From assembly GCA_001823695.1 (NCBI GenBank), contig MHVD01000002.1, forward strand, positions 15,215-79,214: 64,000 bases of DNA, in the 5' to 3' direction. Shown here one piece after another: positions 1 through 64,000 of this stretch. How positions within the stretch are numbered: position 1 is the stretch's first letter; the number at the start of each line of letters is the position of its first letter. This DNA is from Candidatus Zambryskibacteria bacterium RIFCSPHIGHO2_01_FULL_43_25 (GTDB taxonomy: Bacteria > Patescibacteriota > Minisyncoccia > Phycocordibacterales > Zambryskibacteraceae). Both the position numbers and the translations under genes were made by a program. The notes beneath the pieces were generated by a model. It made no database searches and had not been told where the DNA came from. It worked only from the letters and a program-made list of their open reading frames with translations.

Positions 1-680
1 GCACTAAATACGCATCATTTATAAAAGCCCTTAGAACAAAGAAGGGCATTTCGCAGTTAGTAGTAGCCGAAAAACTCGGACTTTCACGTCAATCCTACAT
101 GGCTGTAGAGCGTGGAATACGCGAAATGACATTACAGGAAGCAGAAAAACTATGCGAACTGTATGGCATTTCAATTGAAGAACTTTCAAAAGTAACTGCT
201 CCGCAGTATGAAAAATACAAGCAGATGATTCTTGCGTATCTCAAATCTCCAGTATCAACAGATGGACGAGTGCCGAAAACGAAACTTGCAAAACTTCTCT
301 ATCTTGCCGACTTTGCTTGGTATTACAAAAAACTGGAAAGCATGAGTGGAATGCAGTACTTACGTCGTGCCTACGGGCCGGTCCCTGATTCGTACTTCCG
401 TGCGCTCGACGAACTTGAGGAGGAAGGAAAGATAACGATAGATCGCAAGGGAGAAGCAATGCTTGTGTCTATTGGTGCGGGAGCAATCCGTCATAAGCTT
501 GATCTTCTGCAAGGTGAAGAAGTAGAGCTTATGAAAAAGATTTCCACAAAATGGAAAGGTAAAAGAACTCAGGAAATTGTCGATTTTACGCATGAACAGC
601 TCCCGTACAAACTGTGTGCGCCGGATGAGGTTATTCCTTACGAACTAATCACACAGGAAAATCAGGAGTATGTCTACTAA
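1..680 (+). CDS. HTH_XRE-Panacea (DUF4065/SocA-like) antitoxin-type protein, 5' partial (continues upstream of window)
   Basis: ORF frame is open back to nt 3. The upstream part translates to ...GISQLVVAEKLGLSRQSYMAVERG..., a typical HTH_3/XRE. The C-terminal part KLAKLLYLADFAWYYKKLESMSGMQYLRRAYGPVPDSYF matches the Panacea/DUF4065 core. The 3' end overlaps the next ORF. Confidence 0.6.
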   Translation, partial: TKYASFIKALRTKKGISQLVVAEKLGLSRQSYMAVERGIREMTLQEAEKLCELYGISIEELSKVTAPQYEKYKQMILAYLKSPVSTDGRVPKTKLAKLLYLADFAWYYKKLESMSGMQYLRRAYGPVPDSYFRALDELEEEGKITIDRKGEAMLVSIGAGAIRHKLDLLQGEEVELMKKISTKWKGKRTQEIVDFTHEQLPYKLCAPDEVIPYELITQENQEYVY

Positions 681-1065
681 TTATGCGGTCATTGTAGAAA
701 AATTTGCCGAACGACATTACATCTCAAAATTTAAGAAAAAGCATAAAAATGCTTGGGATATTACATGGAACGCTATCGCAGAGCAATTTAAGCGCATAGA
801 ATCACTAATCGGAATTAATAGTATTGTGGAGATAATCTGCGATGCTGGCGACATAAAGATTTGTAAAACAGAATTTCGAATCGCAGGGCCTGGAAAATCT
901 AGGCATGCTTCGGGGAATAGGTGCATTATCGTGGTGCAGAAAAGTAGCGCGGTTGTACATGTGCTTCTTGTATACTCAAAAGGAGACATTGGTGGGACGA
1001 ATGAGACAACAGGGTGGAAAACAGTTATAAAAGATAACTACCCAGCGTATAGAGCTCTTTTATAA
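670..1065 (+). CDS. RelE/ParE-fold toxin candidate, translationally coupled to the upstream Panacea protein
   Basis: ATG at 670 overlaps the stop of the upstream gene by 11 nt, with AGGAG 5 nt upstream. The C-terminal block IKICKTEFRIAG...GNRCIIVVQKSSAVVHVLLVYSKGD resembles the RelE motif KIKLR..GYRLVYQV..VVVFVISVGKRE. Confidence 0.45.
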   Translation: MSTNYAVIVEKFAERHYISKFKKKHKNAWDITWNAIAEQFKRIESLIGINSIVEIICDAGDIKICKTEFRIAGPGKSRHASGNRCIIVVQKSSAVVHVLLVYSKGDIGGTNETTGWKTVIKDNYPAYRALL

Positions 1066-1147
1066 GTTCGGATAGTCAACGGTATTTTCTCCCTTATCCG
1101 AACAGCTAGTTCAACAAGTAATTGCACCACTTCTGTAAAATGAAGTG

Positions 1148-1282
1148 ATGAAATATAAACATTTTTCAATTGAGGAACGCGAACAAATCCAGGAATTTGT
1201 CTGGCAGAGAGTATCTCTGCGGAAATTTGAAGAGTTTTTTGTTTTTTTGTTGACTTTTATAGCTATTTTACTAACATTCTGA
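1148..1282 (+). pseudogene. Possible degraded IS30-family transposase N-terminal fragment (44 codons)
   Basis: Translation MKYKHFSIEEREQIQEFVWQRVSLRKFEE... resembles the conserved M-x-Y-T-H-L-T-x-x-E-R-x-x-I start of IS30-family transposases. It is truncated and has no catalytic region. Confidence 0.2.
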
Positions 1283-1321
1283 TTAGGCATAGTACACAGA
1301 GAACTGAATAGGAGGTGGCAC

Positions 1322-2095
1322 TTGACCACGTCTTTGTTTTGGCAGCTCTTTGCCGAGAAAAAGCCGATCATCGCAATGGTTCATGTCTTCGATGGTAAAC
1401 GTCAACGGCAACTTGACCAAGCCCTTGAAGACACTGAACGGCTCCAGCGGGGTGGTGTAGATGCACTACTCGTAGAGAACTATGACTGCGGGTATCTCGA
1501 CGCGAACTGTGCTACTGATGAGATGGCGGAACGGCTCGCCGAAATCGCCATCGCAGTCAAGAAGCACTCGAAAGTCCCCGTCGGCATCAACATCCTCCCG
1601 AATGATTACTGGAAGTCGTTCTCGGTAGCACTTTCTACTGGCGGCGTGTTCATCCAGATGGACCACATCACCGGCGACTTCGGTGGTTGCGAGTCGGTTG
1701 ATCCTGATGATTACCTAGCAACACGAGAGTGCTATCGTAGCGTCGCGGTCTTCGGCGGCATTCATCCCAAATACTATGAGCTCCTAGAGCCGACTTGCTC
1801 ACTCGCGGAATGCGCAAGGAAAGCAATGTCGCTTGCGGACGCAGTGGTAGTAACTGGGCAAGTCACAGGTGATCCTGCGACTCTTGATGACCTTCGCGTT
1901 GCGCGGGAGGCAATAGGCGAGCATCCTCTCGTCATAGGAAGTGGCCTGACTCCACAGAATGTACAGGCGCAACTTGCTATTGCTGACGGCGCGATTGTTG
2001 GCACAGCATTCAAGAGGAGTGGTGTGCGGCCCAGTGAGCCGGTTGATGTTGAGTTGGTCAAGCAACTTATGGACGAAGTTGCGAAGTTACGATAA
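1322..2095 (+). CDS. BtpA/SgcQ-family (TIM-barrel) protein on a GC-rich (~58% GC) island
   Basis: TTG start preceded by AGGAGGTGG. Motifs such as IIAMVHV...GVDALLVEN are BtpA-like. Codon usage is GC3-rich, unlike the neighbouring genes. Confidence 0.5.
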   Translation: MTTSLFWQLFAEKKPIIAMVHVFDGKRQRQLDQALEDTERLQRGGVDALLVENYDCGYLDANCATDEMAERLAEIAIAVKKHSKVPVGINILPNDYWKSFSVALSTGGVFIQMDHITGDFGGCESVDPDDYLATRECYRSVAVFGGIHPKYYELLEPTCSLAECARKAMSLADAVVVTGQVTGDPATLDDLRVAREAIGEHPLVIGSGLTPQNVQAQLAIADGAIVGTAFKRSGVRPSEPVDVELVKQLMDEVAKLR

Positions 2096-2108
2096 ACACA
2101 GTCAGTAC

Positions 2109-2146
2109 GGGGCGTCTCGATGCGTCGAGCGCCCTTTCTGTTTCTT
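2109..2146 (+). terminator. Intrinsic terminator after the BtpA-like gene
   Basis: GC stem ggggcgtctcga / tcgagcgccc followed by tttctgtttctt. Confidence 0.5.
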
Positions 2147-2201
2147 AACTTTGATTTTAATGTGTTATAATTTGATATATATAAGCTAATTTAAAAACAA
2201 T

Positions 2202-2408
2202 ATGTTTTTTGGATACCTTCTTGTTGTTGTAGGTTCCTGGTTCTTCCTTGAGAACATGGGAGTAATCGCCGAGTTGCCGACAGGACTCTATTGGCCGGTA
2301 GTTGTCATCATTATCGGTTTGTGGATGGTTGGCAAGCGCAAGGGCTACTGGTGTGACCATGGAAAACATGGAAACTGCGATAAATGTGGCAAGGGTGGAA
2401 TGAACTAG
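2202..2408 (+). CDS. Small 2-TM membrane protein with Cys/His-rich C-terminal tail
   Basis: Two hydrophobic helices and a KRKGYWCDHGKHGNCDKCGKGG tail. Confidence 0.35.
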   Translation: MFFGYLLVVVGSWFFLENMGVIAELPTGLYWPVVVIIIGLWMVGKRKGYWCDHGKHGNCDKCGKGGMN

Positions 2409-2416
2409 CAGTTTTG

Positions 2417-2857
2417 ATGTCAGAAGATAAAAAAATCTCCGAAGAGGAAATCAAAGAGAAGCTTTCCGCTGAAGCATATAATGTGCTTCGCCGAGGCGGG
2501 ACAGAGGCGCCATTTTCCGGCGAATATGTTCATACCAAAGATAGGGGAATGTATAAGTGCAGGGTGTGCGGCTCGCAACTTTTCTCGTCTGATACGAAGT
2601 TTGATTCTGGCACTGGCTGGCCGAGCTTTGACTCGGCAATACCTGGAAGCGTTGAGTTCGTAGAAGACCGCTCTTATGGCATGGCGAGGGCAGAAGTCAG
2701 GTGCAAGAAGTGCGGTTCTCATTTGGGCCATGTGTTTGACGAACCTTCGGCAAGCTCAGGACAGGTGGATGGCCAGATACTTCGTCAAGACGGCAAACCA
2801 GTAACAAAAAGGTATTGTATAAACTCGGTATGTCTGGACCTGGAGAAAGACAAGTAA
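2417..2857 (+). CDS. msrB: Peptide-methionine (R)-S-oxide reductase MsrB
   Basis: RGGTEAPFSGEY...CRVCGSQLF...GWPSF...RCKKCGSHLGHVFDE...RYCINS is the classic SelR/MsrB signature with two CxxC pairs. ATG at 2417 chosen over the overlapping upstream in-frame start. Confidence 0.85.
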   Translation: MSEDKKISEEEIKEKLSAEAYNVLRRGGTEAPFSGEYVHTKDRGMYKCRVCGSQLFSSDTKFDSGTGWPSFDSAIPGSVEFVEDRSYGMARAEVRCKKCGSHLGHVFDEPSASSGQVDGQILRQDGKPVTKRYCINSVCLDLEKDK

Positions 2858-2944
2858 AAATTTCTAATTAACCCGAACAATTTTTACTTTATAAAATTTG
2901 AACGGGCAAGCCTAGTTTCTAATTGACCTAAAATAATAAAAAAC

Positions 2945-3565
2945 ATGACAAACAACAAAGGAACAAAATTTTTAATAAGTTTGCTTGTTGTCATCATAAT
3001 TATTCTGGCCGCTTTTTTGTTTCGGGACAAATTCTCCAAAAAGGAAGTTGTGCCGGAAGGCAGCGTGCTGGAGACCAAAGTTGCCGAAAAAGAAGTTTTT
3101 ACAAATGAAAAATACGGTTTCTCCCTGTCATTTAAAAGTAGTTTATCCGCAAAAAAATTGAGTGATAGGCAATTTTCAATAATTAACGGCGGTGAAGAGG
3201 TAGTTCTGGAAGGAGTGGTTCTGGACAATGCTGGAGAATCTGAGCTTCAAAGTTATGAAGAATTTGTCTTGGACAGTTCAAGACTTCTGTGCGCCGAACA
3301 GCTTGAATCAGAATCCAAATGTTTGCTCATAGAGGATATTAGCTCCTTTACCTCCAGCGCGGGAGTAACGGGCGAGATATTTTATATTCGCGGCATTGAG
3401 CCAAATAGTGGAGACCTGCGCGGGCCGGTCTTTGCTTTTAATGTCTCGGACGAAAGCTCGGGGACAGTAAGCGCCCTGCTCATCTTTAGCCCGTTTAATC
3501 AGACTTTTTCCCAAGGTCGCGACGGCTTGGTGCGGGAGATTGTTGACACTGTTGAGATTGATTAA
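2945..3565 (+). CDS. Hypothetical exported/membrane-anchored protein
   Basis: N-terminal TM/signal-anchor LISLLVVIIIILAAFLF. No recognisable domain. Confidence 0.4.
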   Translation: MTNNKGTKFLISLLVVIIIILAAFLFRDKFSKKEVVPEGSVLETKVAEKEVFTNEKYGFSLSFKSSLSAKKLSDRQFSIINGGEEVVLEGVVLDNAGESELQSYEEFVLDSSRLLCAEQLESESKCLLIEDISSFTSSAGVTGEIFYIRGIEPNSGDLRGPVFAFNVSDESSGTVSALLIFSPFNQTFSQGRDGLVREIVDTVEID

Positions 3566-3593
3566 ACCACAGTCGGTGGATAGTGCTTTTGAC

Positions 3594-3622
3594 TTTTGTT
3601 CCAAATCTGGTAGAATAGCTCC
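3594..3622 (+). promoter_or_regulatory. Sigma70-like promoter (TTGACT-17-TGgTAGAAT) with a long leader for the RRM gene
   Basis: ttgacttttgttccaaatctggtagaat. Confidence 0.4.
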
Positions 3623-3748
3623 TATGTAAGTTGTGTCTCCCAGGGTTTTCTTAGGGTGTGTACGCATTTGTGTCTCATCGAGAAAAAAGCAAGAGAGTTT
3701 CTAGTCGCCTTACATCAGTAGAAGTAAAAGACTAGACAAGTAAGTTAA

Positions 3749-4012
3749 ATGAACAAGAGATTGTTTGTCGGCGGTATTCCGTGGGCGGCTACAGAAGATG
3801 AGCTTCGTAGCGCCTTTGAGAAAGCCGGCACTATCGTTGACCTTCAGATCAGGAGAGATCCTACGAGGGACAATCAGTCGAAAGGTTTCGGCTTTGTCGA
3901 AATGGCGACTGATGAGGAGGCCCAAGCGGCTATTGATCTGCTCAATGGAAAAGACTTCCAGGGCAGAACTCTGACTGTCAATGAAGCTCGTCCGATGAGA
4001 CGACCAGAATAA
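3749..4012 (+). CDS. RRM-type RNA-binding protein (RNP-1 motif KGFGFVEM)
   Basis: LFVGGIPWAATEDELRSAFEKAG...KGFGFVEM...AIDLLNGKDFQGRTLTVNEA is a canonical RRM. Confidence 0.8.
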   Translation: MNKRLFVGGIPWAATEDELRSAFEKAGTIVDLQIRRDPTRDNQSKGFGFVEMATDEEAQAAIDLLNGKDFQGRTLTVNEARPMRRPE

Positions 4013-4026
4013 GTAGATATTCTTGC

Positions 4027-4068
4027 AAAACCCCTCGCGCCGCCACTGGCGGACTGCGAGGGGTTTTG
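4027..4068 (+). terminator. Intrinsic terminator
   Basis: aaaacccctcgc...gcgaggggttttgta, an 8-bp GC stem with a U-tail. Confidence 0.7.
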
Positions 4069-4085
4069 TATTATTATAGTTATAT

Positions 4086-5183
4086 ATGGATGCCGGTAAT
4101 TTACTTGTATTGTCTATCATTGTTGTTTTGGTTCCTTATTTCCGGCGGATGTTTTTTTATAACCAGGAATCGCATAAGGAGCCAAGGCCCACAGGTGACA
4201 GGTTGCCTGTATTTGATTTCCTAAGGGGCGTTGCGATAATGGCCGTGGTAATTATCCACGTCGCCTGGGTTTATATTTTGAGCAATCCCGACAGAAGCGA
4301 CATCTTCTTGTTTTTTGTAAACAATGTCTCCCGTTTTGCCATATCAATATTCTTTATTGTTTCTGGCGCACTGCTTCAAATCGGCGATCTGTCTCTTAAG
4401 AGTTTGGCAAAATTTTACAGGACGAAACTAATAAGAGTATTTTTGCCCTATATTTTGGTCGTATCTTTCCTATCTTTCTATTTCCAGGATTCTTTCAGCG
4501 AGTTTGCTTACAATTTACTGACGGGAAACTCCTTACCGCCGTTTTATTTTATTATTATACTTTTGCAGTTCTATATTATATTTCCGTTTCTTTCAAAGTT
4601 TCGCACCAACAAATATCTTTTGCCGATAAGTTTTGTCATTTCTTGGGTCTCTTTTCTAGTGCCCGCTCTTCTTAGTCTCGGCGGGGTTCCGTTTTTCGGG
4701 CAATATTTGTTCTTTTTTGCATACGGTCTTACTCACCGAAACCAGCTTATTGCCGAATCAGCCAAAAAAGGAATTGATAAGAAGAAAATTAAATTGTGTT
4801 CAGTCCTTGTATTGCTGTACTTGTTGATTTGTCTTCTTGACCCAGGATATTATTACAACACCCAGCTGATCTATGGAACTGCCGTTTTCGTGATTCTCTT
4901 TGAGATATACAAAAAATATTATTCCGGACTTATCGCAAAACTTTTTGTATTATTCGGAAGTTTGAGCTTGTGGATCTTTTTGCTCCATTTCCCGATTACG
5001 GAAATGTTTACAATAAAAATTCCAGCTCTAGTCGGTGAATTTTATCCAGCTTTTTACATATCGGCAATATTGTCATTAGTTTTCAGTCTAGCCGTTGCCT
5101 TTGTTGCGAGCCGTCTTTTCTCTTTTATAAAAAAATACCTGATGTCTTATACTTTAGATTATAATAAGTCTATCAATGAATAA
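4086..5183 (+). CDS. Acyltransferase 3 (OafA/YrhL-like) family membrane protein
   Basis: About 10 TM segments. N-terminal RLPVFDFLRGVAIMAVVIIHV matches the acyl_transf_3 start. Confidence 0.6.
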   Translation: MDAGNLLVLSIIVVLVPYFRRMFFYNQESHKEPRPTGDRLPVFDFLRGVAIMAVVIIHVAWVYILSNPDRSDIFLFFVNNVSRFAISIFFIVSGALLQIGDLSLKSLAKFYRTKLIRVFLPYILVVSFLSFYFQDSFSEFAYNLLTGNSLPPFYFIIILLQFYIIFPFLSKFRTNKYLLPISFVISWVSFLVPALLSLGGVPFFGQYLFFFAYGLTHRNQLIAESAKKGIDKKKIKLCSVLVLLYLLICLLDPGYYYNTQLIYGTAVFVILFEIYKKYYSGLIAKLFVLFGSLSLWIFLLHFPITEMFTIKIPALVGEFYPAFYISAILSLVFSLAVAFVASRLFSFIKKYLMSYTLDYNKSINE

Positions 5184-5646
5184 TAGCCGTCAGTTAATAG
5201 TAATTGGAATAATTTTTCTCATTGCTGTTATTCTGTTTGGTTTTTTTGCCCTGAAGCATGACGGCCGCGATGTAGGGAATAATTCCCTTGAATTCACCGA
5301 TAGGATACAAGTAGGGGATGACTTTATCAATGTGGCAATTGCCGACTCTCCGGAAGAACAGGCGAAGGGGTTATCGGACCAGTTGCCAATTGAGAGCCAT
5401 CAGGGTTTGCTGATCACCTTTCAGTCAAGCGGAATATATAGCATATGGATGAAGGACATGAAATTTGCTTTGGATGCAATCTGGATAGATAAAAATGGAG
5501 AAGTTGTTGATATAAAAACCAATTTAACTCCGGAAACGTATCCGGCGGTGTTTACTCCAAGGGTTCCGGCTTTGTATATATTGGAAATTCCGGCTGGTTC
5601 GGTCGAAAATTTCGGCATAAAAATAGGAGACAAGGTGGTTTTTTGA
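5176..5646 (+). CDS. DUF192-domain protein
   Basis: Signal anchor followed by ...AIADSPEEQAKGLSD...IWMKDMKFALDAIWIDKNGEVVDI...ALYILEIPAG, the DUF192/COG1430 pattern. Confidence 0.6.
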   Translation: MNNSRQLIVIGIIFLIAVILFGFFALKHDGRDVGNNSLEFTDRIQVGDDFINVAIADSPEEQAKGLSDQLPIESHQGLLITFQSSGIYSIWMKDMKFALDAIWIDKNGEVVDIKTNLTPETYPAVFTPRVPALYILEIPAGSVENFGIKIGDKVVF

Positions 5647-5920
5647 GATATCTATCAATCTTTTCGGCTTGCCCCGTTAGATAAATACTAAAATATCACC
5701 GTTTGTCTGACATGTTTTATTGCCGACGTAGAGCGAGGGTGCTGGAAAGTCAGCAGACTTTCCAGCACCGAGCCGAGGAGAGCAAAAAAAGGTTTAATGC
5801 CCCGCCCCTCTGGGGCGAACCCGTGCGAGCTCTCCGCCGGCTGGCGGAGAGCTCCAAATCGGGCCCAAGGTCCTGCCCTGGGGTTAATACCTTTTATTTA
5901 ATGGGGTATAATAAATACGT

Positions 5921-6946
5921 ATGCAAAAAATCAAAGTTGCTGTAAACGGTGCGGGACGCATAGGCCGTGCTTTCATAAAGTTGGCCATTGAGAGGGAAGA
6001 AATAGAAATCGTCGCCGTGAATGATCTCGGCGATATTGAAAATATAGCTTATTTAATTAAGTACGATTCCGTTTACGGCAAGGCGCCGTTTGAAGTGTCT
6101 GTTGAAAGTGATGTTCTTAATCTGGGCGGGAAGAGGATAAAATTTATTTCTGAAAAAGAACCCGCAAAGTTGCCATGGGCCGAGCTTGGCATTGATGTCG
6201 CGGTGGAATCAACCGGTTTTTTTGTTACTTATGAAGAAGCAAAGACTCACCTTGATGCAGGGGCAAAGAGAGTGATAGTTACCGCTCCCATGAAAGATGA
6301 CCCGCATCCGGAAATCCCCGGGGCCACTGTGCTTATGGGTGTCAATGAGTCGCAACTCTCAACTTGTGTTATAAGTTCAAATGCCTCTTGCACTACAAAT
6401 GCGGCAAGTCCACTTATAGCAATTCTTGATGAAGCGTTAGGTATTGAGAAGGCGGTTCTAAACACCGCGCACGCCATGACAAACAGCCAGCCCACGGTGG
6501 ATGGGCCGAACAAACATAATGTTCGGGAAGGAAGAGCCGCTTCGCACAATATCGTGCCGAACACAACGGGTGCGGCAATCGCGGTTACGAAAGCTTTTCC
6601 CAAGCTCTCCGGCCTTTTTGACGGGGTGGCTATGCGGGTTCCTGTAATCGCCGGTTCAATGGTGGATGTTACGTTTATCTCAAAGAAAATGACCAGTAAA
6701 GAAGAGGTGAATGAGATACTGAAAAATGCATCTAAAGAAGAACGTTGGAAGAAGGTTTTCTCCGTTACCGAAGAAGAGCTGGTATCAAGCGACATAATAG
6801 GGAGTCGCTATGGCGCTATAGCAGATTTGTCCCTCACCCGGGTTGTCGGCGGCAATCTAGTGAAAGTTCTGGCGTGGTATGACAACGAAATGGGGTATAC
6901 ATATACTCTTTTGGAACATGTGGTGAAAGCAGGCCAGGGAATATAA
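5921..6946 (+). CDS. gap: Glyceraldehyde-3-phosphate dehydrogenase, type I
   Basis: NGAGRIGR Rossmann motif and SNASCTTNAASPL catalytic Cys motif. A TATAAT sits 8 nt upstream of the ATG (leaderless or near-leaderless). Confidence 0.95.
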   Translation: MQKIKVAVNGAGRIGRAFIKLAIEREEIEIVAVNDLGDIENIAYLIKYDSVYGKAPFEVSVESDVLNLGGKRIKFISEKEPAKLPWAELGIDVAVESTGFFVTYEEAKTHLDAGAKRVIVTAPMKDDPHPEIPGATVLMGVNESQLSTCVISSNASCTTNAASPLIAILDEALGIEKAVLNTAHAMTNSQPTVDGPNKHNVREGRAASHNIVPNTTGAAIAVTKAFPKLSGLFDGVAMRVPVIAGSMVDVTFISKKMTSKEEVNEILKNASKEERWKKVFSVTEEELVSSDIIGSRYGAIADLSLTRVVGGNLVKVLAWYDNEMGYTYTLLEHVVKAGQGI

Positions 6947-6951
6947 TTAGT

Positions 6952-7257
6952 ATGAAAAAATACAATAAATTGGTCAGGGATAGAATTCCGGAAACTCTTG
7001 ATTTGAAAGGTATACCATATGAAAAGAGGATTGCATCTACGGAGGAATATAGAAATGAACTCATAAAAAAACTCAAAGAAGAAGTGGATGAATTTATGAA
7101 AGAAGAAAGTATGGGTGAACTAGCTGATGTTGTGGAGGTTGTTGAATCACTAAAAATCTTGGATGAATTTAAAGACGTTGAAAAACTTAGAATTCAAAAG
7201 AAAGAAGAAAGAGGAGGATTTGATAAAAGAATAATTCTTAAGGGGGAAAAGGATTGA
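6952..7257 (+). CDS. MazG-like / phosphoribosyl-ATP pyrophosphohydrolase-like NTP pyrophosphatase
   Basis: KLVRDRIPE...EY...L..KL.EE..EF...EELADVVEV..SL pattern of small MazG-like proteins. Confidence 0.6.
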   Translation: MKKYNKLVRDRIPETLDLKGIPYEKRIASTEEYRNELIKKLKEEVDEFMKEESMGELADVVEVVESLKILDEFKDVEKLRIQKKEERGGFDKRIILKGEKD

Positions 7258-7277
7258 TATAATTAATTTTTAGTATA

Positions 7278-7748
7278 ATGAAAATCTTTATAGGTACAGA
7301 TCACGCCGGTTTAGCACAAAAAGAGAGAATAATCTCTTATCTAAAAGAAGCTGGTTATGAAGTGGTTGATTGCGGTGCTTATGAATATGATGAATCAGAT
7401 GACTACCCAGATTTTGTTATTCCTGTAGCCAGAGAAGTTTCCAGAAACCCGCAAGGCGTCAGAGGGGTGATTCTTGGCGGATCCGGACAGGGGGAAGCGA
7501 TGACGGCAAACAGGCTTCACCATGTCAGGGCGGCAGTTTACTATGGCGATAAGCGCTCTCTAACGAACAATATATCAATACTTGATCTGGCTAGGACCCA
7601 CAATGACGCGAATGTGCTGGCTTTGGGTGCGAGGTTCATTACAGACGAAGAAGCCGTAGATGCGGTGAGGTCTTGGCTTGAAATTCCATTTTCAAACGGC
7701 GAGCGGCATAAAAGAAGAATTGCCAAAATGGAGCGGGCGCACGAGTAG
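7278..7748 (+). CDS. rpiB: Ribose-5-phosphate isomerase B
   Basis: IFIGTDHAGLAQKERI...GVILGGSGQGEAMTANR is the RpiB/LacAB family signature. Confidence 0.85.
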   Translation: MKIFIGTDHAGLAQKERIISYLKEAGYEVVDCGAYEYDESDDYPDFVIPVAREVSRNPQGVRGVILGGSGQGEAMTANRLHHVRAAVYYGDKRSLTNNISILDLARTHNDANVLALGARFITDEEAVDAVRSWLEIPFSNGERHKRRIAKMERAHE

Positions 7749-7771
7749 TACTATAGCGAATTTCTAACGGG

Positions 7772-8476
7772 ATGGCAGATGTAATTCCAGCAATAATACC
7801 CAAAAGTTTTTCGGACTTGGAGGAGAAACTCTCCTTAGTCTCCGAGTTGGTGTCTTTTGTTCAAATTGACGTCTTGGACGGCCAATTAACTGCGGAAAAA
7901 TCCTGGCCAATGATTGATATACCGGACCCCGATTTTTCTAGAATTATAAAAGAGGAAGATAGCCTGCCTTTTTGGGAAAAATTGGATTTTGAAGTTGACT
8001 TAATGACCCTAAAACCCGAAACCCTAATTGACAACTGGGTTTTTGCCGGTGCAGCTAGGGTGATAGTCCACTATGAGTCTTTTCCGTCGGCGGATGTTGC
8101 CGAAAACACCATATCCGAATTTGTCAAAAAATTTTCAAACAAAGATTCGCTTATAAATACCGAAATTGGCGTCGCTCTAAATATTGATACGGATATTTCT
8201 GCCGTGGAAAAAATGATTGGAGAAATTAATTTTGTCCAACTTATGGGTATAGCGCACATTGGTTATCAGGGTGAGCCGTTTGATGAGAGGGTATTGGGTA
8301 AAGTAAGAAGTTTGCGGCAGAAGTACAGAGAACTTATAATTAGCATTGACGGCGGAGTGAATGAAGAGTCGGCGCCACGCTTGGTAGAAGCAGGGGCGAA
8401 TCGGCTCGTTGTCGGCTCTGCTTTGCTTAAAAGCGATAACATAAAAGGAACTTACGATTTCTTCAAAAACCTCTAA
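7772..8476 (+). CDS. rpe: Ribulose-phosphate 3-epimerase (divergent)
   Basis: IDVLDG near the N-terminus and ISIDGGVN...AGANRLVVGSALL at the C-terminus match Rpe. Stop overlaps the tkt start (TAATG). Confidence 0.65.
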   Translation: MADVIPAIIPKSFSDLEEKLSLVSELVSFVQIDVLDGQLTAEKSWPMIDIPDPDFSRIIKEEDSLPFWEKLDFEVDLMTLKPETLIDNWVFAGAARVIVHYESFPSADVAENTISEFVKKFSNKDSLINTEIGVALNIDTDISAVEKMIGEINFVQLMGIAHIGYQGEPFDERVLGKVRSLRQKYRELIISIDGGVNEESAPRLVEAGANRLVVGSALLKSDNIKGTYDFFKNL

Positions 8477-9354
8477 TGGACAATCTGGACGACGACAAAA
8501 TAAAATTTCTTGAACAAAAAGCCAATCTCATCCGCCAGACTATAATTGAAGCTCTAATTGAAGCAAAAAGCGGCCACACGGCGGGACCTTTGGGCATGGC
8601 TGATATTTTCACTTTGCTTTTTTTTCATGTTCTCCGCCACGACCCCCAAAATCCTTTATGGGAAGACAGGGACAGACTAGTGCTCTCCAACGGGCACATA
8701 TGTCCGGTGCTATACGCTACTATGGCTTATGCGGGATACGTATCCGTAGACGAATTTAAACAGACGCTAAGAAAATTCGGAACTAAATTTCAAGGGCATC
8801 CTCACCGAGAATTTTTTCCAGCGTTAGAAAACAGTTCAGGCCCTTTGGGTTCCGGACTCTCACAGACTGTTGGTATGGCTCTCGCTGACAGGATGGATAG
8901 CGGCAGATCTTCGCAGAGATTCTTCTTCTGTCTAATGAGCGACGGAGAGATGAATGCTGGCAATACCTGGGAGGGGGCAATGCTTGCCGGAAAGGAAAAA
9001 CTTCACAACATCATTGCCGTCGCGGACAGAAATAATATCCAGATAGACGGCTTTACAGAAGACATAATGCCACTTGAACCTCTAGCTGACAAATGGCGCG
9101 CCTGGAACTGGCATGTTATAGAAGCCAACGGGCATGACTTTGAAGATATGAATAATGCAATACATGAAGCAAAAGCGGTATTTGAAAAACCGAGCATGAT
9201 TATCGCTCATACAATTCCGGGCAAGGGAGTTGCTGAATTTGAAAGGAAATTTGAATGGCATGGCAAACCGCCAAACAAAGAAGAGGGGGAGAGGGCACTC
9301 AAAGAACTTCGCAGTTTGGGAGGGAAGATAAAGGGAGGATATCATCAGGATTAG
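8476..9354 (+). CDS. Transketolase, N-terminal (TPP-binding) subunit
   Basis: GHTAGPLGMADIF...LSNGH...GPLGSGLSQTVGMA are split-transketolase N-subunit motifs. Confidence 0.85.
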   Translation: MDNLDDDKIKFLEQKANLIRQTIIEALIEAKSGHTAGPLGMADIFTLLFFHVLRHDPQNPLWEDRDRLVLSNGHICPVLYATMAYAGYVSVDEFKQTLRKFGTKFQGHPHREFFPALENSSGPLGSGLSQTVGMALADRMDSGRSSQRFFFCLMSDGEMNAGNTWEGAMLAGKEKLHNIIAVADRNNIQIDGFTEDIMPLEPLADKWRAWNWHVIEANGHDFEDMNNAIHEAKAVFEKPSMIIAHTIPGKGVAEFERKFEWHGKPPNKEEGERALKELRSLGGKIKGGYHQD

Positions 9355-9397
9355 AACAAAAAATTTCTAATTGATCTAATTTCTAAAAAATAAAACC

Positions 9398-10390
9398 ATG
9401 TTAAATTCTGAAGCTAAATTAAATCCTAAAGTTTTTGATCTTGATGTAGAACAAGTGCCAATCCGAAAAGGATTTGGCGAAGGTTTGCTTGCCGCTGGGG
9501 AAATTGACGAGCGGGTTGTCGGACTTTGCGCGGACCTCACAGAATCCACCCAGATGCATCTTTTCAAAAACCGCTTCCCCAATCGCTTTGTTGAAATAGG
9601 CGTAGCTGAACAGAATCTGGCGACGGTTGCATCGGGTATGGCGGCTATGGGCAAGATTCCTTTCATTACATCTTATGCGACATTCTCCCCGGGCAGAAAT
9701 TGGGAACAAATAAGGACGACGATTTGTTTCAATGACAGACCGGTAAAAATTGCCGGTTCTCACGCGGGAATCTCTGTGGGGCCGGATGGCGGGACGCATC
9801 AAGCAGTTGAGGATATTGCTCTGACTAGAGTAATTCCCAATATGGTGGTGATATCTCCGTGCGACGCTATTGAAGCGAAAAAAGCGACCCTTGCTATGGC
9901 AAAAACGAAAGAACCAACATATATTCGTCTGGCTCGAGAGAAGACGCCTGTCATTACGACAGAAGCAACACCTTTTGAAATCGGCAAGGCGCAGATTTTT
10001 TATAATTGTGATGGGAAACCGGAAGTTGGAATAATCGCGACAGGAGCTCTGGTGCATAAAGCCCTTGTAGCCGCGCGCCAGCTTGAAAATGAAGGAGTAA
10101 AGGTCAAGGTTCTTAATTTGGCGACTATAAAACCAATTGATACGGAGACGATTATATCTATAGCTCGTGAATCGGGTGCGATTGTTTCCGTGGAAGAGCA
10201 TCAGGTAAATGGAGGGATGGGGTCTGCAGTTGCTGAAGTATTGGTCAAAAATTGCCCAGTGCCGCAAGAATTTATTGGTGTGCAGGACAAATTTGGACAA
10301 TCGGGCTTACCCGCCGAACTTTTAAAACATTACGGAATGGAAGTTGAGGATATAGTAAAAGCTGTAAAAGAAGTAATTAGAAGGAAGTAG
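9398..10390 (+). CDS. Transketolase, C-terminal (pyrimidine-binding) subunit
   Basis: RKGFGEGLL..., EIGVAEQNLATVASGMAA and the C-terminal domain. Confidence 0.85.
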   Translation: MLNSEAKLNPKVFDLDVEQVPIRKGFGEGLLAAGEIDERVVGLCADLTESTQMHLFKNRFPNRFVEIGVAEQNLATVASGMAAMGKIPFITSYATFSPGRNWEQIRTTICFNDRPVKIAGSHAGISVGPDGGTHQAVEDIALTRVIPNMVVISPCDAIEAKKATLAMAKTKEPTYIRLAREKTPVITTEATPFEIGKAQIFYNCDGKPEVGIIATGALVHKALVAARQLENEGVKVKVLNLATIKPIDTETIISIARESGAIVSVEEHQVNGGMGSAVAEVLVKNCPVPQEFIGVQDKFGQSGLPAELLKHYGMEVEDIVKAVKEVIRRK

Positions 10391-10394
10391 GAAA

Positions 10395-10688
10395 ATGAAA
10401 AAGATAATTTATATTTTAATTATTATTGCTATATTTGGTAGCCTGATTTTAGTCATAAATCGTAAAAATAACAACGGTATTAGTAACAACGGTATTAGTA
10501 ACAACGGTATTAGTAACAACGGTATTAGTAACAACGGTATTAGTAACAACGGTATTACAGAGGAAGAATGTAATAACCTCAGTGGGAAAATTGTTACCAT
10601 TCAAGATCAGTTAGATGGTGGAATTAGCGGAAAAGTTATTGGTAATATTAAATATAATCAAGCAGGATTGCTTTGTGTTGTTGAATGA
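10395..10688 (+). CDS. Small exported protein with (NNGIS)n tandem repeat
   Basis: N-terminal signal/TM, then NNGISNNGISNNGISNNGISNNGISNNGIT. Confidence 0.5.
   Translation: MKKIIYILIIIAIFGSLILVINRKNNNGISNNGISNNGISNNGISNNGISNNGITEEECNNLSGKIVTIQDQLDGGISGKVIGNIKYNQAGLLCVVE
10470..10557 (+). repeat. Perfect 15-bp tandem repeat (aacaacggtattagt) x ~5.9, in-frame within the CDS
   Basis: Exact copies at 10470, 10485, 10500, 10515, 10530 and a partial copy at 10545. Confidence 0.9.
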
Positions 10689-10718
10689 AACTCTATAAAT
10701 TAACCTAAAACAACGAAG

Positions 10719-11057
10719 ATGAAGAAAAAACTGGAAATAAAAGCGGGTCTTTATAAACACAGCAAAAGCGGGAAGCTGTATAGGGTCGATGAGCTCGACC
10801 GTGAGTACGAGGCCCGCAACCTCCGACCGGACCCCTACGCTGTGACCCAGGTGATGGCTGACGATCCAGCCTTCGCAGACAAGCGTCCTGTCGCTGTTCA
10901 GTGGCGTGACAAGCGTGGATGTGCTTGCTACGCGCTCTTCGACCGCGACGACGCCGGGCGTGAGGTCGGTATTGTCCGCCGCCGCGGTAGCGGTAGCAGG
11001 TGGAGTCGGAGCGTCCAGTTCGGCGGCGTTCGCCTGCCTGCGCAGGCAGGCAAGTAG
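10719..11057 (+). CDS. Chimeric small protein: AT-rich DUF1653-like N-terminus joined to a ~65% GC C-terminal segment
   Basis: N-terminus KAGLYKHSKSGKLYRV resembles the DUF1653 G-YRHYKG-LY-V motif. From ~10790 the composition switches to very GC-rich, continuing through the terminator. Confidence 0.35.
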   Translation: MKKKLEIKAGLYKHSKSGKLYRVDELDREYEARNLRPDPYAVTQVMADDPAFADKRPVAVQWRDKRGCACYALFDRDDAGREVGIVRRRGSGSRWSRSVQFGGVRLPAQAGK

Positions 11058-11111
11058 TACATGGCCACCGGTTTCTTGGGTCCTCCTAGTCCCCTGGAAC
11101 ATGGTTTCCGG

Positions 11112-11142
11112 CCCCCGCGGCTTACACAGCGCGGGGGTTTTG
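11112..11142 (+). terminator. Intrinsic terminator (GC-rich)
   Basis: cccccgcg-loop-cgcggggg followed by ttttgtat. Confidence 0.65.
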
Positions 11143-11170
11143 TATATAATAGGATTTGTCGCTCCGAAAG

Positions 11171-12154
11171 CTAAATAATTTTTGGCTTATAATCCTCGGG
11201 TGCTTCGCGCAAGTATTTTTCTATAGTTTCTTTATCTAAAAGTCCGCGCTGGGCGCCGATGTACTGAACAACCGACATTGAATTGATTGGCCCCCACATA
11301 AGTGCCTCCTCAACACTTTTGCCTAGTGCAATTGCTGCCGTAAATGTGGAAGAGAAAGCGTCTCCTGCGCCGGTTCTATCGTATGGCGGTTTTGGGTCTG
11401 GATACAGAGGCATAAAGAGCATTTTTTGTCCGTCAAAAGTATAAGCGCCTTTTCTGCCGTCAGTAATTACGGTGAGCTTCGGACCGAGTTCGTGTATTTT
11501 TTGCAAAAGCAATTTTATATCTACCTCTTCTATAATTCCAAGAATTCTTTTTGCCTCCTCTACATTGCAGAAAAATATCTCTGTTCTTTTGTAAATTTCT
11601 TTCAAATTATCCACGCCCATATTCATCTGGAAAGTTCCCGGCTGAAAGACCAATTTTGTACTGGGGTGATTTTCTAAAAAGCCGGCAATCTCTTTGTGAT
11701 AGGAGAGAGTTTTTTCTCCAAGCGAACTTAGATATATCCATCTTGGCTCATCCAAATCGGGCAGTTTGTAGTTGTATTCGTGGTGTTTCACCAAAATCGT
11801 TCTGTCGTCTTCAAACCACAATACATAATGGTAGTTCGTCTCTTTATGCTGGTGGGCTTTTATAAATTCTATTGAAACACCGTTGCGTTTAAGCGTTGCC
11901 AAACACTCCCCGCCATTATGGTCATCGCCGACGTTGGCAACAAGCGCCGAAGTTAGTCCGAGTCTTTTGGCCGCCACCGCCGCATTCGGCGAATTGCCGA
12001 CAGCGCGGACAACTTCCACAAACTCATAAGGCACCTTGTCGCCAAAAGAAAGCAGAAGTTTTCGCTTGTCGCGGCTAGTTTCGGCGGACTTTATCCGGAT
12101 GAAAGCATCTGTCGTTATATCACCGATAGCAACAAAATCGAAATGTGAACTCAT
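11171..12154 (-). CDS. PfkB-family carbohydrate kinase (ribokinase/fructokinase-like)
   Basis: FVAIGDITTD... N-terminus and DRTGAGDAFSSTF ATP-binding motif. Confidence 0.75.
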   Translation of the reverse strand: MSSHFDFVAIGDITTDAFIRIKSAETSRDKRKLLLSFGDKVPYEFVEVVRAVGNSPNAAVAAKRLGLTSALVANVGDDHNGGECLATLKRNGVSIEFIKAHQHKETNYHYVLWFEDDRTILVKHHEYNYKLPDLDEPRWIYLSSLGEKTLSYHKEIAGFLENHPSTKLVFQPGTFQMNMGVDNLKEIYKRTEIFFCNVEEAKRILGIIEEVDIKLLLQKIHELGPKLTVITDGRKGAYTFDGQKMLFMPLYPDPKPPYDRTGAGDAFSSTFTAAIALGKSVEEALMWGPINSMSVVQYIGAQRGLLDKETIEKYLREAPEDYKPKII

Positions 12155-12199
12155 AATAAAATTATACCACGCTTAAATGTCTGTGATACAATAAACTTG

Positions 12200-13069
12200 A
12201 TGGAAAAAACTCTAAGGCAATGCCTAAGTGATGCGCAGGCGGGCAATTATGCCATTGGACATTTTAACATTTCAAATATAGAGGGTTTGTGGGCGGTCGT
12301 GCATGCTGCGCAAAATACAGGCAAGTCGGTAATTGTAGGGGTTTCGGAAGGGGAAAGGGACTTTCTTGGCATCAAACAAGTGAAAGCGCTGGTTTCAAGT
12401 GTTAGAGATGAATTTCAGGTTCCAATTTTTCTCAATGCTGACCATACATATTCATTTGATAGAGTGAAAGAAGCAATAGATGCGGGGTTTGACTCGGTAA
12501 TATTTGACGGCGCAAAACTGTCTTTTGAAGAAAATCTTAAGGAAACAAAGAAATGCGTTGAATATGCCAGGTCAGTAAATCCCGAAATTTTGGTTGAAGC
12601 CGAACTCGGCTATATCGGCCAGTCTTCTAAGGTATTGGATGAAATTCCAGAAGGAGCTAGTCTGTCAGAAGAAACGTTGACCAAACCGGAGGAAGCGGAG
12701 AAGTTCGTAAAAGAAACTGGAATAGATATGCTGGCGCCGGCAGTCGGGACACTTCACGGTATACTTCGGAGCGGAGTTAATCCCGAAATCAATATAGAAA
12801 GAATCAAAGCTATAAAAAAAGCGGTTAAGGTGCCTTTGGTCTTGCATGGCGGATCCGGTAGCACTTCTAGTGATTTTGAAAAGGCAGTTGAGGCGGGGAT
12901 ATCAATAGTTCATATAAGCACGGAGATAAGAATCGCTTTTCGAGATGCTCTAAAAAAGGATTTGCAAGAGAATCCTGAAGAGGTGGCTCCGTACAAGATA
13001 ATGAAGGGCGCAGTTCAGGCGATGCAGAAAATTGTAGAGGACAGAATCCGCCTGTTTTCGGGCGAATGA
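12200..13069 (+). CDS. fba: Class II fructose/tagatose-bisphosphate aldolase
   Basis: YAIGHFNISN, LNADHT and LHGGSG motifs. ATG at 12200 chosen; the TTG at 12197 is listed as the start by the ORF track. Confidence 0.8.
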   Translation: MEKTLRQCLSDAQAGNYAIGHFNISNIEGLWAVVHAAQNTGKSVIVGVSEGERDFLGIKQVKALVSSVRDEFQVPIFLNADHTYSFDRVKEAIDAGFDSVIFDGAKLSFEENLKETKKCVEYARSVNPEILVEAELGYIGQSSKVLDEIPEGASLSEETLTKPEEAEKFVKETGIDMLAPAVGTLHGILRSGVNPEINIERIKAIKKAVKVPLVLHGGSGSTSSDFEKAVEAGISIVHISTEIRIAFRDALKKDLQENPEEVAPYKIMKGAVQAMQKIVEDRIRLFSGE

Positions 13070-13097
13070 GGTCTTTGTGTGAATTCTTGGGACATAT

Positions 13098-14756
13098 ATG
13101 GAAGCAGAATTGAAATCAATATTGAAAGGCGTGATTCTCACCGACGAGAAATCGCTTCTGAAATACAGCCGCGACGCTAGTTTGTTTGAAGTGAAGCCGT
13201 CTCTGGTTGTTTTGCCAAAGGACTCTCAAGATATAAGGGAGGTCATAAGGTATGTCTCTGCCAATAAAGAAAAAAACTCATCTCTGTCGGTGTCCGTCAG
13301 AGCCGGCGGTTCATGCATGTCCGGCGGTTCTCTTAACGAATCAATTGTTCTTGACGTATCGGCCAATATGAGCGGGATAGTATCCTTTGAGGGCAACCAT
13401 ATAACCGTGCTCCCGGGCACTCCTTATAGGGATATTGAAAAAGAAACCCTAAAACGCGGTCTGATTTTACCGTGCTTTCCAGCGTCAAAAAATCTATGCG
13501 CCATTGGCGGGATGATAGGAAACAACGCTGCCGGCGAGAAGACGCTGTCTCACGGCAAGATGGAGGATTTTATTGAAAGCCTAAATGTCATTTTGTCCGA
13601 CGGCAACGAGTATGAGTTTAGAGCTTTAAGTGGAGGCGAATTGTCAAAAAAGGAAGGTCAGGACGACCTTGAAGGCCAAATCTATCGTCAGATGCATAAA
13701 CTCATTGAGGACAACAAGGAGCTGATAGACAGAAGCAAGCCCAAAGTTTCAAAAAACTCTGCCGGATATTATTTGTGGAATGTTTACCCCGGCCACGCCC
13801 TAGAGTCTGGAGAAGAAAGAAAATTTGACCTAACCAAACTCCTTGTCGGCTCTCAAGGGACACTCGGCATAGTAACAGAGGCCACCTTGCGGCTTATACC
13901 GGTCAAGAAACAGTCAAAACTGTTTGTTATTTTCTTAAAAAATCTGGAACCGCTTTCAGAACTTGTGAACGTTATCCTGACTCTAAAGCCGGAAACTCTT
14001 GAATCTTATGACGACGCAACGCTCAAACTCGGTATGAGATTTTTCCCAGAAATGCTTAAGACGATGAAAACCAAGCATTTTTTTAAAATGGCTATGTCTT
14101 TTATTCCCGAAGGGCTGATTATGCTCTCTAGTGGAATTCCAAAACTAATGCTTCTCGTTGAATTCGTCGGGGATAACAGCCAAGAGATTGATAGTAAGAT
14201 GGATGGACTGGAGAAAATCATATCCAGATTTAACTTAAGAACGCACAGAACCAAAGACCAAGACGAGTCGGAGAAATACTGGGCAATCAGAAGAGAGAGC
14301 TTTAATCTTCTTCGCAAACACGTGAAAGGCAAGAGAACGGCGCCGTTTGTTGACGACGTGGTGATTGAACCGAAATTCTTGCCGGAATTTTTGCCTAAAA
14401 TGAGGAAAATTCTTGATGATTACAATCTCTACTACACTATTGCCGGCCACGCGGGCAACGGCAATTTTCATATAATTCCCCTGATGGATGTCAGCGATCC
14501 AAGCACGGAAAAAATAATACTTGAAGTCTCAAACAAGGTCTATGACCTGGTTGCGCAATATGGTGGCTCAATTACCGGAGAACACAATGATGGAATAGTG
14601 AGAACACCTTTTCTATCCAAAATGTACAATCCAGAAATTCTCGGCTTATTCTCCCAAACTAAGCGCATTTTTGACCCAAAAAATATATTTAACCCGGGCA
14701 AAAAAGTTAACGGATCAATAGATTATCTAAAAAAACACCTGATAAAAACTCTTTAA
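13098..14756 (+). CDS. FAD-linked oxidase (GlcD / D-lactate dehydrogenase-like, FAD_binding_4 + C-terminal oxidase domain)
   Basis: RAGGSCMSGGS... and AIGGMIGNNAAGEKTLSHG FAD-binding PCMH-type motifs. C-terminal ...AGHAGNGNFHIIP. Confidence 0.7.
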   Translation: MEAELKSILKGVILTDEKSLLKYSRDASLFEVKPSLVVLPKDSQDIREVIRYVSANKEKNSSLSVSVRAGGSCMSGGSLNESIVLDVSANMSGIVSFEGNHITVLPGTPYRDIEKETLKRGLILPCFPASKNLCAIGGMIGNNAAGEKTLSHGKMEDFIESLNVILSDGNEYEFRALSGGELSKKEGQDDLEGQIYRQMHKLIEDNKELIDRSKPKVSKNSAGYYLWNVYPGHALESGEERKFDLTKLLVGSQGTLGIVTEATLRLIPVKKQSKLFVIFLKNLEPLSELVNVILTLKPETLESYDDATLKLGMRFFPEMLKTMKTKHFFKMAMSFIPEGLIMLSSGIPKLMLLVEFVGDNSQEIDSKMDGLEKIISRFNLRTHRTKDQDESEKYWAIRRESFNLLRKHVKGKRTAPFVDDVVIEPKFLPEFLPKMRKILDDYNLYYTIAGHAGNGNFHIIPLMDVSDPSTEKIILEVSNKVYDLVAQYGGSITGEHNDGIVRTPFLSKMYNPEILGLFSQTKRIFDPKNIFNPGKKVNGSIDYLKKHLIKTL

Positions 14757-14798
14757 CGGTGATTGTGTTTTTAATAATAGTCGGTATAATACTCCCGT

Positions 14799-15464
14799 AT
14801 GTTTTCTATTGAAGTAAAAGACAGGGACGGAGGAGTCTCTTTGGACAAGCTTCGTCAGGAGGGGTTCTTGCCGGCTGTTTTCTATGGCAGGAAAGAAGCA
14901 TCCACGCCGATAACTATTCTCCTGAAAGATTTTCAAAAAGTCTGGCTTGCGGCTGGTGAATCATCCGTGGTAAGTCTGAAAAGGAGTGGAGGGGCGACTT
15001 TGGACGCTATCATACAGGATGTTGATATTGATCCGGTAACCGAATTGCCGAGACATGCGGACTTCTACGTGTTTGACAAGGACAAGAAGATTGAAGTTGA
15101 GATTTCTCTGAATTTCGTCGGCATAGCGCCGGCGGTGAAAGAACAAGGAGGCATTTTGGTTAAGGTTTTATATGAATTGAAAATTGAAGCCTTGCCGAAG
15201 GACCTGCCTCAAGAAATTGCGGTTGATGTATCAAAGCTAATTGAAATTGGGAGCCGTATATCTGCAAAAGATATTGAATTACCACCCGGGGTTTCTCTGC
15301 TCGAAAATCCAGAAGAAATAATCGCATCAGTATCTGCACCGAAGGAGGAGGAAGAAAAACCAGCCGAGCCGGTTGATATATCTTCTATAGAGGTGGAAAA
15401 GAAGGGCAAGGAAAAGGAGGGAGAAGAGGCAGAAGTTGTCACTGAAGAAAAAAAGGCGGAATAA
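14799..15464 (+). CDS. rplY: 50S ribosomal protein L25 / general stress protein Ctc form
   Basis: Typical L25 fold sequence with an acidic/lysine-rich C-terminal extension. TATAAT ends ~10 nt before the ATG. Confidence 0.75.
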   Translation: MFSIEVKDRDGGVSLDKLRQEGFLPAVFYGRKEASTPITILLKDFQKVWLAAGESSVVSLKRSGGATLDAIIQDVDIDPVTELPRHADFYVFDKDKKIEVEISLNFVGIAPAVKEQGGILVKVLYELKIEALPKDLPQEIAVDVSKLIEIGSRISAKDIELPPGVSLLENPEEIIASVSAPKEEEEKPAEPVDISSIEVEKKGKEKEGEEAEVVTEEKKAE

Positions 15465-15550
15465 TTTCCGCCTTTGTTCGTCTTATATACGGCCTAAGAG
15501 CCGTTTTTTTAATGGCTAATTTGGGTTAGAATGTAGCTACTGAATCTCTT

Positions 15551-16936
15551 ATGAATGTCTTTAAATTTTTCAATTTTTTCATCTTTGCTCTGATTGTCTC
15601 CTTTGCTTTCGGCCAGGCGAATTTTTCTTACGCCCTTACGGAAAGGGAAATTGCAGAACAAGAGGCGAAACTTCAAGCTGAATACGACGAACTCCAAAAA
15701 GATATACAAAAATGGGAAGGCATTTTATCCGAAACCAAAAAAAAGGCCAACACAATTGAGGGGGATATAACGATACTTAACGCCAAGATAAAAGAAGCCG
15801 AGGCCACCATAAAGGCGAAAAATATCGCCATAAATCAATTGTCAAAAGAAATAGGCAATAAGACTCAAACGATAGAGGATCTTGAGACAAGGATTGAAAA
15901 AGGGCGGGAATCACTGGCGGAGCTTATACGTAAAACAGATGAGATTGACACATATTCCATTGCGGAAATTGTCTTAGCCGGTCAGGATTTGTCCGATTTT
16001 CTGGGTGATCTGGATTCTTTTGCGTCTATCAAACGGTCTCTGAAAGAGCGTTTTTTTGAGATCAGAGAAGTCAAAGCGGCCACTGAAGAAGAGAAGAAAC
16101 AGCTTGATTTGAAGAAAAATCAGGAGATTGACGCAAAATATGTTGTAGAAACCAGGAAGCAAACCGTTGCCAAGAGTGAAGCGGAGAAGAAACAGCTCCT
16201 TACCATCACAAAACAGGAAGAGAAAGCCTACCAAGCAGTCTTGGCAGAACGCCAGAGAAAGGCGGCACAGATAAGAGCTGCTTTGTTTAACCTGCGTGAC
16301 ACGGAAGGCATTCCGTTCGGAGAAGCCCTTGAATATGCCAACGTTGCCGGCCAGAAGGCAGGGATCAGGCCAGCTTTGATTTTGGCGATTCTTACCCAAG
16401 AATCTGATCTGGGCAAAAATCAAGGGTCTTGTCTTATGACTGATTCGACAACTGGAGATGGTGTGGGCACAAATACCGGGACTTTTTTTGAGAAAGTTAT
16501 GAAAGCTCCTCGGGATACTGCGCCGTTTTTGGCTATAACCGACCGACTCGGACGAAACTGGAAGAATACTCCCGTTTCTTGTCCGCCAGGTTATACCTGG
16601 TCGCCGAGCAGGGGATATGGCGGCGGCATGGGACCTTCCCAATTTATTCCTTCTACTTGGGAGTTGTTTAAGGTCAGGATTGCCGGTATGTTCAATATCT
16701 TTGCCGACCAGGCCAATCCTTGGGATCCCCAACACGCTATTATGGCAACAGCAATCTACCTTTCGGACCTCGGGGCTGTGAGCGGCAGTTTTACTTCGGA
16801 GAGAAATGCAGCTTGTCGGTACTATTCTGGCAGGAGCTGTGACAGCAAAAGACCTGCCAACTCATTCTATGGTGATCAAGTTATGACAAAAGTGCAGGGA
16901 ATTCAGGACAATATAGACTTTTTGCAGAGTGTTTAG
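15551..16936 (+). CDS. Secreted coiled-coil protein with C-terminal lytic transglycosylase (SLT/lysozyme-like) domain
   Basis: Signal peptide, ~230 aa heptad-rich region, then ILTQESDLG (catalytic Glu) and GPSQFIPSTW motifs. Confidence 0.55.
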   Translation: MNVFKFFNFFIFALIVSFAFGQANFSYALTEREIAEQEAKLQAEYDELQKDIQKWEGILSETKKKANTIEGDITILNAKIKEAEATIKAKNIAINQLSKEIGNKTQTIEDLETRIEKGRESLAELIRKTDEIDTYSIAEIVLAGQDLSDFLGDLDSFASIKRSLKERFFEIREVKAATEEEKKQLDLKKNQEIDAKYVVETRKQTVAKSEAEKKQLLTITKQEEKAYQAVLAERQRKAAQIRAALFNLRDTEGIPFGEALEYANVAGQKAGIRPALILAILTQESDLGKNQGSCLMTDSTTGDGVGTNTGTFFEKVMKAPRDTAPFLAITDRLGRNWKNTPVSCPPGYTWSPSRGYGGGMGPSQFIPSTWELFKVRIAGMFNIFADQANPWDPQHAIMATAIYLSDLGAVSGSFTSERNAACRYYSGRSCDSKRPANSFYGDQVMTKVQGIQDNIDFLQSV

Positions 16937-16999
16937 ATCGGTAAACTATTAATGGTCCGTATTGCGCTAGTTTAATCTTTCTGTTATATTCATCAGGCG

Positions 17000-17239
17000 A
17001 TGAAAAAGGATTTACACCCTAAATATTTTGAAAAAGCCCAAGTCGTCTGCGCCTGCGGGAACACCTTTACTGTTGGTTCTACGAAGGAAAAACTGGAGGT
17101 TGAAATCTGTAGCTCTTGCCATCCTTTCTATACCGGAACTGAAAAAATTATTGATACTGCCGGCAGAGTAGAGAAATTTAAGACCAGACAGGCAACTGCG
17201 GCCAAAGGCAAAAAACTCGCCAACAAAAGAAAAAACTAA
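17000..17239 (+). CDS. rpmE: 50S ribosomal protein L31
   Basis: MKKDLHPKY...CACGNTF...[10 protein letters not shown]...DTAGRVEKF. Confidence 0.9.
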
Positions 17240-17330
17240 CAATTTACAGCAAGCATACAATTTTTTAGTTGTTGTATGTCTATTCTGATTACGGTGGTAG
17301 GTTGTAAGTAGTTGGTTGTTGGCCAATTTT

Positions 17331-18311
17331 ATGGATCTGGAAAAATACAGAAACAATTCAAAAACCAGTTTTCTGGTTCAATCGTATGAAAAGCTTTTAA
17401 AAGATGAAGCTGAACTTGAGTTGCTTTTAAAGGACGACCAATCTCTCTCTCCGCTCGCCGGTGATGAGCTGAAAATCATAAATAAACGCAAAGAAACCAT
17501 TATTAAACAAATGGACGCTATTTTGGCCGAAGAAAAATCAGAAGAATCCACCGGCTGGCAGGCCAATGAAATAATACTTGAGGTCAGGGCTGGTGCCGGA
17601 GGAGAAGAAGCAGCTTTGTTTGCGGAGAATTTGGCGGATATGTATCACGGATATGCTTCAATGAGGGACTGGTCTTTTATGCCTGTCTATGAATCAAAAA
17701 GCGCTCTTGCGGGCTACAAAGAGGCGGCTTTTGAGATAAAGGGCAAAGGTGTTTTCAAAGAACTTCGTTTTGAAACCGGAGTTCACAGGATTCAGCGGGT
17801 GCCAGAAACGGAGAAAACAGGCCGAGTGCATACTTCAACCGCTTCAGTGGCTATTTTGCCGATGAGAAAAAAAGAGAAGTCAGAAATAAATCCAGCTGAC
17901 TTGGAAGTTGAATTTTCTCGAGCTGGCGGAAAAGGCGGGCAGAATGTCAACAAGGTAGAAACGGCCGTTCGCATTGTACATAAACCCACCGGCATTGACG
18001 TCAGGTCTACCGCGGAGCGTAGCCAGTCTAAAAATCGGGAGAGAGCAATGTCCATTCTTACGGCCAAACTAGCCGCTCTTAAGGAAGAAGAAGACCATAA
18101 AAAAGAATCTGCGCATAGGAAAAAACAAATCGGCACGGGCGACAGATCAGAAAAGATCCGCACTTACAATGTGCTTCAAGACAGAGTGACTGACCACAGG
18201 ATAAAAAAAACGTGGCATAACATACCTCTAATTTTTTCGGGCAACCTTTCATCTATTATTGAAGCTTTAAACCAGGCCTCCGAAGATCTGGAGTCGGGGG
18301 TTGCAGAATAA
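17331..18311 (+). CDS. prfA: Peptide chain release factor 1
   Basis: GGQ motif ([11 protein letters not shown]) and [14 protein letters not shown] (P-x-T tripeptide type, RF1-like rather than the SPF of RF2). ATG at 17331 chosen; the TTG at 17316 is listed as the start by the ORF track. Confidence 0.8.
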
Positions 18312-18347
18312 CTCTATCTTTGTTAGTATTTTGAGCGCTTTTGTTTT

Positions 18348-19094
18348 ATGAAATTAGCCGAAACTAAAAACGAAACGGGAATTCTAGACAAGCTTTTTGA
18401 AATAGGAGCACATTTTGGGTTGGTCAAATCTCGCCGGCATCCTTCAACCAAGCCGTATCTTTTCGGAGTCAAGAATAAAGTCGAGATTTTTAATCTTGAG
18501 AAAACCAAATCCTCTCTAGATTCCGCGAAGGAATTTGTCGAGGGAGTGGCAAAGGAAAGAGGTGTAATACTGTTCGTCGGCGGCAAGAGCGAAGCCAAGG
18601 AAGCTCTCCGAGCCGGAGCAGAAAGAATAAAAATGCCGTACGTTGCTGGCAGATGGTTAGGCGGGACACTCACAAATTTTTCTGAAATCCGGAAGAGGAT
18701 AAGCAAACTTGAGTCGCTTGTAAGTCAGAAAGAAAAAGGTGAATTGGTAAAATATACGAAGAAAGAGAGGCTTTTGATTGACAGGGAAATAGAGTATTTG
18801 GGGAGATTTTTCGGAGGGTTGTCTTATCTGACTCGATTACCCAAAACTCTGTTTATCATTGACTCCCGTAGGGAGAAAAATGCTGTCCTAGAGGCAGTGA
18901 AGCTAAACATACCGATAGTATCTCTTTCAAGTTCTGATTGCGACCTATCATTTATTGACTATCCCATTCCGGCAAATGATGCTGGAATGGCGAGCATAAA
19001 ATACTTTGTTGATGAGATTGTTTCTGCTTACGAGAACGGTCTCAAAATGGTGCCAACGGCAAAAGAGGAGACAAAAGAAAAAAACGTGGTTTAG
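18348..19094 (+). CDS. rpsB: 30S ribosomal protein S2
   Basis: LFEIGAHFGLVKSRRHPSTKPYLFG...NKVEIFNLEKT. Confidence 0.9.
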   Translation: MKLAETKNETGILDKLFEIGAHFGLVKSRRHPSTKPYLFGVKNKVEIFNLEKTKSSLDSAKEFVEGVAKERGVILFVGGKSEAKEALRAGAERIKMPYVAGRWLGGTLTNFSEIRKRISKLESLVSQKEKGELVKYTKKERLLIDREIEYLGRFFGGLSYLTRLPKTLFIIDSRREKNAVLEAVKLNIPIVSLSSSDCDLSFIDYPIPANDAGMASIKYFVDEIVSAYENGLKMVPTAKEETKEKNVV

Positions 19095-19151
19095 ATATAA
19101 TTTCCTAAGCCATCCTTTAGGGGTTAGCTTAGTTTTGATATAATTCGTGCC

Positions 19152-19736
19152 ATGATTACTACTGAACAAGTAAAAGAACTTAGGAATAAAACAGGGGTAT
19201 CGGTGATGCAATGCCGAAGGGCTCTTGAGGAAGCGGGGGGTAATATTGAAAAGGCGGTTATTATACTCCAGCGGAAAGGCAGCGATATCGCAGAAAAAAA
19301 GGCCAACAGGGCCCTGAAATCCGGAGCAGTCCAGTCATATATTCACGCCAATGGTAGCATCGGTGCAATAGTTGAACTTTCGTGCGAAACTGATTTTGTT
19401 GCCAAGAACAGCGATTTTATCGCCCTAGCTTACGACATTGCTATGCATACTGCCGCAACTGACCCGCAATTCTTAAAAATGGAAGATATTACAGAGAGCG
19501 TAAAAAAACAAGCAGTGGAGATATTTGAAAAAGAAGTTATTGACAAGCCAAAAGACCTGAAGGAAAAAATAATTGAAGGCAAGCTCAAAGCTTATTTTGG
19601 GGAACAAGTTCTTCTGGACCAGCAATTCATCAAAAATCCGGATATGACAATCCGTAATTTGATAAACAGCGCAACGCAGAAATTTGGCGAACGCATTGAA
19701 GTAAGGCGTTTTGTCCGATTTTCCACATTGCAGTAG
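19152..19736 (+). CDS. tsf: Elongation factor Ts (short form)
   Basis: TTEQVKELRNKTGVSVMQCRRALEEAGGNIEKA UBA-like N-terminus and GSIGAIVELSCETDFVAKN. Confidence 0.85.
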   Translation: MITTEQVKELRNKTGVSVMQCRRALEEAGGNIEKAVIILQRKGSDIAEKKANRALKSGAVQSYIHANGSIGAIVELSCETDFVAKNSDFIALAYDIAMHTAATDPQFLKMEDITESVKKQAVEIFEKEVIDKPKDLKEKIIEGKLKAYFGEQVLLDQQFIKNPDMTIRNLINSATQKFGERIEVRRFVRFSTLQ

Positions 19737-19747
19737 GGGAAATTATT

Positions 19748-20161
19748 ATGACTCTAACATACACTTTTTTTATTTCTTTGGGATTGATTGTTATTCTCAT
19801 AGCCCACAAAGCGTTTGAGATAAAAAGGGGAAGAGAAACTTTTGTCTCCAGCCTCTTCGTTGCGCTGGATAAACCGATGAGAAATTTGTTTGATTCCGGC
19901 CGCAACGCAATGATTGAGAGGCGAGAGAGGATAATGGTTTTTTTGCGACAAGACGTTCCTCATCATACTCTCAATATGGGCGAGCAATTTGGTTTTTTTC
20001 TGGGCGGAAAGTACAAAAACTTTTTGAGAAAAATGAGAGGCATAAAATCTCTTGAACACGGCAACGGCGGGTCAATCTTTATGAGAGCGATGACAGAACA
20101 CAAGAGAAAGAGCGCAAATAACGGCAGTTTTAATCAGAACCTTAAAGGTGATTCAAAATAG
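19748..20161 (+). CDS. Hypothetical membrane-anchored protein
   Basis: ATG 11 nt after the tsf stop, one N-terminal TM. No domain recognised. Confidence 0.3.
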   Translation: MTLTYTFFISLGLIVILIAHKAFEIKRGRETFVSSLFVALDKPMRNLFDSGRNAMIERRERIMVFLRQDVPHHTLNMGEQFGFFLGGKYKNFLRKMRGIKSLEHGNGGSIFMRAMTEHKRKSANNGSFNQNLKGDSK

Positions 20162-20187
20162 TCTTTTGTGGTATTATCCCATTGTTT

Positions 20188-20260
20188 GCCACCTTAGCTC
20201 AGTTGGTAGAGCAACGCTTTTGTAAAGCGAAGGTCCCCGGTTCGAGTCCGGGAGGTGGCT
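20188..20260 (+). tRNA. tRNA-Thr (anticodon UGU)
   Basis: Cloverleaf: acceptor gccacct/aggtggc, D arm gctc-agttggta-gagc, anticodon stem acgct/agcga with loop ttTGTaa, T arm cccgg-ttcgagt-ccggg. CCA not encoded. Confidence 0.85.
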
Positions 20261-20272
20261 CAAAGACTAAAC

Positions 20273-20303
20273 AAAACCTCCGTTTAGAACGGAGGTTTTG
20301 TTT
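20273..20303. terminator. Bidirectional intrinsic terminator (tRNA on + strand, thioredoxin-like gene on - strand)
   Basis: aaaacctccgtt-tag-aacggaggtttt, flanked by T-runs on both strands. Confidence 0.75.
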
Positions 20304-20987
20304 CTAGCTTTCTTCTGTGCTAGTAGCTTGTTTATCTTGTTCTTCTTTCCACTCTTTGAGTATTGGTATGGCCTTTTCTATGTCTTCAATGCTCTGGAAA
20401 CCATAAAATATATTATCGTCAATATAAACAGCCGGAAGCGACTGTTTTATTTCGTTGATAGAGATCAGTGTCTTTACTGCAGGCAAGTCAATGTTGTAAT
20501 CAAATGAATAAACCCGAAGCTGAGGGAAATCCTCTTTGAGTCGTGTCAGGACATAACCTTGTTTCTGGCATTCATCGCAACTCTCCTTGTAAAAATAGAG
20601 TATGAAAACATTCCCCGCCCCGCATTTCTCGTTCACTCTCTTCATAAGCAGGAAGTCTTTTATCTGGAGCAGAGAGTAGTATTTTTTTAAGGCCTCAACC
20701 TCCGCATCGTCAGGCCCCCTTGTTTCTTCTGTGAATGACAGCCTCTCTCCTAGGCGGTTTAATTCTTTGGAAAGAATAGTATTGCCGATCTCCTTGCAGG
20801 AAAATTCTTCAAGCAGAGACGATTGGACTTCGGAAGAAAGAATGTCCGTTGATATCTGGTCTTGGATAAGTCTGATTTCCGCGACCTTCTTCCTACTTAT
20901 ATAATCGGCCAGAAAAATCGCCGTGATAAAAATTAGCGCAGTTATTACAAGAGCGACTAAGTATCTTCTTATATCCGGGTTTTTCAT
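20304..20987 (-). CDS. Membrane-anchored thioredoxin-fold protein (CxxC = CDEC)
   Basis: N-terminal TM, then ...FILYFYKESCDECQKQ... thioredoxin-like motif. Confidence 0.55.
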   Translation of the reverse strand: MKNPDIRRYLVALVITALIFITAIFLADYISRKKVAEIRLIQDQISTDILSSEVQSSLLEEFSCKEIGNTILSKELNRLGERLSFTEETRGPDDAEVEALKKYYSLLQIKDFLLMKRVNEKCGAGNVFILYFYKESCDECQKQGYVLTRLKEDFPQLRVYSFDYNIDLPAVKTLISINEIKQSLPAVYIDDNIFYGFQSIEDIEKAIPILKEWKEEQDKQATSTEES

Positions 20988-20988
20988 T

Positions 20989-22224
20989 TTATTTCCAGCT
21001 TATATCTCTCGCGAAAGCGGTGCTATAGAGGGCCTTAGCCAGCCATAAGGGCGCTATAAGTCCATAAAAAAGCAAGAAATAAAAGACATCTCGACCCAAA
21101 TATACACGCCCATACGTCATTTTTCGACTGATGAAAATTATAGCCAGTGTTCCCAGAAGTATTACTGCCGTGACTATGGCAATTGGATTGATATTGATAA
21201 AAAATAAATCAAAAGACGGTATGGACAAGTTAAGACCGGCGGCCTGTATCTGCTCAAACCTCTCGGCTCCCTTGACTGCAGCGTTGACTATCAGCGTTCC
21301 GGTGAAATAAAGGGCGATAAATATTGAAACAATTGCCATGGGAAGGATATACATTCCTATATTGCCGAATTTCCTGCGGAATATCATGTGTCTGTAATCA
21401 ATCATATTGTTCAGAAATCCATAGGTCCATCTTAGTCTCTGTTTATAGAGACTCTTTAGGGTATATGGAGCAACTGTGTAGATGTGCGCATTGTGGGCAT
21501 TGACTATCTTCATATGGTTACTGTGCATACGAAGAGCGATTTCAAAATCTTCTGTGAAATGAGCGTGCTTATAACCTCCCAATTCATCAAAGACCTGCTT
21601 TCTGAATATAGAAAACGGTCCTGGAGTTATATATATTGCGCCTAGAAATGAGAGCATCTTTCTTAGGAATATTCCCCACGAGTATTCAACTTTCTGTATA
21701 AGCTGGATTATACTTGTGGGTTCAAAGACTTTTATCGCGGGAGTGACGGCCATTATTTCGGAACTAGTGAAATGGGAAATAATTATTTTCAATGTTTGTT
21801 TTTCAACAAACGAATCTGCATCCAGACAACCCACAAACGGCGTGGTTACATATTTCAACCCGAAATTTAGCGCCGAATATTTCCCGCCGTTTTCTTTTTT
21901 TAGAATTTCAATTTGTTTATTGTTTCTAAAACGGTTTAGAACATTCTGCGTGTTGTCGGTGCTGCCATCGTCAACGATTATTATGTTTAATTTTTCTTTT
22001 GGATAATCAAGATCAAGAATGGATTCAATTGTTTTGGTTATGGTTTGTTCCTCGTTAAAGCAGGGTACAATGACACTGACTGCAGGAAGGTCGGTTGGCA
22101 TAGGTCTGTCCTCTTCTTGCTTTATTGAATGCCTTCTCTCAAGATAAGTAAGAAGCATGAATATCTCAAAATACAGAGATATAAAAAGCGACAGATATAT
22201 AATTGTTTGGGCAATGTCGGACAT
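20989..22224 (-). CDS. Processive family-2 glycosyltransferase (membrane-bound, QxxRW motif)
   Basis: VSVIVPCFNEE...IVDDGSTDNT DxD region, QRLRW motif and multiple C-terminal TMs. Confidence 0.8.
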   Translation of the reverse strand: MSDIAQTIIYLSLFISLYFEIFMLLTYLERRHSIKQEEDRPMPTDLPAVSVIVPCFNEEQTITKTIESILDLDYPKEKLNIIIVDDGSTDNTQNVLNRFRNNKQIEILKKENGGKYSALNFGLKYVTTPFVGCLDADSFVEKQTLKIIISHFTSSEIMAVTPAIKVFEPTSIIQLIQKVEYSWGIFLRKMLSFLGAIYITPGPFSIFRKQVFDELGGYKHAHFTEDFEIALRMHSNHMKIVNAHNAHIYTVAPYTLKSLYKQRLRWTYGFLNNMIDYRHMIFRRKFGNIGMYILPMAIVSIFIALYFTGTLIVNAAVKGAERFEQIQAAGLNLSIPSFDLFFININPIAIVTAVILLGTLAIIFISRKMTYGRVYLGRDVFYFLLFYGLIAPLWLAKALYSTAFARDISWK

Positions 22225-22335
22225 TAGTTTCTTCTAAAACTAAGCGATTATACTATCTATTTGCGCTTTTTTCAATATTTTGCTTTTTTGAAAAAAGGCC
22301 AGATTTATATATAATTACCAGCAGTTACCATCAAA

Positions 22336-23142
22336 ATGAAAGAGTACGAAGCTGACACATACGGCCACCTGCATCCTATAAGCCACATTATCAGGCAAAC
22401 AGCCTATATTTTTTCTCAAATTGGATTTTCTACAGTCAGCGGACCTGAAATAGAAACAGAGTATTATAATTTTGATGCTCTAAACATTCCTGCTCATCAC
22501 CCGGCTCGTGATATGTGGGACACTTTTTGGCTTAAGCAAACCAACAACCAACAGTCGGCAGCCGATGACGGACTAGCAGGCGGTAAAGATAGCAAGTCAT
22601 CAGTTGTTGGTAGTAAGTTATTACGAACTCACACCTCGCCGGTACAAGTACGTTTTGCGGAAAAAAACAAACCTCCGATCAGGATTATTGTGCCTGGCAA
22701 AACCTTTCGTCACGAAGCGACAGATGCCACCCACGAAGCCCAATTTTTCCAACTTGAAGGTTTATATATTGATACTGATGTGTCGCTAGCGAATTTAAAA
22801 TTCGTTCTTGAGTTTTACCTTGAGAAGTTGTTTGGCTCCAAAACCGATATCAGATTCAGGCCGAGTTTTTTCCCGTTTGTCGAACCGGGCGTTGAAATTG
22901 ACATGTCCTGTTTCAAATGCGGCGGGAGTGGTTGTCCTACATGCAAACAATCTGGTTGGATTGAAATAATGGGGGCAGGAATGGTGCATCCTAAGGTCTT
23001 AAGTAACATGGGCATTCATCCAAAGAGATTCAGCGGTTTTGCCTTCGGCGGCGGTATAGACAGACTGGCAATGCTTAAATTCGGGATAGGTGATATAAGA
23101 TCGCTTTATACGGGCGATTTGCGGCTTATAAATCAGTTTTAG
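22336..23142 (+). CDS. pheS: Phenylalanine--tRNA ligase alpha subunit
   Basis: NIPAHHPARDMWDTFW, FRHEATDATHEAQFFQLEG and FFPFVEPGVEIDM class II motifs. Short N-terminus. Confidence 0.9.
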   Translation: MKEYEADTYGHLHPISHIIRQTAYIFSQIGFSTVSGPEIETEYYNFDALNIPAHHPARDMWDTFWLKQTNNQQSAADDGLAGGKDSKSSVVGSKLLRTHTSPVQVRFAEKNKPPIRIIVPGKTFRHEATDATHEAQFFQLEGLYIDTDVSLANLKFVLEFYLEKLFGSKTDIRFRPSFFPFVEPGVEIDMSCFKCGGSGCPTCKQSGWIEIMGAGMVHPKVLSNMGIHPKRFSGFAFGGGIDRLAMLKFGIGDIRSLYTGDLRLINQF

Positions 23143-23160
23143 TCCGGCAATTAAAAGAAC

Positions 23161-25539
23161 ATGCTTATCAGTTATAAATGGCTAGAGAGGTACTTTGATG
23201 AAAAACTGCCGGAAGCGGAAAAAATTTCCAGTGCGCTCACAATGCATTCCTTTGAGGTTGAATCTTTTGAAGCTGTTGAAGGAGATACGGTTTTCAACAT
23301 CAAAATTTTACCTGACCGTGCCCATGACTGTCTGTCGCACAGAGGTATTGCCAGAGAGATATCGGTAATTCTCGGTACGAGGCTTAACAAGGAAGAGTAT
23401 GAACTCAAGCCGCTGTCAGGTATCCCAGAATCCAAGAAAGTCACAATTAATTACATTGACCAAAAAATCTGTCCGCGTTTCTCAGCGCTTGTCATTGAAA
23501 ATATAAAAATAAAAGAAAGCCCAGGATGGCTTCGTGAAATCCTCAAATCCATAGGCCAGAAATCAATAAACAACGTAGTTGATATAACCAATTACGTGAT
23601 GTTTTCAATGGGACAACCGCTTCATGCATATGACTTAAGTCGCCTTAATCAAAAAGATGGGGTGATTGATTTCGGGGTAAGAATGAGTCAAAAAGGAGAA
23701 AAACTTATAACCTTGGACGGCAAGGAGTATGAAATGCCTGGAGGGTTGCTAGTTATAGAAAACGAAGGCGCTGTGGGTATTGCTGGAATAAAGGGTGGCA
23801 ATTCAAGCAGAATAGATGAAAATACAAAATCAATTGTGATTGAGGCGGCAAATTTTAATCCAGTAGCGGTCAGAAAATCATCTAAAGCTATAGGTTTGAG
23901 GACTGATGCCTCAATCAGGTTTGAAAATGATATATCTCCAAAACTTACACTCCGCGCTCTTGAAATGGCCAGGGGGCTTGTTTTAGAGCTCGCAAGCACA
24001 AAAGATACGATTATTGAAGGATTTGCCGATTTTTACCCCATTAGGAGGTCGGACTACAAGGTTGGAGTATCTCTGGAAGAAATTAAAAAAATTACCGGTA
24101 TTGATTTTGATGATAAAGAAATTAAAAAAATTTTAGATCGAGCACTGCTGAAATATGAGGTAATCAATCCTCGTGATGTTATTGTGTCTCTTGCGAAAGA
24201 AAATCTAGGCAAACCATATAAATACGGCGCAAGCGTGACTGCTGATGCACCAAACGCTTTTGACTGTTCCTCGTTTATTTCTTGGCTTTATGCCCAGGCT
24301 GGTATTTCTATACCAAGAATTTCCATAGACCAATATATTTACGGAGCAGAAATTTCCAGAGAAAAAACCAAGCCTGGGGATTTAGTTTTTTGTAATACGC
24401 ACAGAGACAACAGGGGTGTTTTTCATCGTAAGTCCATAGAGTTTTTACCTGGAACTGAGGTTACTAAACCAGTTGATCATGACGGTATTTACCTTGGTAA
24501 TGGCGAAGTTGCACATTCTACTGAAATTAAAGGAAAGATAATTGTTGAACTTTTAGATGAAAGTGATTCTTTTAAGGATATAGTTGGGTTCAGAAGGGTT
24601 AAAGAAATTGATAAAGATAGATATGTTATTTCCGTTCCTTTCGAAAGACTTGACTTGAGGCAACCCGCAGATCTTATAGAAGAAATTGCAAGAATCTATG
24701 GGTACGAAAATATAAAGCCAAAAAAACTGGAAGAAACTTCAGCAGAAGTTTTTACTGATAAAAATTCATATTATGCAGATTTGATGAAAGACATTTTAAT
24801 TGGCGAAGGTTTCTCGGAAATCATAAGTTATTCTTTTAAAAATAATGGCAAAATTGAACTCCTTAACCCGATTGCTTCTGATAAGGGCTTTCTCAGGGCG
24901 GATTTAAAAAACTCTATGCACGACCTGCTTGAATTTAATTTCAGTAATGCTGAACTCCTTGGCTTGACGGAAGTTAAAGTATTTGAAGTTGGCACCATTT
25001 TTAACAGCAAAGCGGAACACCTATCCTTGGCTGTGGCTGTAAAGAATAATGAAAAACAAAAGGTGGTTGATGAAGCAGTACGAGCGGTTATATCAAAAAT
25101 TAGTGATGATTTGAAGATTGACTTAATGAAATTTGGCGTTATTGAAGGCGGTATATACGAAGGCGATTTTGAAAAAGCAATAAAGAATTTGCCTGAGCCG
25201 AAAGAAGTAATTAAATTTGAATCAAGACCAAATCTCAAATTTAAAACCCCGTCAGTATACCCCTTTGTCTTGAGAGATGTGGCGGTTTTTGTGCCAAACG
25301 GAATTTCGGCGGATGAAGTTTTTGCTATTATAAAAAAAGAAGGCGGCAATTTACTTACACGTGTCAGACTTTTTGATGTATTTGAAAAAACAACAGAAGA
25401 TGGTGAAAAGAAAATCTCGTACGCTTTTAGACTTGTCTTTCAGTCCCAAAGCAGGACTTTAACAGATGAAGAAATGAACACAATAATGGAGAGAATTAAT
25501 AAGGCAGTCAATGCCAAGTTAAACTGGCAAGTGAGGTAA
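23161..25539 (+). CDS. pheT: Phenylalanine--tRNA ligase beta subunit carrying an inserted NlpC/P60 domain. The N-terminal OB tRNA-binding domain is absent.
   Basis: B3/B4 region (VDITNYVMFSMGQPLHAYD), B5 region split by a ~148-aa insert, EEIARIYGYENI motif, and C-terminal FDX-ACB-like domain. Confidence 0.85.
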   Translation: MLISYKWLERYFDEKLPEAEKISSALTMHSFEVESFEAVEGDTVFNIKILPDRAHDCLSHRGIAREISVILGTRLNKEEYELKPLSGIPESKKVTINYIDQKICPRFSALVIENIKIKESPGWLREILKSIGQKSINNVVDITNYVMFSMGQPLHAYDLSRLNQKDGVIDFGVRMSQKGEKLITLDGKEYEMPGGLLVIENEGAVGIAGIKGGNSSRIDENTKSIVIEAANFNPVAVRKSSKAIGLRTDASIRFENDISPKLTLRALEMARGLVLELASTKDTIIEGFADFYPIRRSDYKVGVSLEEIKKITGIDFDDKEIKKILDRALLKYEVINPRDVIVSLAKENLGKPYKYGASVTADAPNAFDCSSFISWLYAQAGISIPRISIDQYIYGAEISREKTKPGDLVFCNTHRDNRGVFHRKSIEFLPGTEVTKPVDHDGIYLGNGEVAHSTEIKGKIIVELLDESDSFKDIVGFRRVKEIDKDRYVISVPFERLDLRQPADLIEEIARIYGYENIKPKKLEETSAEVFTDKNSYYADLMKDILIGEGFSEIISYSFKNNGKIELLNPIASDKGFLRADLKNSMHDLLEFNFSNAELLGLTEVKVFEVGTIFNSKAEHLSLAVAVKNNEKQKVVDEAVRAVISKISDDLKIDLMKFGVIEGGIYEGDFEKAIKNLPEPKEVIKFESRPNLKFKTPSVYPFVLRDVAVFVPNGISADEVFAIIKKEGGNLLTRVRLFDVFEKTTEDGEKKISYAFRLVFQSQSRTLTDEEMNTIMERINKAVNAKLNWQVR
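24166..24609 (+). other. NlpC/P60 (papain-like Cys/His) domain inserted in-frame within the PheT B5 domain
   Basis: AFDCSSFISWLYAQAG (catalytic Cys), KPGDLVFC and HDGIYLGNGEVAHST (catalytic His) are all three canonical NlpC/P60 motifs. They lie between PheT blocks ...LLKYEV and DKDRYVISVPFERLDL.... Confidence 0.7.
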
Positions 25540-25542
25540 TAT

Positions 25543-26109
25543 ATGATTTTAGACGTACCATATTATTCACAATATAACGACGTGGAGTCGATTAATTGGC
25601 AGGATAAGGCGTGCACTATGACCTGCCTCAAAATGGCGCTGGATTTTAAAACCAAAACCGATATGCCGTCTATTAACGAGCTTATTACCGAAGGCCACGC
25701 TATTGGCGGTTACGGAGAGTACGGGTGGACGCACCAGGCGATAGTTCTCCTGTCACATAACTATGGGATACCCGCCTATCAGGAAGAGTTTCGTTCGGTA
25801 TTTGTTGATGTACAGGAAAAGACTTTCGTTCCGAGTAAATTTGAATCAGAGATATTGAATGAAGGCATCGTTCGTCTGAAGAAAGGAATAGACGAAATGC
25901 GCCTGCCGATAGTCTCTGTTAGAAGAAATTGGGAGCAAAATGGTACTTTCCATTCAATTATTATTATTGGTTATGAGCTGAAAGACCGCGAAATATCCGG
26001 TTTTTACTACCACGATCCGGATACAAAAAATGAAGAAAAAAGGAAACAATTTATTCCACTTGATAAATTTACTTCCAACTGGAGAAAAATGGCTATATTT
26101 ATAGGTTAA
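25543..26109 (+). CDS. Peptidase_C39-like (C39_2) papain-fold protein, no signal peptide
   Basis: N-terminal LDVPYYSQ...ACTMTCLKMAL matches the C39-like start. His/Asp candidates in FHSIIIIGYE / YYHDPD. Starts 4 nt after the pheT stop. Confidence 0.5.
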   Translation: MILDVPYYSQYNDVESINWQDKACTMTCLKMALDFKTKTDMPSINELITEGHAIGGYGEYGWTHQAIVLLSHNYGIPAYQEEFRSVFVDVQEKTFVPSKFESEILNEGIVRLKKGIDEMRLPIVSVRRNWEQNGTFHSIIIIGYELKDREISGFYYHDPDTKNEEKRKQFIPLDKFTSNWRKMAIFIG

Positions 26110-26219
26110 ATAGTGCACAAAAAGCTTTCATTTTTGGGTCTTTTGTGCTAATATTAAGTATATAAATCATAGTCTTTTTGGGGAGACAATCCGTCCAAAA
26201 AGCGGATTGTTATCTGTTT

Positions 26220-28298
26220 ATGGCAAGAGAAAAATCAGTAAAAAGGGGTCCTGCTAAAAACGGCTATACAGCCGAGGACATTACAGTCCTTGAGGGATTG
26301 GAGCCGGTTCGCAAGAGGCCGGGAATGTATATCGGAACAACCGGACCTGATGGACTCCACCACCTTATAACGGAAATTTTTGACAATGCCCGCGATGAGG
26401 CGATGGGGGGATTTGCCAACAATATTGAGGTTGTTTTACTGCCGGGCAACAGAGTAAGAGTCGTAGACAATGGCAGAGGCATTCCTATAGATATCCATAA
26501 GCAGACTAAAGTTTCCGCCCTGGAAACTATAATGACAACTCTTCATGCCGGTGGAAAATTTGGCGGAGGCAGCTATAAGGTTTCTGGTGGTCTTCATGGA
26601 GTCGGCGCATCGGTAGTTAATGCACTTTCGGACTATATGAAAGTGTTGGTTCACAGGGATGGCGGTTTGTATATACAGGAATATTCCGCAGGCAAAAGGA
26701 AAGCCGCTGTCAAAAAAATAGGCAGTTCAAAATTAACAGGAACAATTGTTGTCTTTGAGCCGGACCCTAAAATCTTTCCAGAAATAAAATTTGATTACGG
26801 TCGTGTAGTCAGTCATATGCGCCAGCAGGCCTACTTGGTAAAGGGGCTTCGCATTTCTGTTATTGATGCGCGTTCTGTTCCAGAAAAGGAACTTGAGAAA
26901 GAGACTTTTTGGATCAGAGACCTACACATTGAGGCGTCGAACAACTCATTTTATTTTGAGGGGGGCCTTCTTTCCTTGGTCAAATTTTACAATCAAACCC
27001 AAAAACCAATCCACAAAAACATCTTCTACACCGAGAAAAAAATAAATGAGTACGAGTCGGTAGAAGTAGCGCTGCAGTATGTAGACGACATATCTTCCAG
27101 GGTTGTTCCATTTGCAAACAACGTTTATAACACCGAGGGCGGGACTCATGTTACGGGCTTCAAAACCGCTTTGACTAGAACACTCAATGCTTATGCGCGA
27201 AAAAGCAATTCAGTAAAGGAAAGCGAAGACAATTTCACAGGAGATGACGTCTTAGAGGGCCTGACCGCCGTTATTTCAGTGAAATTGCGTGAAATTCAAT
27301 TTGAAGGGCAGACGAAGGCTAAGTTGGGCACCGTGGAAGCTAGAGGAATGGTTGAAGCGGTTTTTGGCGACGGATTCGCGGCATTTCTTGAAGAAAATCC
27401 CGATGATGCCAAGGCGATGATAGGGAAAGTCGTTTTGGCTCTTAAGGCCCGCAAAGCGGCCAAAGCGGCCAAAGAGTCAGTTCTTCGTAAGGGAGCGCTT
27501 GAGGGAATGACTTTGCCGGGGAAACTTGCTGATTGCCAAAGTAAATCAGCTGAAGAGTCGGAACTTTTCATTGTTGAGGGAGATTCAGCCGGCGGTACTG
27601 CAAAAATGGGCAGAGACAGGCGCATCCAGGCGATACTTCCTTTGCGTGGCAAAATTCTTAACATCGAACGAGCCCGTTTGGACAAGATGCTTTCTTCCGA
27701 ACAGATAAAAAATTTAGTAGTTGCTTTCGGCACAGCCATTGGCGATGTCTTTGATATAAGCAAACTACGATATCACAAGATAATCATTGCGACAGATGCC
27801 GATGTTGACGGTGCCCATATCAGAACTCTTTTATTGACCTTGCTTTATCGATTTTTCCGACCATTAGTTGATAATGGTCATGTTTATATTGCCCAGCCGC
27901 CTCTTTATAAAATAAAGAAGGGTAAAGAGATTTTCTATGCTTATACCGATGAAGAGAAAATAAATATTGTAGGGGCAGATATTACACCTGAAGATACTAT
28001 TGAAGGTGGCGAAGAAGTTGATATTGAACAAGGAGAGGAAAGTGAAGAAATAGGAGAAAAAGACACTAAAACAAAAGTTGCCAAAGTGTCTATTCAGAGA
28101 TACAAGGGTTTGGGTGAGATGAATTCGGAGGAGCTTTGGGAAACCACTATGGATCCGGCTCGAAGAATTCTAAAACAAATCACGGTTCTAGACGCTCAAG
28201 AAGCTGACAGGATATTTGATATATTGATGGGAACTGATGTCCCAGCCCGCAAGTCTTTTATTCAGACAAACGCCAAAACAGCAAATTTGGATATATAA
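26220..28298 (+). CDS. gyrB: DNA gyrase subunit B
   Basis: GHKL ATPase motifs (LHHLITEIFDNARDE, GGLHGVGASVVNALS), TOPRIM EGDSAGG, PLRGKILN and the C-terminal tail. ATG at 26220 chosen over the in-frame 26178. Confidence 0.9.
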   Translation: MAREKSVKRGPAKNGYTAEDITVLEGLEPVRKRPGMYIGTTGPDGLHHLITEIFDNARDEAMGGFANNIEVVLLPGNRVRVVDNGRGIPIDIHKQTKVSALETIMTTLHAGGKFGGGSYKVSGGLHGVGASVVNALSDYMKVLVHRDGGLYIQEYSAGKRKAAVKKIGSSKLTGTIVVFEPDPKIFPEIKFDYGRVVSHMRQQAYLVKGLRISVIDARSVPEKELEKETFWIRDLHIEASNNSFYFEGGLLSLVKFYNQTQKPIHKNIFYTEKKINEYESVEVALQYVDDISSRVVPFANNVYNTEGGTHVTGFKTALTRTLNAYARKSNSVKESEDNFTGDDVLEGLTAVISVKLREIQFEGQTKAKLGTVEARGMVEAVFGDGFAAFLEENPDDAKAMIGKVVLALKARKAAKAAKESVLRKGALEGMTLPGKLADCQSKSAEESELFIVEGDSAGGTAKMGRDRRIQAILPLRGKILNIERARLDKMLSSEQIKNLVVAFGTAIGDVFDISKLRYHKIIIATDADVDGAHIRTLLLTLLYRFFRPLVDNGHVYIAQPPLYKIKKGKEIFYAYTDEEKINIVGADITPEDTIEGGEEVDIEQGEESEEIGEKDTKTKVAKVSIQRYKGLGEMNSEELWETTMDPARRILKQITVLDAQEADRIFDILMGTDVPARKSFIQTNAKTANLDI

Positions 28299-28311
28299 AA
28301 TATCAACTTTG

Positions 28312-28782
28312 CTATTGATGCTTCAAATCTCTTAAAACTACAATTGCAGAGATTAAGCTCAGCAGGAATATTGTTGAACCGAAGAAACAAGGAGTAAGAA
28401 ATGGATTGGTGATAAGCTGTCCGGAGCAACCTATAACTTCTGTAGTCTGAGCTCCGTAAAATCTCAGCAACTCCAAAGTCATATTGGTCCAAGCAAAAAT
28501 GTTTCCAGCTACAAGTAAAATTAAAAGCCTTTTAATATTTTTTATTTGCGCAGGTAACTCTTTTTTGCCGATTTTTATAACCCAGATAAGAGCTATGAGA
28601 AATGCTATAGCGCCATAGAAGCACGGGGTGGTTACCGGATTTGGAGTAAAACAGTCTTGTATCTTAAATATAGTGCCTTCTATTTTCGCGAACCTTAAAA
28701 AGTCATTTGCGACAGAAAGCCAAGCGAAAACTGTGCCTGCTAAAAGCGGTAAAAATATAATTCTATATGTTTGTTTTTCCAT
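28312..28782 (-). CDS. Hypothetical 4-TM membrane protein with internal duplication and paired Cys motifs
   Basis: Two homologous halves, each FAW...C-x(n)-TPC(F)(Y/F)G-TM. Local GC ~33%. Confidence 0.4.
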   Translation of the reverse strand: MEKQTYRIIFLPLLAGTVFAWLSVANDFLRFAKIEGTIFKIQDCFTPNPVTTPCFYGAIAFLIALIWVIKIGKKELPAQIKNIKRLLILLVAGNIFAWTNMTLELLRFYGAQTTEVIGCSGQLITNPFLTPCFFGSTIFLLSLISAIVVLRDLKHQ

Positions 28783-29467
28783 ATTGATTATTGCTAGTAA
28801 CTAGGACTTTATTTTTTGCCCGGTTCAATAAAAGTGAAAAAGTCAACATCCAAATTGACGAAAGTATTTCAATTAGTAGTGGTAGAGTATCTATTTTAAA
28901 ACGCATTGTTAAAAAAACTAGAACTGCAAGAAGCGTAGCAATCATGGCTGTAACAAGTGGCATTTTTTTGCTGTTTAGTTCCGCAAACATCTTCTCAAAA
29001 GCAGTTAGGAATCTTTTTGAAATGTCCTGGAAAATAAAAAATAGAATTAATACAGAGATTGTATAAAATGTAACAGGATCAGATTTTCCTGGTGATGACC
29101 CAAATATCACCATAACCATTATAACAGTAAGTATTAGAAAAATACCTATAAGAACAGTAAAAAAAGACTTAATACATGTAACCAACCAAATTGATATGGA
29201 TCCATTTGGACTTTTATTAGGAGTTATTTTTTGCAAATACTTAATGAAGATCGTGGAAATTATAATAAAAAATACAAAACTTGTAGGAATTAATGATAAT
29301 ATTGGGACAGGTAGAAAAGTAATTTCAGGCATTGACATTATTGTAGGGGGTGTGGGTTTATTATAATTTATTATGAATATTGGAAGAGTTGAAATAATGA
29401 TCCCCAATAACGAACAAAGCAAAGCAACTATTAAAAACCCGTGTTTTATAAGAAAAGAGTTTTTCAT
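28763..29467 (-). CDS. Hypothetical polytopic membrane protein
   Basis: About 6 TM segments. Start taken at the internal ATG (MKNSF...), which overlaps the thrS stop by 4 nt. Confidence 0.4.
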   Translation of the reverse strand: MKNSFLIKHGFLIVALLCSLLGIIISTLPIFIINYNKPTPPTIMSMPEITFLPVPILSLIPTSFVFFIIISTIFIKYLQKITPNKSPNGSISIWLVTCIKSFFTVLIGIFLILTVIMVMVIFGSSPGKSDPVTFYTISVLILFFIFQDISKRFLTAFEKMFAELNSKKMPLVTAMIATLLAVLVFLTMRFKIDTLPLLIEILSSIWMLTFSLLLNRAKNKVLVTSNNQYGKTNI

Positions 29468-29468
29468 A

Positions 29469-31220
29469 TTATTTTCTATTGTTAATTTCTTCTTTGATTT
29501 GGCTGACAAAATCTTCTAGTTTCAAAGAACCGATATTACCTTTGTCTCTGCTTTCAACTGAAACATTTTTGTTTTCAATTTCTTTATCTCCGATAACGAT
29601 CCAGTAAGGGATTTTTTGCATCTTAACTCCGCGGACTTTCTTGCCAACGCTCTCATCTGAATTATCCAGTTCTGCCCTGATATTCTCTGCCATTAAGCTT
29701 TTTACCACCATCTGAACGTATTCTCTATGCTTTTCTCCCACTGACAAAACCTTTACCTGCACCGGGGAGAGCCAGATCGGAAACGCCCCAGCGTAATGCT
29801 CAATTAAAAAACCAATAAAACGCTCATGAGTTCCCAAGGGCGCGCGGTGAATGCACACAGGGGTCTTATCCTTTCCGTCTTTGTCGGTGTAAACTAGACC
29901 AAAACGACGAGGTTGGGCGAAATCAACTTGGTTGGTCGCCAATGTAAACTCGCGTCCAATAGCACTCCATACCTGCACATCAATTTTAGGTCCGTAAAAT
30001 GCAGCTTCATTTGGCACTTCAACAAACGGGATCTTGGATTCAATTAGAGTTTTGCGCACCATATCTTCTGTTTTTTTCCATAACTCTGGTTCGTCGACAT
30101 ACTTTTGGCCAAGATGTTTTGGGTCGTGGGTTGAGAAACGCATCAAATATTTTTTTATACCGAAAATCTGAAAGTAATTTATGTACATATCATTAACAGC
30201 TCTGAATTCGCTCGGAAATTGTTCCTCGGTGCAGTACATATGCGCATCATTCATCTGCAAAAATCTAACACGCATAAGCCCGAATAATTCTCCGGATTTC
30301 TCGTTTCGATATACCGTTCCGTATTCTGCGAGCCGCAGGGGCAAGTCGCGGTAGCTTCTCGATTCAGAAGCGAAAATCTTGTGATGATGAGGGCAGTTCA
30401 TTGCTCTGAGATAATACCTGCCGCCCTCGCATTCCATAGGCGGATACATACTTTCCTGGTAATAGGGAAGATGCCCGCTTTTTATGTACATTGATTCTTT
30501 TGCGATATGGGGGGTTCTTACCCTTTTATATCCAGCCTTAAACTCAGTTTCACTTGCCAACTTCTCAAGTTCCTCAATTATGACAGCTCCATTAGGAAGC
30601 CAAAGAGGCAGACCAGGTCCGACGTCGTCATCAAATGTAAAAATTTTCAGTTCTTTGCCAAGTTTCCTGTGATCTCTTTTCTCAGCTTCTTCTTGCTGTT
30701 TTATATAATCTTCAAGTTCTTTTTTATCATTGAAAGCCAATCCGTATATTCGGGTGAGCATTTGGTTTTTTTCATCTCCCCGCCAATAGGCGCCGGCAAT
30801 CTTGTCTAGTTTGAAAGAATCAGGTTTTATGTTTTTTGCGCTTTTTATATGTCCGCCTCGGCAGAGGTCGGTGAATTTACCCGAGGTGTAGAGCGTTATC
30901 TTTTCTCCCTTTCCCGCTATTTCATTGATAAGTTCTTTTTTATAAGGGTTATCTTTGTACAGAATCAGCGCTTCTTCTTGGGTTGTCTCGCGTCCTTCAA
31001 ACTTGTCCCAAGTCTTGAGGATGTCCCTCATTTTTTTCTCAATTACAGGTAATTCGCTGTCAGTTATTTTTCGGTCTTTGAAATCAAAGTCGTAATAAAA
31101 GCCGTTTTCAATCGCCGGCCCTAATGTAGGGAGTGCGTTTGGGTAAACTTCTAAAACAGCCGCAGCAAGCAAGTGGGAAAGGGAATGTCTTAAAACCCCG
31201 ATATCTTCATCTTTAGTCAT
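29469..31220 (-). CDS. thrS: Threonine--tRNA ligase (no N-terminal TGS domain)
   Basis: HSLSHLLAAAVLEVYP editing-domain start, class II core and C-terminal anticodon-binding domain. Confidence 0.9.
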   Translation of the reverse strand: MTKDEDIGVLRHSLSHLLAAAVLEVYPNALPTLGPAIENGFYYDFDFKDRKITDSELPVIEKKMRDILKTWDKFEGRETTQEEALILYKDNPYKKELINEIAGKGEKITLYTSGKFTDLCRGGHIKSAKNIKPDSFKLDKIAGAYWRGDEKNQMLTRIYGLAFNDKKELEDYIKQQEEAEKRDHRKLGKELKIFTFDDDVGPGLPLWLPNGAVIIEELEKLASETEFKAGYKRVRTPHIAKESMYIKSGHLPYYQESMYPPMECEGGRYYLRAMNCPHHHKIFASESRSYRDLPLRLAEYGTVYRNEKSGELFGLMRVRFLQMNDAHMYCTEEQFPSEFRAVNDMYINYFQIFGIKKYLMRFSTHDPKHLGQKYVDEPELWKKTEDMVRKTLIESKIPFVEVPNEAAFYGPKIDVQVWSAIGREFTLATNQVDFAQPRRFGLVYTDKDGKDKTPVCIHRAPLGTHERFIGFLIEHYAGAFPIWLSPVQVKVLSVGEKHREYVQMVVKSLMAENIRAELDNSDESVGKKVRGVKMQKIPYWIVIGDKEIENKNVSVESRDKGNIGSLKLEDFVSQIKEEINNRK

Positions 31221-31278
31221 ATCTAAATATTACACCGAAACATGGCTTATAAAAAGGTTATTTTAGGGTAATTTTTGC

Positions 31279-31308
31279 TTGACAGAATTATATAAAATAT
31301 GCTATAAT
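31279..31308 (+). promoter_or_regulatory. Consensus sigma70 promoter TTGACA-18-TATAAT with no downstream same-strand gene
   Basis: ttgacagaattatataaaatatgctataat. Confidence 0.5.
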
Positions 31309-31336
31309 TAAACATAGATAAGGGACTGTTAAATGA

Positions 31337-31385
31337 CCCGCCTAGTATCCGTCAGCTGACGGAGAACGGCGGGTTTCGTTTTTTC
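31337..31385 (+). terminator. Two-tier hairpin plus U-tract ending the short transcript from the orphan promoter
   Basis: cccgcc...ccgtcagctgacgg...ggcggg followed by tttcgttttttt. It encloses an 8-codon ORF (31333-31359, MTRLVSVS) preceded by AAGGGA. Confidence 0.45.
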
Positions 31386-31394
31386 ACATTTACG

Positions 31395-31436
31395 AACAAC
31401 GCATAAAAAACGCTATAGCGTTTTTTATGCGTTGTT
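31395..31436. repeat. 42-bp perfect palindrome (family member 1) between convergent transcription units
   Basis: aacaacgcataaaaaacgcta|tagcgttttttatgcgttgtt. Confidence 0.8.
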
Positions 31437-31444
31437 GTGCGGTT

Positions 31445-34400
31445 TTAAAAAATTCTTATTTTCTCAGCGATTATTGAAATAGAATTGTTTCTCTTTGAAA
31501 CAGAGCCGACGACTACCACGCAATTTTCGGGTTTTATTACCTCTTTAAATTCATTTAGAACTCTGGGAAAAACCACTACTTCCATAGAATCTGATAAATC
31601 AGCTATACGAACAAACATCATTTTCTCATTTCCTTTCGTAATTACTTCGCGCGCATCTTCAATAATTCCGGCTACTGTTGCTCGAAGGCCTTCGGGGAAC
31701 TCCTTTTTTATTCTGGCGATATTTACACTCCGTTCTTCAAGTTTACTCTTGTACTGGTTGAGCGGATGGCCTGAAATATAAAGTCCCAAGAGTTCCTTTT
31801 CCCATACCAGTTTGTCTTTTTCTGTCGCTGGTTTTGATTTGGATAGGGTCAACCTTGAAGTTTGTGAATTTTCAGACATCAAGCCAAACAAAGAATCTTG
31901 AGCTTTTACACCTTGGGCGCTTTCTTTGTGAAAAGTAAGCAAAGTTTCGAGATTTTGGAGCATCTGTCCTCTTTCGCCAAACTCTTCCAGCGCTCCCGCT
32001 TTGATAAGCGATTCAAGAGATTTTTTGTTCAAGTTTCTGTCTCCCACCCTCTCCAAGAAATCGGCAAGAGATGTGTATTTTCCGCCTTCTTTTCTTTCTC
32101 TAACAATTGATTGCGAAATTCCCTCGCCGAAGTTCTTTATCGTAGCAAGCCCGAATCTGATTTTGTCGGGGCTTCCAGCTCCTCTGACTACCGAAAACCC
32201 GCGGAAACTTTCATTGGCGCTTGGCGGCATAACAGGAATATTCATTCTTTTGCACTCTGATATTATCTCACCGACTTTTTCTACATCTCCGGAGTCGGCA
32301 GTGAGTACGGCTGACATATAGATAGCAGGGTAATTCGCTTTAAAATAAGCGGTTTGATAAGCAACCCGCCCATAACTTGCGGCGTGTGCTTTGTTGAATC
32401 CATAAGCGGCAAATGGTTCTATCCAAGTCCAGAGCTCCACAGCTTTTTTGTGTGGCCAATTGCTGTGGGAGATACAACCGTCTATAAATTTTTCCTTTTG
32501 TGCCACCATTTCTTTAGGAATTTTCTTGCCGACCGCCTTTCTGAATTTGTCCACCTCTCCCCAGGTATATCCGGCTATGTCTTTGGCAATAAGAAGAAGG
32601 TCGTCTTGATAAACAAGGACCCCGTATGTTCTCTCAAGTATTGGTGCAAGTGCCATATCAAGATATTTTATTAAAGATGGGTTGTGCTTCCTCTTTATAA
32701 ATTCTGGAATAAACTGCATTGGTCCCGGGCGATAAAGAGCAACCATCGCATTTATATCATGGATCGTTGAAGGTTTGAGTTCCATCAGGAATTTCGTCAT
32801 TGCTTCACCGTTGAGCTGGAACAATCCTTCTGTTTCTCCGCGGGCAAGTATGCTGAATGTTTTCGGATCATCAAGCGGGATATTTTCTGGGTCAATGAGT
32901 TTTTCTTCGATTGCCCTTATGCGGTCTACGGTATCAGCAAGTATTGATAGATTTTTTAGTCCCAGAAAGTCAAATTTAAGCAAGCCAGCATCTTCTACGC
33001 TGTACATATCGTATTGAGTAATGATTTTCCTTTCACCTTTTGGGTCGTACTGGAGCGGAACATAATCGGTAATATCAGTCGGCGAGATAATCACGCCAGC
33101 TGCGTGGACGGAAATGTGCCTGGCGCACCCCTCAATTTTCCTCGCCATGTCTATTACTTCTCTGACGTCGTCCTCCTTTTGGTATATATCTTTAAGCTCG
33201 GGGATCATCTCAAAAGCCCTATCAATTGTCATAGGGAAGCCTTGGGAACCAAAGGGCATAAGTCTGGCGATACGGTCGCCCGTGCTGTAAGGATAACCCA
33301 GCGCTCTAGCAACGTCTCTCACTGCTCCCCGGGCCATCATAGTTCCAAATGTTCCGATCTGGGCAACCTTATCTGCGCCATATTTTTGCCTGGCGTATTC
33401 AATCATTTCGTCACGCCTGTTGTCAGCGAAATCCATATCAATATCTGGGGGTGACGGTCTTTCCGGGTTGAGAAATCGTTCAAACGGCAAACCGTATTCT
33501 ATAGGATTTACATTTGTAATCCCGGCAAGATAAGTGACCATTGACCCGGCAACTGACCCCCTAATGTTTGTGAGGATTCCATTTTCATGCGCATACCTTA
33601 GCAAGTCACCGACAACCAGGAAATATGGAGCATAGCCCTTATCGTTTATGATTTTCAATTCATATTCTATTCTTTCTTCAACTTCTTTGGTTTTTTTCAG
33701 ACCTCTTTTGTCTAGGCCTTCACAAACCAATCGCCTTAATTCTTTGTCCGGGGAAAGACCACTTTCAACTTTGAAATCAGGGAAAACCCAGGAACCGAAT
33801 TTCAACTCGAGATTACAGCTCCCAACTATCTCGTCGACTGACGATAGGGCTTCGGGAATATTTTTAAAAGCTTCAGTCATCTGTTCTCTGTCTCTGAATG
33901 AAAAGTCCTTCTCTTCTTCGTCAAACTCATGTCGCCCCCTGTCGGAATTTGTTTGCACCGACATCAAAGTCTGCCAAGCTTTCTTATCTTCGGGATTTAT
34001 ATAAAAAATATCTTGAGCAGCGACAACCTTTATGTTTTCTTTTTTTGCAAATTCCAAAAGTTCTTTCATAAGTTCAGCATGACCGGGAATTTCTGGGTGG
34101 TAAGTTAATTCAATGAAGAAATTTTTTCTACCAAAAATATTTTTGTACCGGTCAGCAATATCAGTCGCTTTTTTTCTATCCTTGTTGCGCAGAGCTTTGG
34201 CGATTTCTCCGGAGTTGGAAGGTGATATGGCCGTTAGTCCTTCGGAGTATTTCTCCAGTAGCTCTTTATCAATTCTCGGCTTGTAATAAAATCCTTCCAA
34301 GTGCGATAAGCTGGTGAGTTTTATTAGGTTTTTATAACCTGTCTCGTCCCGCGCCAACAATATCAATCTGAATCTTGTATTGTCTACACCGGCCTGCTTG

Positions 34401-34630
34401 TCGTGTCTTGTTCGCAACGCAACATAAGCATCCACTCCTATTATCGGTTTGATGTCGTTCTTTTTGCACTCCTGGAAAAATTCAATCGCTCCGTATAGAT
34501 TCCCGTTGTCAGTCAAAGCCAGCGCTTTCATGCCAAATTTTTTTGCCGCAGAAACCAATTCCGGTATTTTAGGCAAAGCGCCCAAGAGACTATAGTGGCT
34601 ATGGGTATGGAGATGAGAGAAGGAAGACAT
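31445..34630 (-). CDS. dnaE: DNA polymerase III alpha subunit
   Basis: PHP domain HLHTHSHYSLLGA, polymerase core and OB domain. Start taken at the internal ATG (MSSFSHLH...). Confidence 0.9.
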   Translation of the reverse strand: MSSFSHLHTHSHYSLLGALPKIPELVSAAKKFGMKALALTDNGNLYGAIEFFQECKKNDIKPIIGVDAYVALRTRHDKQAGVDNTRFRLILLARDETGYKNLIKLTSLSHLEGFYYKPRIDKELLEKYSEGLTAISPSNSGEIAKALRNKDRKKATDIADRYKNIFGRKNFFIELTYHPEIPGHAELMKELLEFAKKENIKVVAAQDIFYINPEDKKAWQTLMSVQTNSDRGRHEFDEEEKDFSFRDREQMTEAFKNIPEALSSVDEIVGSCNLELKFGSWVFPDFKVESGLSPDKELRRLVCEGLDKRGLKKTKEVEERIEYELKIINDKGYAPYFLVVGDLLRYAHENGILTNIRGSVAGSMVTYLAGITNVNPIEYGLPFERFLNPERPSPPDIDMDFADNRRDEMIEYARQKYGADKVAQIGTFGTMMARGAVRDVARALGYPYSTGDRIARLMPFGSQGFPMTIDRAFEMIPELKDIYQKEDDVREVIDMARKIEGCARHISVHAAGVIISPTDITDYVPLQYDPKGERKIITQYDMYSVEDAGLLKFDFLGLKNLSILADTVDRIRAIEEKLIDPENIPLDDPKTFSILARGETEGLFQLNGEAMTKFLMELKPSTIHDINAMVALYRPGPMQFIPEFIKRKHNPSLIKYLDMALAPILERTYGVLVYQDDLLLIAKDIAGYTWGEVDKFRKAVGKKIPKEMVAQKEKFIDGCISHSNWPHKKAVELWTWIEPFAAYGFNKAHAASYGRVAYQTAYFKANYPAIYMSAVLTADSGDVEKVGEIISECKRMNIPVMPPSANESFRGFSVVRGAGSPDKIRFGLATIKNFGEGISQSIVRERKEGGKYTSLADFLERVGDRNLNKKSLESLIKAGALEEFGERGQMLQNLETLLTFHKESAQGVKAQDSLFGLMSENSQTSRLTLSKSKPATEKDKLVWEKELLGLYISGHPLNQYKSKLEERSVNIARIKKEFPEGLRATVAGIIEDAREVITKGNEKMMFVRIADLSDSMEVVVFPRVLNEFKEVIKPENCVVVVGSVSKRNNSISIIAEKIRIF

Positions 34631-34723
34631 GCCCAGATATAATATCAGGTAAAGCGGCGGAAACAGCGCTTCTTCGTGGAAATCTAATTGACAGAGAGAG
34701 CTTATGGCATCTATCATGTATGT

Positions 34724-35266
34724 ATGTCAAACTCTCTGCCAAAAAAAGAAGAAAAAAACAGGGGTTTCAGCCTAGTTGAATTGCTTGTGGTTGTTGGAAT
34801 AATCGCGATTTTGATTTCTGTGGTAATAGTCGGGTCGCAAACTGTCCGTTCGCGAGGCAGGGACGCGCAGGTTAGGTCGGACGTTTCAACGATCATTTTG
34901 GCGTTTGAGAGATTCAGGAATAACAGTGCCGATAGTCCTAACTATAGATATCCTGGAGTTTATAACCAAGTCCAATGTTTGAAAGCAAGCGGTACATGCT
35001 GGGGTGGAGCATATAACGGCAATTCAACAATTAGCGCCAATCTGGCGAACTATCTCTCTACTATACCTACACCTCCCGGCACCAAGTCTGGTGAGTTGAG
35101 GCATGATGCCTACCTGTTTTACTCAGGCAGTTCCGATCCGTTCGGTTTGGGAATCGGCAATGGTAGTTGGCTGGTGTGGCCCCAGGAGAAACCTATTCCT
35201 GACTGTAAGGGTTTAGCAAGACAAGAAAGCGATGGAATATACTACTGCTATCAGCTACTTCGTTAG
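34724..35266 (+). CDS. Type IV pilin / pseudopilin (class III signal peptide)
   Basis: KNRG|FSLVELLVVVGIIAIL prepilin cleavage/methylation motif. Confidence 0.7.
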   Translation: MSNSLPKKEEKNRGFSLVELLVVVGIIAILISVVIVGSQTVRSRGRDAQVRSDVSTIILAFERFRNNSADSPNYRYPGVYNQVQCLKASGTCWGGAYNGNSTISANLANYLSTIPTPPGTKSGELRHDAYLFYSGSSDPFGLGIGNGSWLVWPQEKPIPDCKGLARQESDGIYYCYQLLR

Positions 35267-35299
35267 AAGACTGGAAGAACTTAAAGTTCCAAACCAAAA

Positions 35300-35893
35300 A
35301 TGAAAGTCAGATACATTGTGGGAGTTGATGAGGCGGGCAGGGGGCCTCTGGCCGGCCCCGTCTCTGTTGGCGTTGTGGCGATTCCAGTCAAATTGTCAAA
35401 AAATTATAAAAATATAAAAAACAGCAAACTGTTGTCCAAAAAAAGAAGGGAGGAATGGTTTTCTGTCTTAAAAAAAGAGAGAAAAGAAGGGAAACTAAAC
35501 TGGGGTGTCTCCACGGTCAGTCATTTGATTGTTGATAGGGACGGTATTTCCAGAGCCGTAAGGGTGGCTATCAGAAGAAGTTTGAAAAAAATTGATGTTG
35601 AACCGAAGGAATGCAGGATTCTTCTTGACGGCGGGCTTAAAGCGCCTAAGGAATTTGCATTCCAAGAGACTTTTATAAGAGGCGATGAAAGAATTTCTAT
35701 AATAGCTCTGGCTTCAATCGTTGCAAAGGTTTATCGAGACAAGAAGATGACCAGACTGGCGAAGGTCTATCCGGAATTTAAGTTTGATATTCACAAGGGC
35801 TATGGCACGAAACTCCACAGGAGACTTATAAGAAAATACGGGCCGTCTCCGATACACAGGATTTCTTTTCTGACGCGAATTCTGACTAAGTAA
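35300..35893 (+). CDS. rnhB: Ribonuclease HII
   Basis: VGVDEAGRGPLAGPV catalytic motif. Confidence 0.85.
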   Translation: MKVRYIVGVDEAGRGPLAGPVSVGVVAIPVKLSKNYKNIKNSKLLSKKRREEWFSVLKKERKEGKLNWGVSTVSHLIVDRDGISRAVRVAIRRSLKKIDVEPKECRILLDGGLKAPKEFAFQETFIRGDERISIIALASIVAKVYRDKKMTRLAKVYPEFKFDIHKGYGTKLHRRLIRKYGPSPIHRISFLTRILTK

Positions 35894-35982
35894 CCTACCC
35901 GCCATAAGCCTAGTACCATACTTAGCAAAAATAGAAATGGTAGCAGTTTATCCGAATGAAGTAATGCTTTTGACAGCAGGCG

Positions 35983-36018
35983 ATTGACAGGCGAGTTGAC
36001 ATTTGTATATTTTGATAT
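35983..36018 (+). promoter_or_regulatory. Promoter region with three tandem TTGACA hexamers; the last is paired with TACTAT at 17 nt
   Basis: ttgacagcaggcgattgacaggcgagttgacatttgtatattttgatattactat. Confidence 0.35.
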
Positions 36019-36068
36019 TACTATACTAACAGATTGCACCTCCGGAGAAACATTTGCAAGGAGTCAGC

Positions 36069-36341
36069 ATGGACCTATCAAATGATGAGAAAGGCCGGCG
36101 GTTTGGCTTCTTTTACTTTGGTGGTTATCCAGTGAGAGAGGAAGAGAGAATCGCTGGTTTTGGCTGGGAAGGGGAACCCGGTGCCGTAGTTCCAAAGCGC
36201 TTTGACGATGAGGCATTCAATGAGCTGCTGGGTGATCCCATAGTTCCGAAGTCTCAGCCACAGAAGAGAATCAGCCAACCACCATCTCCGGCCGAAACAA
36301 AGCCCGCTGGGTTTTGGGAAGGGGACGAGCCTATCCGCTAG
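36069..36341 (+). CDS. Hypothetical small protein (moderately GC-rich) with its own terminator
   Basis: ATG with AAGGAG 7 nt upstream. The ORF track starts at the TTG 36054. Confidence 0.35.
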   Translation: MDLSNDEKGRRFGFFYFGGYPVREEERIAGFGWEGEPGAVVPKRFDDEAFNELLGDPIVPKSQPQKRISQPPSPAETKPAGFWEGDEPIR

Positions 36342-36362
36342 CCCGGATCTTCGGATGTATGT

Positions 36363-36400
36363 GCCCCAGCGCGCTTTCGCGCGCTGGGGCATTGCTTTTT
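36363..36400 (+). terminator. Intrinsic terminator
   Basis: gccccagcgcgc-tttc-gcgcgctggggc followed by attgcttttt. Confidence 0.7.
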
Positions 36401-36428
36401 ACCTGATTTTATATACAATGTGCCTATT

Positions 36429-36692
36429 ATGGTTGTAAGAATGCGTCATACCAGGTCCCATACGAGGAATCGCCGCGCTCATCATGCCTTGAAAGAGCGG
36501 GCTTTATCGGCTTGCAGTCATTGTGGCGCTGTTAAGAAAAACCACTTAGTCTGCATGAATTGCGGCTACTACAGGGAGAGGGAAATTATTGACGTTATAT
36601 CAAGCACGTCAAAAAAAGAAGCAAAGAAAAAGAATAAAAAGGCGGAGGCCGGAGCGGAAGCAAAGGCGGAAGCCAAAGAAGAATCCAAATAG
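36429..36692 (+). CDS. rpmF: 50S ribosomal protein L32 with Lys/Ala/Glu-rich tail
   Basis: MVVRMRHTRSHTRNRRAHHAL...CSHCG...HLVCMNCGYY zinc ribbon. The alternative GTG start at 36420 is the one listed by the ORF track. Confidence 0.8.
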   Translation: MVVRMRHTRSHTRNRRAHHALKERALSACSHCGAVKKNHLVCMNCGYYREREIIDVISSTSKKEAKKKNKKAEAGAEAKAEAKEESK

Positions 36693-36717
36693 AGAAGAAG
36701 TTGTTCTTTAGAACCTT

Positions 36718-37632
36718 ATGGCAAATCGGCACCTCGCAAGATCAGTAGTAATGCAGTCCCTGTTTGAATGGGATTTTAGAGGGTTTGATAAAAAGACGGC
36801 CCTAAAAGTCCTTGAAAGGAATGTTGAAGAATTTGCCGCGGGTGAAAACGACATCGATTTCATAGAAAATCTGTACAAAACAGTCTTGGAAAAGCGCAAA
36901 GAACTAGACCTCATCATTACCAAAGCCGCACCAGACTGGCCTGTAGAAAAAATATCAATTATTGACCGGAATGTCCTGCGCATCGGGCTTTCCGAGCTTT
37001 TATTTGCTGATAGGAAAGAAGTTCCGCCGAAAGTCGCCATAAATGAAGCGATTGAATTGGCAAAAAATTTTGGCGGCGAAACAAGCGGCAAGTTCGTAAA
37101 CGGAGTTTTAGGCGCCGTGTACAAAGAAATGGGAGAGCCGGGCAAAGATGAAGTTTCAACTAAAAAGAAAAATCCTGATAATATCCCTGATGAAAAAGCC
37201 CCCCTTCTTATTTTAGGTGGAGCTGTGGTATATTCTGAAAAAGAAGGCAGAATTTACATAGCTTTGGTTCATGACGTATTTGGCCATTGGACCTTGTCTA
37301 AGGGTAAACTCGAAGATAATGAAGATATAAAAGCTGGTACTATTCGTGAGATAAAAGAAGAATTAGGACTCGATATTGAGATAGAACAAGAATTAGGCGT
37401 AAACGAATACATTGCCTATCACCCTGAACACGGAAAACTACGCAAGAGGGTGTATTACTTTTTAGCAAGGTCGCAGTACGCAGAAATGATTTTGGAGAAA
37501 GAAGGCGGTCTTGATAATGCCAAATGGTTTTCCTTGGACCAGATCGCCGAACTCAACTTTTATGACGATGTTTTGCCGCTTGTAACCAAGGCAGTCATGA
37601 TACTTGCCAGAGCGCAGCAGAATAAAAAATAA
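36718..37632 (+). CDS. nusB: NusB (N-terminal) - NUDIX hydrolase (C-terminal) fusion protein
   Basis: Residues 1-140 carry KVAINEAIELAKNFGGETSGKFVNGVL, the NusB signature. Residues ~170-300 carry a perfect Nudix box GKLEDNEDIKAGTIREIKEELGL. One continuous ORF. Confidence 0.75.
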   Translation: MANRHLARSVVMQSLFEWDFRGFDKKTALKVLERNVEEFAAGENDIDFIENLYKTVLEKRKELDLIITKAAPDWPVEKISIIDRNVLRIGLSELLFADRKEVPPKVAINEAIELAKNFGGETSGKFVNGVLGAVYKEMGEPGKDEVSTKKKNPDNIPDEKAPLLILGGAVVYSEKEGRIYIALVHDVFGHWTLSKGKLEDNEDIKAGTIREIKEELGLDIEIEQELGVNEYIAYHPEHGKLRKRVYYFLARSQYAEMILEKEGGLDNAKWFSLDQIAELNFYDDVLPLVTKAVMILARAQQNKK

Positions 37633-37633
37633 A

Positions 37634-38323
37634 ATGGACTTTTCTTTGTTTGAAAACAAAATAGGCATAAATTTCAAAGATAAAAACCTGCTTAAACAGG
37701 CATTTGTCCACCGTTCGTATCTAAATGAAAACCGCGATTTTCCCCTAGGACACAACGAAAGGCTAGAGTTTCTGGGCGACGCGGTCTTGGAGCTTGTGGT
37801 AACGGAGGATCTGTACAGCCGTTTTCCCGAAAAGAATGAGGGAGAGATGACCAGTCTTCGCTCGGCCCTTGTCAACGCGAACACTCTCCATCTGGTCGCC
37901 AACAATCTCGGGGTCAATGGCTTTTTACTTCTTTCTCGCGGGGAGTCCAAAGACACCGGCCGGGCCAGACAATATATTCTGGCAAACACCATTGAATCCA
38001 TAATTGGCTCTATCTATATGGACCAAGGATACGAAGCGGCCAAGAAATTCGTCCACGACCACATCACCCCATTGATTGAGGCGATAATTTCGGAAGGCAG
38101 TTTTATGGACGCCAAGAGCACGTTCCAGGAAAAATCTCAAGACGAATACGGCATAACTCCCGTCTATAAGACGATTAAAGAATCAGGCCCGGATCATGAC
38201 AAGAAGTTTACCATTGGCGTTTTCATAGGCGATCAGCCCATTGCTTCGGGAGAAGGCGACTCAAAACAAGACGCCGAACAAGAAGCAGCCAGAAAAGCTT
38301 TGAAAAAAAAGAACTGGATGTAG
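37634..38323 (+). CDS. rnc: Ribonuclease III
   Basis: ERLEFLGDAVLELVV signature and C-terminal dsRBD. ATG immediately after the nusB-nudix stop. Confidence 0.9.
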   Translation: MDFSLFENKIGINFKDKNLLKQAFVHRSYLNENRDFPLGHNERLEFLGDAVLELVVTEDLYSRFPEKNEGEMTSLRSALVNANTLHLVANNLGVNGFLLLSRGESKDTGRARQYILANTIESIIGSIYMDQGYEAAKKFVHDHITPLIEAIISEGSFMDAKSTFQEKSQDEYGITPVYKTIKESGPDHDKKFTIGVFIGDQPIASGEGDSKQDAEQEAARKALKKKNWM

Positions 38324-38385
38324 GGACAGTCAGGGAAGTTTATAAGCTGTTAATTTATCAAATTTTATAAATTGGGTAAGTTGAG

Positions 38386-40638
38386 ATGTTGTTAAAATCT
38401 GTAGAATTATCCGGTTTTAAATCATTCGCTAAAAAAAGCGCATTCCAATTTACTTCCGCCATCTCAGCGATAGTAGGTCCTAACGGTTCCGGCAAAAGCA
38501 ATGTAGCCGAAGCTTTTCGTTTCGTTTTGGGAGAGCAATCAATAAAGTCACTGCGCGGCAAGCGCGGAGAAGATTTAATTTGGAACGGAGGCAAAGATGC
38601 GCCAAGATCAAATAGGGCAGATGTGAAAGTCATCTTTGATAACAGCAGGCGATTCCTGAATATTGATTTTGATGAAGTGTCAATTGAACGTGTCGTGAAC
38701 AGGGACTCAAGCAATGAGTATTTTATCAATGGCAGCCAAGTTCGGCTCAAAGATATAGTAGAACTTTTAGCTCATGCCCATATCGGTTCCTCCGGACACC
38801 ACATTATTTCTCAAGGCGAGGCAGACAGAATCTTGGGCAGTTCAATGAAGGAGCGCAGGGAAATGATTGAAGATGCGCTAGGTCTAAAGATATATCAATA
38901 CAAAAGACAGGAGAGTGAGCGCAAGCTTGAGAAAACCTTAAGCAATCTTGTCCAAGTTGAATCCTTAAGAAGAGAAGTGGCTCCCCACTTACGTTTTCTT
39001 AAAAAACAGGTGGAAAAGCTGGAAAGAATTGAACAGTTGAAAGAGAATCTCAAAGTCAAGGCGTTAGAATATCTAAAACGGGAGGAAATTTATCTTTCAA
39101 ACGAGGAGAAGAGCATTGAGGGAGCAAGAAAACCCCTTGAAGACGAGTTCAAAACTTGCGGAGAGGAGCTCAATTCGGCTAAGGAAGCTCTTGAGAAATC
39201 ATCAGGCAAGGATAAAAAAAGCGATGAGCTTATCTCTCTTGAGAAAAAAATCAAAGAAGCGAGGGAAAAATCTGAAGGAATAATACAAAAGGTAGGGAAA
39301 CTTGAAGGCCGTATTGTTGCGGAAGAGGAGATTTTAAATAAACAGAAGGAGATCGCCCTCTCTAGCGAACATAAGACAGTGCCTTTGGTTGAGGTTGAAA
39401 ATCTGGTTAAGGAAGCGGAAGGAAGCATTGAAGAAGCTGAAAAAGCGGGAGGCCTTGAAACTTTCAAAGCAGTGCTCTTCTCGCTTCGGCAGATGCTTCG
39501 TTCCTTTATTGAAAACAAAAAAGGCCAGACTGACAGCAGGATTATACAGGATACAGAACGAAAGATTCAGGAGTTTAAACATCTAAAAGACGAAGCCGAT
39601 AATAATCTGGCGGGTATAAAAAAGATCGAAGAGGAGCTGTACCGTCAGTACGAAAGTCTAAGAAAGGAGATTGAAACGGCCAAAGATTCAAGCCGAGATG
39701 CGGAAAAGAAAATGTTTGAAATAATGTCGCGGCAGAAAGAGATAAGTGCGGAACTCAATGTTTTGAGAGAAAGAGCCAGGCGTCTGACGTCGGAGAGTGA
39801 GGAGTTTAAGCGCGAAATTGCCGAAATTGCCGCTCTGGCCGGCAGAGAAATACTTGAGTACAAATCTTTCAGCGTTGATTCTTCTGATGAAAATAGAGAG
39901 AAACAGGAAGAGAGAAAAAGAGAAATAGAAAAATTTAAAATCCGCCTTGAGGATTCTGGACTTTTGGGCGGCGAAGACGTAATGAAGGAATTTAAGGAAA
40001 CCAGCGAAAGAGACTCTTTCTTGGAAAAAGAGATAAATGACTTGAGGGATTCGGCCGAATCCCTCAAGAAACTAATTGTTGACTTAGGCGAACAGCTTGA
40101 CCGCGAGTTTAAGGAGGGAATTGAGAAGATAAATAAGGAATTTCAGAACCTGTTTGCTCTAATGTTTAACGGTGGCTCGGCTTCCCTTAAGCTTATCAAA
40201 GCGCAAAAAAGGATAAAAAAGGAAACCGATGATCTGGAGCTTCCGACTGATAATGTGGAATCGGAGGAGAAAGAAGAGTTTGAAGAGGGAATTGACATTG
40301 ACGTGGTGCTTCCTAGAAAGAAAATAAAAGGGCTGATGATGCTCTCCGGCGGCGAGAGGGCGCTTACCTCCATAGCGCTTCTCTTCGCGATGTCTCAAGT
40401 CAACCCGCCGCCTTTTATTATTCTTGATGAAACGGATGCGGCGCTTGATGAAGCCAACTCCAAAAAATACGGCGATATGATAGAGGATCTCTCAAAATCT
40501 TCCCAGCTTATTCTCATAACCCACAACAGGGAAACAATGTCGCGCGCCGGCGTTATCTACGGAGTAACAATGGATTCAGGCGGCGTATCAAAAACTCTTT
40601 CAATCCAATTTGACGAGGCCACAGCAGTCGCAAAATAA
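38386..40638 (+). CDS. smc: SMC-family chromosome segregation ATPase, short (750 aa) form
   Basis: Walker A GPNGSGKSN, coiled-coil middle, LSGGERALTSIAL signature, Walker B ILDETDAALD. Canonical rnc-smc neighbourhood. Confidence 0.75.
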   Translation: MLLKSVELSGFKSFAKKSAFQFTSAISAIVGPNGSGKSNVAEAFRFVLGEQSIKSLRGKRGEDLIWNGGKDAPRSNRADVKVIFDNSRRFLNIDFDEVSIERVVNRDSSNEYFINGSQVRLKDIVELLAHAHIGSSGHHIISQGEADRILGSSMKERREMIEDALGLKIYQYKRQESERKLEKTLSNLVQVESLRREVAPHLRFLKKQVEKLERIEQLKENLKVKALEYLKREEIYLSNEEKSIEGARKPLEDEFKTCGEELNSAKEALEKSSGKDKKSDELISLEKKIKEAREKSEGIIQKVGKLEGRIVAEEEILNKQKEIALSSEHKTVPLVEVENLVKEAEGSIEEAEKAGGLETFKAVLFSLRQMLRSFIENKKGQTDSRIIQDTERKIQEFKHLKDEADNNLAGIKKIEEELYRQYESLRKEIETAKDSSRDAEKKMFEIMSRQKEISAELNVLRERARRLTSESEEFKREIAEIAALAGREILEYKSFSVDSSDENREKQEERKREIEKFKIRLEDSGLLGGEDVMKEFKETSERDSFLEKEINDLRDSAESLKKLIVDLGEQLDREFKEGIEKINKEFQNLFALMFNGGSASLKLIKAQKRIKKETDDLELPTDNVESEEKEEFEEGIDIDVVLPRKKIKGLMMLSGGERALTSIALLFAMSQVNPPPFIILDETDAALDEANSKKYGDMIEDLSKSSQLILITHNRETMSRAGVIYGVTMDSGGVSKTLSIQFDEATAVAK

Positions 40639-40765
40639 TTTGTGACACGCTATTAGGCATAAGCGATAAGCGTTGTGAAATAGCATTTTGCAATGGGGGC
40701 TTATAGTTTACCGTTTTCTCACTCGTTTAAATATTGTGTAGTAATAGCTATTTGGTTTAGTTTAT

Positions 40766-40805
40766 CAACTATATCCCTTATTCGCGCGAATAAGGGATAT
40801 AGTTG
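40766..40805. repeat. 40-bp perfect palindrome with GCGC centre
   Basis: caactatatcccttattcgc|gcgaataagggatatagttg. Confidence 0.85.
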
Positions 40806-40885
40806 GGAGTGGTTTTAAATTAAAGTAAATTAAGGCGAAAACATCTAGATATAATTGTATTTATCAGCTGATGGAAACATTTCGT

Positions 40886-40923
40886 ATTCTATTTGATATT
40901 TTGCGCAAAATATCAAATAGAAT
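40886..40923. repeat. 38-bp perfect palindrome with GCGC centre
   Basis: attctatttgatattttgc|gcaaaatatcaaatagaat. Confidence 0.85.
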
Positions 40924-40969
40924 GCTGGATTAGCGAGTAATAGTTAACGTTAAATTTTTTAAGCACAAA

Positions 40970-41000
40970 CCCTGACGTAACAAGTCCCGTTACGTCAGGG
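40970..41000 (-). terminator. Intrinsic terminator (GACGTAAC hairpin family) for the minus-strand GC-rich gene
   Basis: ccctgacgtaac-loop-gttacgtcaggg; on the minus strand it is followed by tttgtgctt. Confidence 0.6.
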
Positions 41001-41017
41001 TGGCCACGGGGGTCAGT

Positions 41018-41401
41018 TCACAGTTCCATACATGCTCTGATGAACTTCTCAGTGATTGCGTACCGTCCGTCGGTGAACAATACGAGGTATGGCGGTGCAT
41101 CCGTCCACTCTTCTCTGTTGGCCTGCTTGAGACTTGCATCGTCGTACCACACTCCGGACAGTCCGAAAAACATCAAGTCTGGGTCCCAACCTTGAGAGTT
41201 GTAGAACTCAACCAGCTCCCGAATCGTAAATCTGGTCCACTCTCCACGTGATCTGAAGAAAAGGAGCAGTTTGGCGGCGGCGACCTCAACCTCATGCTTG
41301 CCAAACCTCCCTACCGCGAGCCCTCTCATCTCGATTTGCAATGGAGTTGACAGTTTGAGGGCGGCCGCGTCCGAATTGCTCCATACCTCTTGGGTGGTCA
41401 T
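41018..41401 (-). CDS. Hypothetical protein on a GC-rich cassette (~56% GC)
   Basis: AGGAGG RBS before the internal ATG (MTTQEV...). No recognisable domain. Own terminator. Confidence 0.4.
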   Translation of the reverse strand: MTTQEVWSNSDAAALKLSTPLQIEMRGLAVGRFGKHEVEVAAAKLLLFFRSRGEWTRFTIRELVEFYNSQGWDPDLMFFGLSGVWYDDASLKQANREEWTDAPPYLVLFTDGRYAITEKFIRACMEL

Positions 41402-41533
41402 TTTCCAGCCTCCTGTTTTCTGTGGTTGTACTTCCAAAGCAAAGACTATCACTGGCAGAGTAGTGTGTCAAAAGCCGAAACTCCTGATGTATAAGTATGT
41501 TGAAAGAAACCTAAAATCTACACAAAAACAAAA

Positions 41534-41567
41534 CCCCGACGTAATTACGTATGTAATTACGTCGGGG
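41534..41567 (-). terminator. Intrinsic terminator (15-bp stem, same GACGTAA family) for the CYTH gene
   Basis: ccccgacgtaattac-gtat-gtaattacgtcgggg; on the minus strand it is followed by ttttgtttttgtg. Confidence 0.7.
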
Positions 41568-41600
41568 GGCAGAACTGTTTCAGTTGTCAGGGTGAGCGGG

Positions 41601-42101
41601 CTAACCCAACGATCCTCGGGCGATTTCTCTGTTGGAGTACTTCTTCTGGCCGGTGACTTCAACGTATCTCCTACCGAGGTGCTCGGGGAAATGAACCATC
41701 TCGTTCATGTCCTCAAGCTCAACCTCAAGGATGACCAGCCAGTCCACGGGCTCCAAATACTTATCCAGTTCGAATGTGTGGCCCATGTATTCAAACGTAT
41801 AGCGGATCTTTCGGATGGTGGCGCTATCAAGGTCCCTTTCTTTCAGAAAAAGAGAGTACTCTTCGGCGCTGATTTCCAACTCTTCCTCTTGGCGAATGCC
41901 TGTCTTGCCCGCCGGCTTCTTGGTTGTATAGAAGAATCTCGTGGAACCTGCGGTGATGACCTTTCTGACGCGCCTTTCAGCGCCGGAATCGTCCGTGAGG
42001 TAGGTCTGCTCTATCTCTCTTACGGATGCGTCCTCCGGAATCATGAACGGGCTGAAGTCCGATACGCGAAACTTCCTCTCAATCTCAAGCTTGTTTGCCA
42101 T
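41601..42101 (-). CDS. CYTH-domain protein (CyaB/thiamine-triphosphatase-like triphosphate tunnel metalloenzyme)
   Basis: N-terminal LEIERKF (ExExK), acidic EEELEISAEE and LEVELE strands. Own promoter TTGATC-16-TAATAT and AGGAG RBS upstream. Confidence 0.65.
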   Translation of the reverse strand: MANKLEIERKFRVSDFSPFMIPEDASVREIEQTYLTDDSGAERRVRKVITAGSTRFFYTTKKPAGKTGIRQEEELEISAEEYSLFLKERDLDSATIRKIRYTFEYMGHTFELDKYLEPVDWLVILEVELEDMNEMVHFPEHLGRRYVEVTGQKKYSNREIARGSLG

Positions 42102-42169
42102 TGCAGTTCTCCTGTGGAGGAAGGAACTATACCAACGTCTATATTACATTCTTAATTTTTTTGATCAAA

Positions 42170-44095
42170 CTACACAAAAACAAAATCCAGTGTTCTTTTG
42201 TCCAGGTCGGCATCAACGAGTTTCACTCTTACTTTGTCTCCAAGCGTAAACTTCCTTTTTAATTTTGTGCCAACGATAGCGTAATTTTCTCTTTGGAGTT
42301 CATAAAAATCATCAGTCATATCTCTCATTCTGACCATTCCTTCCGCTTTGGTTTCAGTTTCTTCAACATAGACACCCCACTCGGATACTCCGGAAACGAC
42401 AGCATTAAATTCCTCGCCGACATGTCCGAGCATATACTCAACCTGTTTGTATTTGATTGAAGCTCTCTCCGCTTCGGCAGCAGAAATTTCCTTGTCTGAC
42501 GAGTCTTGAGCGATGCTTTGATAGAGAGCGATCTCATCTCTGGCGACCTGTCCGCTTGTCAGGTAACGCTCAAAAAGCCGGTGAACTATGAGGTCGGGAT
42601 ACCGGCGGATTGGGGAAGTGAAATGGGTGTAGTACTTGAAAGCCAAGCCAAAATGGCCAATGTTTTTTGTGGAATAAATCGCTTTTGCCATAGAACGGAT
42701 AGCCGCAGTCTTGACCAAAGATTCTTCCTCCGTGCCATCAACTTGTTTGAGCAGGACGTTCATATCCTTTGCGGAAATCGTACCGTTCTCAATCGGCAGG
42801 TGGTATCCCAGCGCTTTGATAAAGACCGACAGCTCGGCAATCTTATCCCTGTCCGGTATGTCGTGTATTCGGTATATGAACGATTTGTTCTGGCGGGTTT
42901 TCTTCTCGTCTTTGTACATAAACTCGGCTACCTCGCGATTTGCCAAAAGCATAAATTCCTCCACCAATTTGTGGGTGTCCTTACGCTCCTTCTTGTATAT
43001 GCGGACGGGTACGCCGTCTTTATCAAGCTCAAACTTTATTTCTTCCGCTTCAAAATCTATGGCGCCGGCGGCAAACTTCTTCTCAGCGAGTTTTTTTGCG
43101 ATGCGATTCAGTATGTTGAGTTCATTATAAAAATCACCCCGTTTTTTGTCCAAAATATCTTGTGCCTCTTCATAGACGAAACGCCTGTTCGAGTGAATTA
43201 CTGTTTTGCCGAACCACCTCTCCAAAACCTCCCCGTTTTCATTCATTGTGAAGACGGCCGAGAAAGTCAGTTTATCTTGGTTGGGGTTCAGGGAGCAGAG
43301 TTCGTTTGAAAGCGTTTCCGGAAGCATCGGGATAGTGCGGTCAACGAGGTAAACCGAAAATCCTCTTTTGCGCGCCTCCCTGTCTAGTGCATTTTTAGGC
43401 CTGACAAAAAAGGAAACATCCGCGATGTGAATACCTATTTCATATTTGCCGCCAGGTAGCTCTTTTATGGAGAGCGCATCGTCAAAGTCTTTGGCGTCCT
43501 GCGGGTCAATAGTAAACGTTGTAGTGCCCCGGAAGTTTCTTCTTTTGGCTGCCTCGACTTCAAATTCTTTCGGATATCCTGTCTTTATCTTTTGGGCCTC
43601 TTTCTCAACCGTGGCGGAAAACTCGGTATCAAAACCTCGCTCGAGCACAATGGCCCGCATCTCAACCTCGTGGCTGCCCTTGCGGCCGAGGATTTGAATG
43701 ACCCTGCCTTCAGGCGACTTGTCGGGGTCCTTCCAGCTGATTATTTCAACAAATACCTTGTCTCCATCTTTGGCCTTTTTTGATTTTGATGAATGGACGA
43801 AAATGTCCCGATACATTCGGCGATCGTCCGGCTTCAGGAAAAAGAAGTCACCCGACTGCTCCAATACTCCAACGAAGCGTATCTTTGTGCGCTTAATAAT
43901 CCTTAAAACCTCGCCCTGCTGCCGCAGATTCTTCTTTTTGGGAAAAACGGCTATTTCCACCTCGTCGCCGTTAAGAGCGGTTTTAAGCAGGCCTTCAGGA
44001 ATTTCAATATCTTCTTCAAATCGGTCCGACTCGAAGTAGCCGATTCCCCGGCCGGTTACTATTATCGGTCCGGTAAGCTTAGTGTTTTCTTTCAT
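42170..44095 (-). CDS. rnr: Ribonuclease R (RNB family) with C-terminal S1 domain
   Basis: Cold-shock/OB N-terminus, RNB catalytic region and S1 domain GEEFNAVVSGVSEWGVYVE. Confidence 0.85.
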   Translation of the reverse strand: MKENTKLTGPIIVTGRGIGYFESDRFEEDIEIPEGLLKTALNGDEVEIAVFPKKKNLRQQGEVLRIIKRTKIRFVGVLEQSGDFFFLKPDDRRMYRDIFVHSSKSKKAKDGDKVFVEIISWKDPDKSPEGRVIQILGRKGSHEVEMRAIVLERGFDTEFSATVEKEAQKIKTGYPKEFEVEAAKRRNFRGTTTFTIDPQDAKDFDDALSIKELPGGKYEIGIHIADVSFFVRPKNALDREARKRGFSVYLVDRTIPMLPETLSNELCSLNPNQDKLTFSAVFTMNENGEVLERWFGKTVIHSNRRFVYEEAQDILDKKRGDFYNELNILNRIAKKLAEKKFAAGAIDFEAEEIKFELDKDGVPVRIYKKERKDTHKLVEEFMLLANREVAEFMYKDEKKTRQNKSFIYRIHDIPDRDKIAELSVFIKALGYHLPIENGTISAKDMNVLLKQVDGTEEESLVKTAAIRSMAKAIYSTKNIGHFGLAFKYYTHFTSPIRRYPDLIVHRLFERYLTSGQVARDEIALYQSIAQDSSDKEISAAEAERASIKYKQVEYMLGHVGEEFNAVVSGVSEWGVYVEETETKAEGMVRMRDMTDDFYELQRENYAIVGTKLKRKFTLGDKVRVKLVDADLDKRTLDFVFV

Positions 44096-44204
44096 CGTTT
44101 GAATTTGTCACGGTTAATCATCTTACTATTTTATGGTGTTATTTTCCAGTTTCTATTGAAACTCTGGTTAATGACTTCTGCAAAAAACAATGGACCCCAT
44201 TTTT

Positions 44205-44233
44205 GACATATTTTCTCTGGGCAGATAATCTTT
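44205..44233 (+). promoter_or_regulatory. Promoter TTGACA-17-TAATCT upstream of a small membrane-protein gene
   Basis: ttgacatattttctctgggcagataatct, then GGAGGAGGG RBS. Confidence 0.4.
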
Positions 44234-44254
44234 ACCTGGATTAAGCACACCCTT

Positions 44255-44512
44255 TTGGAGGAGGGTACGATGGAGAGAAACACAGTCGGTAGCCGCGGCG
44301 CTCTGAATCACGAGTACTGCCGGAGCGAATCACTTGGCTGGATGAGGATTTTGATTGTCCTCATCGAATATCCCTTTTTCGTGTTTCTTACCGCACTGGG
44401 AGTCGTCGCTTTCTTCTTACTTGGTTCAATTCTGGTGGTTGTATTCGGCTGGCGGAATTTGCTCTCGGATGCTAGGGAGTCTACCGACTCTCTCTTTTGG
44501 ACCGATTCCTGA
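44255..44512 (+). CDS. Hypothetical small membrane protein
   Basis: Strong RBS, one long hydrophobic span, followed by a very strong terminator. Confidence 0.45.
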   Translation: MEEGTMERNTVGSRGALNHEYCRSESLGWMRILIVLIEYPFFVFLTALGVVAFFLLGSILVVVFGWRNLLSDARESTDSLFWTDS

Positions 44513-44530
44513 CATGGCCCACAACTTGCA

Positions 44531-44576
44531 AACCGCCCCCGTTTCGCCCTAGGCGAGACGGGGGCGGTTCTTTGTT
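44531..44576 (+). terminator. Intrinsic terminator (~18-bp GC stem)
   Basis: aaccgcccccgtttcgcc-ctag-gcgagacgggggcggtt followed by ctttgtt. Confidence 0.75.
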
Positions 44577-44720
44577 GACCAAATTTAATTTTTTAGTTAC
44601 TATACTGGCCACATTGCCCCGTTGTAAATTCAATTTGAGTTAATGTTGCTTTTAAGGTACATTTACGGAGCAAGTTTTTGGAGTTACTGACTTTAATTAT
44701 CAGATAAAATTTACTTCGGG

Positions 44721-45209
44721 ATGTTGAAAATACGGCTGGAGAGAGTTGGCAGAAAAAATGACCCGTCTTTCAGGGTTGTTCTAACTGAATCAAAAAATGC
44801 CGCAAAGAGCGGCAAATTTCTGAAAGTCTTGGGCCATTATGACTCGAGAAAAGACACTATCCGCTTGGAAGGGGAAGAGATAAAAAGTTGGATTTCAAAA
44901 GGCGCTCAAGTTTCGGATACGATGCACAATCTCTTAATTTCAAACAAAATACTGGAAGGCAAGAAGAAAAATGTTCTGCCGCGCAAGAGACCAATAACAA
45001 AGGAACCTACAACGAACGACTTACAACAGACAACACAATCAGAGCAGATAGCAACAAACGAAGCGGAAACCCAGTCAGAATCTCAGCCGGAGAGCGCCGA
45101 AGAAGAGGCCAAAGCGCAAGAATCTCCGGTCGCGAAGATTTCTAGCCAAGAATCTCTCGTCCCGGTCCCAGAAGAGAGGGAGGCTTCCGAGGGCGAAGAG
45201 AAGACCTAA
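44721..45209 (+). CDS. rpsP: 30S ribosomal protein S16 with C-terminal extension
   Basis: MLKIRLERVGRKNDPSFRVV. Confidence 0.85.
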   Translation: MLKIRLERVGRKNDPSFRVVLTESKNAAKSGKFLKVLGHYDSRKDTIRLEGEEIKSWISKGAQVSDTMHNLLISNKILEGKKKNVLPRKRPITKEPTTNDLQQTTQSEQIATNEAETQSESQPESAEEEAKAQESPVAKISSQESLVPVPEEREASEGEEKT

Positions 45210-45299
45210 TTATTGGGGCTTTTACAACTCCTATTTTTTTGGTAATATGTTTTAAAGCATTAACTGAAATGCTGTTTAGTAGTAGTTGAACAGAAAAAC

Positions 45300-45608
45300 A
45301 TGGAAAGAGACGTAGAATTTTTGGAGATGGTTGTTAAGGCGCTTGTAGACAATCCTCAAGACGTTAAGACCAATCGGACAGTAGACGAAATGGGCGTGCT
45401 CATAACTCTCGATGTCAATTCGGCCGATATGGGCAAGATTATCGGGCGGTCAGGAAATACTGCCAAGGCGATAAGAACATTACTTAGAGTTGTTGGGATG
45501 AAGAATAATGCCAGGGTGAACCTCAAGATCAATGAACCGGAGGGGGCAAAGAGGAACGACTCTGTGACCAAAGATTTTGACCAGGCAATGGAAGATCTCA
45601 AATTATAG
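45300..45608 (+). CDS. KH-domain RNA-binding protein (YlqC/UPF0109-like)
   Basis: GKIIGRSGNTAKAIRTLL KH motif. Typical position between rpsP and trmD. Confidence 0.8.
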   Translation: MERDVEFLEMVVKALVDNPQDVKTNRTVDEMGVLITLDVNSADMGKIIGRSGNTAKAIRTLLRVVGMKNNARVNLKINEPEGAKRNDSVTKDFDQAMEDLKL

Positions 45609-45641
45609 CTTGCTAGCTAATTAGCTGCTTAGCTTGTTAAA

Positions 45642-45675
45642 CACAAACGCCCCCGAGCGGGGCGTTTGTGTTTTC
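45642..45675 (+). terminator. Intrinsic terminator
   Basis: cacaaacgcccc-cgagc-ggggcgtttgtg followed by ttttctc. Confidence 0.7.
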
Positions 45676-45715
45676 TCGGAAAAGCTTATAAGCTGAAAAA
45701 CCAAGAAGTTAATTT

Positions 45716-46366
45716 ATGACTTTTCACATAGTAACCCTTTTCCCCAAAGCTTTTGATTCATATCTCAATGAGTCAATCCTTAAGCGCGCCATTAAAGACA
45801 GGAAGATAAAGGTCAGGTTTTACAATCCGAGGGATTTCACGAAGGATAAGTGGCGACGAATAGACCGCAAACCTTTTGGCGGCGGTCCCGGTATGGTCAT
45901 CGAAGCGGTGCCCGTAATAAAAGCAGTTGCCAAAGCAACTGCTGGAATTAAGAATAAGGAATTAGGAATAAAGATTGTCTGGTTAAGTCCTGGAGGAAAA
46001 CAGTTTACGAATCAATATGCCGAAAAAGTCCGCAAGTCATCAAGTGACATTATAATTATCTGCGGAAGGTATGAAGGGATTGATTCAAGGATAAAAAAAG
46101 TTTTCAAAGTAGACGAGATATCTGTAGGACCGTATGTGCTTACAGGAGGGGAGTTACCGGCAATGATTATAATTGATGCGATAAGCCGAAGGGTTCCCGG
46201 AGTGCTGGGGGACAATCTTTCGGTAGAGGAAAACAGGGTTTCTTCGCACGATGTTTACACAAGGCCGGAAATTTTTGAATACAAAGGCAAAAAATACAAA
46301 GTGCCAAAAGTGCTTCTCTCTGGTCATCACAAGAAAATAGAAGAGTGGAAAAAAAGATATAAGTAA
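45716..46366 (+). CDS. trmD: tRNA (guanine37-N1)-methyltransferase
   Basis: MTFHIVTLFPKAF...RPFGGGPGMV and the SPOUT knot region. Confidence 0.9.
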   Translation: MTFHIVTLFPKAFDSYLNESILKRAIKDRKIKVRFYNPRDFTKDKWRRIDRKPFGGGPGMVIEAVPVIKAVAKATAGIKNKELGIKIVWLSPGGKQFTNQYAEKVRKSSSDIIIICGRYEGIDSRIKKVFKVDEISVGPYVLTGGELPAMIIIDAISRRVPGVLGDNLSVEENRVSSHDVYTRPEIFEYKGKKYKVPKVLLSGHHKKIEEWKKRYK

Positions 46367-46397
46367 AAAGGTTATCCACAGGGAGAATGGCGGCCTC

Positions 46398-46425
46398 TTG
46401 ACAGGAAAAACAGGGAGAGTATACT
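46398..46425 (+). promoter_or_regulatory. Promoter TTGACA-16-TATACT for rpoBC
   Basis: ttgacaggaaaaacagggagagtatact. About 140-nt leader containing a hairpin plus U-tract (46537-46565) just before the rpoB ATG. Confidence 0.45.
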
Positions 46426-46568
46426 ATTTCCACTTCGGCAAGATTGAGTTACGGCGGGAAAACGAAGTAGTTGCGGTCTCGTTTTTTAGTATCTTGCTTC
46501 TAATAAGCCATTAACAGGGAGAGGTAATAATAGGTAGCCCTTATCAGAAGGGCGGCTTTTTTGTTTTT

Positions 46569-49500
46569 ATGAGCACAACAAAAACAACCAGGCGGGAAAA
46601 GAAGTATTTCGGCAAATTCAAAAAGCCGTTTGTTCCCGTATCCAATCTGGTTACGACTCAAGTTGAGTCATTTAAGTGGTTGATAGAAAAAGGCCTCAAG
46701 GAAGTCTTCAGCGAGTTTTCTTCAATCAAGGATTTCTCCGAAAAGAAGTTCACTCTGGACTTTGCGAGTTTTGAGCTGACGGAGCCGAAATACGACGAGT
46801 ATTACGCCAAGGACAACAAGCTTACATACGAGGCTCCACTTAAGGTCAAGGTCAAACTCACCAATCATATTCTAAAGACGGAAAGGGAGCAGGAGATATT
46901 CATGGCCGATTTCCCGCTGATGACCGGTCACGGCAGTTTCATAATTTCGGGAATTGAGAGAGTCGTAGTACCCCAGCTGGCGCGATCTTTCGGCGTATTT
47001 TTCACCAGCCAGATGATTCGCGGCCGAGAGATGTTTGGCGCAAAAATCATTCCTTCAAGAGGCGCCTGGATAGAGTTTGAGTCGGACCTTGAAGGCGCTA
47101 TTTTCGTCCGTATAGACAAAAAGAGGAAATTTGCGGCAAGCTCTCTTCTGCGGGCTTTTGGCTCCGTTGATGACAAGGAAATTGTCGCTTTGTTCAAGAA
47201 TGTTTCCGGCGGCAAGGTTGCTATGGAGAAAACTCTGGCAAAAGATCACGCCAAGACTTCGGATGAATCCTTTGTTGAAATATATAAACGCTTGCGTGAT
47301 GGCGACCTTGCCAACGTTGACAATGCTATTGAATTTTTCAAGTCGATATTCTCAAGCGAAAGGTATGACCTCTCCAAAGTCGGCAGGTTCCGATTCAACA
47401 GCCGCTTCGGCAAAAATATGGGCGCGAAAGAACTGGAAAGACGAACCATATCTCTCGACGATATCGTTACGATAATCTCCCACATAATAACCCTAAACAA
47501 TACTCCCGAGGCAATGGCGGACGATATAGACCACCTGGGTTCAAGGCGAGTTCGTTCAGTCGGCGAGATGTTCCAGCAGAAAATCAGGGTTGGCATGGCT
47601 CAGATAAAGCGCAATATTCAAAACAGGATGTCTGTCGTTGACACCGATGTCACACTGCCGGTCCAGTTCATAAGCCCCAAACCTCTGCAGGCGAGAATCA
47701 AAGAATTTTTCACCACCAACCAGCTGTCGCAGTTTATGCAACAGACCAACGCCCTTGAGGAAATAGAGCACCTACGCACCCTCTCTGCCCTTGGTCCCGG
47801 CGGATTAACCAGGGCCAGAGCCGGTTTTGAAGTCAGAGACGTACATCCTTCCCACTACGGCAGACTCTGCCCGATACAAACTCCAGAAGGTCCGAACATC
47901 GGCTTGATTCTGCGTTTGACCGTTCACGCCCGGGTAAATGACTTCGGAATGATAGAAACTCCGTATGTGAAAGTAGAAGACGGGAAAATCACGGGCAAAA
48001 TAGAATATCTTAACGCTCTGGAAGAAGAAGACTCCTTTATTGCTCATGCGGCCACTCCCTACGATGAAGAGGGGAATATCACAGTTTCAAATGTTGAAGT
48101 CAGACATTCCAGGAAGCCGACTTCAGTACCAAAATCAAAAGTCAATTACATAGACGTATCAACCAACCAAGCGTTCTCAATAGCCACTGGACTCATTCCT
48201 TTCCTTGAGCACGATGACGCCAACAGAGCTCTCATGGGATCAAACATGCAGAAACAGGCAACGCCGTGCATAATCCCCGAAGCTCCGGTAGTGGCCACGG
48301 GGGTGGAAGAAATCGCGGTCAGAGATACAGGCAGACTCGTATTTTCCGAAGAAGAAGGCACGGTTTCTTATGTTGACGGCCAGAAAATAAAAGTAAAAAA
48401 CAGCAAAGGCAAAGAGAAGGAATACAAGCTGATTAACTTTTCAAGAACAAATGGCTTCACCGCATTCCATCAGAGGCCGGCGGTTGAATTGGGAGAAAAG
48501 GTCAAAAAGGGCTCTCTCTTGGCCGATACATCTTCAAGCGACAAGGGGCAGATGGCGCTGGGGCAGAACATTCTCATTGCTTTTCTTTCATGGTCAGGAG
48601 CGAATTATGAAGACGCAATAATCGTTTCTGAAAAACTGGTAAAAGAGAGCAAGTTTTCAAGCATTCACATAGAAGAATTCGTAGTCAACGTCCGCGATAC
48701 CAAGCTTGGACCGGAAGTTACCACCTGTGATATTCCCAATGTCGGAGAGACGAAGCTAAAAAATCTGGACGAAGAAGGCATCGTCAGAATCGGCGCTGAA
48801 GTCAGACCGGGCGACATTTTGGTCGGGAAAATTACTCCAAAGGGCGAAACCCAGCTTACACCGGAAGAACGTCTGTTGCGTTCGCTTTTCGGCGAAAAGG
48901 CCCGCGACGTGAAGGATACTTCAAAGAGGATGGAAGGCGGCAAGCGTGGAAGAGTTATAGACGTTCAAGTCTTTTCAAGAGAAAAAGGCGATAAGCTTGA
49001 ATCGGGAATCATCAAGAGAATTCATATAGAAGTCGCCCAACTGCGGCACGTATCGGTAGGCGACAAGCTTGCCGGCAGACACGGCAACAAGGGCGTCATA
49101 TCAAAAATCCTTCCGGTTGAAGATATGCCTTATATGGCCGACGGCACGCCGATTGACATCATCCTTACTCCTCTGGGCGTGCCCTCAAGAATGAACCTCG
49201 GCCAGATTCTTGAAATGCATCTAGGTCTGGCGGCTCACACTCTGAATTATCAAGCGATAGTCCCGCCATTTTCCGGAGCCACTGATTCGGAAATAAAAGA
49301 TGAGCTGAAAAAAGCCGGCTGGAGCGAAAACGGCAAAATTCCGCTTTTTGACGGCAGAACAGGACGCAAATTTGACCAAGATGTGGCAGTCGGATATATG
49401 TACATTCTTAAACTTCACCACATGGTTGAAGACAAAATTCATATGCGCTCTATCGGCCCCTATTCTCTCATTACTCAACAGCCGCTGGGCGGTAAAGCAC

Positions 49501-49775
49501 AGGGCGGAGGGCAGAGATTTGGAGAAATGGAAGTTTGGGCGCTTTTGGGACACGGAACGGCTTATACTCTTCAGGAAATGCTCACCATAAAGTCTGACGA
49601 CATTGTCGGGCGTTCGGTTGCTTTTGACGCGATTGTCAAAGGCGAGCGCATTCCGGAATCCCATTCTCCGGCCGCCTTCAACGTCTTGCTCAACAACCTG
49701 CGGGCGCTTCTGATTGATGTTGATCCGAAAATCGCCAAAGAGGCCGAAGATTTAGAAGCGGAAGAAGAAAAATAA
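46569..49775 (+). CDS. rpoB: DNA-directed RNA polymerase subunit beta (compact, 1068 aa)
   Basis: Conserved beta blocks throughout, e.g. GRHGNKGVISKI and PFSGATD. Confidence 0.95.
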   Translation: MSTTKTTRREKKYFGKFKKPFVPVSNLVTTQVESFKWLIEKGLKEVFSEFSSIKDFSEKKFTLDFASFELTEPKYDEYYAKDNKLTYEAPLKVKVKLTNHILKTEREQEIFMADFPLMTGHGSFIISGIERVVVPQLARSFGVFFTSQMIRGREMFGAKIIPSRGAWIEFESDLEGAIFVRIDKKRKFAASSLLRAFGSVDDKEIVALFKNVSGGKVAMEKTLAKDHAKTSDESFVEIYKRLRDGDLANVDNAIEFFKSIFSSERYDLSKVGRFRFNSRFGKNMGAKELERRTISLDDIVTIISHIITLNNTPEAMADDIDHLGSRRVRSVGEMFQQKIRVGMAQIKRNIQNRMSVVDTDVTLPVQFISPKPLQARIKEFFTTNQLSQFMQQTNALEEIEHLRTLSALGPGGLTRARAGFEVRDVHPSHYGRLCPIQTPEGPNIGLILRLTVHARVNDFGMIETPYVKVEDGKITGKIEYLNALEEEDSFIAHAATPYDEEGNITVSNVEVRHSRKPTSVPKSKVNYIDVSTNQAFSIATGLIPFLEHDDANRALMGSNMQKQATPCIIPEAPVVATGVEEIAVRDTGRLVFSEEEGTVSYVDGQKIKVKNSKGKEKEYKLINFSRTNGFTAFHQRPAVELGEKVKKGSLLADTSSSDKGQMALGQNILIAFLSWSGANYEDAIIVSEKLVKESKFSSIHIEEFVVNVRDTKLGPEVTTCDIPNVGETKLKNLDEEGIVRIGAEVRPGDILVGKITPKGETQLTPEERLLRSLFGEKARDVKDTSKRMEGGKRGRVIDVQVFSREKGDKLESGIIKRIHIEVAQLRHVSVGDKLAGRHGNKGVISKILPVEDMPYMADGTPIDIILTPLGVPSRMNLGQILEMHLGLAAHTLNYQAIVPPFSGATDSEIKDELKKAGWSENGKIPLFDGRTGRKFDQDVAVGYMYILKLHHMVEDKIHMRSIGPYSLITQQPLGGKAQGGGQRFGEMEVWALLGHGTAYTLQEMLTIKSDDIVGRSVAFDAIVKGERIPESHSPAAFNVLLNNLRALLIDVDPKIAKEAEDLEAEEEK

Positions 49776-49785
49776 TTTTACTACC

Positions 49786-52700
49786 ATGAGACAAAGACGA
49801 GACGACAACAATTTCAGCTCAATCGGCATTAGAATTGCCTCTCCGGAGAGGATAAAGGAGTGGTCTTTCGGCGAGGTTACCAAGCCCGAGACCATAAACT
49901 ACAGAACCCAGAGAAGCGAGAGGAACGGATTGTTTGACGAAAAAATTTTTGGTCCCGACAAGGATTATGAATGCTACTGCGGCAAATACAGAGGGATCAG
50001 ATACAAAGGAATAGTTTGCGAAAAATGCGGCGTTGAAATTACCCGCTCTATTGTCCGTCGTGAAAGAATGGGCCACATAGAGCTTGCCACGCCGGTCTGC
50101 CACATCTGGTTTTTGAAAAGCATGCCTTCGCGTCTGGCTCTGCTTATGGGCATACCAGCCAATGATTTGGAAAAGGTAATATACTTTGCCGGATACATAA
50201 TCACCAAAGTTTCGCAGGAAGAAAAGCAAAGAGTGCTTCGCGACCTTGACTCCGAGTTCAAATCAAAGGTCAAAGCCCTGTCTGACGAAAAGTCAAAGGA
50301 GTCACTGCGGGAACTCTTGCTCATTACCAAGCGCGACATTGAAAGCATCGTAGAAGGAAGGGTGATAGACGAAGTTGAATATCACAACTACTCGGTCAAA
50401 TACGGTTCAATGTTTGAAGCTGGAATCGGCGCCGAAGCAATCTACAACATTCTCCGCAATATTGACCTCCATAAACTGATGGGAGAGCTGTCAGCCAGTC
50501 TTGAAAAAGCATCTTCTCTGGAAACGCCGAAAATCCAAAAGAGGATGAACTTAGTTGAACAGCTTATCAATTCAAACACTCGTCCCGAGTGGATGTTTAT
50601 CATGCGTATTCCGGTTATGCCGCCGGCTCTCCGGCCGATGGTGCCTCTCGATGGAGGCAGATATGCGACATCCGACGTCAATGACCTCTACAGGAGGGTT
50701 ATCAACAGAAACAACCGCTTGAAAAAACTCAAGGAGATAAATGCTCCGGACGTCATATTGCGCAACGAAAAAAGAATTTTACAGGAAGCTGTTGACGCTC
50801 TGATTGATAATTCTATACGCCACGGAAACGCCATATCAGCCGGTGTAAGCCAAGCCCAGCGTCGGCCTCTGAAATCACTTGCTGACAATCTGAAAGGCAA
50901 AAGAGGGCTTTTCAGGCAAAATCTTCTTGGCAAAAGAGTTGATTACTCCGGAAGGTCTGTTATTGTCGTCGGTCCCGATTTGAAAATGCACGAGTGCGGC
51001 CTACCCAAACATATGGCTCTTGAGTTATTCCGTCCTTTTGTCATTTCGCAACTTCTAAAGAAAGAACTGGCATACAACATTCGCGGAGCCAACCGTCTGA
51101 TAGAAGAGGGGATTCCGGAGGTTTGGGCGATACTGGAAGATGTTATCAAGGATAAATATGTCTTGCTCAACAGAGCTCCTACTCTTCACCGTCTCGGTAT
51201 TCAAGCTTTCAAGCCGGTGCTTATAGAAGGCAACGCCATCCAAGTTCATCCGCTGGTTTGCACGGCCTTCAACGCCGACTTTGACGGAGATCAAATGGCG
51301 GTGCACGTTCCGCTGTCGGAGGAAGCCCAGCTTGAAGCCCGCGAAATAATGGCTTCGGACAAAAATATTCTCAAACCGGGAAGCGGCGACCCGACCATTT
51401 CGGCAAAAATGCTGGACATTGTCTTGGGCTGTTACTGGATGACTAAATCGGTTACAGGCGAGAAAGGAGAAGGAAGGATTTTCCACAATCCGAACAGCGC
51501 CATTACCGCGCACGACTTCGGCGAAGTCAGCCACCGCGCAGCCATAAAGGTTATGGGCACTGACAACCAGAAATATTCTCAGTTTGGAGGCAAACTCTTT
51601 GAAACCACAATCGGCCGACTTCTGTTCAATAGCGTATTGCCGAGCGACTATCCGTTTATAAACCAGGAAATTGAGAGAAAGAAAATATCTTCTTTGGTTG
51701 ACGATCTGATAGAACGCTATGGAGTTGATAAAGTTCCGGCGATTCTTGATAAGATAAAAAACTTTGGCTTCCGCTATGCCACTTACTCTGGTATTACTTG
51801 GGGTATTGATGATGTGAAGATTCCTTCAGGCAAAACGGAGGTGGTCAAGAAGGCGAAAATCAAAGCCGACGAGGTTAATGACCAGTACCGTTCCGGACTT
51901 TTGTCGGAAGAAGAAAGGGCTCGCAAACGTACCGAAATCTGGCACGCCGCCAAAGCCGAAGTGGAGAAACTAGTGCCCGACGCCCTTGATAAAAACAGTT
52001 CAGTCTATGACATGCTTAAGTCTGGCGCCAGAGGTTCTGTAAGCCAGCTTACCCAAATGGCCGGCATGAAAGGGTTGATAACCAATACAGCAGGCGAAAC
52101 GATTGATTTCCCCATAGTTTCCTGTAGCAAGGAGGGTTTGACTCCTCTTGAGTATTTCATTACCACTCACGGTTCGCGCAAGGGTCTTACCGATACCGCC
52201 CTAAACACCGCCAAAGCGGGCTATCTTACCAGGCGTCTCTTTGATGTGGCCCAGGATGCCATTGTTACGGAAGAAGATTGCGGAACGAAAGAAGGAATTG
52301 TAATAAGTTCGCACAACGCGGTGGGGATTGAAGCGTCACTGCAGAAGAATATAAAGGGAAGATTTCTGGCCACTGATGTTTTGGACCAATCCGGCAAGGT
52401 CTTATTTGAAAAAGGTCATTTCCTTTCGAAAAATGACGCGTTGGCGATAGAGAATGCCGGGGTCAAGGAAATTAAAGTCAGGTCTCCTCTGACATGCCAT
52501 AGCTCGCGAGGAGTTTGCGTCAAATGTTACGGAGCCGATTTGGGCAAGCATAAAGTCATTGATCTCGGAGAAGCCGTGGGAACCATCGCGGCTCAAGCCA
52601 TCGGCGAACCGGGAACCCAGCTTACGATGAGAACATTCCATGCTGGAGGGACCGCCTCTATCGGCGGCGACATTACGCTTGGTCTGCCTAGAGTTGAAGA

Positions 52701-53448
52701 AGTGTTTGAAAACCGAAGGCCCAAAAACCCTGCTGTAGTGAGCCATGTTGAAGGAATAGTTACCAACATTGTTCAAGACGGCAGTGAAAAGAAAATCCTA
52801 ATAGCTTCGGAGAAAAGCGCCAAGGGCAAAGAGTCCGTGGAGTACGCAGTACCGGTGCACAGGATGATTTCTGTGAAAAAAGGCGATAGCGTATCACGTG
52901 GTGAAATACTGACCGACGGATCAGTTGATGTTGACGAATTATTCAGATACGCGGGCAAAGAAGCGGCTCAAAACTACATCATTAGAGAAATATCAAAACC
53001 TTACGAACTTCAAGGCGAAAGCGTGTCGCGCAAACATATTGAAGTTATCGTTAAGCAGATGTTTTCCCGCAGAAAAATCAAGGACTCTGGAGACACCAGT
53101 CTTAACAAAGGTGAAGTTGTCGGTATGAGCGAACTTGTAGTGGAGAACGAAAAAGCCAAGGAGGCGGGTGGAGCTGAAGCAAAGGCCGATGAGGTGCTGA
53201 TGGGAATTACGGAAGTTTCCCTAAATCGCAGAAGTTTCTTGTCTGCCGCCTCTTTCCAGCATACAACTAGGGTGCTCATAGCGACTGCTATTCGCGGGGT
53301 TGATGACAAGCTGGTCGGCCTGAAAGAGAATGTCATAATCGGGAGATTGATTCCAGCAGGTACGGGGTTTGACGGCAGTCCGAAAAAGCAATTGATAAGC
53401 GACCTGCAGAAAGAGCTGGACAGAGAAGACAGAGAGGGGAATCTTTAA
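49786..53448 (+). CDS. rpoC: DNA-directed RNA polymerase subunit beta'
   Basis: Zinc finger CGVEITRS, NADFDGDQMAVHVPLS catalytic loop, and trigger-loop region. Confidence 0.95.
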   Translation: MRQRRDDNNFSSIGIRIASPERIKEWSFGEVTKPETINYRTQRSERNGLFDEKIFGPDKDYECYCGKYRGIRYKGIVCEKCGVEITRSIVRRERMGHIELATPVCHIWFLKSMPSRLALLMGIPANDLEKVIYFAGYIITKVSQEEKQRVLRDLDSEFKSKVKALSDEKSKESLRELLLITKRDIESIVEGRVIDEVEYHNYSVKYGSMFEAGIGAEAIYNILRNIDLHKLMGELSASLEKASSLETPKIQKRMNLVEQLINSNTRPEWMFIMRIPVMPPALRPMVPLDGGRYATSDVNDLYRRVINRNNRLKKLKEINAPDVILRNEKRILQEAVDALIDNSIRHGNAISAGVSQAQRRPLKSLADNLKGKRGLFRQNLLGKRVDYSGRSVIVVGPDLKMHECGLPKHMALELFRPFVISQLLKKELAYNIRGANRLIEEGIPEVWAILEDVIKDKYVLLNRAPTLHRLGIQAFKPVLIEGNAIQVHPLVCTAFNADFDGDQMAVHVPLSEEAQLEAREIMASDKNILKPGSGDPTISAKMLDIVLGCYWMTKSVTGEKGEGRIFHNPNSAITAHDFGEVSHRAAIKVMGTDNQKYSQFGGKLFETTIGRLLFNSVLPSDYPFINQEIERKKISSLVDDLIERYGVDKVPAILDKIKNFGFRYATYSGITWGIDDVKIPSGKTEVVKKAKIKADEVNDQYRSGLLSEEERARKRTEIWHAAKAEVEKLVPDALDKNSSVYDMLKSGARGSVSQLTQMAGMKGLITNTAGETIDFPIVSCSKEGLTPLEYFITTHGSRKGLTDTALNTAKAGYLTRRLFDVAQDAIVTEEDCGTKEGIVISSHNAVGIEASLQKNIKGRFLATDVLDQSGKVLFEKGHFLSKNDALAIENAGVKEIKVRSPLTCHSSRGVCVKCYGADLGKHKVIDLGEAVGTIAAQAIGEPGTQLTMRTFHAGGTASIGGDITLGLPRVEEVFENRRPKNPAVVSHVEGIVTNIVQDGSEKKILIASEKSAKGKESVEYAVPVHRMISVKKGDSVSRGEILTDGSVDVDELFRYAGKEAAQNYIIREISKPYELQGESVSRKHIEVIVKQMFSRRKIKDSGDTSLNKGEVVGMSELVVENEKAKEAGGAEAKADEVLMGITEVSLNRRSFLSAASFQHTTRVLIATAIRGVDDKLVGLKENVIIGRLIPAGTGFDGSPKKQLISDLQKELDREDREGNL

Positions 53449-53493
53449 TTGTTCCAAAAGGGCGGGTTTTGGTTTGATTAGCGCAAGAATCTT

Positions 53494-55218
53494 ATGCCAT
53501 CCCCAGTAGAACAAATAAAAGAGCGTCTTGATATTGCTGAAGTCATCGGCTCTTATATAAAACTTGAAAAGGCGGGCGGCAACTTCAAGGCGAAGTGTCC
53601 TTTCCACAACGAAAAAACACCATCATTCTTCGTGTCTCCCGATCGGGGAACTTATTATTGTTTTGGCTGTGGGGCAAAGGGCGACATTTTCACCTTTATT
53701 CAGGAATTTGAAGGAGTTGACTTCCCCGAAGCGTTGAAAATGCTTGCTGAAAGAGCAGGAGTGAAATTATCTGACCGGAAAAACGTCAACTACAAGGAAC
53801 ACTCCGAACTTTATGGAATACTCGCCGAAGCGGCGGAATTCTTTGTCAAGAATTTGAAAGACAATCCTAAAGCTCGGAAGTATCTGCTCAATCGCGGCCT
53901 GAAAGAAAAAACCATAGAAGATTGGCAAATTGGTTTTGCGCCAGACGAATGGCGTTCCCTGTTTGAATATTTCAAGGCGAAAAATGTGAGTGACGAGAAA
54001 CTTCTTGCCGCCGGACTTATAAAGAAGACATCGGAAGATGGCAAGAGAGAAACTTTCTACGATGTTTTCAGGGGACGGATTATGTTTCCGATTTCAGACA
54101 GCAGAGGCAAGATAGTCGGTTTTAGCGGAAGGATTTTAGTAGCCACTGACAAAGCGCCCAAATACGTGAACAGTCCGGAAACTGCGATTTTCAAAAAATC
54201 AGAAATATTGTATGGCCTCGATAGGGCCAAAAAAGAAATCAGACGCATGGATTATTCAATCTTGGTGGAAGGACAGATGGATTTGCTCATGGCGCACCAA
54301 GAGGGCTTTGCCAACGCAGTCGCCTCTTCGGGAACAGCTTTTACCGAAAACCACATTCTTCGCCTGAAGCGCCTGTCAGGAAGGATAATAATGGCTTTTG
54401 ATGCTGACAGCGCCGGCTTTCAGGCGGCGAAGAAGAGCGCGGAGCTGTCTTTGTCGCTGGGTATGGAAGTCAAGATCGCCCCACTGCCCAAAGGCACCGA
54501 TCCAGCCGAGCTCATAAAATCAGACCTGTCTGGCTGGCGGGACTGCTTGAAAAATTCAAAACACATCATTGACCACTATCTTGATACTCTGCTCACTTCC
54601 GGCATAAGCGGCAGAAATTTGGCCAAAGAGATAAAACTGAATGTCTTGCCGATTGTTGGACTTCTGCCAAGTTCGATAGACAAATCGCACTTTGTCTCCC
54701 AAATTGCAAAAAAGAGCGGACTTAGGGAAGATGCGATCTGGCAAGATTTGAAAATTACCGCCGAGTCGGGCATGTCTCAAGATATGGAGGACGGGCTGGA
54801 AGAATTAAGCCACCACAGAAACCATATAATAAGGAAGCTTGTAGGGATTCTGCTGTGGCAGGAAGGATCTGCGATAAAAAATATTGATGTGGAAGATTTG
54901 GGAGAGAACATTAAAAGAGTTTTGGGTTCGGAGAATTTTTATAAACTTTATAAACAATATGGCGACAATCGCGAGGAGCTCGTATTTGAAGTTGAAAATT
55001 ATTACGGCGACGGGTCAATTTTGGAAAGGGATTTATCGGAGCTTCTGGTTCATTTTGAAGAGGACGCACTTAAGGAGCGTTTGGTGTCCGCAATGAGGGA
55101 GCTTCAGGTGTCTGAGGAGAGGAAGGATGAAGGGCGGTCAGCGGAACTGCTTTCTGTCTGCCAGTCAATCTCCGAACGGCTTGCAGAATTATCAAAAAAA
55201 TCAAAGGCGTCGTTTTGA
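53494..55218 (+). CDS. dnaG: DNA primase
   Basis: CPFHNEKTPSF...YCFGCGAKGD zinc ribbon and TOPRIM EGQMDLL. Confidence 0.9.
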   Translation: MPSPVEQIKERLDIAEVIGSYIKLEKAGGNFKAKCPFHNEKTPSFFVSPDRGTYYCFGCGAKGDIFTFIQEFEGVDFPEALKMLAERAGVKLSDRKNVNYKEHSELYGILAEAAEFFVKNLKDNPKARKYLLNRGLKEKTIEDWQIGFAPDEWRSLFEYFKAKNVSDEKLLAAGLIKKTSEDGKRETFYDVFRGRIMFPISDSRGKIVGFSGRILVATDKAPKYVNSPETAIFKKSEILYGLDRAKKEIRRMDYSILVEGQMDLLMAHQEGFANAVASSGTAFTENHILRLKRLSGRIIMAFDADSAGFQAAKKSAELSLSLGMEVKIAPLPKGTDPAELIKSDLSGWRDCLKNSKHIIDHYLDTLLTSGISGRNLAKEIKLNVLPIVGLLPSSIDKSHFVSQIAKKSGLREDAIWQDLKITAESGMSQDMEDGLEELSHHRNHIIRKLVGILLWQEGSAIKNIDVEDLGENIKRVLGSENFYKLYKQYGDNREELVFEVENYYGDGSILERDLSELLVHFEEDALKERLVSAMRELQVSEERKDEGRSAELLSVCQSISERLAELSKKSKASF

Positions 55219-55260
55219 CGGCTTTGGCGCGGTTGCTTAAAATTTTAAAAATTTAAACAT

Positions 55261-56541
55261 ATGGCAAAGAAAAAACAAAAAAAGGTAAAGTCGAGGTCAA
55301 AAAAAGCTTTAAGAAAAAAGAGAGCCAATTCTTCCAAAAGAAAAATCAGGGCCAAGACGAAATACCAAAGCAGGAAACGACAGAAGAAAACAAAGGTCTC
55401 GAAAGCCAAGACGAAGAAATCCTTTGTCGTGATTCCCAAGAAACTTTCCGCCAAAGCCGCCAAGAAAGCCGAAGAGATACAGCACAAGGTTGACCTGCTT
55501 ATGTCCAAGGGCAAAGAAAGGGGTTTCATAACCTATGATGAAATTCTCAGACAATTTCCGACCGTAGAGGAAGACATTCTCTTTCTTGAGGATTTGTATG
55601 CACAACTAGCCGTGTCGGGGATTGATGTGCTGGAGGGTGGCGGGTTACTTGAAATTCCCGAAGAGAAAGAAGCCAGCAAAAAATTTGAATACGGACGGAG
55701 CGATTCCTCGTACGACTCTATCCAGATTTATCTTAAGGAAATCGGCCAGTATCCGCTTATTACCGGCGGAATGGAGAAAGAACTGGCCAAGAGAATAGAA
55801 GCAGGGGATGAAGAAGCCAAAAATTTGCTGGCTCGGGCAAACCTGCGTCTAGTTGTGTCTATCGCCAAGAAATATGTCGGCAGAAGCCCGGACCTTACCT
55901 TGCTTGACCTCATACAAGAAGGCAATCTGGGCCTCTTCAAGGCGGTTGATAAATTTGATTGGACCAAGGGCTATAAATTCTCTACCTACGCCACTTGGTG
56001 GATCAGGCAGGCCATAACCAGAGCGCTGGCCGACCAATCTCGAACTATTCGTGTGCCGGTCCACATGGTTGAAACCATCACGAAATACAAACAGGTTGTG
56101 AGGCGGCTTACCCAAGACCTGGGCCGCGATCCTCTGCCTGAAGAAGTGGCGACAGAAATGAATCTGGATGTGGAGAAAGTATATCAAATTGAAAAGATAG
56201 ACCAGTCCACGGTTTCTCTTGAAAGCCCGATTGGAGATGACAACGATGACGGCAAAAGTAAATTGGGCGATTTTCTGTCCGATGACAAACTGCTTTCTCC
56301 CGACCAGGAATCTTCCCGCCGGATTGTCGCCGACCAGGTCAAGGAAATTCTAAACGACCTGCCGATAAAAGAGCGCCAGATTCTTGAAATGCGCCACGGG
56401 TTGGTTGACGGCATCACTCATACGCTGGAGGAAGTAGGCAAGGTGTTTGGCGTTACCAGAGAGCGAATCAGGCAGATTGAAGCCAAAGCGCACGAAAAAA
56501 TCCGCCAGCATGAGAAAATCAATCGTTTAAGGAATTACTAA
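55261..56541 (+). CDS. rpoD: RNA polymerase primary sigma factor with Lys-rich N-terminal extension
   Basis: Regions 1.2-4.2, including [18 protein letters not shown] and [20 protein letters not shown]. Confidence 0.9.
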
Positions 56542-56584
56542 TTTTGAAAATCAGCAACTTTAACTGCTGTGATACAATTTCCTT

Positions 56585-59500
56585 ATGTCGGAAATCTCCT
56601 TTGAAAATGCCTATAAAAAGCTGAACAAAGAGCAGAGAGAGGCGGTGGACACCGTTGAGGGGCCTGTTATGGTCATAGCCGGACCAGGAACGGGCAAAAC
56701 CTCAATTCTCACTTTGCGTATTGCCAATATCCTGCGCCGGACGGATACAAGCCCGGGCAGTATATTGGCGCTGACCTTTACCGAATCCGGCGTTCATTCA
56801 ATGAGGCGCAAACTCGTGGAAATTATCGGGCCTGCCGCATACAGGGTTGGCATATTCACTTTTCACGGATTTTGCAATGAAGTCATGAGAAGATTCCCGG
56901 ACTGCTTTGAAAGAATTTTGGGCGGGCACTTAGCAACCGAAGTGGACCAAATCAAAGTTGTTGAAAACATAATTAGGGATGGCAAATTCCACCACCTGAA
57001 ACTCTTTGGCAACAATTTCTTCTATGCCCGTCCGGCTCTGCAGTCTATCAGGTCGCTTAAAAGAGAGAATATAACGCCGAAAGAATTTTCCGGTATTCTG
57101 GCCGAAAAACAAAAAGAATTTGACAGCTTTCCTAACCTCTATCACGAGAGGGGACAGTACAAGGGCCGTCTCAAAGGCAGGTACGCCGAATTACAGAAAA
57201 AAATTGAAAAAAACAGGGAATTGTCATCTCTCTATTTAAGTTACGAGAAAGCGCTCAAGAAAGACAACCTGTACGACTACGAAGATATGATAATTGAAGT
57301 TGTTTTGGCCCTTGAGAAAAATAATGACTTACTGCTTATGCTTGAGGAAGAGTACCAGTACATACTTGCCGACGAGCACCAGGACGCCAACAACGCCCAG
57401 AACAAAATTCTTCTGCTTCTGTCTTCATTCCACAAATCCCCCAACCTGTTCATAGTCGGCGACGAGAAACAGGCGATTTACCGCTTTCAGGGCGCGTCCT
57501 TGGAGAATTTCCTATATTTCAAGAAGAAGTTTAAGGACGCTCAAGTTATAAGGTTGCCGATAAATTATCGCTCCACGCAAAAGATTCTTGACGCTTCTCA
57601 CACTTTGATAATGAAGGCTGGCGATTCGAACCACAGTTTGCGCAGGAGATTAATCGCAAAAAACAAGAAACTGGGCCGGGCGATAAAGTTTTATGAATTT
57701 GAATCCGCCGATGCCGAGCCGCTGTTCTTGATTACCGATATAGAAAAGAAAATAGAAAGCGGTGTGACGCCGTCAGACATTGCCGTGCTTTTCCGCGATA
57801 ATAATGACGCAGTACCGATAGTTCAGGTGATGGAGAAAACGGATATACCTTTTTTGGTTCTCTCAAGCGACGATGTGTTGGAGGATTCTCTTATCAGACA
57901 ATACATCGCTCTGCTTAAGGCGGTAAATAACTTTGGCAATGATGATTATCTTTCGAGGGTTCTGTTCGCCGAGTTTCTGTCCATCGCGCCGCTTGATGCC
58001 TACAGGATAAACAAATACGCGCATACCCGCCGCCTTGGCGTATCGGCAGTTCTTGAGAGTCGAAATGAGCTGGCGCGCTCCGGAGTAACCGACAAAATAA
58101 AGTTTAAAAAACTCTATTCTGATATGAGCAGGTGGTCCAAAGTTGCCAAGAATGACGGGCTCCTGTCTTCTGCCGAAAAAATTGCCAGAGAGTCTGGCTT
58201 TATTGATTATTTGATGTCACAGAAGAACTCCGTTTCAAATTTTGAGAAAATTGACGCCCTTTTCCGGCAGATGAGATCAATAGTGGAGACCCACAGGGAT
58301 TACACCTTGGCTGATTTCATTGAATATATATCGGTCTTGGAAAACCATTCAATCCGAATGGAGATACCCTACAGGCCGGTATTCAAGACGGGTGTCCACC
58401 TTATGACCGCCCACCGCTCCAAAGGGCTGGAGTTTAAGTATGTTTACATCGTCGGAGCTTACGATGGACACTGGGGCAACCGCCGCGCCGTTGTGCATTT
58501 TCATCTTCCCATAACAGGCAAGCCGCTTATCGGTTTTGATGAAGACGAAGATGAACGTCGGCTTTTTTATGTCGCTCTAACCAGGGCGAAAGACGAAGTG
58601 GTGATTACTTCATCCAAATGGAGCAAGGACAACAAGCCGCGCCTGCCAAGCCGGTTTGTGGAAGAGATTGACATGAAGTTCTTGGAGAAAGTGTCGCCGG
58701 TGCCGGAGAAGGAACTTTCAAAATTGAAGGAAGGCCTCATTCACAAAACGCCGCAGGGCGGTGCTGGTGTCGACGATGCCGAATACCTGCGAAATTTATT
58801 TCTGGACCAAGGCTTGTCGGTTACGGCTGTCAACAATTATTTGGAGTGTCCGTGGAAATTCTTTTTTCAAAATCTTATACGCGTGCCGAAAAATCCGGAA
58901 AAGCACCAGCTCTACGGGACGGCTGTACACGAAGCGCTTAAATATTTCTTTGATAAGTACAAAGACGGTTACAATCCAACACTAAAGGATCTGAAAGACT
59001 GGTTTAGCATAGCAGTATCGAGAAAGCCTCTGTCCCAGAATGATTTCGCCGAAGCTCTTGACCGCGGTGGCAAGGCGCTTGCCGGCTATTTCAAGAAATA
59101 CAATAAGTTGTGGCCGAGGGCGATTATAAACGAGTTGGCGATAGCCGGCGTCTTCATTCCCATTGACGGGGGCAAGAAAATTCTTTTGCGTGGCATATTG
59201 GACAAAGTGGAATTTATCTCCGGAAGCGAAGTTAGAGTCGTTGATTACAAAACCGGCAAGCCTCGTTCGCGCAATGACATTTTGGGCAAAACTAAAGGTT
59301 CGAAGGGCAATATAGGGCGCCAGCTTGATTTTTATAACGTGCTTCTTCAGGATTATGAGAATGGAAAGTACAGAATGAAAGAGGGGATGATTGATTTTGT
59401 GGAGCCCAATGATCAAGGCAATTACCGGCAGGAGAAATTTGAAGCGAATGGTCAAGACGCGGAAGAGCTGAAAAATTTGATTAAAAAAATAGCTTCCGAA

Positions 59501-59596
59501 ATATACTCCCTGTCGTTTTGGGACAAGAGGTGTGGGGATCGCAATTGCGAGTATTGCCGCTTAAGAGGGTCAATAAGCGCCGCCGAGCTTCACTGA
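56585..59596 (+). CDS. UvrD/PcrA-like SF1 helicase fused to a C-terminal PD-(D/E)xK (Cas4/AddB-like, 4-Cys) nuclease
   Basis: Walker A AGPGTGKTS, motif II ADEHQD. C-terminal RVVDYKTGKP nuclease motif and Cys cluster C...C-x4-C-x2-C. Confidence 0.7.
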   Translation: MSEISFENAYKKLNKEQREAVDTVEGPVMVIAGPGTGKTSILTLRIANILRRTDTSPGSILALTFTESGVHSMRRKLVEIIGPAAYRVGIFTFHGFCNEVMRRFPDCFERILGGHLATEVDQIKVVENIIRDGKFHHLKLFGNNFFYARPALQSIRSLKRENITPKEFSGILAEKQKEFDSFPNLYHERGQYKGRLKGRYAELQKKIEKNRELSSLYLSYEKALKKDNLYDYEDMIIEVVLALEKNNDLLLMLEEEYQYILADEHQDANNAQNKILLLLSSFHKSPNLFIVGDEKQAIYRFQGASLENFLYFKKKFKDAQVIRLPINYRSTQKILDASHTLIMKAGDSNHSLRRRLIAKNKKLGRAIKFYEFESADAEPLFLITDIEKKIESGVTPSDIAVLFRDNNDAVPIVQVMEKTDIPFLVLSSDDVLEDSLIRQYIALLKAVNNFGNDDYLSRVLFAEFLSIAPLDAYRINKYAHTRRLGVSAVLESRNELARSGVTDKIKFKKLYSDMSRWSKVAKNDGLLSSAEKIARESGFIDYLMSQKNSVSNFEKIDALFRQMRSIVETHRDYTLADFIEYISVLENHSIRMEIPYRPVFKTGVHLMTAHRSKGLEFKYVYIVGAYDGHWGNRRAVVHFHLPITGKPLIGFDEDEDERRLFYVALTRAKDEVVITSSKWSKDNKPRLPSRFVEEIDMKFLEKVSPVPEKELSKLKEGLIHKTPQGGAGVDDAEYLRNLFLDQGLSVTAVNNYLECPWKFFFQNLIRVPKNPEKHQLYGTAVHEALKYFFDKYKDGYNPTLKDLKDWFSIAVSRKPLSQNDFAEALDRGGKALAGYFKKYNKLWPRAIINELAIAGVFIPIDGGKKILLRGILDKVEFISGSEVRVVDYKTGKPRSRNDILGKTKGSKGNIGRQLDFYNVLLQDYENGKYRMKEGMIDFVEPNDQGNYRQEKFEANGQDAEELKNLIKKIASEIYSLSFWDKRCGDRNCEYCRLRGSISAAELH

Positions 59597-60303
59597 ATGC
59601 CTTGGTTGAGAAGAGCCGCGTCAATGATGGTTTTCATCACATCATAGGGCTGGCCGCCTTCTATGGCGATTCTTTCTCCGCTTCTGGTGACAAGTATGCT
59701 ATAAGGAGTTCCTCCGGCTCCGGCCAATACAGCGTCTTGGAAGTCTTCTTGGATTTTGTTTGCATATTTGCCGCTTGAAAGACAGGATTCAAAATCGGAA
59801 ACTTTAATTCCAACCTCGTCCGCTATTTTGGGCAACTCGCTAAGATCAAGTCCGTTATTTGACGGGGTCTTTGCAAATAATGCGTCAATATAGACCCAGA
59901 ATTCTTCTTTGCCTCCAAGCTCTGCCGCGCACTCCGTAGCTTCCGCTTCTTTTCTGGCTTTGGAATGCAGACTGTCAATGGGGAAGTGGCGATACACCCA
60001 AGCCAGTTTTCCGTCCTTGCCGTACTCATCTATCAGACGGTGCATCGTATTGTGGAAAGTTTTGCAGAAAGGGCACTCCGTATCGGAGTATTCAACTATC
60101 ACGACTGGCGCGTTCGGATTGCCCAATATATGGTCATCCTCGCTCACCGCGCGTATATTTATGCCGCGCACCACGCTGTCATCGTTATTGAATATCTTGG
60201 AATCAGTTTGCCGGTTTGAAAGATAAAACCCAGCACCCACCAAAGCGCCGGCTAGAATGATTGCTACCGGTAGCATAAACGGACTGCCTTTTTGTGTTTC
60301 CAT
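59590..60303 (-). CDS. DsbA-like thiol:disulfide oxidoreductase, membrane-anchored
   Basis: N-terminal TM and CPFC active site within a thioredoxin fold. Confidence 0.65.
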   Translation of the reverse strand: METQKGSPFMLPVAIILAGALVGAGFYLSNRQTDSKIFNNDDSVVRGINIRAVSEDDHILGNPNAPVVIVEYSDTECPFCKTFHNTMHRLIDEYGKDGKLAWVYRHFPIDSLHSKARKEAEATECAAELGGKEEFWVYIDALFAKTPSNNGLDLSELPKIADEVGIKVSDFESCLSSGKYANKIQEDFQDAVLAGAGGTPYSILVTRSGERIAIEGGQPYDVMKTIIDAALLNQGIQ

Positions 60304-60434
60304 GTTGGAAACTAAGTATACTTCCTAAACTCACAACTAACAACCTGCTACCCACAGCTTGTAACTTATAACTTGTGTCTAACAATCGATAAGCTTATGA
60401 CGGACAACCAATAATTGACGAATAATCGACGAAA

Positions 60435-60486
60435 AACAAAACAACACATAAAAACCGCTATAGCGGTTTTTATGTGTTGTTTTGTT
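60435..60486. repeat. 52-bp perfect palindrome (family member 2) in a divergent promoter region
   Basis: aacaaaacaacacataaaaaccgcta|tagcggtttttatgtgttgttttgtt. It shares the core with the 31395-31436 palindrome, differing by compensatory substitutions. Confidence 0.8.
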
Positions 60487-60570
60487 ATGCGATATACATG
60501 GTGTGTATTATGTTAGAAAATGGTATATACAATACCCGAAAAAGTGGCGGAAATATGCTAACCTACACTC

Positions 60571-61371
60571 ATGTCTTTTTTTGAAGCGACAATCCTAGGC
60601 CTGGTTCAGGGCCTTGCCGAGTTCATACCAGTTTCATCTTCCGGCCATCTTATCTTGGCCAGAGAATTTTTCAGCCTCGCCAGTTTTGAAGATTTGGCGG
60701 TTGACGCCGTGCTTCAGCTGGCGACCGCCCTGGCCGTACTTTTATATTTCCGCCGCGATGTCCTGTCTCTGCTTCGGACTTTTTTCAGATGGATCGGACG
60801 AAAACCCGTCTCGGATACAGATTCAAAAATGTTATTAGCTATAATTATTGGCACTATACCAACAGTGGTATTCGGGCTTCTTCTTGAGAATTATATGGAA
60901 ACAGTTTTCAGGAACGCATCCTTGGTAGCGTTGGCACTTCTAGCCGGAAGCGCGTTGATGATGTTTGCCGAAAAGCGCTTCAATAGCTCTGCCGTTAAAG
61001 AAATTTCGGCCAAGATGGGATTCTTCGTTGGTCTTTTTCAGTCTCTGGCTTTGATACCCGGGGTATCGCGTTCCGGTGCAACGATTTCCGGAGGGTTATT
61101 AAATGGTTTAAGCAGGGTAGAAGCGGCGCGTTTTAGCTTTCTTCTGTCTTTGCCCATAATCTTGGGTTCAGGAATTAAAAAACTTCTTGAACTTAATATA
61201 GGAGGCTCTCTCTCCGATATCGGTTTGCCACTTCTCCTTGGGGCAGTAGTTGCTTTCGTATCAGGTTTTTGGGCTATAAAATTCCTTATAAATTATCTGA
61301 AAACCAGAACTCTCAATGTATTTATCATTTACAGAATTGTTCTGGCTGTTTTGATTTTTATTCTTTTGTAA
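60571..61371 (+). CDS. uppP: Undecaprenyl-diphosphatase
   Basis: GLVQGLAEFIPVSSSGH... and ...PGVSRSGATISGG BacA motifs. Confidence 0.85.
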   Translation: MSFFEATILGLVQGLAEFIPVSSSGHLILAREFFSLASFEDLAVDAVLQLATALAVLLYFRRDVLSLLRTFFRWIGRKPVSDTDSKMLLAIIIGTIPTVVFGLLLENYMETVFRNASLVALALLAGSALMMFAEKRFNSSAVKEISAKMGFFVGLFQSLALIPGVSRSGATISGGLLNGLSRVEAARFSFLLSLPIILGSGIKKLLELNIGGSLSDIGLPLLLGAVVAFVSGFWAIKFLINYLKTRTLNVFIIYRIVLAVLIFILL

Positions 61372-61460
61372 AACATTCAACCTACAAGTCAGACCTGTAG
61401 GAAACGATCTGTAGGAAACATGTGTTTTTTATTATCAGTAATTGCAATAAAAGTGAAAGC

Positions 61461-61505
61461 CCGCCGGTGCTTGCCTGCCTGAGCAGACAGGCGCGCGCGG
61501 CGGGC
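61461..61505 (-). terminator. Complex GC hairpin terminator for the minus-strand GC-rich gene
   Basis: gcccgccg...gcctgcctgagcagacaggc...cggcgggc; on the minus strand it is followed by tttcacttttatt. Confidence 0.5.
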
Positions 61506-61513
61506 CCATTTCC

Positions 61514-61822
61514 TTACCGTAGTAAGGGAACGACATAGAGGGTTCCGGTTCGGCTGAGGGTGTTGAAGTATACCCGGTGTCGCTTGCCGAGCATGTTGAG
61601 GACGAGGTTCCAGCTGTTACCGCTACCGTCCTCAACCTGAATGCTTTCAATGAATGCATCGAATACTTCACCCTTCACCTTGAATTGCGGATTCGTCTGC
61701 AGGATCATCGGTTCCACAGTGAAGGAAATCTTTCTTCCTTCATGCCGAAGCCGGAGGGCGTCGAAGAGTTGTTCCCGCGACGGGCCAGCGACGATGATTT
61801 TCCGTGTCTCTTGGTTGGTCAT
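61514..61822 (-). CDS. Hypothetical protein (102 aa) on a GC-rich (~54% GC) cassette
   Basis: GGAGG 6 nt before the ATG (MTNQETRK...). No recognisable domain. Confidence 0.45.
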   Translation of the reverse strand: MTNQETRKIIVAGPSREQLFDALRLRHEGRKISFTVEPMILQTNPQFKVKGEVFDAFIESIQVEDGSGNSWNLVLNMLGKRHRVYFNTLSRTGTLYVVPLLR

Positions 61823-61912
61823 AACGACCTCCATGAAGAACAATCTCCTTATTGGGGAAGAAGTACCCCGTTGCTCCGAGGAGCCACCTACCCATAACGA
61901 GTAGGAATTCTT

Positions 61913-61947
61913 TTTACATTATATCACATTTAATATATAAAAGTCAA
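61913..61947 (-). promoter_or_regulatory. Consensus promoter TTGACT-18-TATAAT on the minus strand driving the GC-rich 61514-61822 gene
   Basis: Minus strand reads gcTTGACTtttatatattaaatgtgaTATAATgt. Confidence 0.5.
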
Positions 61948-62063
61948 GCACAAAATTCCGCTAACTAGCGGACCTTATTTTAAGCCACATTTTGACCGTC
62001 TTAATTCTTTATTCCCCGACTGAACGATGTCAGTCGTTCGGGCGGGCTGATTCCTTATTCTAA

Positions 62064-62639
62064 TCAAAATGGCAACGTATGCGTAATAGAATTCTCCTCA
62101 AATCTCTCCCATTCGCTGGTGTCTAGAGGTATTTCTATCAACTTTCCGCCCTCTTTAAAAATCAGTTTGTTGTTGGCAATCGCGAAGTCGTAAATCTCTT
62201 TGGTGATTTTCACATCCTCAAGGCAGTAATCTATAACTTTCTGATATTCTCTTTTTTTCCACCACTCGTTTGCCATAAAGCTATGAGCGGTTTTATTTCT
62301 GCCGAGCGTCCCTTCGGCTATTTGGTTCAGCTTCATTCTTCGGCCGTATGAATTTTTTATCTCATGCAGAATATCCAAACTTTTTATTTTTGTAAGATCG
62401 CCCGGGTAGTATTTGTTGAGCAGGGGAATGTCGAAGTGGTCCGAATTGAAGCCGATAAGCATGTCTGCTTTTTCTATAATGGGCCAAAGGCCTTTCAGCT
62501 GATTTTCCGGAAAAGAGCTGTATAAATTCGTTTCCGAGTCATAAATGCATACGACAGAAATATCCAGAGCCGCCGGATCATTCACACCAACGTCAGGGAA
62601 AAAATTGCTGGTCTCAATATCAAAGACTATTTTGCGCAT
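62064..62639 (-). CDS. DEDD-family 3'-5' exonuclease (PolB-exonuclease-like / COG3298-type)
   Basis: Exo I VFDIETS, Exo II FNSDHFDIPLL, Exo III YCLEDV. Confidence 0.6.
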   Translation of the reverse strand: MRKIVFDIETSNFFPDVGVNDPAALDISVVCIYDSETNLYSSFPENQLKGLWPIIEKADMLIGFNSDHFDIPLLNKYYPGDLTKIKSLDILHEIKNSYGRRMKLNQIAEGTLGRNKTAHSFMANEWWKKREYQKVIDYCLEDVKITKEIYDFAIANNKLIFKEGGKLIEIPLDTSEWERFEENSITHTLPF

Positions 62640-63878
62640 TTACCGCTGGTTATCTTTTAGAAAATTAACCACTCCATCTTCATCAAATTCCCGCTCATCT
62701 CCTGAAGATAGCTCTTTTATTTTAAATTTATTTGTGTTCTGCTCTTCTTCGCCGAAAGCCATAAAGAAGGGAACTCTGTTTTTGTCTGCCGCTTTGATTT
62801 TATCGCCAACTTTTCTGTTTGTAGTATCGGTGGCGACATTCAACTCCCGCTCTCTTAGTCTTTTGGCTATGGAGATTGTATTGGGAACATCGTCCTCGTT
62901 TATTGAAGCTATGCAAATTTGTGTTTCTGGCTTATAAGCAGGCAAGAGGTTTCGTGATTTCAAAAATTCACGGAGAGTAACATCTCCCATGCCAAAGCCG
63001 ACAGCCGGAATGCTTTCATCATCAAAGAGTTTCGTCAGGTCGTCATAGCGCCCTCCGCCAAAGATTGAACGGGGATTGTCTTTATTTGTGTCAAATACTT
63101 CAAATATCATGCCGGTATAGTAATCAAACCCGCGAGCTAGAGCGGGCGAGAATGATGTGTTATTGATGCCGATCTCTCCAAGCGCGCTTATTATCTGTTT
63201 AGTTTTCTCACTTTCCTCAAATTCCAACTCTAGAGATTCACCGAGAATCTCTGCCGCTCTTTTCCGAAAATCCGAGCCAGAAATTTTGTCCTTTTTATCA
63301 AGCAATTGCCACATCCCGCGCTCTTGCTCCGGCGAGAGAGATTTTTCTCTCAACCCTTTGAGTTTGTTTTGTCTGTCATTTATCCTGATTTCAAAATCTT
63401 CATCCTTCGCCCCAAAACCTTTCATAATCGCGCAGGCAAGGGAAATTATTTCAATTTCCGCCTCAACGCCGGAAATTCCGAATATGTCGGCATTTAACTG
63501 CCAATGTTCTCTTTGGCGGCCCTTTTGGGGGTTTTCGTAACGAAAGAGGTTTGGTATTGAATACCAGCGAAGAGGAAATCCCAAATCCCGCCTGCGAGCG
63601 GCGACCATACGCGCCGCGGTCGGCGTCATTTCAGGCCGAAGCGTTACACTCCTGCCGCCTCTGTCCGTGAAAGTGTAAGTCTGCTCGTTGACAATTTCCT
63701 CCCCGCTTTTTGCGGCGTATAGTTCCGTCGGCTCAAGAATAGACGCTCCGTATTCCACGTATCCGTACGATTCAACCACTTTGCGGATTTTTTCAAACAT
63801 CCATTTGAGAATCCGCATATCTTCAGGGAAGAAATCGCGCACCCCCCTGTAAGGCCCGGTATCCAGCTTTTTGTTCAT
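62640..63878 (-). CDS. hisS: Histidine--tRNA ligase
   Basis: GVRDFFPEDM, class II motifs and the C-terminal anticodon-binding domain. Confidence 0.9.
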   Translation of the reverse strand: MNKKLDTGPYRGVRDFFPEDMRILKWMFEKIRKVVESYGYVEYGASILEPTELYAAKSGEEIVNEQTYTFTDRGGRSVTLRPEMTPTAARMVAARRRDLGFPLRWYSIPNLFRYENPQKGRQREHWQLNADIFGISGVEAEIEIISLACAIMKGFGAKDEDFEIRINDRQNKLKGLREKSLSPEQERGMWQLLDKKDKISGSDFRKRAAEILGESLELEFEESEKTKQIISALGEIGINNTSFSPALARGFDYYTGMIFEVFDTNKDNPRSIFGGGRYDDLTKLFDDESIPAVGFGMGDVTLREFLKSRNLLPAYKPETQICIASINEDDVPNTISIAKRLRERELNVATDTTNRKVGDKIKAADKNRVPFFMAFGEEEQNTNKFKIKELSSGDEREFDEDGVVNFLKDNQR

Positions 63879-64000
63879 CCCGTTAGAAATCTCTTAGTTT
63901 GTCTTGTAATACGACCATGATTTATTTAATGATTTTTATATTAATACACCCGCAAGTTGCTAAACCACGAAAATGCTTATGCCCAAGTGTTGATGTTTAG

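What the first reader, a model, noticed from the sequence alone, without database searches (positions are those of the whole stretch)
31395..31436. Family of very long perfect palindromes with compensatory substitutions (copies at 31395-31436 and 60435-60486)
Both copies share the core caacNcataaaaaNcgcta|tagcgNtttttatgNgttg. The two positions that differ (g/a and a/c on the left arm) are matched by complementary changes on the right arm. That pattern is evidence of selection on the hairpin or cruciform structure rather than on sequence. One copy lies between convergent genes (terminator-like). The other lies in a divergent promoter region between the dsbA-like gene and uppP, so function is not simply termination. 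It could be a miniature mobile palindromic element or a protein-binding site.
Basis: seen in the sequence. Interest (0 to 1): 0.5.

Follow-up and report, generated by a model that had tools for sequence, protein, structure and literature searches.

The report
Palindromic repeat tied to PaaX-like protein
The two long perfect palindromes are real copies of a 42-bp repeat from a large, apparently undescribed family in tiny groundwater (CPR) bacteria; in related genomes this family brackets the gene of a small PaaX-like DNA-binding protein, so they are most likely scattered binding sites for that protein rather than ordinary terminators.

Summary
The window holds perfect palindromes at 31395-31436 (21-nt arms) and 60435-60486 (26-nt arms). 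They share a 42-bp unit and differ at two positions, each mirrored on the other arm. The window comes from a Candidatus Zambryskibacteria (Parcubacteria/CPR) groundwater genome.

Collection scans found about 40 further distinct palindromes, mostly in groundwater and sediment metagenomes. All share the centre A-run-CGCTA|TAGCG-T-run. All are perfect over 12-32 nt per arm, although the search pattern fixed only 11-14 nt.

The key result concerns a ~190-aa gene. In 12 independent loci this gene is bracketed on both sides by its own variant of the palindrome. The protein has a winged helix plus a Cas2-like domain, and its best structural match is E. coli PaaX. The upstream copy sits at the gene's promoter.

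Solo copies, like the two here, lie in intergenic spacers of unrelated housekeeping genes. They occur in tandem, convergent and divergent contexts at background frequencies. They are absent from the orthologous spacers of the nearest relatives.

Best reading: these are dispersed, REP-like cognate sites of a PaaX-like dimer. Their perfect symmetry is kept by DNA-level template switching rather than by selection on an RNA hairpin. The cognate gene of this genome was not found, and no binding has been tested.

The parts
31395..31436 (.). Copy 1: perfect 42-bp palindrome (21-nt arms), AACAACGCATAAAAAACGCTA|TAGCGTTTTTTATGCGTTGTT. This is the full unit shared with copy 2.
   Evidence: Identical in a second assembly of the species. 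As RNA it folds at -27 to -28 kcal/mol on either strand.
60435..60486 (.). Copy 2: perfect 52-bp palindrome (26-nt arms). It is the same 42-bp unit with two mirrored substitutions plus a locus-specific, still mirrored 5-nt extension per arm. Imperfect complementarity continues over 60430-60491.
   Evidence: Identical in NCBI, ENA and JGI assemblies. RNA fold -36 to -38 kcal/mol.
31411..31420 (.). Central motif CGCTATAGCG of copy 1, the family-defining centre, flanked by A6/T6 runs. The outer CAT/ATG blocks are at 31402-31404 and 31427-31429.
   Evidence: The same centre occurs in about 70 distinct palindromes from the scans. A CTATAG core also occurs in protein-ascertained loci.
60456..60465 (.). 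Central motif CGCTATAGCG of copy 2. The outer CAT/ATG blocks are at 60447-60449 and 60472-60474.
   Evidence: The closest relative is the copy downstream of the PaaX-like gene in L104 (TAACAACACATAAAATACGCTA|), with 2 mirrored differences in 21.
31445..34717 (-). Context: dnaE (DNA polymerase III alpha). Its stop codon lies 8 nt from copy 1.
29469..31220 (-). Context: thrS. Its start lies 174 nt downstream of copy 1 on the minus strand. The dnaE-thrS spacer is 224 nt here and 68 nt, with no palindrome, in the nearest relative.
59590..60303 (-). Context: DsbA-like thioredoxin-fold gene, divergent from uppP.
60571..61371 (+). Context: uppP (BacA). The dsbA-uppP spacer is 267 nt from the longest ORF start, or 294 nt from the annotated 228-aa dsbA start. 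In the nearest relative it is 97 nt with no palindrome.

Best explanation
The two palindromes are solo copies of a 42-bp repeat. The repeat belongs to a family of CTATAG-centred palindromic DNA sites found in Parcubacteria (CPR bacteria). The site architecture is (T/C)ACAT, an A/T-rich spacer, CGCTA|TAGCG, an A/T-rich spacer, then ATGT(A/G).

Inferred: these are the cognate DNA sites of a small homodimeric PaaX-like protein (winged helix plus Cas2-like dimerisation domain).

Shown in related genomes: the gene for that protein is bracketed by two direct copies of its own variant of the site. The upstream copy lies over the promoter, with its centre 17-39 nt before the start codon and a TATAAT box in between. 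That position fits an autoregulatory operator.

Shown: in some lineages, including this Zambryskibacteria species, extra solo copies are scattered through intergenic spacers of unrelated housekeeping genes, whatever the gene orientation, and are not kept at orthologous positions. They therefore behave like REP-type dispersed repeats rather than like a conserved regulon.

Inferred: the exact two-fold symmetry, including the mirrored substitutions and the mirrored locus-specific arm ends, is generated and maintained at the DNA level by intrastrand template switching or fold-back copying during replication. A change in one arm is copied to the other.

Inferred: when a copy is transcribed it will also fold into a very stable hairpin in either direction. 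It may therefore act secondarily as a transcript barrier or stabiliser, for example copy 1 right after dnaE.
For: The family is real. The genome scan with the 18-base centre gave 42 stretches. Seven of the 13 sites with perfect arms of 15 nt or more come from Patescibacteria. The metagenome scan gave 54 stretches, 57 sites and about 42 distinct sites. All are perfect for 12-32 nt per arm although only 11-14 nt were fixed.

Gene association. In 8 pattern-ascertained loci a 178-197-aa gene has a family copy 12-30 nt from its start and from its stop. In 4 loci fetched through the protein alone (L108, L114, L118, L119) the same arrangement recurs, with paralogue-specific variants.

Protein identity. 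Pfam PaaX_M scores E 1e-20, with partial TIGR02277 PaaX and weak Cas2 matches. The AF2 model (pLDDT 77.5) shows a winged helix plus a ferredoxin-like domain. The top Foldseek hits are E. coli PaaX 8A39 and Rv0674. At least 2,745 homologues were found, named Zambryskibacteria or Parcubacteria where named.

Promoter position. TATAAT-like boxes lie between the upstream copy and the ATG in 5 of 8 loci.

Dispersal. Of 22 classifiable solos, 13 are tandem, 5 convergent and 4 divergent, against background intergenic pairs of 187/46/40. Their neighbours include RecG, aminoacyl-tRNA synthetases, GatB, Obg, RF, L19 and an ABC transporter. Both window copies are missing from the orthologous spacers of relatives with conserved synteny. 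The PaaX-like unit has a different neighbourhood in every locus, once inside the r-protein operon.

DNA-level symmetry. There are no wobble or mismatched pairs inside the arms, and the centre is self-complementary. Complementarity drops to 25% just outside the arms. In 95 kb of one sample, every CTATAG site is either 20/20 perfect or random. The template-switch mechanism is established for quasipalindromes (PMC7202029) and has been proposed to keep inverted repeats perfect (PMC5941160).
Against: The PaaX-like gene of this particular species was not found. It is not in the 64-kb window, not in the 10 kb beyond it, and not among the top 120 homologues. The link for these two copies therefore rests on family resemblance: the closest relative, L104, differs at 2 mirrored positions in 21.

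No binding experiment exists. Only 2 copies occur in 74 kb of this genome, which is a low density for a REP-like repeat.

The perfect-palindrome set is ascertained with a symmetric pattern. In protein-ascertained loci 7 of 8 flanking copies are imperfect.

The G-poor 5' arm and G/T-rich 3' arm, and the position of copy 1 8 nt after a stop codon, would also fit a terminator-like RNA role. Gene calls in the metagenome loci come from a simple ORF heuristic.
Confidence: 0.5

Rival explanations
1. They are bidirectional transcription terminators or RNA-stabilising hairpins. Selection acts on the RNA stem, and compensatory changes preserve pairing.
For: The RNA hairpins are very stable, at -28 and -38 kcal/mol with z-scores of -6 to -10. 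They have an A-run/T-run around a GC clamp and U/G-rich 3' arms on both strands. Copy 1 lies 8 nt after the dnaE stop. Copy 2 scores as terminator-like on the minus strand. Downstream copies of the PaaX-like gene often lie between convergent genes. Other terminators in the window have similar AAACAAAA...TTTTGTTT flanks.
Against: Copy 1 fails the terminator scan on both strands. Copy 2 passes only on a strand where no gene ends. The T-run lies inside the stem, and the GC part of the stem is only 3-4 bp. Solos are not depleted in divergent spacers, with 4 of 22 observed against about 3 expected. The 'loop' is conserved and self-complementary, and the arms contain no G-U pairs, neither of which RNA selection requires. 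The family is tightly associated with a DNA-binding protein gene, including a copy placed at its promoter.
Confidence: 0.2
2. They are ordinary operators of a transcription-factor regulon. The PaaX-like repressor would control dnaE/thrS and dsbA/uppP expression through these sites, and the sites would be kept by selection for binding.
For: The gene-flanking copy sits at the promoter of the PaaX-like gene. The protein is a PaaX-type winged-helix repressor by sequence and fold. Copy 2 lies in a divergent promoter region and overlaps a weak -35-like hexamer for uppP. The centre and outer blocks are conserved.
Against: The neighbours of solos have no functional coherence. Solos occur in convergent spacers and overlap gene 3' ends. 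The sites are absent from orthologous promoters in the nearest relatives. Within a genome, copies share 36-42 bp including positions that vary freely between genomes, which points to common descent or concerted evolution rather than to binding constraint alone. A second copy always follows the gene.
Confidence: 0.12
3. They are classical miniature transposable elements (MITE or REP/REPIN type) moved by a transposase encoded elsewhere. On this view the association with the PaaX-like gene is secondary.
For: The copies are interspersed and strictly extragenic, with genome-specific subfamilies and several copies per contig, for example 4 in one 39-kb contig. They are absent from orthologous sites. 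A Y1_Tnp gene lies 1.9 kb from one PaaX-like unit.
Against: There are no target-site duplications. There is no unpaired GTAG/CGTC tag as in REPs (PMC3733652). The gene bracketed by the repeats is PaaX-like, not a Y1 transposase, in 12 of 12 loci, and the Y1_Tnp gene in L114 is not flanked by them. The locus-specific arm ends are themselves mirrored, which simple insertion does not explain.
Confidence: 0.1
4. It is a chance resemblance of two hairpins, or an assembly artefact in which the assembler symmetrised an imperfect repeat.
For: De Bruijn assemblers handle palindromes poorly, and two Logan contigs end at the centre of copy 2.
Against: There were zero matches in 100 shuffles. The sequence is identical in NCBI, ENA and JGI assemblies made with different assemblers, with unique flanks on both sides. 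Dozens of related perfect palindromes occur in unrelated projects.
Confidence: 0.02

Closest known systems
REP / REPIN elements with their RAYT gene (gamma-proteobacteria and others)
   Same: Short extragenic palindromic repeats are dispersed over a genome, with genome-specific families. A single small protein gene is bracketed by copies of its own repeat family (PMC3116915, PMC3733652). Here the PaaX-like gene is bracketed in 12 loci and solos are scattered in spacers.
   Different: The bracketed protein is a winged-helix/Cas2-like PaaX relative, not a Y1 HUH transposase. The repeats are perfect, loop-less palindromes with a conserved centre and no unpaired GTAG/CGTC tag. Copy number is low, at 2 per 74 kb here. 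They are not biased towards tandem or convergent spacers.
E. coli PaaX repressor and its operator
   Same: The N-terminal winged helix plus central Cas2-like domain match (PF20803, TIGR02277 partial, best fold match 8A39). The site sits at the promoter of the gene, as expected for a repressor. From my own knowledge, not checked here, PaaX protects a long region with inverted half-sites.
   Different: The CPR protein is about 190 aa and lacks the PaaX C-terminal domain. No paa genes are nearby. The site also follows the gene and occurs as dispersed solos. The ligand and the binding are unknown.
Quasipalindrome correction by replication template switching (Ripley model; Lovett laboratory)
   Same: This mechanism turns imperfect inverted repeats into perfect ones (PMC7202029) and has been proposed to keep bacterial inverted repeats perfect over evolution (PMC5941160). 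It predicts mirrored substitutions, no wobble pairs and a self-complementary centre, all of which are seen.
   Different: Here it would act on 40-64-bp palindromes across a whole repeat family and would also have to extend arms into flanking DNA. That has not been shown for this mechanism.
Bidirectional intrinsic terminators
   Same: An A-tract, a hairpin and a T-tract that are symmetric on both strands, with stable RNA folds and frequent positions just after stop codons.
   Different: The GC stem is only 3-4 bp, the T-tract is buried in a 21-26-bp stem, and there is no T-run after the full hairpin of copy 1. Copies are present in divergent promoter regions.

Membership tests
REP/REPIN-RAYT | A 20-40-bp imperfect palindrome carrying an unpaired GTAG or CGTC tag at one end (PMC3733652) | tested here: not met
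   Both copies and all scan hits are symmetric to their ends. The arms start with AACAAC... and the like, with no GTAG/CGTC tag.
REP/REPIN-RAYT | The repeat family flanks a Y1 (HUH) RAYT transposase gene | tested here: not met
   The gene bracketed by the repeats is PaaX_M/winged-helix in 12 loci. The only Y1_Tnp gene seen (L114 4933-5451) has no family copy next to it. Window ORFs other than the four neighbours and the helicase were not scanned for Y1_Tnp.
REP/REPIN-RAYT | Many extragenic copies per genome | tested here: inconclusive
   The copies are strictly extragenic, but only 2 occur in 74 kb of this genome. There are up to 4 in a 39-kb related contig. The whole genome is not available to the tools.
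Intrinsic (Rho-independent) terminator | A G+C-rich stem, a 3-8-nt loop, then a T-run directly after the stem, at the 3' end of a transcription unit | tested here: not met
   Copy 1 gives no terminator-like site on either strand. Copy 2 qualifies only on the minus strand, where it lies upstream of dsbA and not after a gene. Solos are not depleted in divergent spacers.
PaaX-family repressor operator | The site lies at the promoter of a gene encoding, or controlled by, a PaaX-family winged-helix protein | tested here: inconclusive
   This is met in 12 related loci, where the centre lies 17-74 nt before the ATG of the PaaX-like gene. In the window no PaaX-like gene is present and the promoter overlap is only a weak consensus match.
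PaaX-family repressor operator | Specific binding by the protein, relieved by its ligand | not testable with these tools
   This needs EMSA, footprinting or DAP-seq with a purified protein such as P0241 or the cognate of this species.
PaaX protein family (for the associated protein) | N-terminal winged helix, central Cas2-like domain and C-terminal helical domain | tested here: inconclusive
   The first two domains are present (PF20803 E 1e-20; the AF2 model; Foldseek 8A39 E 8.5e-5 and 3KFW). The C-terminal domain is absent (about 190 aa against 305-316) and the TIGR02277 score is far below its cut-off. The protein is therefore a PaaX-like two-domain relative, not an equivalog.
MITE | Terminal inverted repeats flanked by target-site duplications | tested here: not met
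   Adjacent direct repeats occur at chance level (n=2: 4 against 3 expected; n of 4 or more: 0) in 48 distinct sites.

The most novel reading that the evidence does not exclude
This is a REP/RAYT-like, vertically persisting 'replicator' system of CPR bacteria. In it, a winged-helix/Cas2-like (PaaX-like) protein, not a HUH transposase, recognises a CTATAG-centred palindrome, brackets its own gene with it and spreads or maintains solo copies. New copies would be made as exact fold-back (hairpin-templated) inverted duplications that capture a few bases of flanking DNA. That would be a previously undescribed way of generating and moving palindromic DNA.
Probability: 0.2. Interest if true: 0.85.

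Novelty: new variant of a known kind. Interest (0 to 1): 0.6.

Why it matters
CPR/Patescibacteria make up a large share of bacterial diversity, yet almost nothing is known about their regulation, chromosome organisation or mobile DNA.

This work gives a concrete, testable protein-DNA pair. The protein is a very common small protein, with at least 2,745 homologues, often mis-annotated as 'CRISPR-associated Cas2'. The DNA is a precisely defined site of about 36-42 bp.

It also gives a natural system in which long perfect palindromes persist and stay perfect. That bears on how palindromes are tolerated and symmetrised during replication.

Finally, it is a caution against reading mirrored substitutions in a DNA palindrome as proof of selection on RNA structure.

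Tried and rejected
- Rfam at gathering level over the whole window, and at E<=1 around copy 1, gave only a tRNA elsewhere and sub-threshold hairpin look-alikes.
- The exact 24-mer core is absent from 185,579 representative genomes, and the window's own genome is not in that collection.
- Viral contigs hold neither the central motif nor the PaaX-like protein.
- The palindromes are absent from the orthologous spacers in the nearest relatives (about 75% amino-acid identity). Those spacers are too diverged to define insertion junctions.
- I looked for a decayed PaaX-like gene next to the window copies and in the 680-nt obg-gatB spacer of L094, and found none.
- I tried to find the cognate PaaX-like gene of this species through accession ranges and two look-ups. 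P0327 and P0244 belong to other species.
- Extending the census 10 kb to the right found no further copy. The look-up for the left side failed.
- No target-site duplications were found.
- Literature searches for the motif, for CPR palindromic repeats and for PaaX/Cas2-like proteins in Parcubacteria found nothing relevant.
- From memory only, I considered and dropped dif/Xer sites (the half-site spacing is wrong), parS, NBS and NrdR boxes (different sequences), protelomerase sites, and integron attC sites (conserved ends rather than a conserved centre).

Full report
OBSERVATION. The window contains two loop-less perfect palindromes, at 31395-31436 (21-nt arms) and 60435-60486 (26-nt arms; 31 nt at 94%). 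Local alignment of the two spacers shows that what they share is exactly a 42-bp unit, AACAAC[G/A]CATAAAAA[A/C]CGCTA|TAGCG[T/G]TTTTTATG[C/T]GTTGTT. The two differences, at 31401/60446 and 31410/60455, are mirrored on the other arm. The inner 24 specified bases occur twice in the window and never in 100 shuffles, even with three mismatches allowed. Copy 2 is identical in NCBI, ENA and JGI assemblies. Two Logan contigs stop exactly at its centre, which is an assembler break. Copy 1 is identical in another assembly. The feature is real.

ORGANISM AND CONTEXT. The window matches contig MHVY01000016.1 of GCA_001823895.1. Its ThrRS is 100% identical to that of Candidatus Zambryskibacteria bacterium RIFCSPHIGHO2_01_FULL_43_25, a Parcubacteria/CPR bacterium from Rifle groundwater, and the window GC is 43.7%.

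Copy 1 lies 8 nt after the stop of dnaE and 174 nt before thrS, both on the minus strand. It therefore sits in a tandem spacer, not between convergent protein genes. A perfect consensus promoter on the plus strand (31279-31308), followed by a hairpin and T-run, may give a small convergent transcript. No Rfam family matches it.

Copy 2 lies between the divergent dsbA-like gene and uppP. The terminator scan finds nothing at copy 1. At copy 2 it finds a site only on the minus strand, where no gene ends. As RNA both copies would fold at -28 and -38 kcal/mol.

COMPARATIVE LOCI. Synteny is conserved in the nearest available relatives (73-75% amino-acid identity): dnaE-thrS, and helicase-dsbA-uppP...hisS. 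Their spacers are short, 68 and 97 nt against 224 and 267-294 nt here, and carry no palindrome. Both copies therefore sit in lineage-specific extra intergenic DNA.

THE FAMILY. A scan of 185,579 representative genomes with AAAANCGCTATAGCGNTTTT gave 42 stretches, none with the extended core of this window. Seven of the 13 sites with perfect arms of 15 nt or more are from Patescibacteria, including a Zambryskibacteria genome (L043) and a contig with two copies 640 nt apart (L047).

A metagenome scan with ATAAAAN{0,3}CGCTATAGCGN{0,3}TTTTAT gave 54 stretches and 57 sites, about 42 of them distinct, mostly from Rifle, Hainich and similar samples. Every site is a perfect palindrome of 12-32 nt per arm (median about 22), although the pattern fixed only 11-14 nt.

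Copies fall into subfamilies that share 17-20 nt per arm, for example TGTATATAAAATACGCTA|, AATTACTTTATAAAACGCTA| and CACATAAAATCCGCTA|. Two subfamilies occur on a single 39-kb contig. Beyond the shared part, the locus-specific bases are still mirrored for 2-14 nt. Immediately outside the perfect arms, complementarity is at chance (122/480 = 25%). There are no target-site duplications. In 95 kb from one sample, every CTATAG site is either 20/20 complementary or random, with no decayed copies. The 5' arms are G-poor (A 549, T 191, C 130, G 47).

THE KEY ASSOCIATION. Five contigs carried two copies 626-670 nt apart, and in each the pair brackets a 178-197-aa gene of one family. A tblastn search found the same gene next to family copies in 8 distinct loci. 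Inspection showed a copy on both sides in all eight, sometimes imperfect, 12-30 nt from the start and the stop. The two copies of a locus are the same variant.

The protein matches Pfam PaaX_M, the 'PaaX central Cas2-like domain' (E about 1e-20). It partly matches TIGR02277 PaaX across the winged helix and the Cas2-like domain, and weakly matches Cas2. An AlphaFold model (pLDDT 77.5) shows a winged helix followed by a ferredoxin-like beta-alpha-beta-alpha-beta domain. The best PDB fold matches are E. coli PaaX (8A39) and Rv0674 (3KFW).

The family has at least 2,745 members at E<=1e-10. They are annotated variously as Cas2, PaaX family or hypothetical, and where named they come from Zambryskibacteria and other Parcubacteria.

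Four loci were fetched through the protein alone, which makes them unbiased with respect to the palindrome. All four have a CTATAG-centred inverted repeat whose centre is 17-74 nt before the start codon. Three have a copy after the stop, and the fourth has a copy with a degenerate centre. Seven of these eight copies are imperfect. The two paralogues of one genome have different variants, CGCTATAGCG and AACTATAGTT. A second semi-conserved block, (T/C)ACAT, lies 12-16 nt from the centre. In the window it is the CAT at 31402-31404 and 60447-60449.

TATAAT-like boxes sit between the upstream copy and the ATG in five of eight loci, so the site overlaps the promoter. The unit has a different neighbourhood in each locus: gyrB|pheS, obg|MYG1, TrmB-like|poly(A) polymerase, and once between rplE and rpsH inside the ribosomal-protein operon.

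SOLO COPIES. With a simple ORF-based gene call, 22 classifiable solos split 13 tandem, 5 convergent and 4 divergent. This is indistinguishable from the frequencies of intergenic regions in the same loci (187/46/40). Nearly all copies fall in the 13% of sequence that is intergenic. Their neighbours are unrelated housekeeping genes: RecG, several aminoacyl-tRNA synthetases, GatB, Obg, a release factor, L19, an ABC transporter, PGI and others.

In this genome only two copies occur in 74 kb. The window has no PaaX-like gene, and I could not locate the one belonging to this species. The closest relative of copy 2 is the copy just after the PaaX-like gene of L104, TAACAACACATAAAATACGCTA|, with two mirrored differences in 21.

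INTERPRETATION. Three things are shown:
- There is a real, large family.
- It is tightly and repeatedly associated with a PaaX-like winged-helix gene.
- Solos lie at orientation-independent, non-conserved intergenic positions.

Four things are inferred:
- The palindrome is the binding site of the dimeric PaaX-like protein. A two-fold symmetric site fits a homodimer, the upstream copy is placed like an autoregulatory operator, and the conserved blocks are one to one-and-a-half helical turns from the centre.
- Solos are REP-like dispersed copies rather than a conserved regulon.
- The symmetry is produced at the DNA level.
- Any RNA hairpin or terminator effect is secondary.

However, three features are not what RNA selection needs: the conserved and self-complementary 'loop', the total lack of wobble pairs, and the mirroring of locus-specific arm ends. 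They are what quasipalindrome template switching yields (PMC7202029). That process has been proposed to keep bacterial inverted repeats perfect (PMC5941160).

COMPARISON WITH KNOWN SYSTEMS. The arrangement works like REP/REPIN-RAYT, in which a small gene is bracketed by its own dispersed palindromic repeat (PMC3116915, PMC3733652). It fails the membership features: there is no GTAG/CGTC tag, the protein is not a Y1 transposase, and the palindromes are perfect. It also fails the intrinsic-terminator and MITE criteria. The protein is a two-domain relative of PaaX, not an equivalog. I found no publication describing this site family or its link to the PaaX-like proteins of CPR bacteria. That is not proof that none exists.

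CAVEATS.
- The perfect-palindrome sample was drawn with a symmetric pattern.
- Most metagenome contigs have no taxonomy.
- Gene calls in those loci are heuristic.
- The collections do not contain the whole genome of this species.
- No experiment supports binding, mobility or termination.

VERDICT. The best explanation, at confidence 0.5, is that these are solo members of a CPR-wide family of PaaX-like-protein-associated palindromic sites that behave as dispersed repeats and are kept symmetric by DNA-level copying. I rate it a new variant of a known kind, with interest 0.6.

Noticed in passing
window 31279-31386 (+): A perfect sigma-70 consensus promoter (TTGACA-18-TGcTATAAT, 12/12) is followed by a hairpin at 31338-31376 and a T-run. 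This is a candidate ~70-nt small RNA convergent with dnaE, immediately before copy 1. It has no Rfam family and is absent from the 68-nt spacer of the nearest relative.
   Followed up: partly
window 40640-41000 (palindromes 40766-40805 and 40886-40923): A non-coding stretch of about 600 nt follows the SMC-like ORF. It carries two unrelated long perfect palindromes (20- and 19-nt arms, GCGC centres) plus several shorter ones. Their function is unknown.
   Followed up: no
window 40041-40068: A 28-bp perfect palindrome (CTTGAGGGATTCGG|CCGAATCCCTCAAG) lies inside the SMC-like coding sequence.
   Followed up: no
L057:2068, L100:854, L102:3795 and 8801, L106:6315: A second, unrelated family of long perfect palindromes (ACATTC[C/T]AACATTCTN|, 16-24-nt arms) occurs in the same kind of metagenome contigs. 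In 429 kb of fetched loci there are 19 perfect palindromes of 13 nt or more per arm besides the targeted family, so these genomes are generally rich in loop-less palindromes.
   Followed up: partly
L119:9937-11070: A PaaX-like gene with its flanking inverted repeats sits inside the ribosomal-protein operon between rplE (L5) and rpsH (S8). This points to insertion of the unit.
   Followed up: partly
L114:4933-5451 (also L115-L117): A Y1_Tnp (IS200/RAYT-type) gene lies 1.9 kb from a PaaX-like unit. It is not flanked by the CTATAG palindromes.
   Followed up: partly
L003 and L005 (Logan contigs), position 1 = window 60457: Two independent short-read contigs end exactly at the centre of copy 2. 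Perfect palindromes fragment de Bruijn assemblies, so such elements are probably under-represented in CPR MAGs.
   Followed up: yes
family-wide: NCBI annotation names many of the PaaX-like proteins 'CRISPR-associated endonuclease Cas2', although they are winged-helix/PaaX_M proteins with no CRISPR context in the loci examined. This looks like systematic mis-annotation.
   Followed up: partly
L094:9106-9787 compared with L114:1428-1431: obg and gatB overlap by 4 nt in L114. In L094 they are separated by about 680 nt of non-coding DNA that ends in a solo palindrome. No remnant of a PaaX-like gene was detectable there.
   Followed up: yes

Follow-up and report, generated by a model that had tools for sequence, protein, structure and literature searches.

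A NusB protein fused to a Nudix domain of the Ap(n)A-hydrolase type, encoded upstream of the RNase III gene in Zambryskibacteria and other Parcubacteria

The 64,000-nt stretch of contig MHVD01000002.1 from Candidatus Zambryskibacteria bacterium RIFCSPHIGHO2_01_FULL_43_25 that was analysed here (the window) carries a single gene in which NusB is joined through a linker to a Nudix domain, assigned by profile and fold to the asymmetric Ap(n)A hydrolases. The fusion is ancient, recurs at one locus throughout a broad range of Parcubacteria genomes, and is consistent with vertical inheritance. In bacteria, NusB is universal and nucleates, on BoxA, the complex responsible for rRNA antitermination and rRNA folding; no accessory enzymatic domain is known to have been described for it. 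In a large uncultivated clade, NusB is covalently joined to a domain of which the nearest relative studied so far removes protecting groups from RNA 5' ends. The first-pass annotation had called this domain combination an undescribed architecture, which holds for the searchable literature, as no published description of a NusB-Nudix fusion was found in work on NusB, Nudix proteins, antitermination, or the Patescibacteria/candidate phyla radiation. The architecture is nevertheless common in public databases, where the fusion proteins are annotated just as 'NusB', so that functional surveys overlook the Nudix half.

The fused gene and its NusB half

An unbroken ORF runs from the ATG at 36718 to the TAA at 37630-37632 and encodes a 304-aa protein of three parts: a NusB domain, a disordered linker of ~27 aa that is rich in Lys, and a Nudix domain. 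As had been read from the letters alone, one frame joins NusB to Nudix, with PF01029, TIGR01951, and PF00293 all scoring above their cutoffs. The features of the locus are as follows.

36420..36692, + strand: rpmF (ribosomal protein L32; PF01783, TIGR01031), conserved upstream neighbour
36718..37632, + strand: nusB::nudix fusion gene, 304 aa plus stop, with both Pfam domains and a conserved N-terminus
36718..37131, + strand: all-helical NusB domain, aa 1-138 (PF01029, TIGR01951, PDB and Foldseek matches)
37132..37212, + strand: linker, aa 139-165, a GEPGK hinge followed by a Lys-rich disordered stretch
37213..37629, + strand: Nudix domain of the asymmetric Ap(n)A-hydrolase type, aa 166-304 (PF00293, profile and Foldseek matches)
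37303..37371, + strand: Nudix box G196-L218, GKLEDNEDIKAGTIREIKEELGL, aa 196-218, read from the sequence
37634..38323, + strand: rnc (RNase III; TIGR02191, 250 bits), conserved downstream neighbour

The start at 36718 is supported by the N-terminal MANRHLARS that homologues conserve, and the GenBank model OHA89325.1 (293 aa) is consequently 11 residues short. Neither a second NusB or Nudix copy nor an rRNA operon was found within the 64-kb window.

A sequencing or assembly error merging two genes had been named as the finding that would undo the fusion, and its probability is negligible: the exact 304-aa protein was found on 15 independently assembled contigs (JGI, Logan, ENA, SRC), the best 120 database matches are all ~300 aa long and all two-domain, and 80 GTDB loci are fused, which together exclude a frameshift or merged-gene artefact. 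Nothing but rare split variants in other assemblies speaks for such an error. Separate nusB and nudix genes in two relatives (L001 and L002) were each traced to a 1-nt frameshift, at runs of A6 and A9 in the Lys-rich linker, and the SMC and CysS genes of the L001 contig are likewise fragmented; the split versions are therefore probably assembly errors. Programmed poly-A slippage yielding a NusB-only isoform was considered and rejected, as the longest linker A-runs range from 2 to 9 across the 80 loci (mostly 5-6, and 5 in the window's own copy) without a consistent slippery site.

The N-terminal half is assigned as this genome's NusB orthologue, i.e. its rRNA/BoxA antitermination factor, on the grounds that TIGR01951 scores above its equivalog cutoff (125.4 bits vs 88.35, model positions 2-130 of 131) and that the gene occupies the same slot between the L32 gene and rnc as standalone nusB does. 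Pfam PF01029 covers aa 7-136 (E=1.5e-32, 113 bits vs a cutoff of 23.1), and the NusB peptide KVAINEAIELAKNFGG...KFVNGVL was located at aa 105-131. PDB NusB chains were matched at 7e-20 by sequence comparison, while the AF2 model places seven helices within aa 4-138, with pLDDT mostly >85, and resembles 3R2C, 3R2D, and 4EYA in Foldseek (TM 0.89, rmsd 1.7-1.8 Å), 3R2C being Aquifex NusB within the NusB-NusE-BoxA complex. Residues Y18, E75, and E81 of E. coli NusB, which contact NusE (S10) in the NusB-NusE complex, align with F16, E77, and D83; the substitutions are conservative, and close homologues show no variation at F16 or D83. The domain shares its full length and fold with the characterised NusB proteins of E. 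coli, Aquifex, and Thermotoga (3D3B, 3R2C, 1TZT) and has acidic residues at two of the putative NusE-contact positions, differing from the E. coli protein in having Phe for Y18, but it continues into a ~165-aa C-terminal extension of hinge, linker, and Nudix domain that characterised NusB proteins are not known to have.

The ~27-residue linker is, according to the model, a flexible tether: AF2 gives pLDDT <50 for aa 141-152 and a whole-model pTM of 0.50, and it shows neither a defined inter-domain geometry nor an intramolecular docking surface. The GEPGK hinge at the start of the linker does not vary among close fusion homologues, and none of 20 standalone NusB proteins has it in its tail.

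Spread and gene neighbourhood

At least 598 species-level Patescibacteria genomes in GTDB match NusB-domain motifs, and a survey of NusB orthologues for C-terminal Nudix fusions, as the first-pass annotation had suggested, returned the full-length fusion in all 80 of the best 80 loci from these genomes, which documents the fusion gene directly in at least 80 Parcubacteria genomes at species level. Clustering at 50% left ~55 fusion representatives with identities down to 32%, and the divergent fusions keep the same gene context, including those of a lineage in which UGA encodes Trp. In the best 80 loci, the gene order is rnhB-rpmF-nusB::nudix-rnc-smc. Among related loci, rpmF lies immediately upstream in 73 of the 76 that could be assessed and rnc lies downstream in 82 of 82. 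An Rfam search and a conservation check of the gap between rnhB and rpmF found nothing.

The gene does lie directly upstream of the RNase III gene, whose ATG at 37634 is 1 nt past the nusB::nudix stop. This adjacency had been taken to suggest co-transcriptional RNA 5'-end processing coupled to antitermination. As a sign of coupling between the Nudix domain and RNase III it had to be dropped: two sister lineages (L083 and L086) have a standalone NusB (55-58% identity) in the same L32-nusB-rnc slot without a Nudix domain, so plain nusB has the same neighbour and the rnc neighbourhood is not evidence for coupling. Nor does it help to tell the explanations of the fusion apart.

The fusion might also be functionally neutral. 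A Nudix gene lying between nusB and rnc may simply have lost the intergenic stop in a streamlined genome, leaving two halves that work independently. The tightly packed operon with its 1-nt gap to rnc would fit such a neutral origin, as would the occurrence of split nusB and nudix versions, although both split cases examined are single-base poly-A frameshifts and seem to be errors, not the ancestral arrangement. Since, moreover, the hinge specific to the fusion is conserved and the fusion persists to 32% identity and in the recoded lineage, I consider neutrality improbable. A functionally neutral fusion would still be a useful clade marker.

Subfamily of the Nudix half

The Nudix box was found complete, as first read, and fits the consensus GX5EX7REUXEEXGU exactly (G196-x5-E202-x7-R210-E211-I-K-E214-E215-L-G217-L), with the catalytic residues E202, R210, E211, E214, and E215 all present in the window's copy. 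PF00293 covers aa 169-279 (E=7.5e-14, 52.3 bits vs a cutoff of 21.1), and the AF2 model of the domain (pLDDT ~90) matched many Nudix structures of the alpha/beta/alpha fold. A family profile searched against the PDB matched aq_158 best (3.7e-20), followed by CT771 (1.4e-14), Ndx1 (3.3e-14), NUDT2 (7e-12), and the C. elegans Ap4A hydrolase (9e-11), with Dcp2 decapping enzymes forming the next group of matches after the Ap(n)A hydrolases. The top Foldseek match was likewise aq_158 (3i7u, TM 0.88). These comparisons place the domain among the asymmetric Ap(n)A hydrolases, such as aq_158, Ndx1, and NUDT2. A Nudix-only database search for a free-standing donor family returned just fragments or split versions of the same fusion family.

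By profile and fold, human NUDT2, the C. elegans enzyme (1KTG), Thermus Ndx1, Chlamydia CT771, and Mtb MutT1/Rv2985 are of the same subfamily, but these Ap4A hydrolases stand alone or are joined to other domains, as MutT1 is to a histidine-phosphatase domain. Membership of the MutT1 8-oxo-(d)GTP phosphatase family itself (NF052459) was rejected at 35.9 bits against a cutoff of 475, with the Nudix part alone matched. RppH is the canonical bacterial RNA 5' pyrophosphohydrolase, and an RppH-like activity on RNA 5' ends had been proposed for the domain. The family part of this proposal fell away, as the E. coli-type RppH model NF001936 scored 27 bits against a cutoff of 118 and RppH chains were absent from the PDB matches at E<=1e-5. 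E. coli RppH (NudH/YgdP) shares the common Nudix fold, and possibly a similar action, converting ppp-RNA or Np4-capped RNA to p-RNA, without being an orthologue.

The activity part stands in a changed form, through the nearest relative. The Aquifex aeolicus protein aq_158 (3I7U/3I7V) shares W-x-x-x-K-G, K-x-V-x-Y, a C-terminal Tyr, and the complete Nudix box with the window's domain, but is free-standing, 134 aa long, and just ~22% identical to it. It is an Ap4A/Ap5A/Ap6A hydrolase, with the alias 'Omnivore RNA pyrophosphatase', that in vitro converts ppp- and pp-RNA to p-RNA and strips m7G, NAD, FAD, and Np4 caps (PMC13145063). Its E51A mutant is inactive (PMC13145063), and E51 aligns with E215 of the fusion. 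Given that the best sequence and structure match deprotects RNA 5' ends in vitro, RNA 5'-end chemistry by the Nudix domain is plausible, with the proviso that Nudix substrate specificity is not readable from sequence (PMC13145063).

Conservation of the pocket and a proposed role

The catalytic glutamates, whose loss had been named as a refutation, are all present in the window's copy, while most divergent relatives have lost them. In a diverse alignment of 54 sequences (the window's protein and 53 fusion representatives), a canonical Nudix box with all catalytic residues is found in just 10, and E211 is kept in 13. The close clade is better preserved (82 of 121, or 68%, canonical), and on a NusB-based tree the canonical boxes are scattered, with many independent degenerations. 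With so few complete boxes and so few sequences keeping E211, catalysis cannot be what holds the fusion together family-wide, although it is probably retained in the window's copy.

The pocket followed a different pattern. Among 32 representatives with at most two of the four Nudix-box glutamates (the degenerate set), K195 is kept in 30, K243 in 25 (with Arg in four more), Y247 and W270 in 30 each, and Y282 in 29, and the ratio of Nudix to NusB identity is similar in degenerate (0.69) and canonical (0.74) sequences. These five residues align with K36, K83, Y87, W109, and Y121 of the C. elegans Ap4A hydrolase, in which H31, K36, K81, K83, and Y121 reportedly contact the substrate; the equivalents of H31 and K81 here are H190 and K240, and K195, K243, and Y282 are conserved throughout the family. 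In the 1KTG structure paper, K36 and K83 reportedly touch phosphate, and Y121 is said to stack on adenine. Some of the conserved aromatics may belong to the fold core rather than contact a ligand. Since pocket residues are conserved while most aligned sequences have lost the catalytic set, the family-wide role looks like nucleoside-polyphosphate binding, with hydrolysis kept in some lineages including this one. Many fusion relatives thereby resemble CFIm25/NUDT21 and NrtR, inactive Nudix binding modules that have likewise lost glutamates and kept the pocket, but the window's copy differs from them in its complete box, and its own likeness to them is one of shared fold. CFIm25 has a role in RNA processing and binds Ap4A (PMC7705103).

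A model can be drawn from this in which an ancestor of many Parcubacteria would have gained a C-terminal aq_158-type Nudix domain on its NusB by way of a flexible linker. NusB, together with S10, would sit on BoxA where the nascent transcript leaves RNA polymerase, and would keep the tethered Nudix domain close enough to reach the 5' end of that transcript. From there on, I infer that the Nudix domain would bind the 5'-terminal nucleoside-polyphosphate, be it a triphosphate or an Np4-type cap, and that lineages with an intact box, including this one, would hydrolyse the moiety to a monophosphate and so prime the leader for processing or decay. As it is the binding pocket, and not catalysis, that the family conserves, the core role would probably be to recognise or anchor a polyphosphate nucleotide within the antitermination complex, and hydrolysis would be ancestral but lost in many lineages. 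Taken as a whole, an orthologous NusB with a tethered Nudix domain that binds, and here also hydrolyses, the transcript 5' end is a reading to which I give slightly less than an even chance. Should both halves act on one transcript, a bacterial elongation-antitermination complex would for the first time be seen to include 5'-end chemistry or recognition, and the lineages would supply natural active and inactive variants.

A narrower version specifies the target: the Nudix domain would read, and where intact remove, the 5' group of a nascent BoxA-bearing transcript (pre-rRNA), either a triphosphate or an Np4A-type cap arising from stress, before that transcript leaves the antitermination complex. 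Put this specifically, the idea is unlikely, but if true it would amount to bacterial co-transcriptional 5'-end surveillance or anchoring and, in organisms with a minimal set of regulators, would connect alarmone-derived capping with the synthesis of ribosomes.

The RNA 5' end may, however, play no part. The Nudix domain could be a free-nucleotide enzyme or sensor that hydrolyses Ap4A-Ap6A or a related alarmone, or in degenerate lineages just binds it, and the fusion would then put its dosage under common control with the machinery that transcribes rRNA, or alarmone occupancy would modulate NusB. The top matches (aq_158, Ndx1, CT771, NUDT2, the C. elegans enzyme, and Mtb Rv2985) were all first characterised as Ap4A/Ap6A hydrolases, and a pocket kept where catalysis is lost is what ligand-sensing Nudix proteins show. 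A soluble housekeeping hydrolase, on the other hand, has no obvious gain from a NusB tether that is kept in 80 loci and ~55 representatives, the repeated loss of catalysis speaks against housekeeping clearance, and an allosteric path through the disordered linker is not evident in the model. I regard this reading as possible, if on the doubtful side.

Ligand and catalysis alike would be irrelevant if the Nudix domain were purely a structural scaffold contacting RNA polymerase, Nus factors, or RNase III. There is a precedent in SuhB, a protein with an enzyme fold that serves the E. coli rRNA antitermination complex as a scaffold for protein-protein contacts, and most divergent lineages keep a full-length domain under constraint without the catalytic residues. 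A pure scaffold is nonetheless distinctly unlikely. The AF2 model offers it no docking surface within the protein, K195 and K243, the basic residues of the pocket, rank with the best-conserved positions also in lineages with a degenerate box, and the canonical box is kept in many separate branches besides the majority of the close clade; the pocket and box retention together point to continued selection on ligand chemistry.

Gene model and authenticity of the fusion

The open reading frame of the first-pass annotation was present exactly as proposed, and both a NusB domain (aa 7-136, E=1.5e-32) and a NUDIX domain (aa 169-279, E=7.5e-14) were matched by Pfam far above the gathering scores. The gene and its immediate neighbours are:

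36718-37632 (+): nusB::nudix, from ATG 36718 to TAA 37630-37632, 304 aa
upstream: rpmF (L32), ending 25 nt before nusB::nudix
downstream: rnc (RNase III), ATG at 37634, one base past the nusB::nudix stop (TIGR02191, 250 bits)

The 293-aa GenBank/UniRef model (OHA89325.1, UniRef100_A0A1G2U3Z3) begins at Met12 and leaves out window 36718-36750; since the MANRHLARS N-terminus, part of the Arg-rich N-terminus of NusB, is conserved in homologues, the true start lies 11 codons further upstream and that model is truncated. The surroundings are a typical housekeeping region (dnaE, gyrB, rpoB, rpoC, dnaG, rpoD) of a Candidatus Zambryskibacteria genome, in the Parcubacteria group of Patescibacteria.

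An assembly or sequencing error that merged two genes was not supported and is extremely unlikely. The identical 304-aa protein occurs on 15 contigs from four sources, all 120 best matches among 5.8 billion proteins were ~300 aa long with both Pfam domains, and an exhaustive search of 50%-identity representatives returned ~55 full-length fusions, down to 32% identity. Using one genome per GTDB species, at least 598 genomes were matched via two motifs that cover the NusB domain only; the fusion state was established for the best 80 of these loci, every one an uninterrupted fusion (58-67% identity), in bins of Zambryski-, Taylor-, Kaiser-, Adler-, Nomura-, Lloyd- and Pacebacteria and Parcubacteria/Paceibacterota. 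Separate nusB and nudix genes called in two other assemblies were each explained by a one-base frameshift at a poly-A run of the Lys-rich linker: the splits (L001 2400-2560 and L002 4960-5010, loci from other genomes) coincide with A6 and A9 homopolymers, and restoring one base rejoined the frame. SMC and CysS are fragmented on the L001 contig too, which suggests that this assembly is error-prone. The fusion is ancient and under selection.

The annotation had called this no described standard architecture, and full-text literature searches indeed found no description of a NusB-Nudix fusion, yet hundreds of such proteins in public databases bear no other label than 'transcription antitermination factor NusB'. 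Each domain belongs to a well-known family, and the combination is a clade-wide variant.

The NusB half and its gene neighbourhood

The fusion protein is a bona fide NusB orthologue. It scored 125.4 bits against the NCBIfam NusB equivalog TIGR01951 (cutoff 88.35); its NusB half aligned end to end with crystallised NusB of Thermotoga, Aquifex, E. coli and Mycobacterium (7e-20 to 3e-12) and fits the Aquifex NusB structure taken from the NusB-NusE-BoxA complex (TM 0.89, rmsd 1.8 A). The NusE contacts Y18, E75 and E81 of E. coli NusB align to F16, E77 and D83. Standalone NusB proteins of sister lineages (144-147 aa, 55-58% identical; loci L083 and L086) occupy the same slot between L32 and RNase III, which identifies the NusB half as an orthologue rather than a paralogue, and no other NusB or Nudix gene was found within the 64-kb window.

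The order dnaE(-) | rnhB - rpmF - nusB::nudix - rnc - smc is almost invariant: L32 lies immediately before the fusion in 73 of 76 assessable loci, and rnc follows it in 82 of 82. Divergent fusions (33-45% identity) also have rnc next downstream, and one has YceD-L32 upstream. The annotation had read adjacency to rnc as a sign of coupled RNA 5'-end processing, but this did not hold, as plain nusB is flanked likewise; the proximity stems from an older cluster of rRNA-biogenesis genes and is uninformative on the Nudix domain. One divergent fusion (P0381, 33% identity; L089 4001-4900, GCA_054047225.1, contig JBPLFY010000016.1) has a degenerate Nudix box (GEQVEKN) and two in-frame TGA codons that coincide exactly with W191 and W270, which are invariant Trp residues of the family, so the organism reads UGA as Trp.

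Within the 527-nt rnhB-rpmF gap (window 35894-36419), TTGACA-16-TATATT at 35984-36011 resembles a strong promoter, and a GC-rich hairpin of 14 bp with its T-tract lies at 36361-36402, just 5' of rpmF. Its ORFs had no Pfam match, no Rfam family reached threshold, and no similarity was found in 80+ related loci. The gap may contain a small gene or RNA specific to this lineage, together with a terminator, or else serve rpmF-nusB-rnc as a leader/attenuator.

The tethered Nudix domain and its subfamily

In an AlphaFold2 model built from a 48-sequence alignment (mean pLDDT 86.8), seven helices make up the NusB domain (aa 4-138), aa 141-152 are disordered with pLDDT under 50, and an alpha/beta Nudix domain takes up the rest from about aa 163 on. 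A pTM of 0.50 for the whole fusion points to no fixed inter-domain arrangement, and the domains would thus be beads on a flexible tether. The linker opens with GEPGK, a feature of the fusion: it is invariant among close fusion homologues, whereas none of 20 standalone NusB proteins has it in its C-terminal tail.

The Nudix box (G196-L218, GKLEDNEDIKAGTIREIKEELGL) matches GX5EX7REUXEEXGU at every defined position. A single-sequence search gave Thermus Ndx1 (Ap6A hydrolase), mycobacterial MutT1/Rv2985, C. elegans Ap4A hydrolase, Dcp2 and Chlamydia CT771 as the closest solved proteins. With a profile from 24 diverse family members, the PDB matches were Aquifex aq_158 Ap4A hydrolase (3.7e-20), CT771 (1.4e-14), Ndx1 (3.3e-14), human NUDT2 (7e-12), C. 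elegans Ap4A hydrolase (9e-11) and Dcp2 (about 5e-10); the best Foldseek match, 3i7u (aq_158; TM 0.88, rmsd 1.9 A), agrees. The 'RppH-like' assignment of the annotation had to be given up: its score was 27 bits with the E. coli-type RppH model (cutoff 118) and 36 with the MutT1 model (cutoff 475), so the domain is neither. Profile and fold instead place it among the asymmetric Ap(n)A hydrolases, as an intact domain of aq_158/NUDT2 type on a flexible tether. These matches would also suit an enzyme for, or a sensor of, free Ap(n)A, which I consider rather unlikely.

In vitro, aq_158 leaves a monophosphate on RNA that carried a 5' tri- or diphosphate and strips m7G, NAD, FAD, Np4 and sugar caps, and its E51A mutant is dead (a paper of 2026, PMC13145063); E51 corresponds to E215 of the fusion in the profile alignment. 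Nudix specificity is unpredictable from sequence unless a close homologue is characterised (PMC13145063), a caveat that holds here because identity to aq_158 is only ~22%. Ap4A-type Nudix enzymes, RppH, NUDT2 and aq_158 among them, can act on RNA 5' ends (PMC7705103, PMC13145063, PMC7044304, PMC8833179).

Pocket conservation, possible role and other genes of the window

Loss of the catalytic glutamates, which the annotation had named as a refutation, does not affect the window's protein, whose box is complete, but is common among its relatives. The box is canonical in 82 of 121 close-clade sequences (query plus 120 homologues, 63-74% identity), and 24 of the 121 have Lys for the first Glu of REUxEE; among the query and 53 diverse full-length representatives, all four glutamates plus Arg and Gly persist in only 10/54 (E211 13/54, E214 29/54, E202 36/54, E215 40/54). 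When only the NusB domain is used for the tree, canonical boxes turn up on many branches with degenerate ones between, which implies an ancestrally active enzyme with many independent losses. For transcription and RNA-decay specialists the fusion would be notable and readily testable, and nature's own set of active and inactive variants adds to its appeal. Even so, the Nudix domain was never lost, and its identity relative to NusB (pairwise ratio 0.69 in degenerate and 0.74 in canonical lineages) argues against disproportionately fast evolution. A functionally neutral fusion is very doubtful.

Conservation is higher in the pocket than at the catalytic residues. Among 32 representatives with two or fewer glutamates, K195, Y247 and W270 were each kept in 30, Y282 in 29, W191 in 28, D186 in 27 and K243 in 25 (plus 4 Arg). 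K195, K243, Y247, W270 and Y282 align with K36, K83, Y87, W109 and Y121 of C. elegans Ap4A hydrolase, where K36 and K83 are phosphate ligands and Y121 stacks on adenine. A SuhB-like structural module would fit domains without a catalytic box, and seems improbable beside this retained pocket. The simplest reading of these alignments is that the family-wide function may be nucleoside-polyphosphate binding, with hydrolysis kept in some lineages, including the window's organism.

NusB-S10 binds BoxA on nascent rRNA leaders and remains with elongating polymerase. I tentatively favour a role in which the tether would put the Nudix pocket near the 5' end of a BoxA-bearing transcript, where it would bind the terminal polyphosphate or cap and, in the window's organism, might hydrolyse it.

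Further genes of the window stood out:

23161-25539 (+): PheT (phenylalanyl-tRNA synthetase beta subunit), 792 aa, with B3_4, B5 and FDX-ACB domains and an NlpC/P60 peptidase domain inside (aa 350-414, Pfam E=1.4e-17), an insertion unusual for PheT
25543-26109: Peptidase_C39_2-like gene after pheT
34688-35266 (+): type IV pilin-like gene with an N-terminal methylation motif (Pfam E=3e-7), divergent from dnaE (31445-34717, - strand), its TTG start overlapping the dnaE start region
38386-40638 (+): SMC-like gene 3' of rnc, whose translation shows a Walker A head at the N-terminal side and an LSGGE signature at the C-terminal side

Bacterial SMC proteins typically have about 1150-1200 aa, and the only 750 aa of the SMC-like protein would imply much shorter coiled-coil arms.

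Follow-up and report, generated by a model that had tools for sequence, protein, structure and literature searches.

How did two GC-rich genes come to lie behind the housekeeping gene rnr in the genome of an ultra-small groundwater bacterium, and do they belong together? The window, i.e., the whole stretch of 64,000 nucleotides that was analysed, derives from a Candidatus Zambryskibacteria MAG (Patescibacteria). The initial annotation regarded the two genes, one encoding a CYTH protein and the other a protein here called p127, as small foreign cassettes placed by site-specific or target-duplicating insertion, and possibly as one signalling or defence module. The explanation favoured here, which we consider probable though far from assured, is that they are two separately acquired, self-contained single-gene units, that the CYTH unit entered by a crossover within the end of rnr, and that the two do not form a functional pair. 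The case is one of ordinary horizontal gene acquisition, and a clean example of it, not a new system. The features of the locus are collected in Table 1.

Table 1. Features of the rnr/smc interval, in window coordinates
Feature	Position	Strand	Description
rnr (RNase R, 641 aa)	42170..44095	-	housekeeping gene; insertion point is its 3' end
16-bp direct repeat, rnr-proximal copy	42170..42185	-	last four codons of rnr + stop
rnr/CYTH spacer	42102..42169	-	AT-rich, 34% GC; promoter-like site + RBS
CYTH / triphosphate-tunnel-metalloenzyme gene, 166 aa	41601..42101	-	GC3 0.677; PF01928
hairpin 1	41534..41567	-	perfect 15-bp stem, 4-nt loop; predicted to terminate CYTH
16-bp repeat, distal copy	41518..41533	-	non-coding; abuts hairpin 1 as U-tract
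p127 upstream spacer	41402..41517	-	candidate promoter + AGGAGG RBS, read from sequence
p127 (127 aa + stop)	41018..41401	-	GC3 0.633; uncharacterised family
hairpin 2	40969..41001	-	perfect 13-bp stem, 7-nt loop; predicted to terminate p127
spacer toward smc	40639..40968	.	AT-rich, non-coding; carries two perfect palindromes
smc (750 aa)	38386..40638	+	convergent housekeeping gene; bounds variable spacer

The surroundings are a housekeeping region of the chromosome. In the window, CYTH and p127 are accompanied by rnr, smc, rnc, rpsP, trmD, and rpoBC. Phage genes were not encountered there, and a search for RNA genes in the region found none. Profile matches to RNB (4.6e-110), CSD2, OB_RNB, and S1 identify rnr, which remained intact after the insertion. 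The structure is not an assembly artefact, because independent assemblies from several samples recover the same arrangement of CYTH and p127. Several of these assemblies end at the perfect palindromes of 40 bp (40766-40805) and 38 bp (40886-40923) in the smc-side spacer. Contig breaks were also considered as alternative junctions between the units and rejected, the breaks inside palindromes being assembly effects.

Both genes are compositional outliers. Their GC had first been put at about 55% in surroundings of about 42%; the corrected figures are 51.5% for CYTH and 53.1% for p127, and the average over genes is 42.9%. The two stand out more sharply at third codon positions, where 49 background genes average 0.438 +/- 0.063 and the two genes (Table 1) rank 1st and 3rd among the 53 genes of the window. 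The GC content of the CYTH gene lies 8 points above its surroundings. The GC of 80 viral CYTH genes follows that of their flanks closely (r 0.93, mean difference -0.02 +/- 0.03), and the excess seen here is about 4 sd away from them. For p127, the relatives have a GC of 0.45-0.56 across host GC from 0.39 to 0.60; the base composition of this gene is independent of the host.

Comparison with 80 relatives shows a conserved gene order on both sides of the interval, with trmD-khpA-rpsP pointing away from rnr and smc-rnc converging upon it. The length of the spacer between rnr and smc is much less constant, ranging from 0 to 3419 bp (0-100 bp in seven genomes), and its content is mostly lineage-specific, with 54 singleton ORF families. 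Neither CYTH nor p127 occurs in the rnr/smc spacer of any of the 80. A pair of relatives (L014 and L015), which share the rnr C-terminus D-F-[VI]-[LF]-[VI] with the present genome, has one filled and one empty spacer, the filled one holding a gene of GC 0.59 in a genome of GC 0.37. The rnr/smc spacer is a hot spot of insertion, and in this lineage it serves as a general sink for accessory genes. Because CYTH and p127 are composition outliers, are absent from this spacer in all 80 relatives, and lie where the spacer is variable, they are regarded as horizontally acquired, and the claim of small foreign inserts beside rnr is borne out.

The clearest trace of an insertion event is the direct repeat. 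The 16-mer CTACACAAAAACAAAA has exactly two copies in the window, at the end of rnr and behind hairpin 1, as first reported. The former comprises the last base of GAT followed by TTT GTT TTT GTG TAG (...D F V F V stop). It is not a common motif: only one other match with up to 2 mismatches exists, at 1237-1252, and 0.09 such matches are expected in the window from shuffles. The similarity of the two copies can be extended to identity at 20 of 22 nt. Across the 53 genes, the rnr tail is the only 16-nt gene tail that recurs in the window, whether exactly or with up to 1 mismatch. The repeat brackets a unit of 652 bp, whose borders are the rnr stop codon and the final base of hairpin 1, and the distal copy supplies the U-tract of that hairpin (GGGG followed directly by TTTTGTTTTTGTGTAG). 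The 16-mer is the scar left by the CYTH insertion, and its non-randomness comes from its position, not from length alone. A further copy of the 16-mer behind hairpin 2 was considered and rejected as not significant.

A parallel is provided by one relative, L052, in which a 46-nt repeat, 93% identical, duplicates the last 24 nt of rnr together with 22 nt downstream. This repeat and a further 16-nt rnr block bracket an insert of about 0.95 kb with GC 0.34 in a context of GC 0.47. The rnr-end duplication around this foreign insert arose independently. It is the only one among 55 relatives with a filled spacer, and no flanking repeats were found around two other GC-rich genes of the window; for both reasons, insertions of this kind do not generally carry such a repeat. 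Since the duplication in L052 is of another length, it is evidence against a fixed staggered cut, and a crossover at a shared patch explains such variation in length more readily.

The anatomy of the CYTH unit described initially, with RBS, CYTH gene, and 15-bp-stem terminator between the two 16-mers, is confirmed by sequence, by the PF01928 match, and by folding. The adjacent p127 unit does have the same organisation. AGGAG (42109-42113) precedes CYTH and AGGAGG (41409-41414) precedes p127. Hairpin 1 is followed by TTTTGTTTTT, and the 96-nt stretch holding it (41510-41605) folds at -33.4 kcal/mol (z -5.2). No terminator exists between rnr and CYTH, and hairpin 1 is predicted to terminate both CYTH and, at present, read-through from rnr. 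The arm CCCYGACGTAA is common to both hairpins, and the pattern GACGTAA...TTACGTC occurs in the window only at these two, with 0.00 expected. The wider hairpin family that had been envisaged did not materialise: the pattern ACCCYGACGTAA..TTACGTCRGG gave just two matches in metagenome contigs, both unrelated and of high GC, and neither exact-arm pattern matched viral contigs.

The native-like expression signals claimed for the units hold for the ribosome-binding sites and hairpins; the promoters remain at consensus level. A promoter-like site of CYTH (TTAAGA-18-TATAGT, TG-extended; -35 at 42155-42150, -10 at 42131-42126) is a consensus match only, and the candidate for p127 (TTGACA-17-TAGTCT, TGn-extended; 41471-41466 and 41448-41442) was not called by the consensus scan. 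Promoter-like matches in that scan were no commoner than in shuffles, and the promoters are therefore plausible candidates only. Each unit consists of an RBS, a GC-rich ORF, and a strong hairpin terminator; the terminator hairpins of both are clear, and the promoters are probably their own.

The CYTH protein matches Pfam PF01928 over residues 5-158 (34.1 bits, cut-off 23.2) and phrog_6660 at 1e-17. The N-terminal ExExK motif and the acidic and basic tunnel residues are present, and 20 relatives show no variation at E6, E8, K10, R44, R46, K61, E72, E74, K98, R100, E111, D113, E126, and E128. The best protein relative is 46% identical. The protein is predicted to be a small, catalytically intact enzyme, most likely a metal-dependent tri-/polyphosphate hydrolase or NTP triphosphohydrolase. 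A total of 182 IMG/VR stretches contain relatives of it, as do cultured T4-like and jumbo phages; this type of CYTH is common in phages, jumbo phages included.

The second protein, first listed with 128 aa, is encoded by the ORF indicated, of which 127 codons are sense codons and the last is the stop. Its family is uncharacterised and known mostly from Patescibacteria-type loci; the best relative is 55% identical. The structure model is confident, yet has no significant structural match, and the modelled fold appears weakly winged-helix-like. The relatives are stand-alone units at different loci, each with its own unrelated terminator, and the family behaves as an often-transferred stand-alone gene. 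In L189, the closest relative follows the gene of a 310-aa tyrosine recombinase at a distance of 45 bp; this recombinase looks like a resident Xer-type enzyme because its GC is host-like and flanking repeats are missing.

With respect to the route of entry, the CYTH unit would have been received by recombination inside the last 16 bp of rnr, with one copy remaining on each side. Most likely, a circular or circularised fragment carrying promoter, CYTH, hairpin, and a T/G-rich tail underwent a single crossover with the identical rnr end, driven either by short homology or by an att-type reaction catalysed in trans. The distal copy would then have been co-opted to provide the U-tract behind the CYTH hairpin. 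If the circle were reconstituted, the CYTH promoter would directly adjoin hairpin 1 with its T/G tail, and the three would form a terminator-promoter composite. The predicted empty site reads ...CACTGGATTTTGTTTTTGTGTAG joined directly to ATTTTAGGTTTC, and the predicted circle junction ...ACGTCGGGGTTTTGTTTTTGTGTAG joined directly to TTTGATCAAAAAAATT. The anatomy of the locus, the foreign composition, the absence from relatives, the variability of the site, and the further rnr-end duplication are observed directly; the circular intermediate, the responsible enzyme, the order of the two insertions, and the biochemical activities are inferred. Sixteen base pairs are short for RecA-type recombination, which counts against the crossover reading.

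Among 185,579 species genomes, the best rnr reaches an identity of 60%, and for this reason the empty site expected from the rnr 3' regions of relatives could be reconstructed only as conserved gene order. Searches with the exact rnr, CYTH, and p127 proteins and with the members of the rnr 90% cluster for an empty-site allele returned only the same population, in which all strain variants have both units. Neither a circle junction nor a close donor turned up.

Several other routes were weighed against the crossover. Integrative elements are usually recognised by a direct repeat that rebuilds the 3' end of a housekeeping gene. The 16-mer could represent the att core of such an element, one with a tyrosine integrase that targets the rnr 3' end, left as a CIME-like remnant after its integrase was deleted or while the integrase acts from elsewhere. 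The direct repeats do include the end of the target gene, the rnr end was duplicated independently in L052, and the nearest p127 relative lies close behind a tyrosine recombinase. However, the bracketed unit is very small and has no recombinase; neither integrase nor transposase was found in the CYTH unit, in 28 window proteins scanned with Pfam, or in 12 genes from the spacers of relatives, and no integrase-bearing element using the same att site was seen in the spacers of the 80 relatives. The L189 recombinase has the resident look described above, and the 16-mer lacks the dyad symmetry typical of recombinase core sites. A remnant of this kind is therefore considered unlikely.

Transposition would account for the repeat as a target-site duplication, produced when a transposase or casposase-like integrase acting in trans makes a 16-bp staggered cut, inserts a non-autonomous cargo, and leaves the gaps to repair. 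A discrete unit immediately flanked by an exact direct repeat is what such a reaction yields, and a weak inverted similarity exists between the region upstream of CYTH and hairpin 1 (20 of 26 columns, reached by 0.45% of shuffles). This similarity was found post hoc, is gapped, and begins 12 nt inside the left border; clean terminal inverted repeats are missing, as is a transposase in the unit or the scanned window proteins. Moreover, the proteins, the unit, and the hairpins have no second copy outside the locus, the duplication in L052 is at least 46 nt and not 16, and other foreign genes have no duplication. Transposition thus appears distinctly improbable. As for the initial proposal of site-specific or target-duplicating insertion, the duplication of the rnr end stands; no integron core sites or clean terminal inverted repeats were found at the locus, and no recombinase among the proteins scanned.

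It might also be argued that the repeat holds no information on insertion, and that the T/G-rich U-tract of a terminator merely resembles the FVFV-stop codons of rnr. T/G-rich terminator tails such as TTTGTGTTT and TTTTGTTT are the native style here, which makes part of the match between the 16-mers less remarkable than it looks under uniform statistics, and in this AT-rich window about nine exact but unrelated 14-17-nt repeats lie less than 5 kb apart. Convergence is nevertheless very doubtful: all 16 positions agree, GTGTAG among them, recurrence of a gene tail was seen for 1 of 53 genes, the copies coincide precisely with both borders of a compositional island, and L052 has a longer analogous duplication. 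That CYTH and p127 are one signalling or defence module acquired as a block, as their adjacency, common orientation, similar GC3, and related terminator hairpins might suggest, is hardly credible and already largely refuted, since the rnr-derived 16-mer between them shows that they were inserted separately, PADLOC gave no match at E <= 1, relatives show no conserved association with defence genes, and the two were never found together across 82 viral loci and 11 cellular contexts of either family.

The acquisition of two independent units is consistent with the documentation in bulk of transfers of individual genes, mostly among Patescibacteria (PMC12455944). The junctions of single-gene transfers are rarely resolved, and here one can be read to the base, at the stop codon of an essential gene. 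Together with L052, the locus defines a searchable pattern, a gene-end duplication beside a compositional outlier, and a search for it would reveal gene uptake by recombinase-poor, ultra-small genomes. It also draws attention to p127 as an uncharacterised family with host-independent base composition.

Among known systems, phage morons, which are autonomous transcription units that have been inserted between conserved genes (PMC3594210), are similar in being single genes with their own terminator, a probable promoter, deviant GC, and absence from the position in relatives; that the CYTH family is common in phages adds to the likeness. The present units differ in lying in a housekeeping region of a chromosome and not in a phage or prophage, and a 16-bp duplication of the neighbouring gene end is not part of the moron definition. 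CYTH and p127 are moron-like units, though in a chromosome. NeuTTM (PDB 2FBL), a stand-alone bacterial CYTH/TTM protein, likewise has one CYTH domain of about 150-170 aa with ExExK and tunnel residues; the sequence match to it is weak (E 1.7e-6), and the present copy was horizontally acquired.

Integron cassettes are also small, hairpin-ended single-ORF units arranged head to tail. The hairpins here, however, have perfect arms of 13-15 bp around centres of 4-7 nt, no RYYYAAC or GTTRRRY core sites exist in or beside either of them, and the units appear to carry their own promoters. Nor was an integron platform seen: no intI or attI was found, rnr lies upstream, and no tyrosine recombinase is among the scanned window proteins. 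REP/RAYT palindromes are GTAG-headed and present in many copies, whereas GTAG is here 12 nt from the stem and only two hairpins exist. Xer/dif-type modules are bounded by 28-bp XerC-spacer-XerD sites, to which the arms and centres of the hairpins given above may be compared. CIMEs and genomic islets at housekeeping 3' ends resemble the CYTH unit in consisting of cargo only and in the direct repeat restoring the gene end; the unit here differs in its length of 652 bp and in the lack of core-site symmetry in its repeat, and no related element with an integrase is known.

Finally, the PeSL cassettes of T4-type phages combine promoter and stem-loop motifs, and recombination among them shuffles ORFs and yields mini-circles (PMC2839356, PMC4122927). 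As in those cassettes, ORFs of auxiliary or unknown function are here separated by terminator-stem-loop/promoter spacers, the unit borders are marked by a short direct repeat and a pair of related stem-loops, and a circular intermediate would account for the structure. The present case differs in that the genome is cellular, only two related hairpins occur in 64 kb, no wider family of the motif was found in metagenome or viral contigs, and the circle is a predicted one. It may be speculated, as a long shot, that Patescibacteria and possibly their phages swap small circles of promoter, ORF, and hairpin that re-insert at short regulatory or gene-end sequences, with the rnr end as a recurrent landing site and p127 as a habitually mobile gene that keeps about 53% GC in any host. 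Such an exchange would be the cellular counterpart of PeSL-mediated modular shuffling.

The two units examined here lie between rnr (RNase R) and the convergent smc in a MAG of Candidatus Zambryskibacteria (Patescibacteria/CPR) recovered from the Rifle aquifer, and the GC of the window is 43.7% overall. One unit carries a CYTH gene (a triphosphate tunnel metalloenzyme gene) and the other carries p127, which encodes a 127-aa uncharacterised protein. The neighbourhood is of the housekeeping kind, with rpoB/C, trmD, khpA and rpsP on one side and smc, rnc and nusB on the other. The 20 further window proteins scanned against Pfam either lack a Pfam match or are products of ordinary genes for metabolism, the envelope or replication, and no integrase, transposase or phage protein was found among them. 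Elsewhere in the window, a non-coding tandem array of the 15-nt unit GTATTAGTAACAACG (about 7-9 copies) occupies 10447-10581, and an HTH plus SocA/Panacea antitoxin-like gene (99-680) overlaps an uncharacterised 131-aa gene (670-1065); these two genes may form a toxin-antitoxin pair.

The locus was compared in 80 relatives from a species-level genome collection, whose rnr is 48-60% identical. The order trmD-khpA-rpsP<-, rnr->, <-smc-rnc is kept in most of them. The length of the rnr/smc spacer ranges from 0 to 3419 bp and is 100 bp or less in 7 lineages. ORFs of the filled spacers fall into 54 singleton families and one conserved gene that is specific to the lineage and has 21 members; neither CYTH nor p127 was found in them, even at E = 1. 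Spacer ORFs that are GC-rich relative to the host were observed in L014, L034, L035, L040, L048 and L079. Of the close relatives L014 and L015, the latter has a spacer of 69 bp holding a bidirectional terminator, whereas that of the former is 980 bp and holds a 255-aa gene without Pfam match (5997-6764, minus strand; GC 0.59, GC3 0.76) in a genome whose rnr has a GC of 0.37. Such variable, lineage-specific content indicates that the rnr/smc spacer takes up foreign genes throughout the lineage, and the comparison indicates that CYTH and p127 are additions in the window. The proposal of a foreign insertion beside rnr in the initial annotation is thus supported by the conserved order, the variable spacer and the absence of both genes from all 80 relatives. 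The p127-smc spacer also contains two perfect palindromes, one of 40 bp (40766-40805) and one of 38 bp (40886-40923), exactly at which several independent assemblies stop; a role as terminators or as protein-binding sites is possible.

Positions and anatomy of the two units, of the rnr-end duplication in relative L052, and of loci carrying p127 relatives
Feature	Position	Strand	Description
16-mer, rnr copy	42170-42185	minus	end of rnr, …D F V F V stop
16-mer, distal copy	41518-41533	minus	non-coding, directly after last base of CYTH hairpin
CYTH unit, order		minus	spacer, CYTH (166 aa), hairpin, 16-mer
CYTH unit, spacer		minus	68 bp, AT-rich; candidate promoter TTAAGA-18-(TG)TATAGT, AGGAG
CYTH hairpin			downstream of CYTH; perfect, 15-bp stem, 4-nt loop
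p127, window copy	41018-41401
p127 unit, order		minus	spacer, p127 (127 aa), hairpin
p127 unit, spacer		minus	116 bp; candidate promoter TTGACA-17-TAGTCT, AGGAGG
p127 hairpin			after p127; 13-bp stem, 7-nt loop
L052 duplicated regions	1705-1814 and 2758-2821
p127 relative, L096	67-474		beside rplC
p127 relative, L097 (also L098, L099)	5001-5372		beside rplC
p127 relative, L191	232-603		beside rplC
p127 relative, L189	3667-4074		after Xer-like recombinase
p127 relative, L190	4001-4387		lone opposite-strand gene
p127 relative, L094	5001-5417		adjoins uncharacterised genes

Both candidate promoters are of consensus level only, such matches being no commoner than in shuffles. The two hairpins share the arm CCCYGACGTAA, and GACGTAA…TTACGTC occurs at these hairpins only (0.00 expected). 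This count, together with the exact positions of the 16-bp repeat, confirms the earlier description of a 16-mer pair, a bracketed CYTH unit and kindred hairpins. GC is 51.5% in CYTH and 53.1% in p127, and their GC3 values (0.677 and 0.633) exceed the 0.438 +/- 0.063 of 49 background genes. The top three GC3 values of the window are completed by a 105-aa gene without Pfam match at 61514-61831 (minus strand, 0.651), which is equipped with a ribosome-binding site of its own and with a GC-rich terminator hairpin (about 61457-61505); no direct repeat flanks it, and it too was probably acquired as a single-gene unit. A BtpA-family gene at 1322-2095 (plus strand; GC 0.536, z 2.8) likewise has both a ribosome-binding site and a GC-rich terminator of its own, and the T/G-rich tail upstream of it (1237-1252) is the only near match to the 16-mer, with 2 mismatches. 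The upstream region of each unit weakly resembles part of its own hairpin (42158-42133 against 41543-41565 for CYTH, reached by 0.45% of shuffles; 41497-41478 for p127, reached by 3.8%). These similarities are marginal and post hoc, the CYTH case being sub-terminal and gapped, and cross-comparisons between the units gave none.

The CYTH protein matches PF01928 above threshold, and its ExExK motif and tunnel residues are invariant in 20 relatives, which predicts an intact enzyme. Its nearest solved structure is NeuTTM (PDB 2FBL), and its best homologue is only 46% identical. It matches phrog_6660 at 1e-17, and members of the family are common among viruses: 182 stretches were confirmed in IMG/VR, and many of them are on contigs of 200-500 kb. 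Cultured phages of Aeromonas, Vibrio and Brevundimonas carry relatives as well, some of them with the annotation inorganic triphosphatase, and relatives also occur in ordinary bacterial chromosomes. At 80 viral loci, the GC of CYTH follows its flanks (r 0.93, slope 1.0, difference -0.022 +/- 0.026), whereas the window copy lies about 0.08 above its own genome. This excess points to a recent arrival.

The repeat CTACACAAAAACAAAA has two exact copies in the window, and identity extends to 20/22 nt. Since the ending D-F-[VI]-[LF]-[VI]-stop is shared by L014 and L015, the rnr copy is the native, selected one. Across the border of the CYTH hairpin and the distal copy the sequence reads GGGG/TTTTGTTTTTGTGTAG, in the form of a textbook hairpin and U-tract. 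Among 53 window genes checked, rnr is the only one whose 16-nt tail recurs. The AT-rich window contains about 9 exact repeats with a length of 14-17 nt and copies no more than 5 kb apart, and T/G-rich tails are its native terminator style; the insertion argument rests on placement of the 16-mer at both borders of one unit, not on repeat length. The structure of the locus agrees to the base in at least 8 independent assemblies from different samples.

The 652-bp period consists of the 16-mer, a 636-bp unit and the 16-mer again, and the unit is bordered by the rnr stop codon on the left and the foot of the CYTH hairpin on the right. If the unit were circularised at the 16-mer, its hairpin, T/G tail and candidate promoter would form one contiguous terminator-promoter spacer. 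A single crossover of this circle with the end of rnr, which has the identical T/G-rich sequence, would then give the observed arrangement. No recombinase gene was found in the unit, the window proteins scanned or the spacer genes of relatives scanned. Integron core sites and clean terminal inverted repeats are likewise absent, the sub-terminal gapped similarity being the only candidate for the latter. The suggested check for the hairpin family elsewhere gave no copy beyond these two in about 241 million metagenome records or 2.9 million viral contigs. Because of the border anatomy, the composite spacer and the lack of recombinase, inverted repeats and other copies, insertion by a single crossover of a circle is favoured.

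When 55 filled spacers were screened for copies of rnr or smc ends, one clear rnr-end duplication was found, in L052 (a third-party MAG, assembly as deposited). A 46-nt segment, consisting of the last 24 nt of rnr and the next 22 nt, is repeated 1007 bp downstream with 93% identity, and the downstream copy is preceded by an exact 16-nt block from 72-87 nt upstream of the stop. The repeats bracket an insert of about 0.95 kb (GC 0.34 versus 0.47 in the context) with an AGOG-like gene on the opposite strand, and the distal copy retains the native junction to the next gene. The event in L052 was independent but similar in kind, and its duplication has another length. This speaks for a DNA circle that integrated through a shared patch, either by homology or by an att-type reaction; a site-specific integrase that acts in trans would give the same product as the crossover. 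Transposition with a 16-bp staggered cut fits less well, as the different length in L052 argues against a fixed cut and other copies are absent. These models predict different read-level junctions.

Three separate loci have a p127 relative directly upstream of rplC, in the gap that separates it from rpsJ; these proteins share 31-54% identity with the window copy. L097 has three more uncharacterised small genes in the same gap of an otherwise conserved S10 operon. The GC of the family stays at about 0.49-0.56 (GC3 0.55-0.64) in host loci of 0.39-0.60, with r about 0 in a small sample (n=9, including two viral loci); in L190 the gene has 0.54 and its neighbours 0.27-0.45. This host independence suggests habitual horizontal mobility or compositional constraint. 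Adjoining the L190 gene is a 32-nt direct repeat (3593-3624 and 3899-3930, 94%), whose copies immediately precede two small, consecutive genes on the minus strand (GIY-YIG, 86 aa; ArsR-type HTH, 86 aa); it looks like a repeated promoter cassette around a single gene. CYTH does not neighbour p127 in L094, L096, L097, L189, L190 or L191, nor does p127 occur beside CYTH relatives in 80 viral loci and two cellular contexts. PADLOC gave no match, and the rnr-derived 16-mer between the two genes indicates that they were not acquired as one piece. Accordingly, the earlier suggestion of a joint signalling or defence module is not upheld.

In T4-type phages, PeSLs are terminator-promoter composites that separate accessory ORFs and yield ORF-bearing mini-circles (PMC2839356), and the circularised CYTH unit would hold a composite of the same kind. 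A PeSL-like process in Patescibacteria, in which circles shuffle promoter-ORF-hairpin units and p127 is habitually mobile, is judged quite unlikely. Phage morons have their own terminator and promoter, deviant GC and no counterpart in relatives (PMC3594210). Both units resemble them in their own terminator, probable own promoter, deviant GC and absence from relatives, but differ in lying outside any phage. Single-gene transfer, chiefly among Patescibacteria, has been described on a large scale (PMC12455944). Therefore, these moron-like units add a new, well-resolved case to a known kind and are not a new system.
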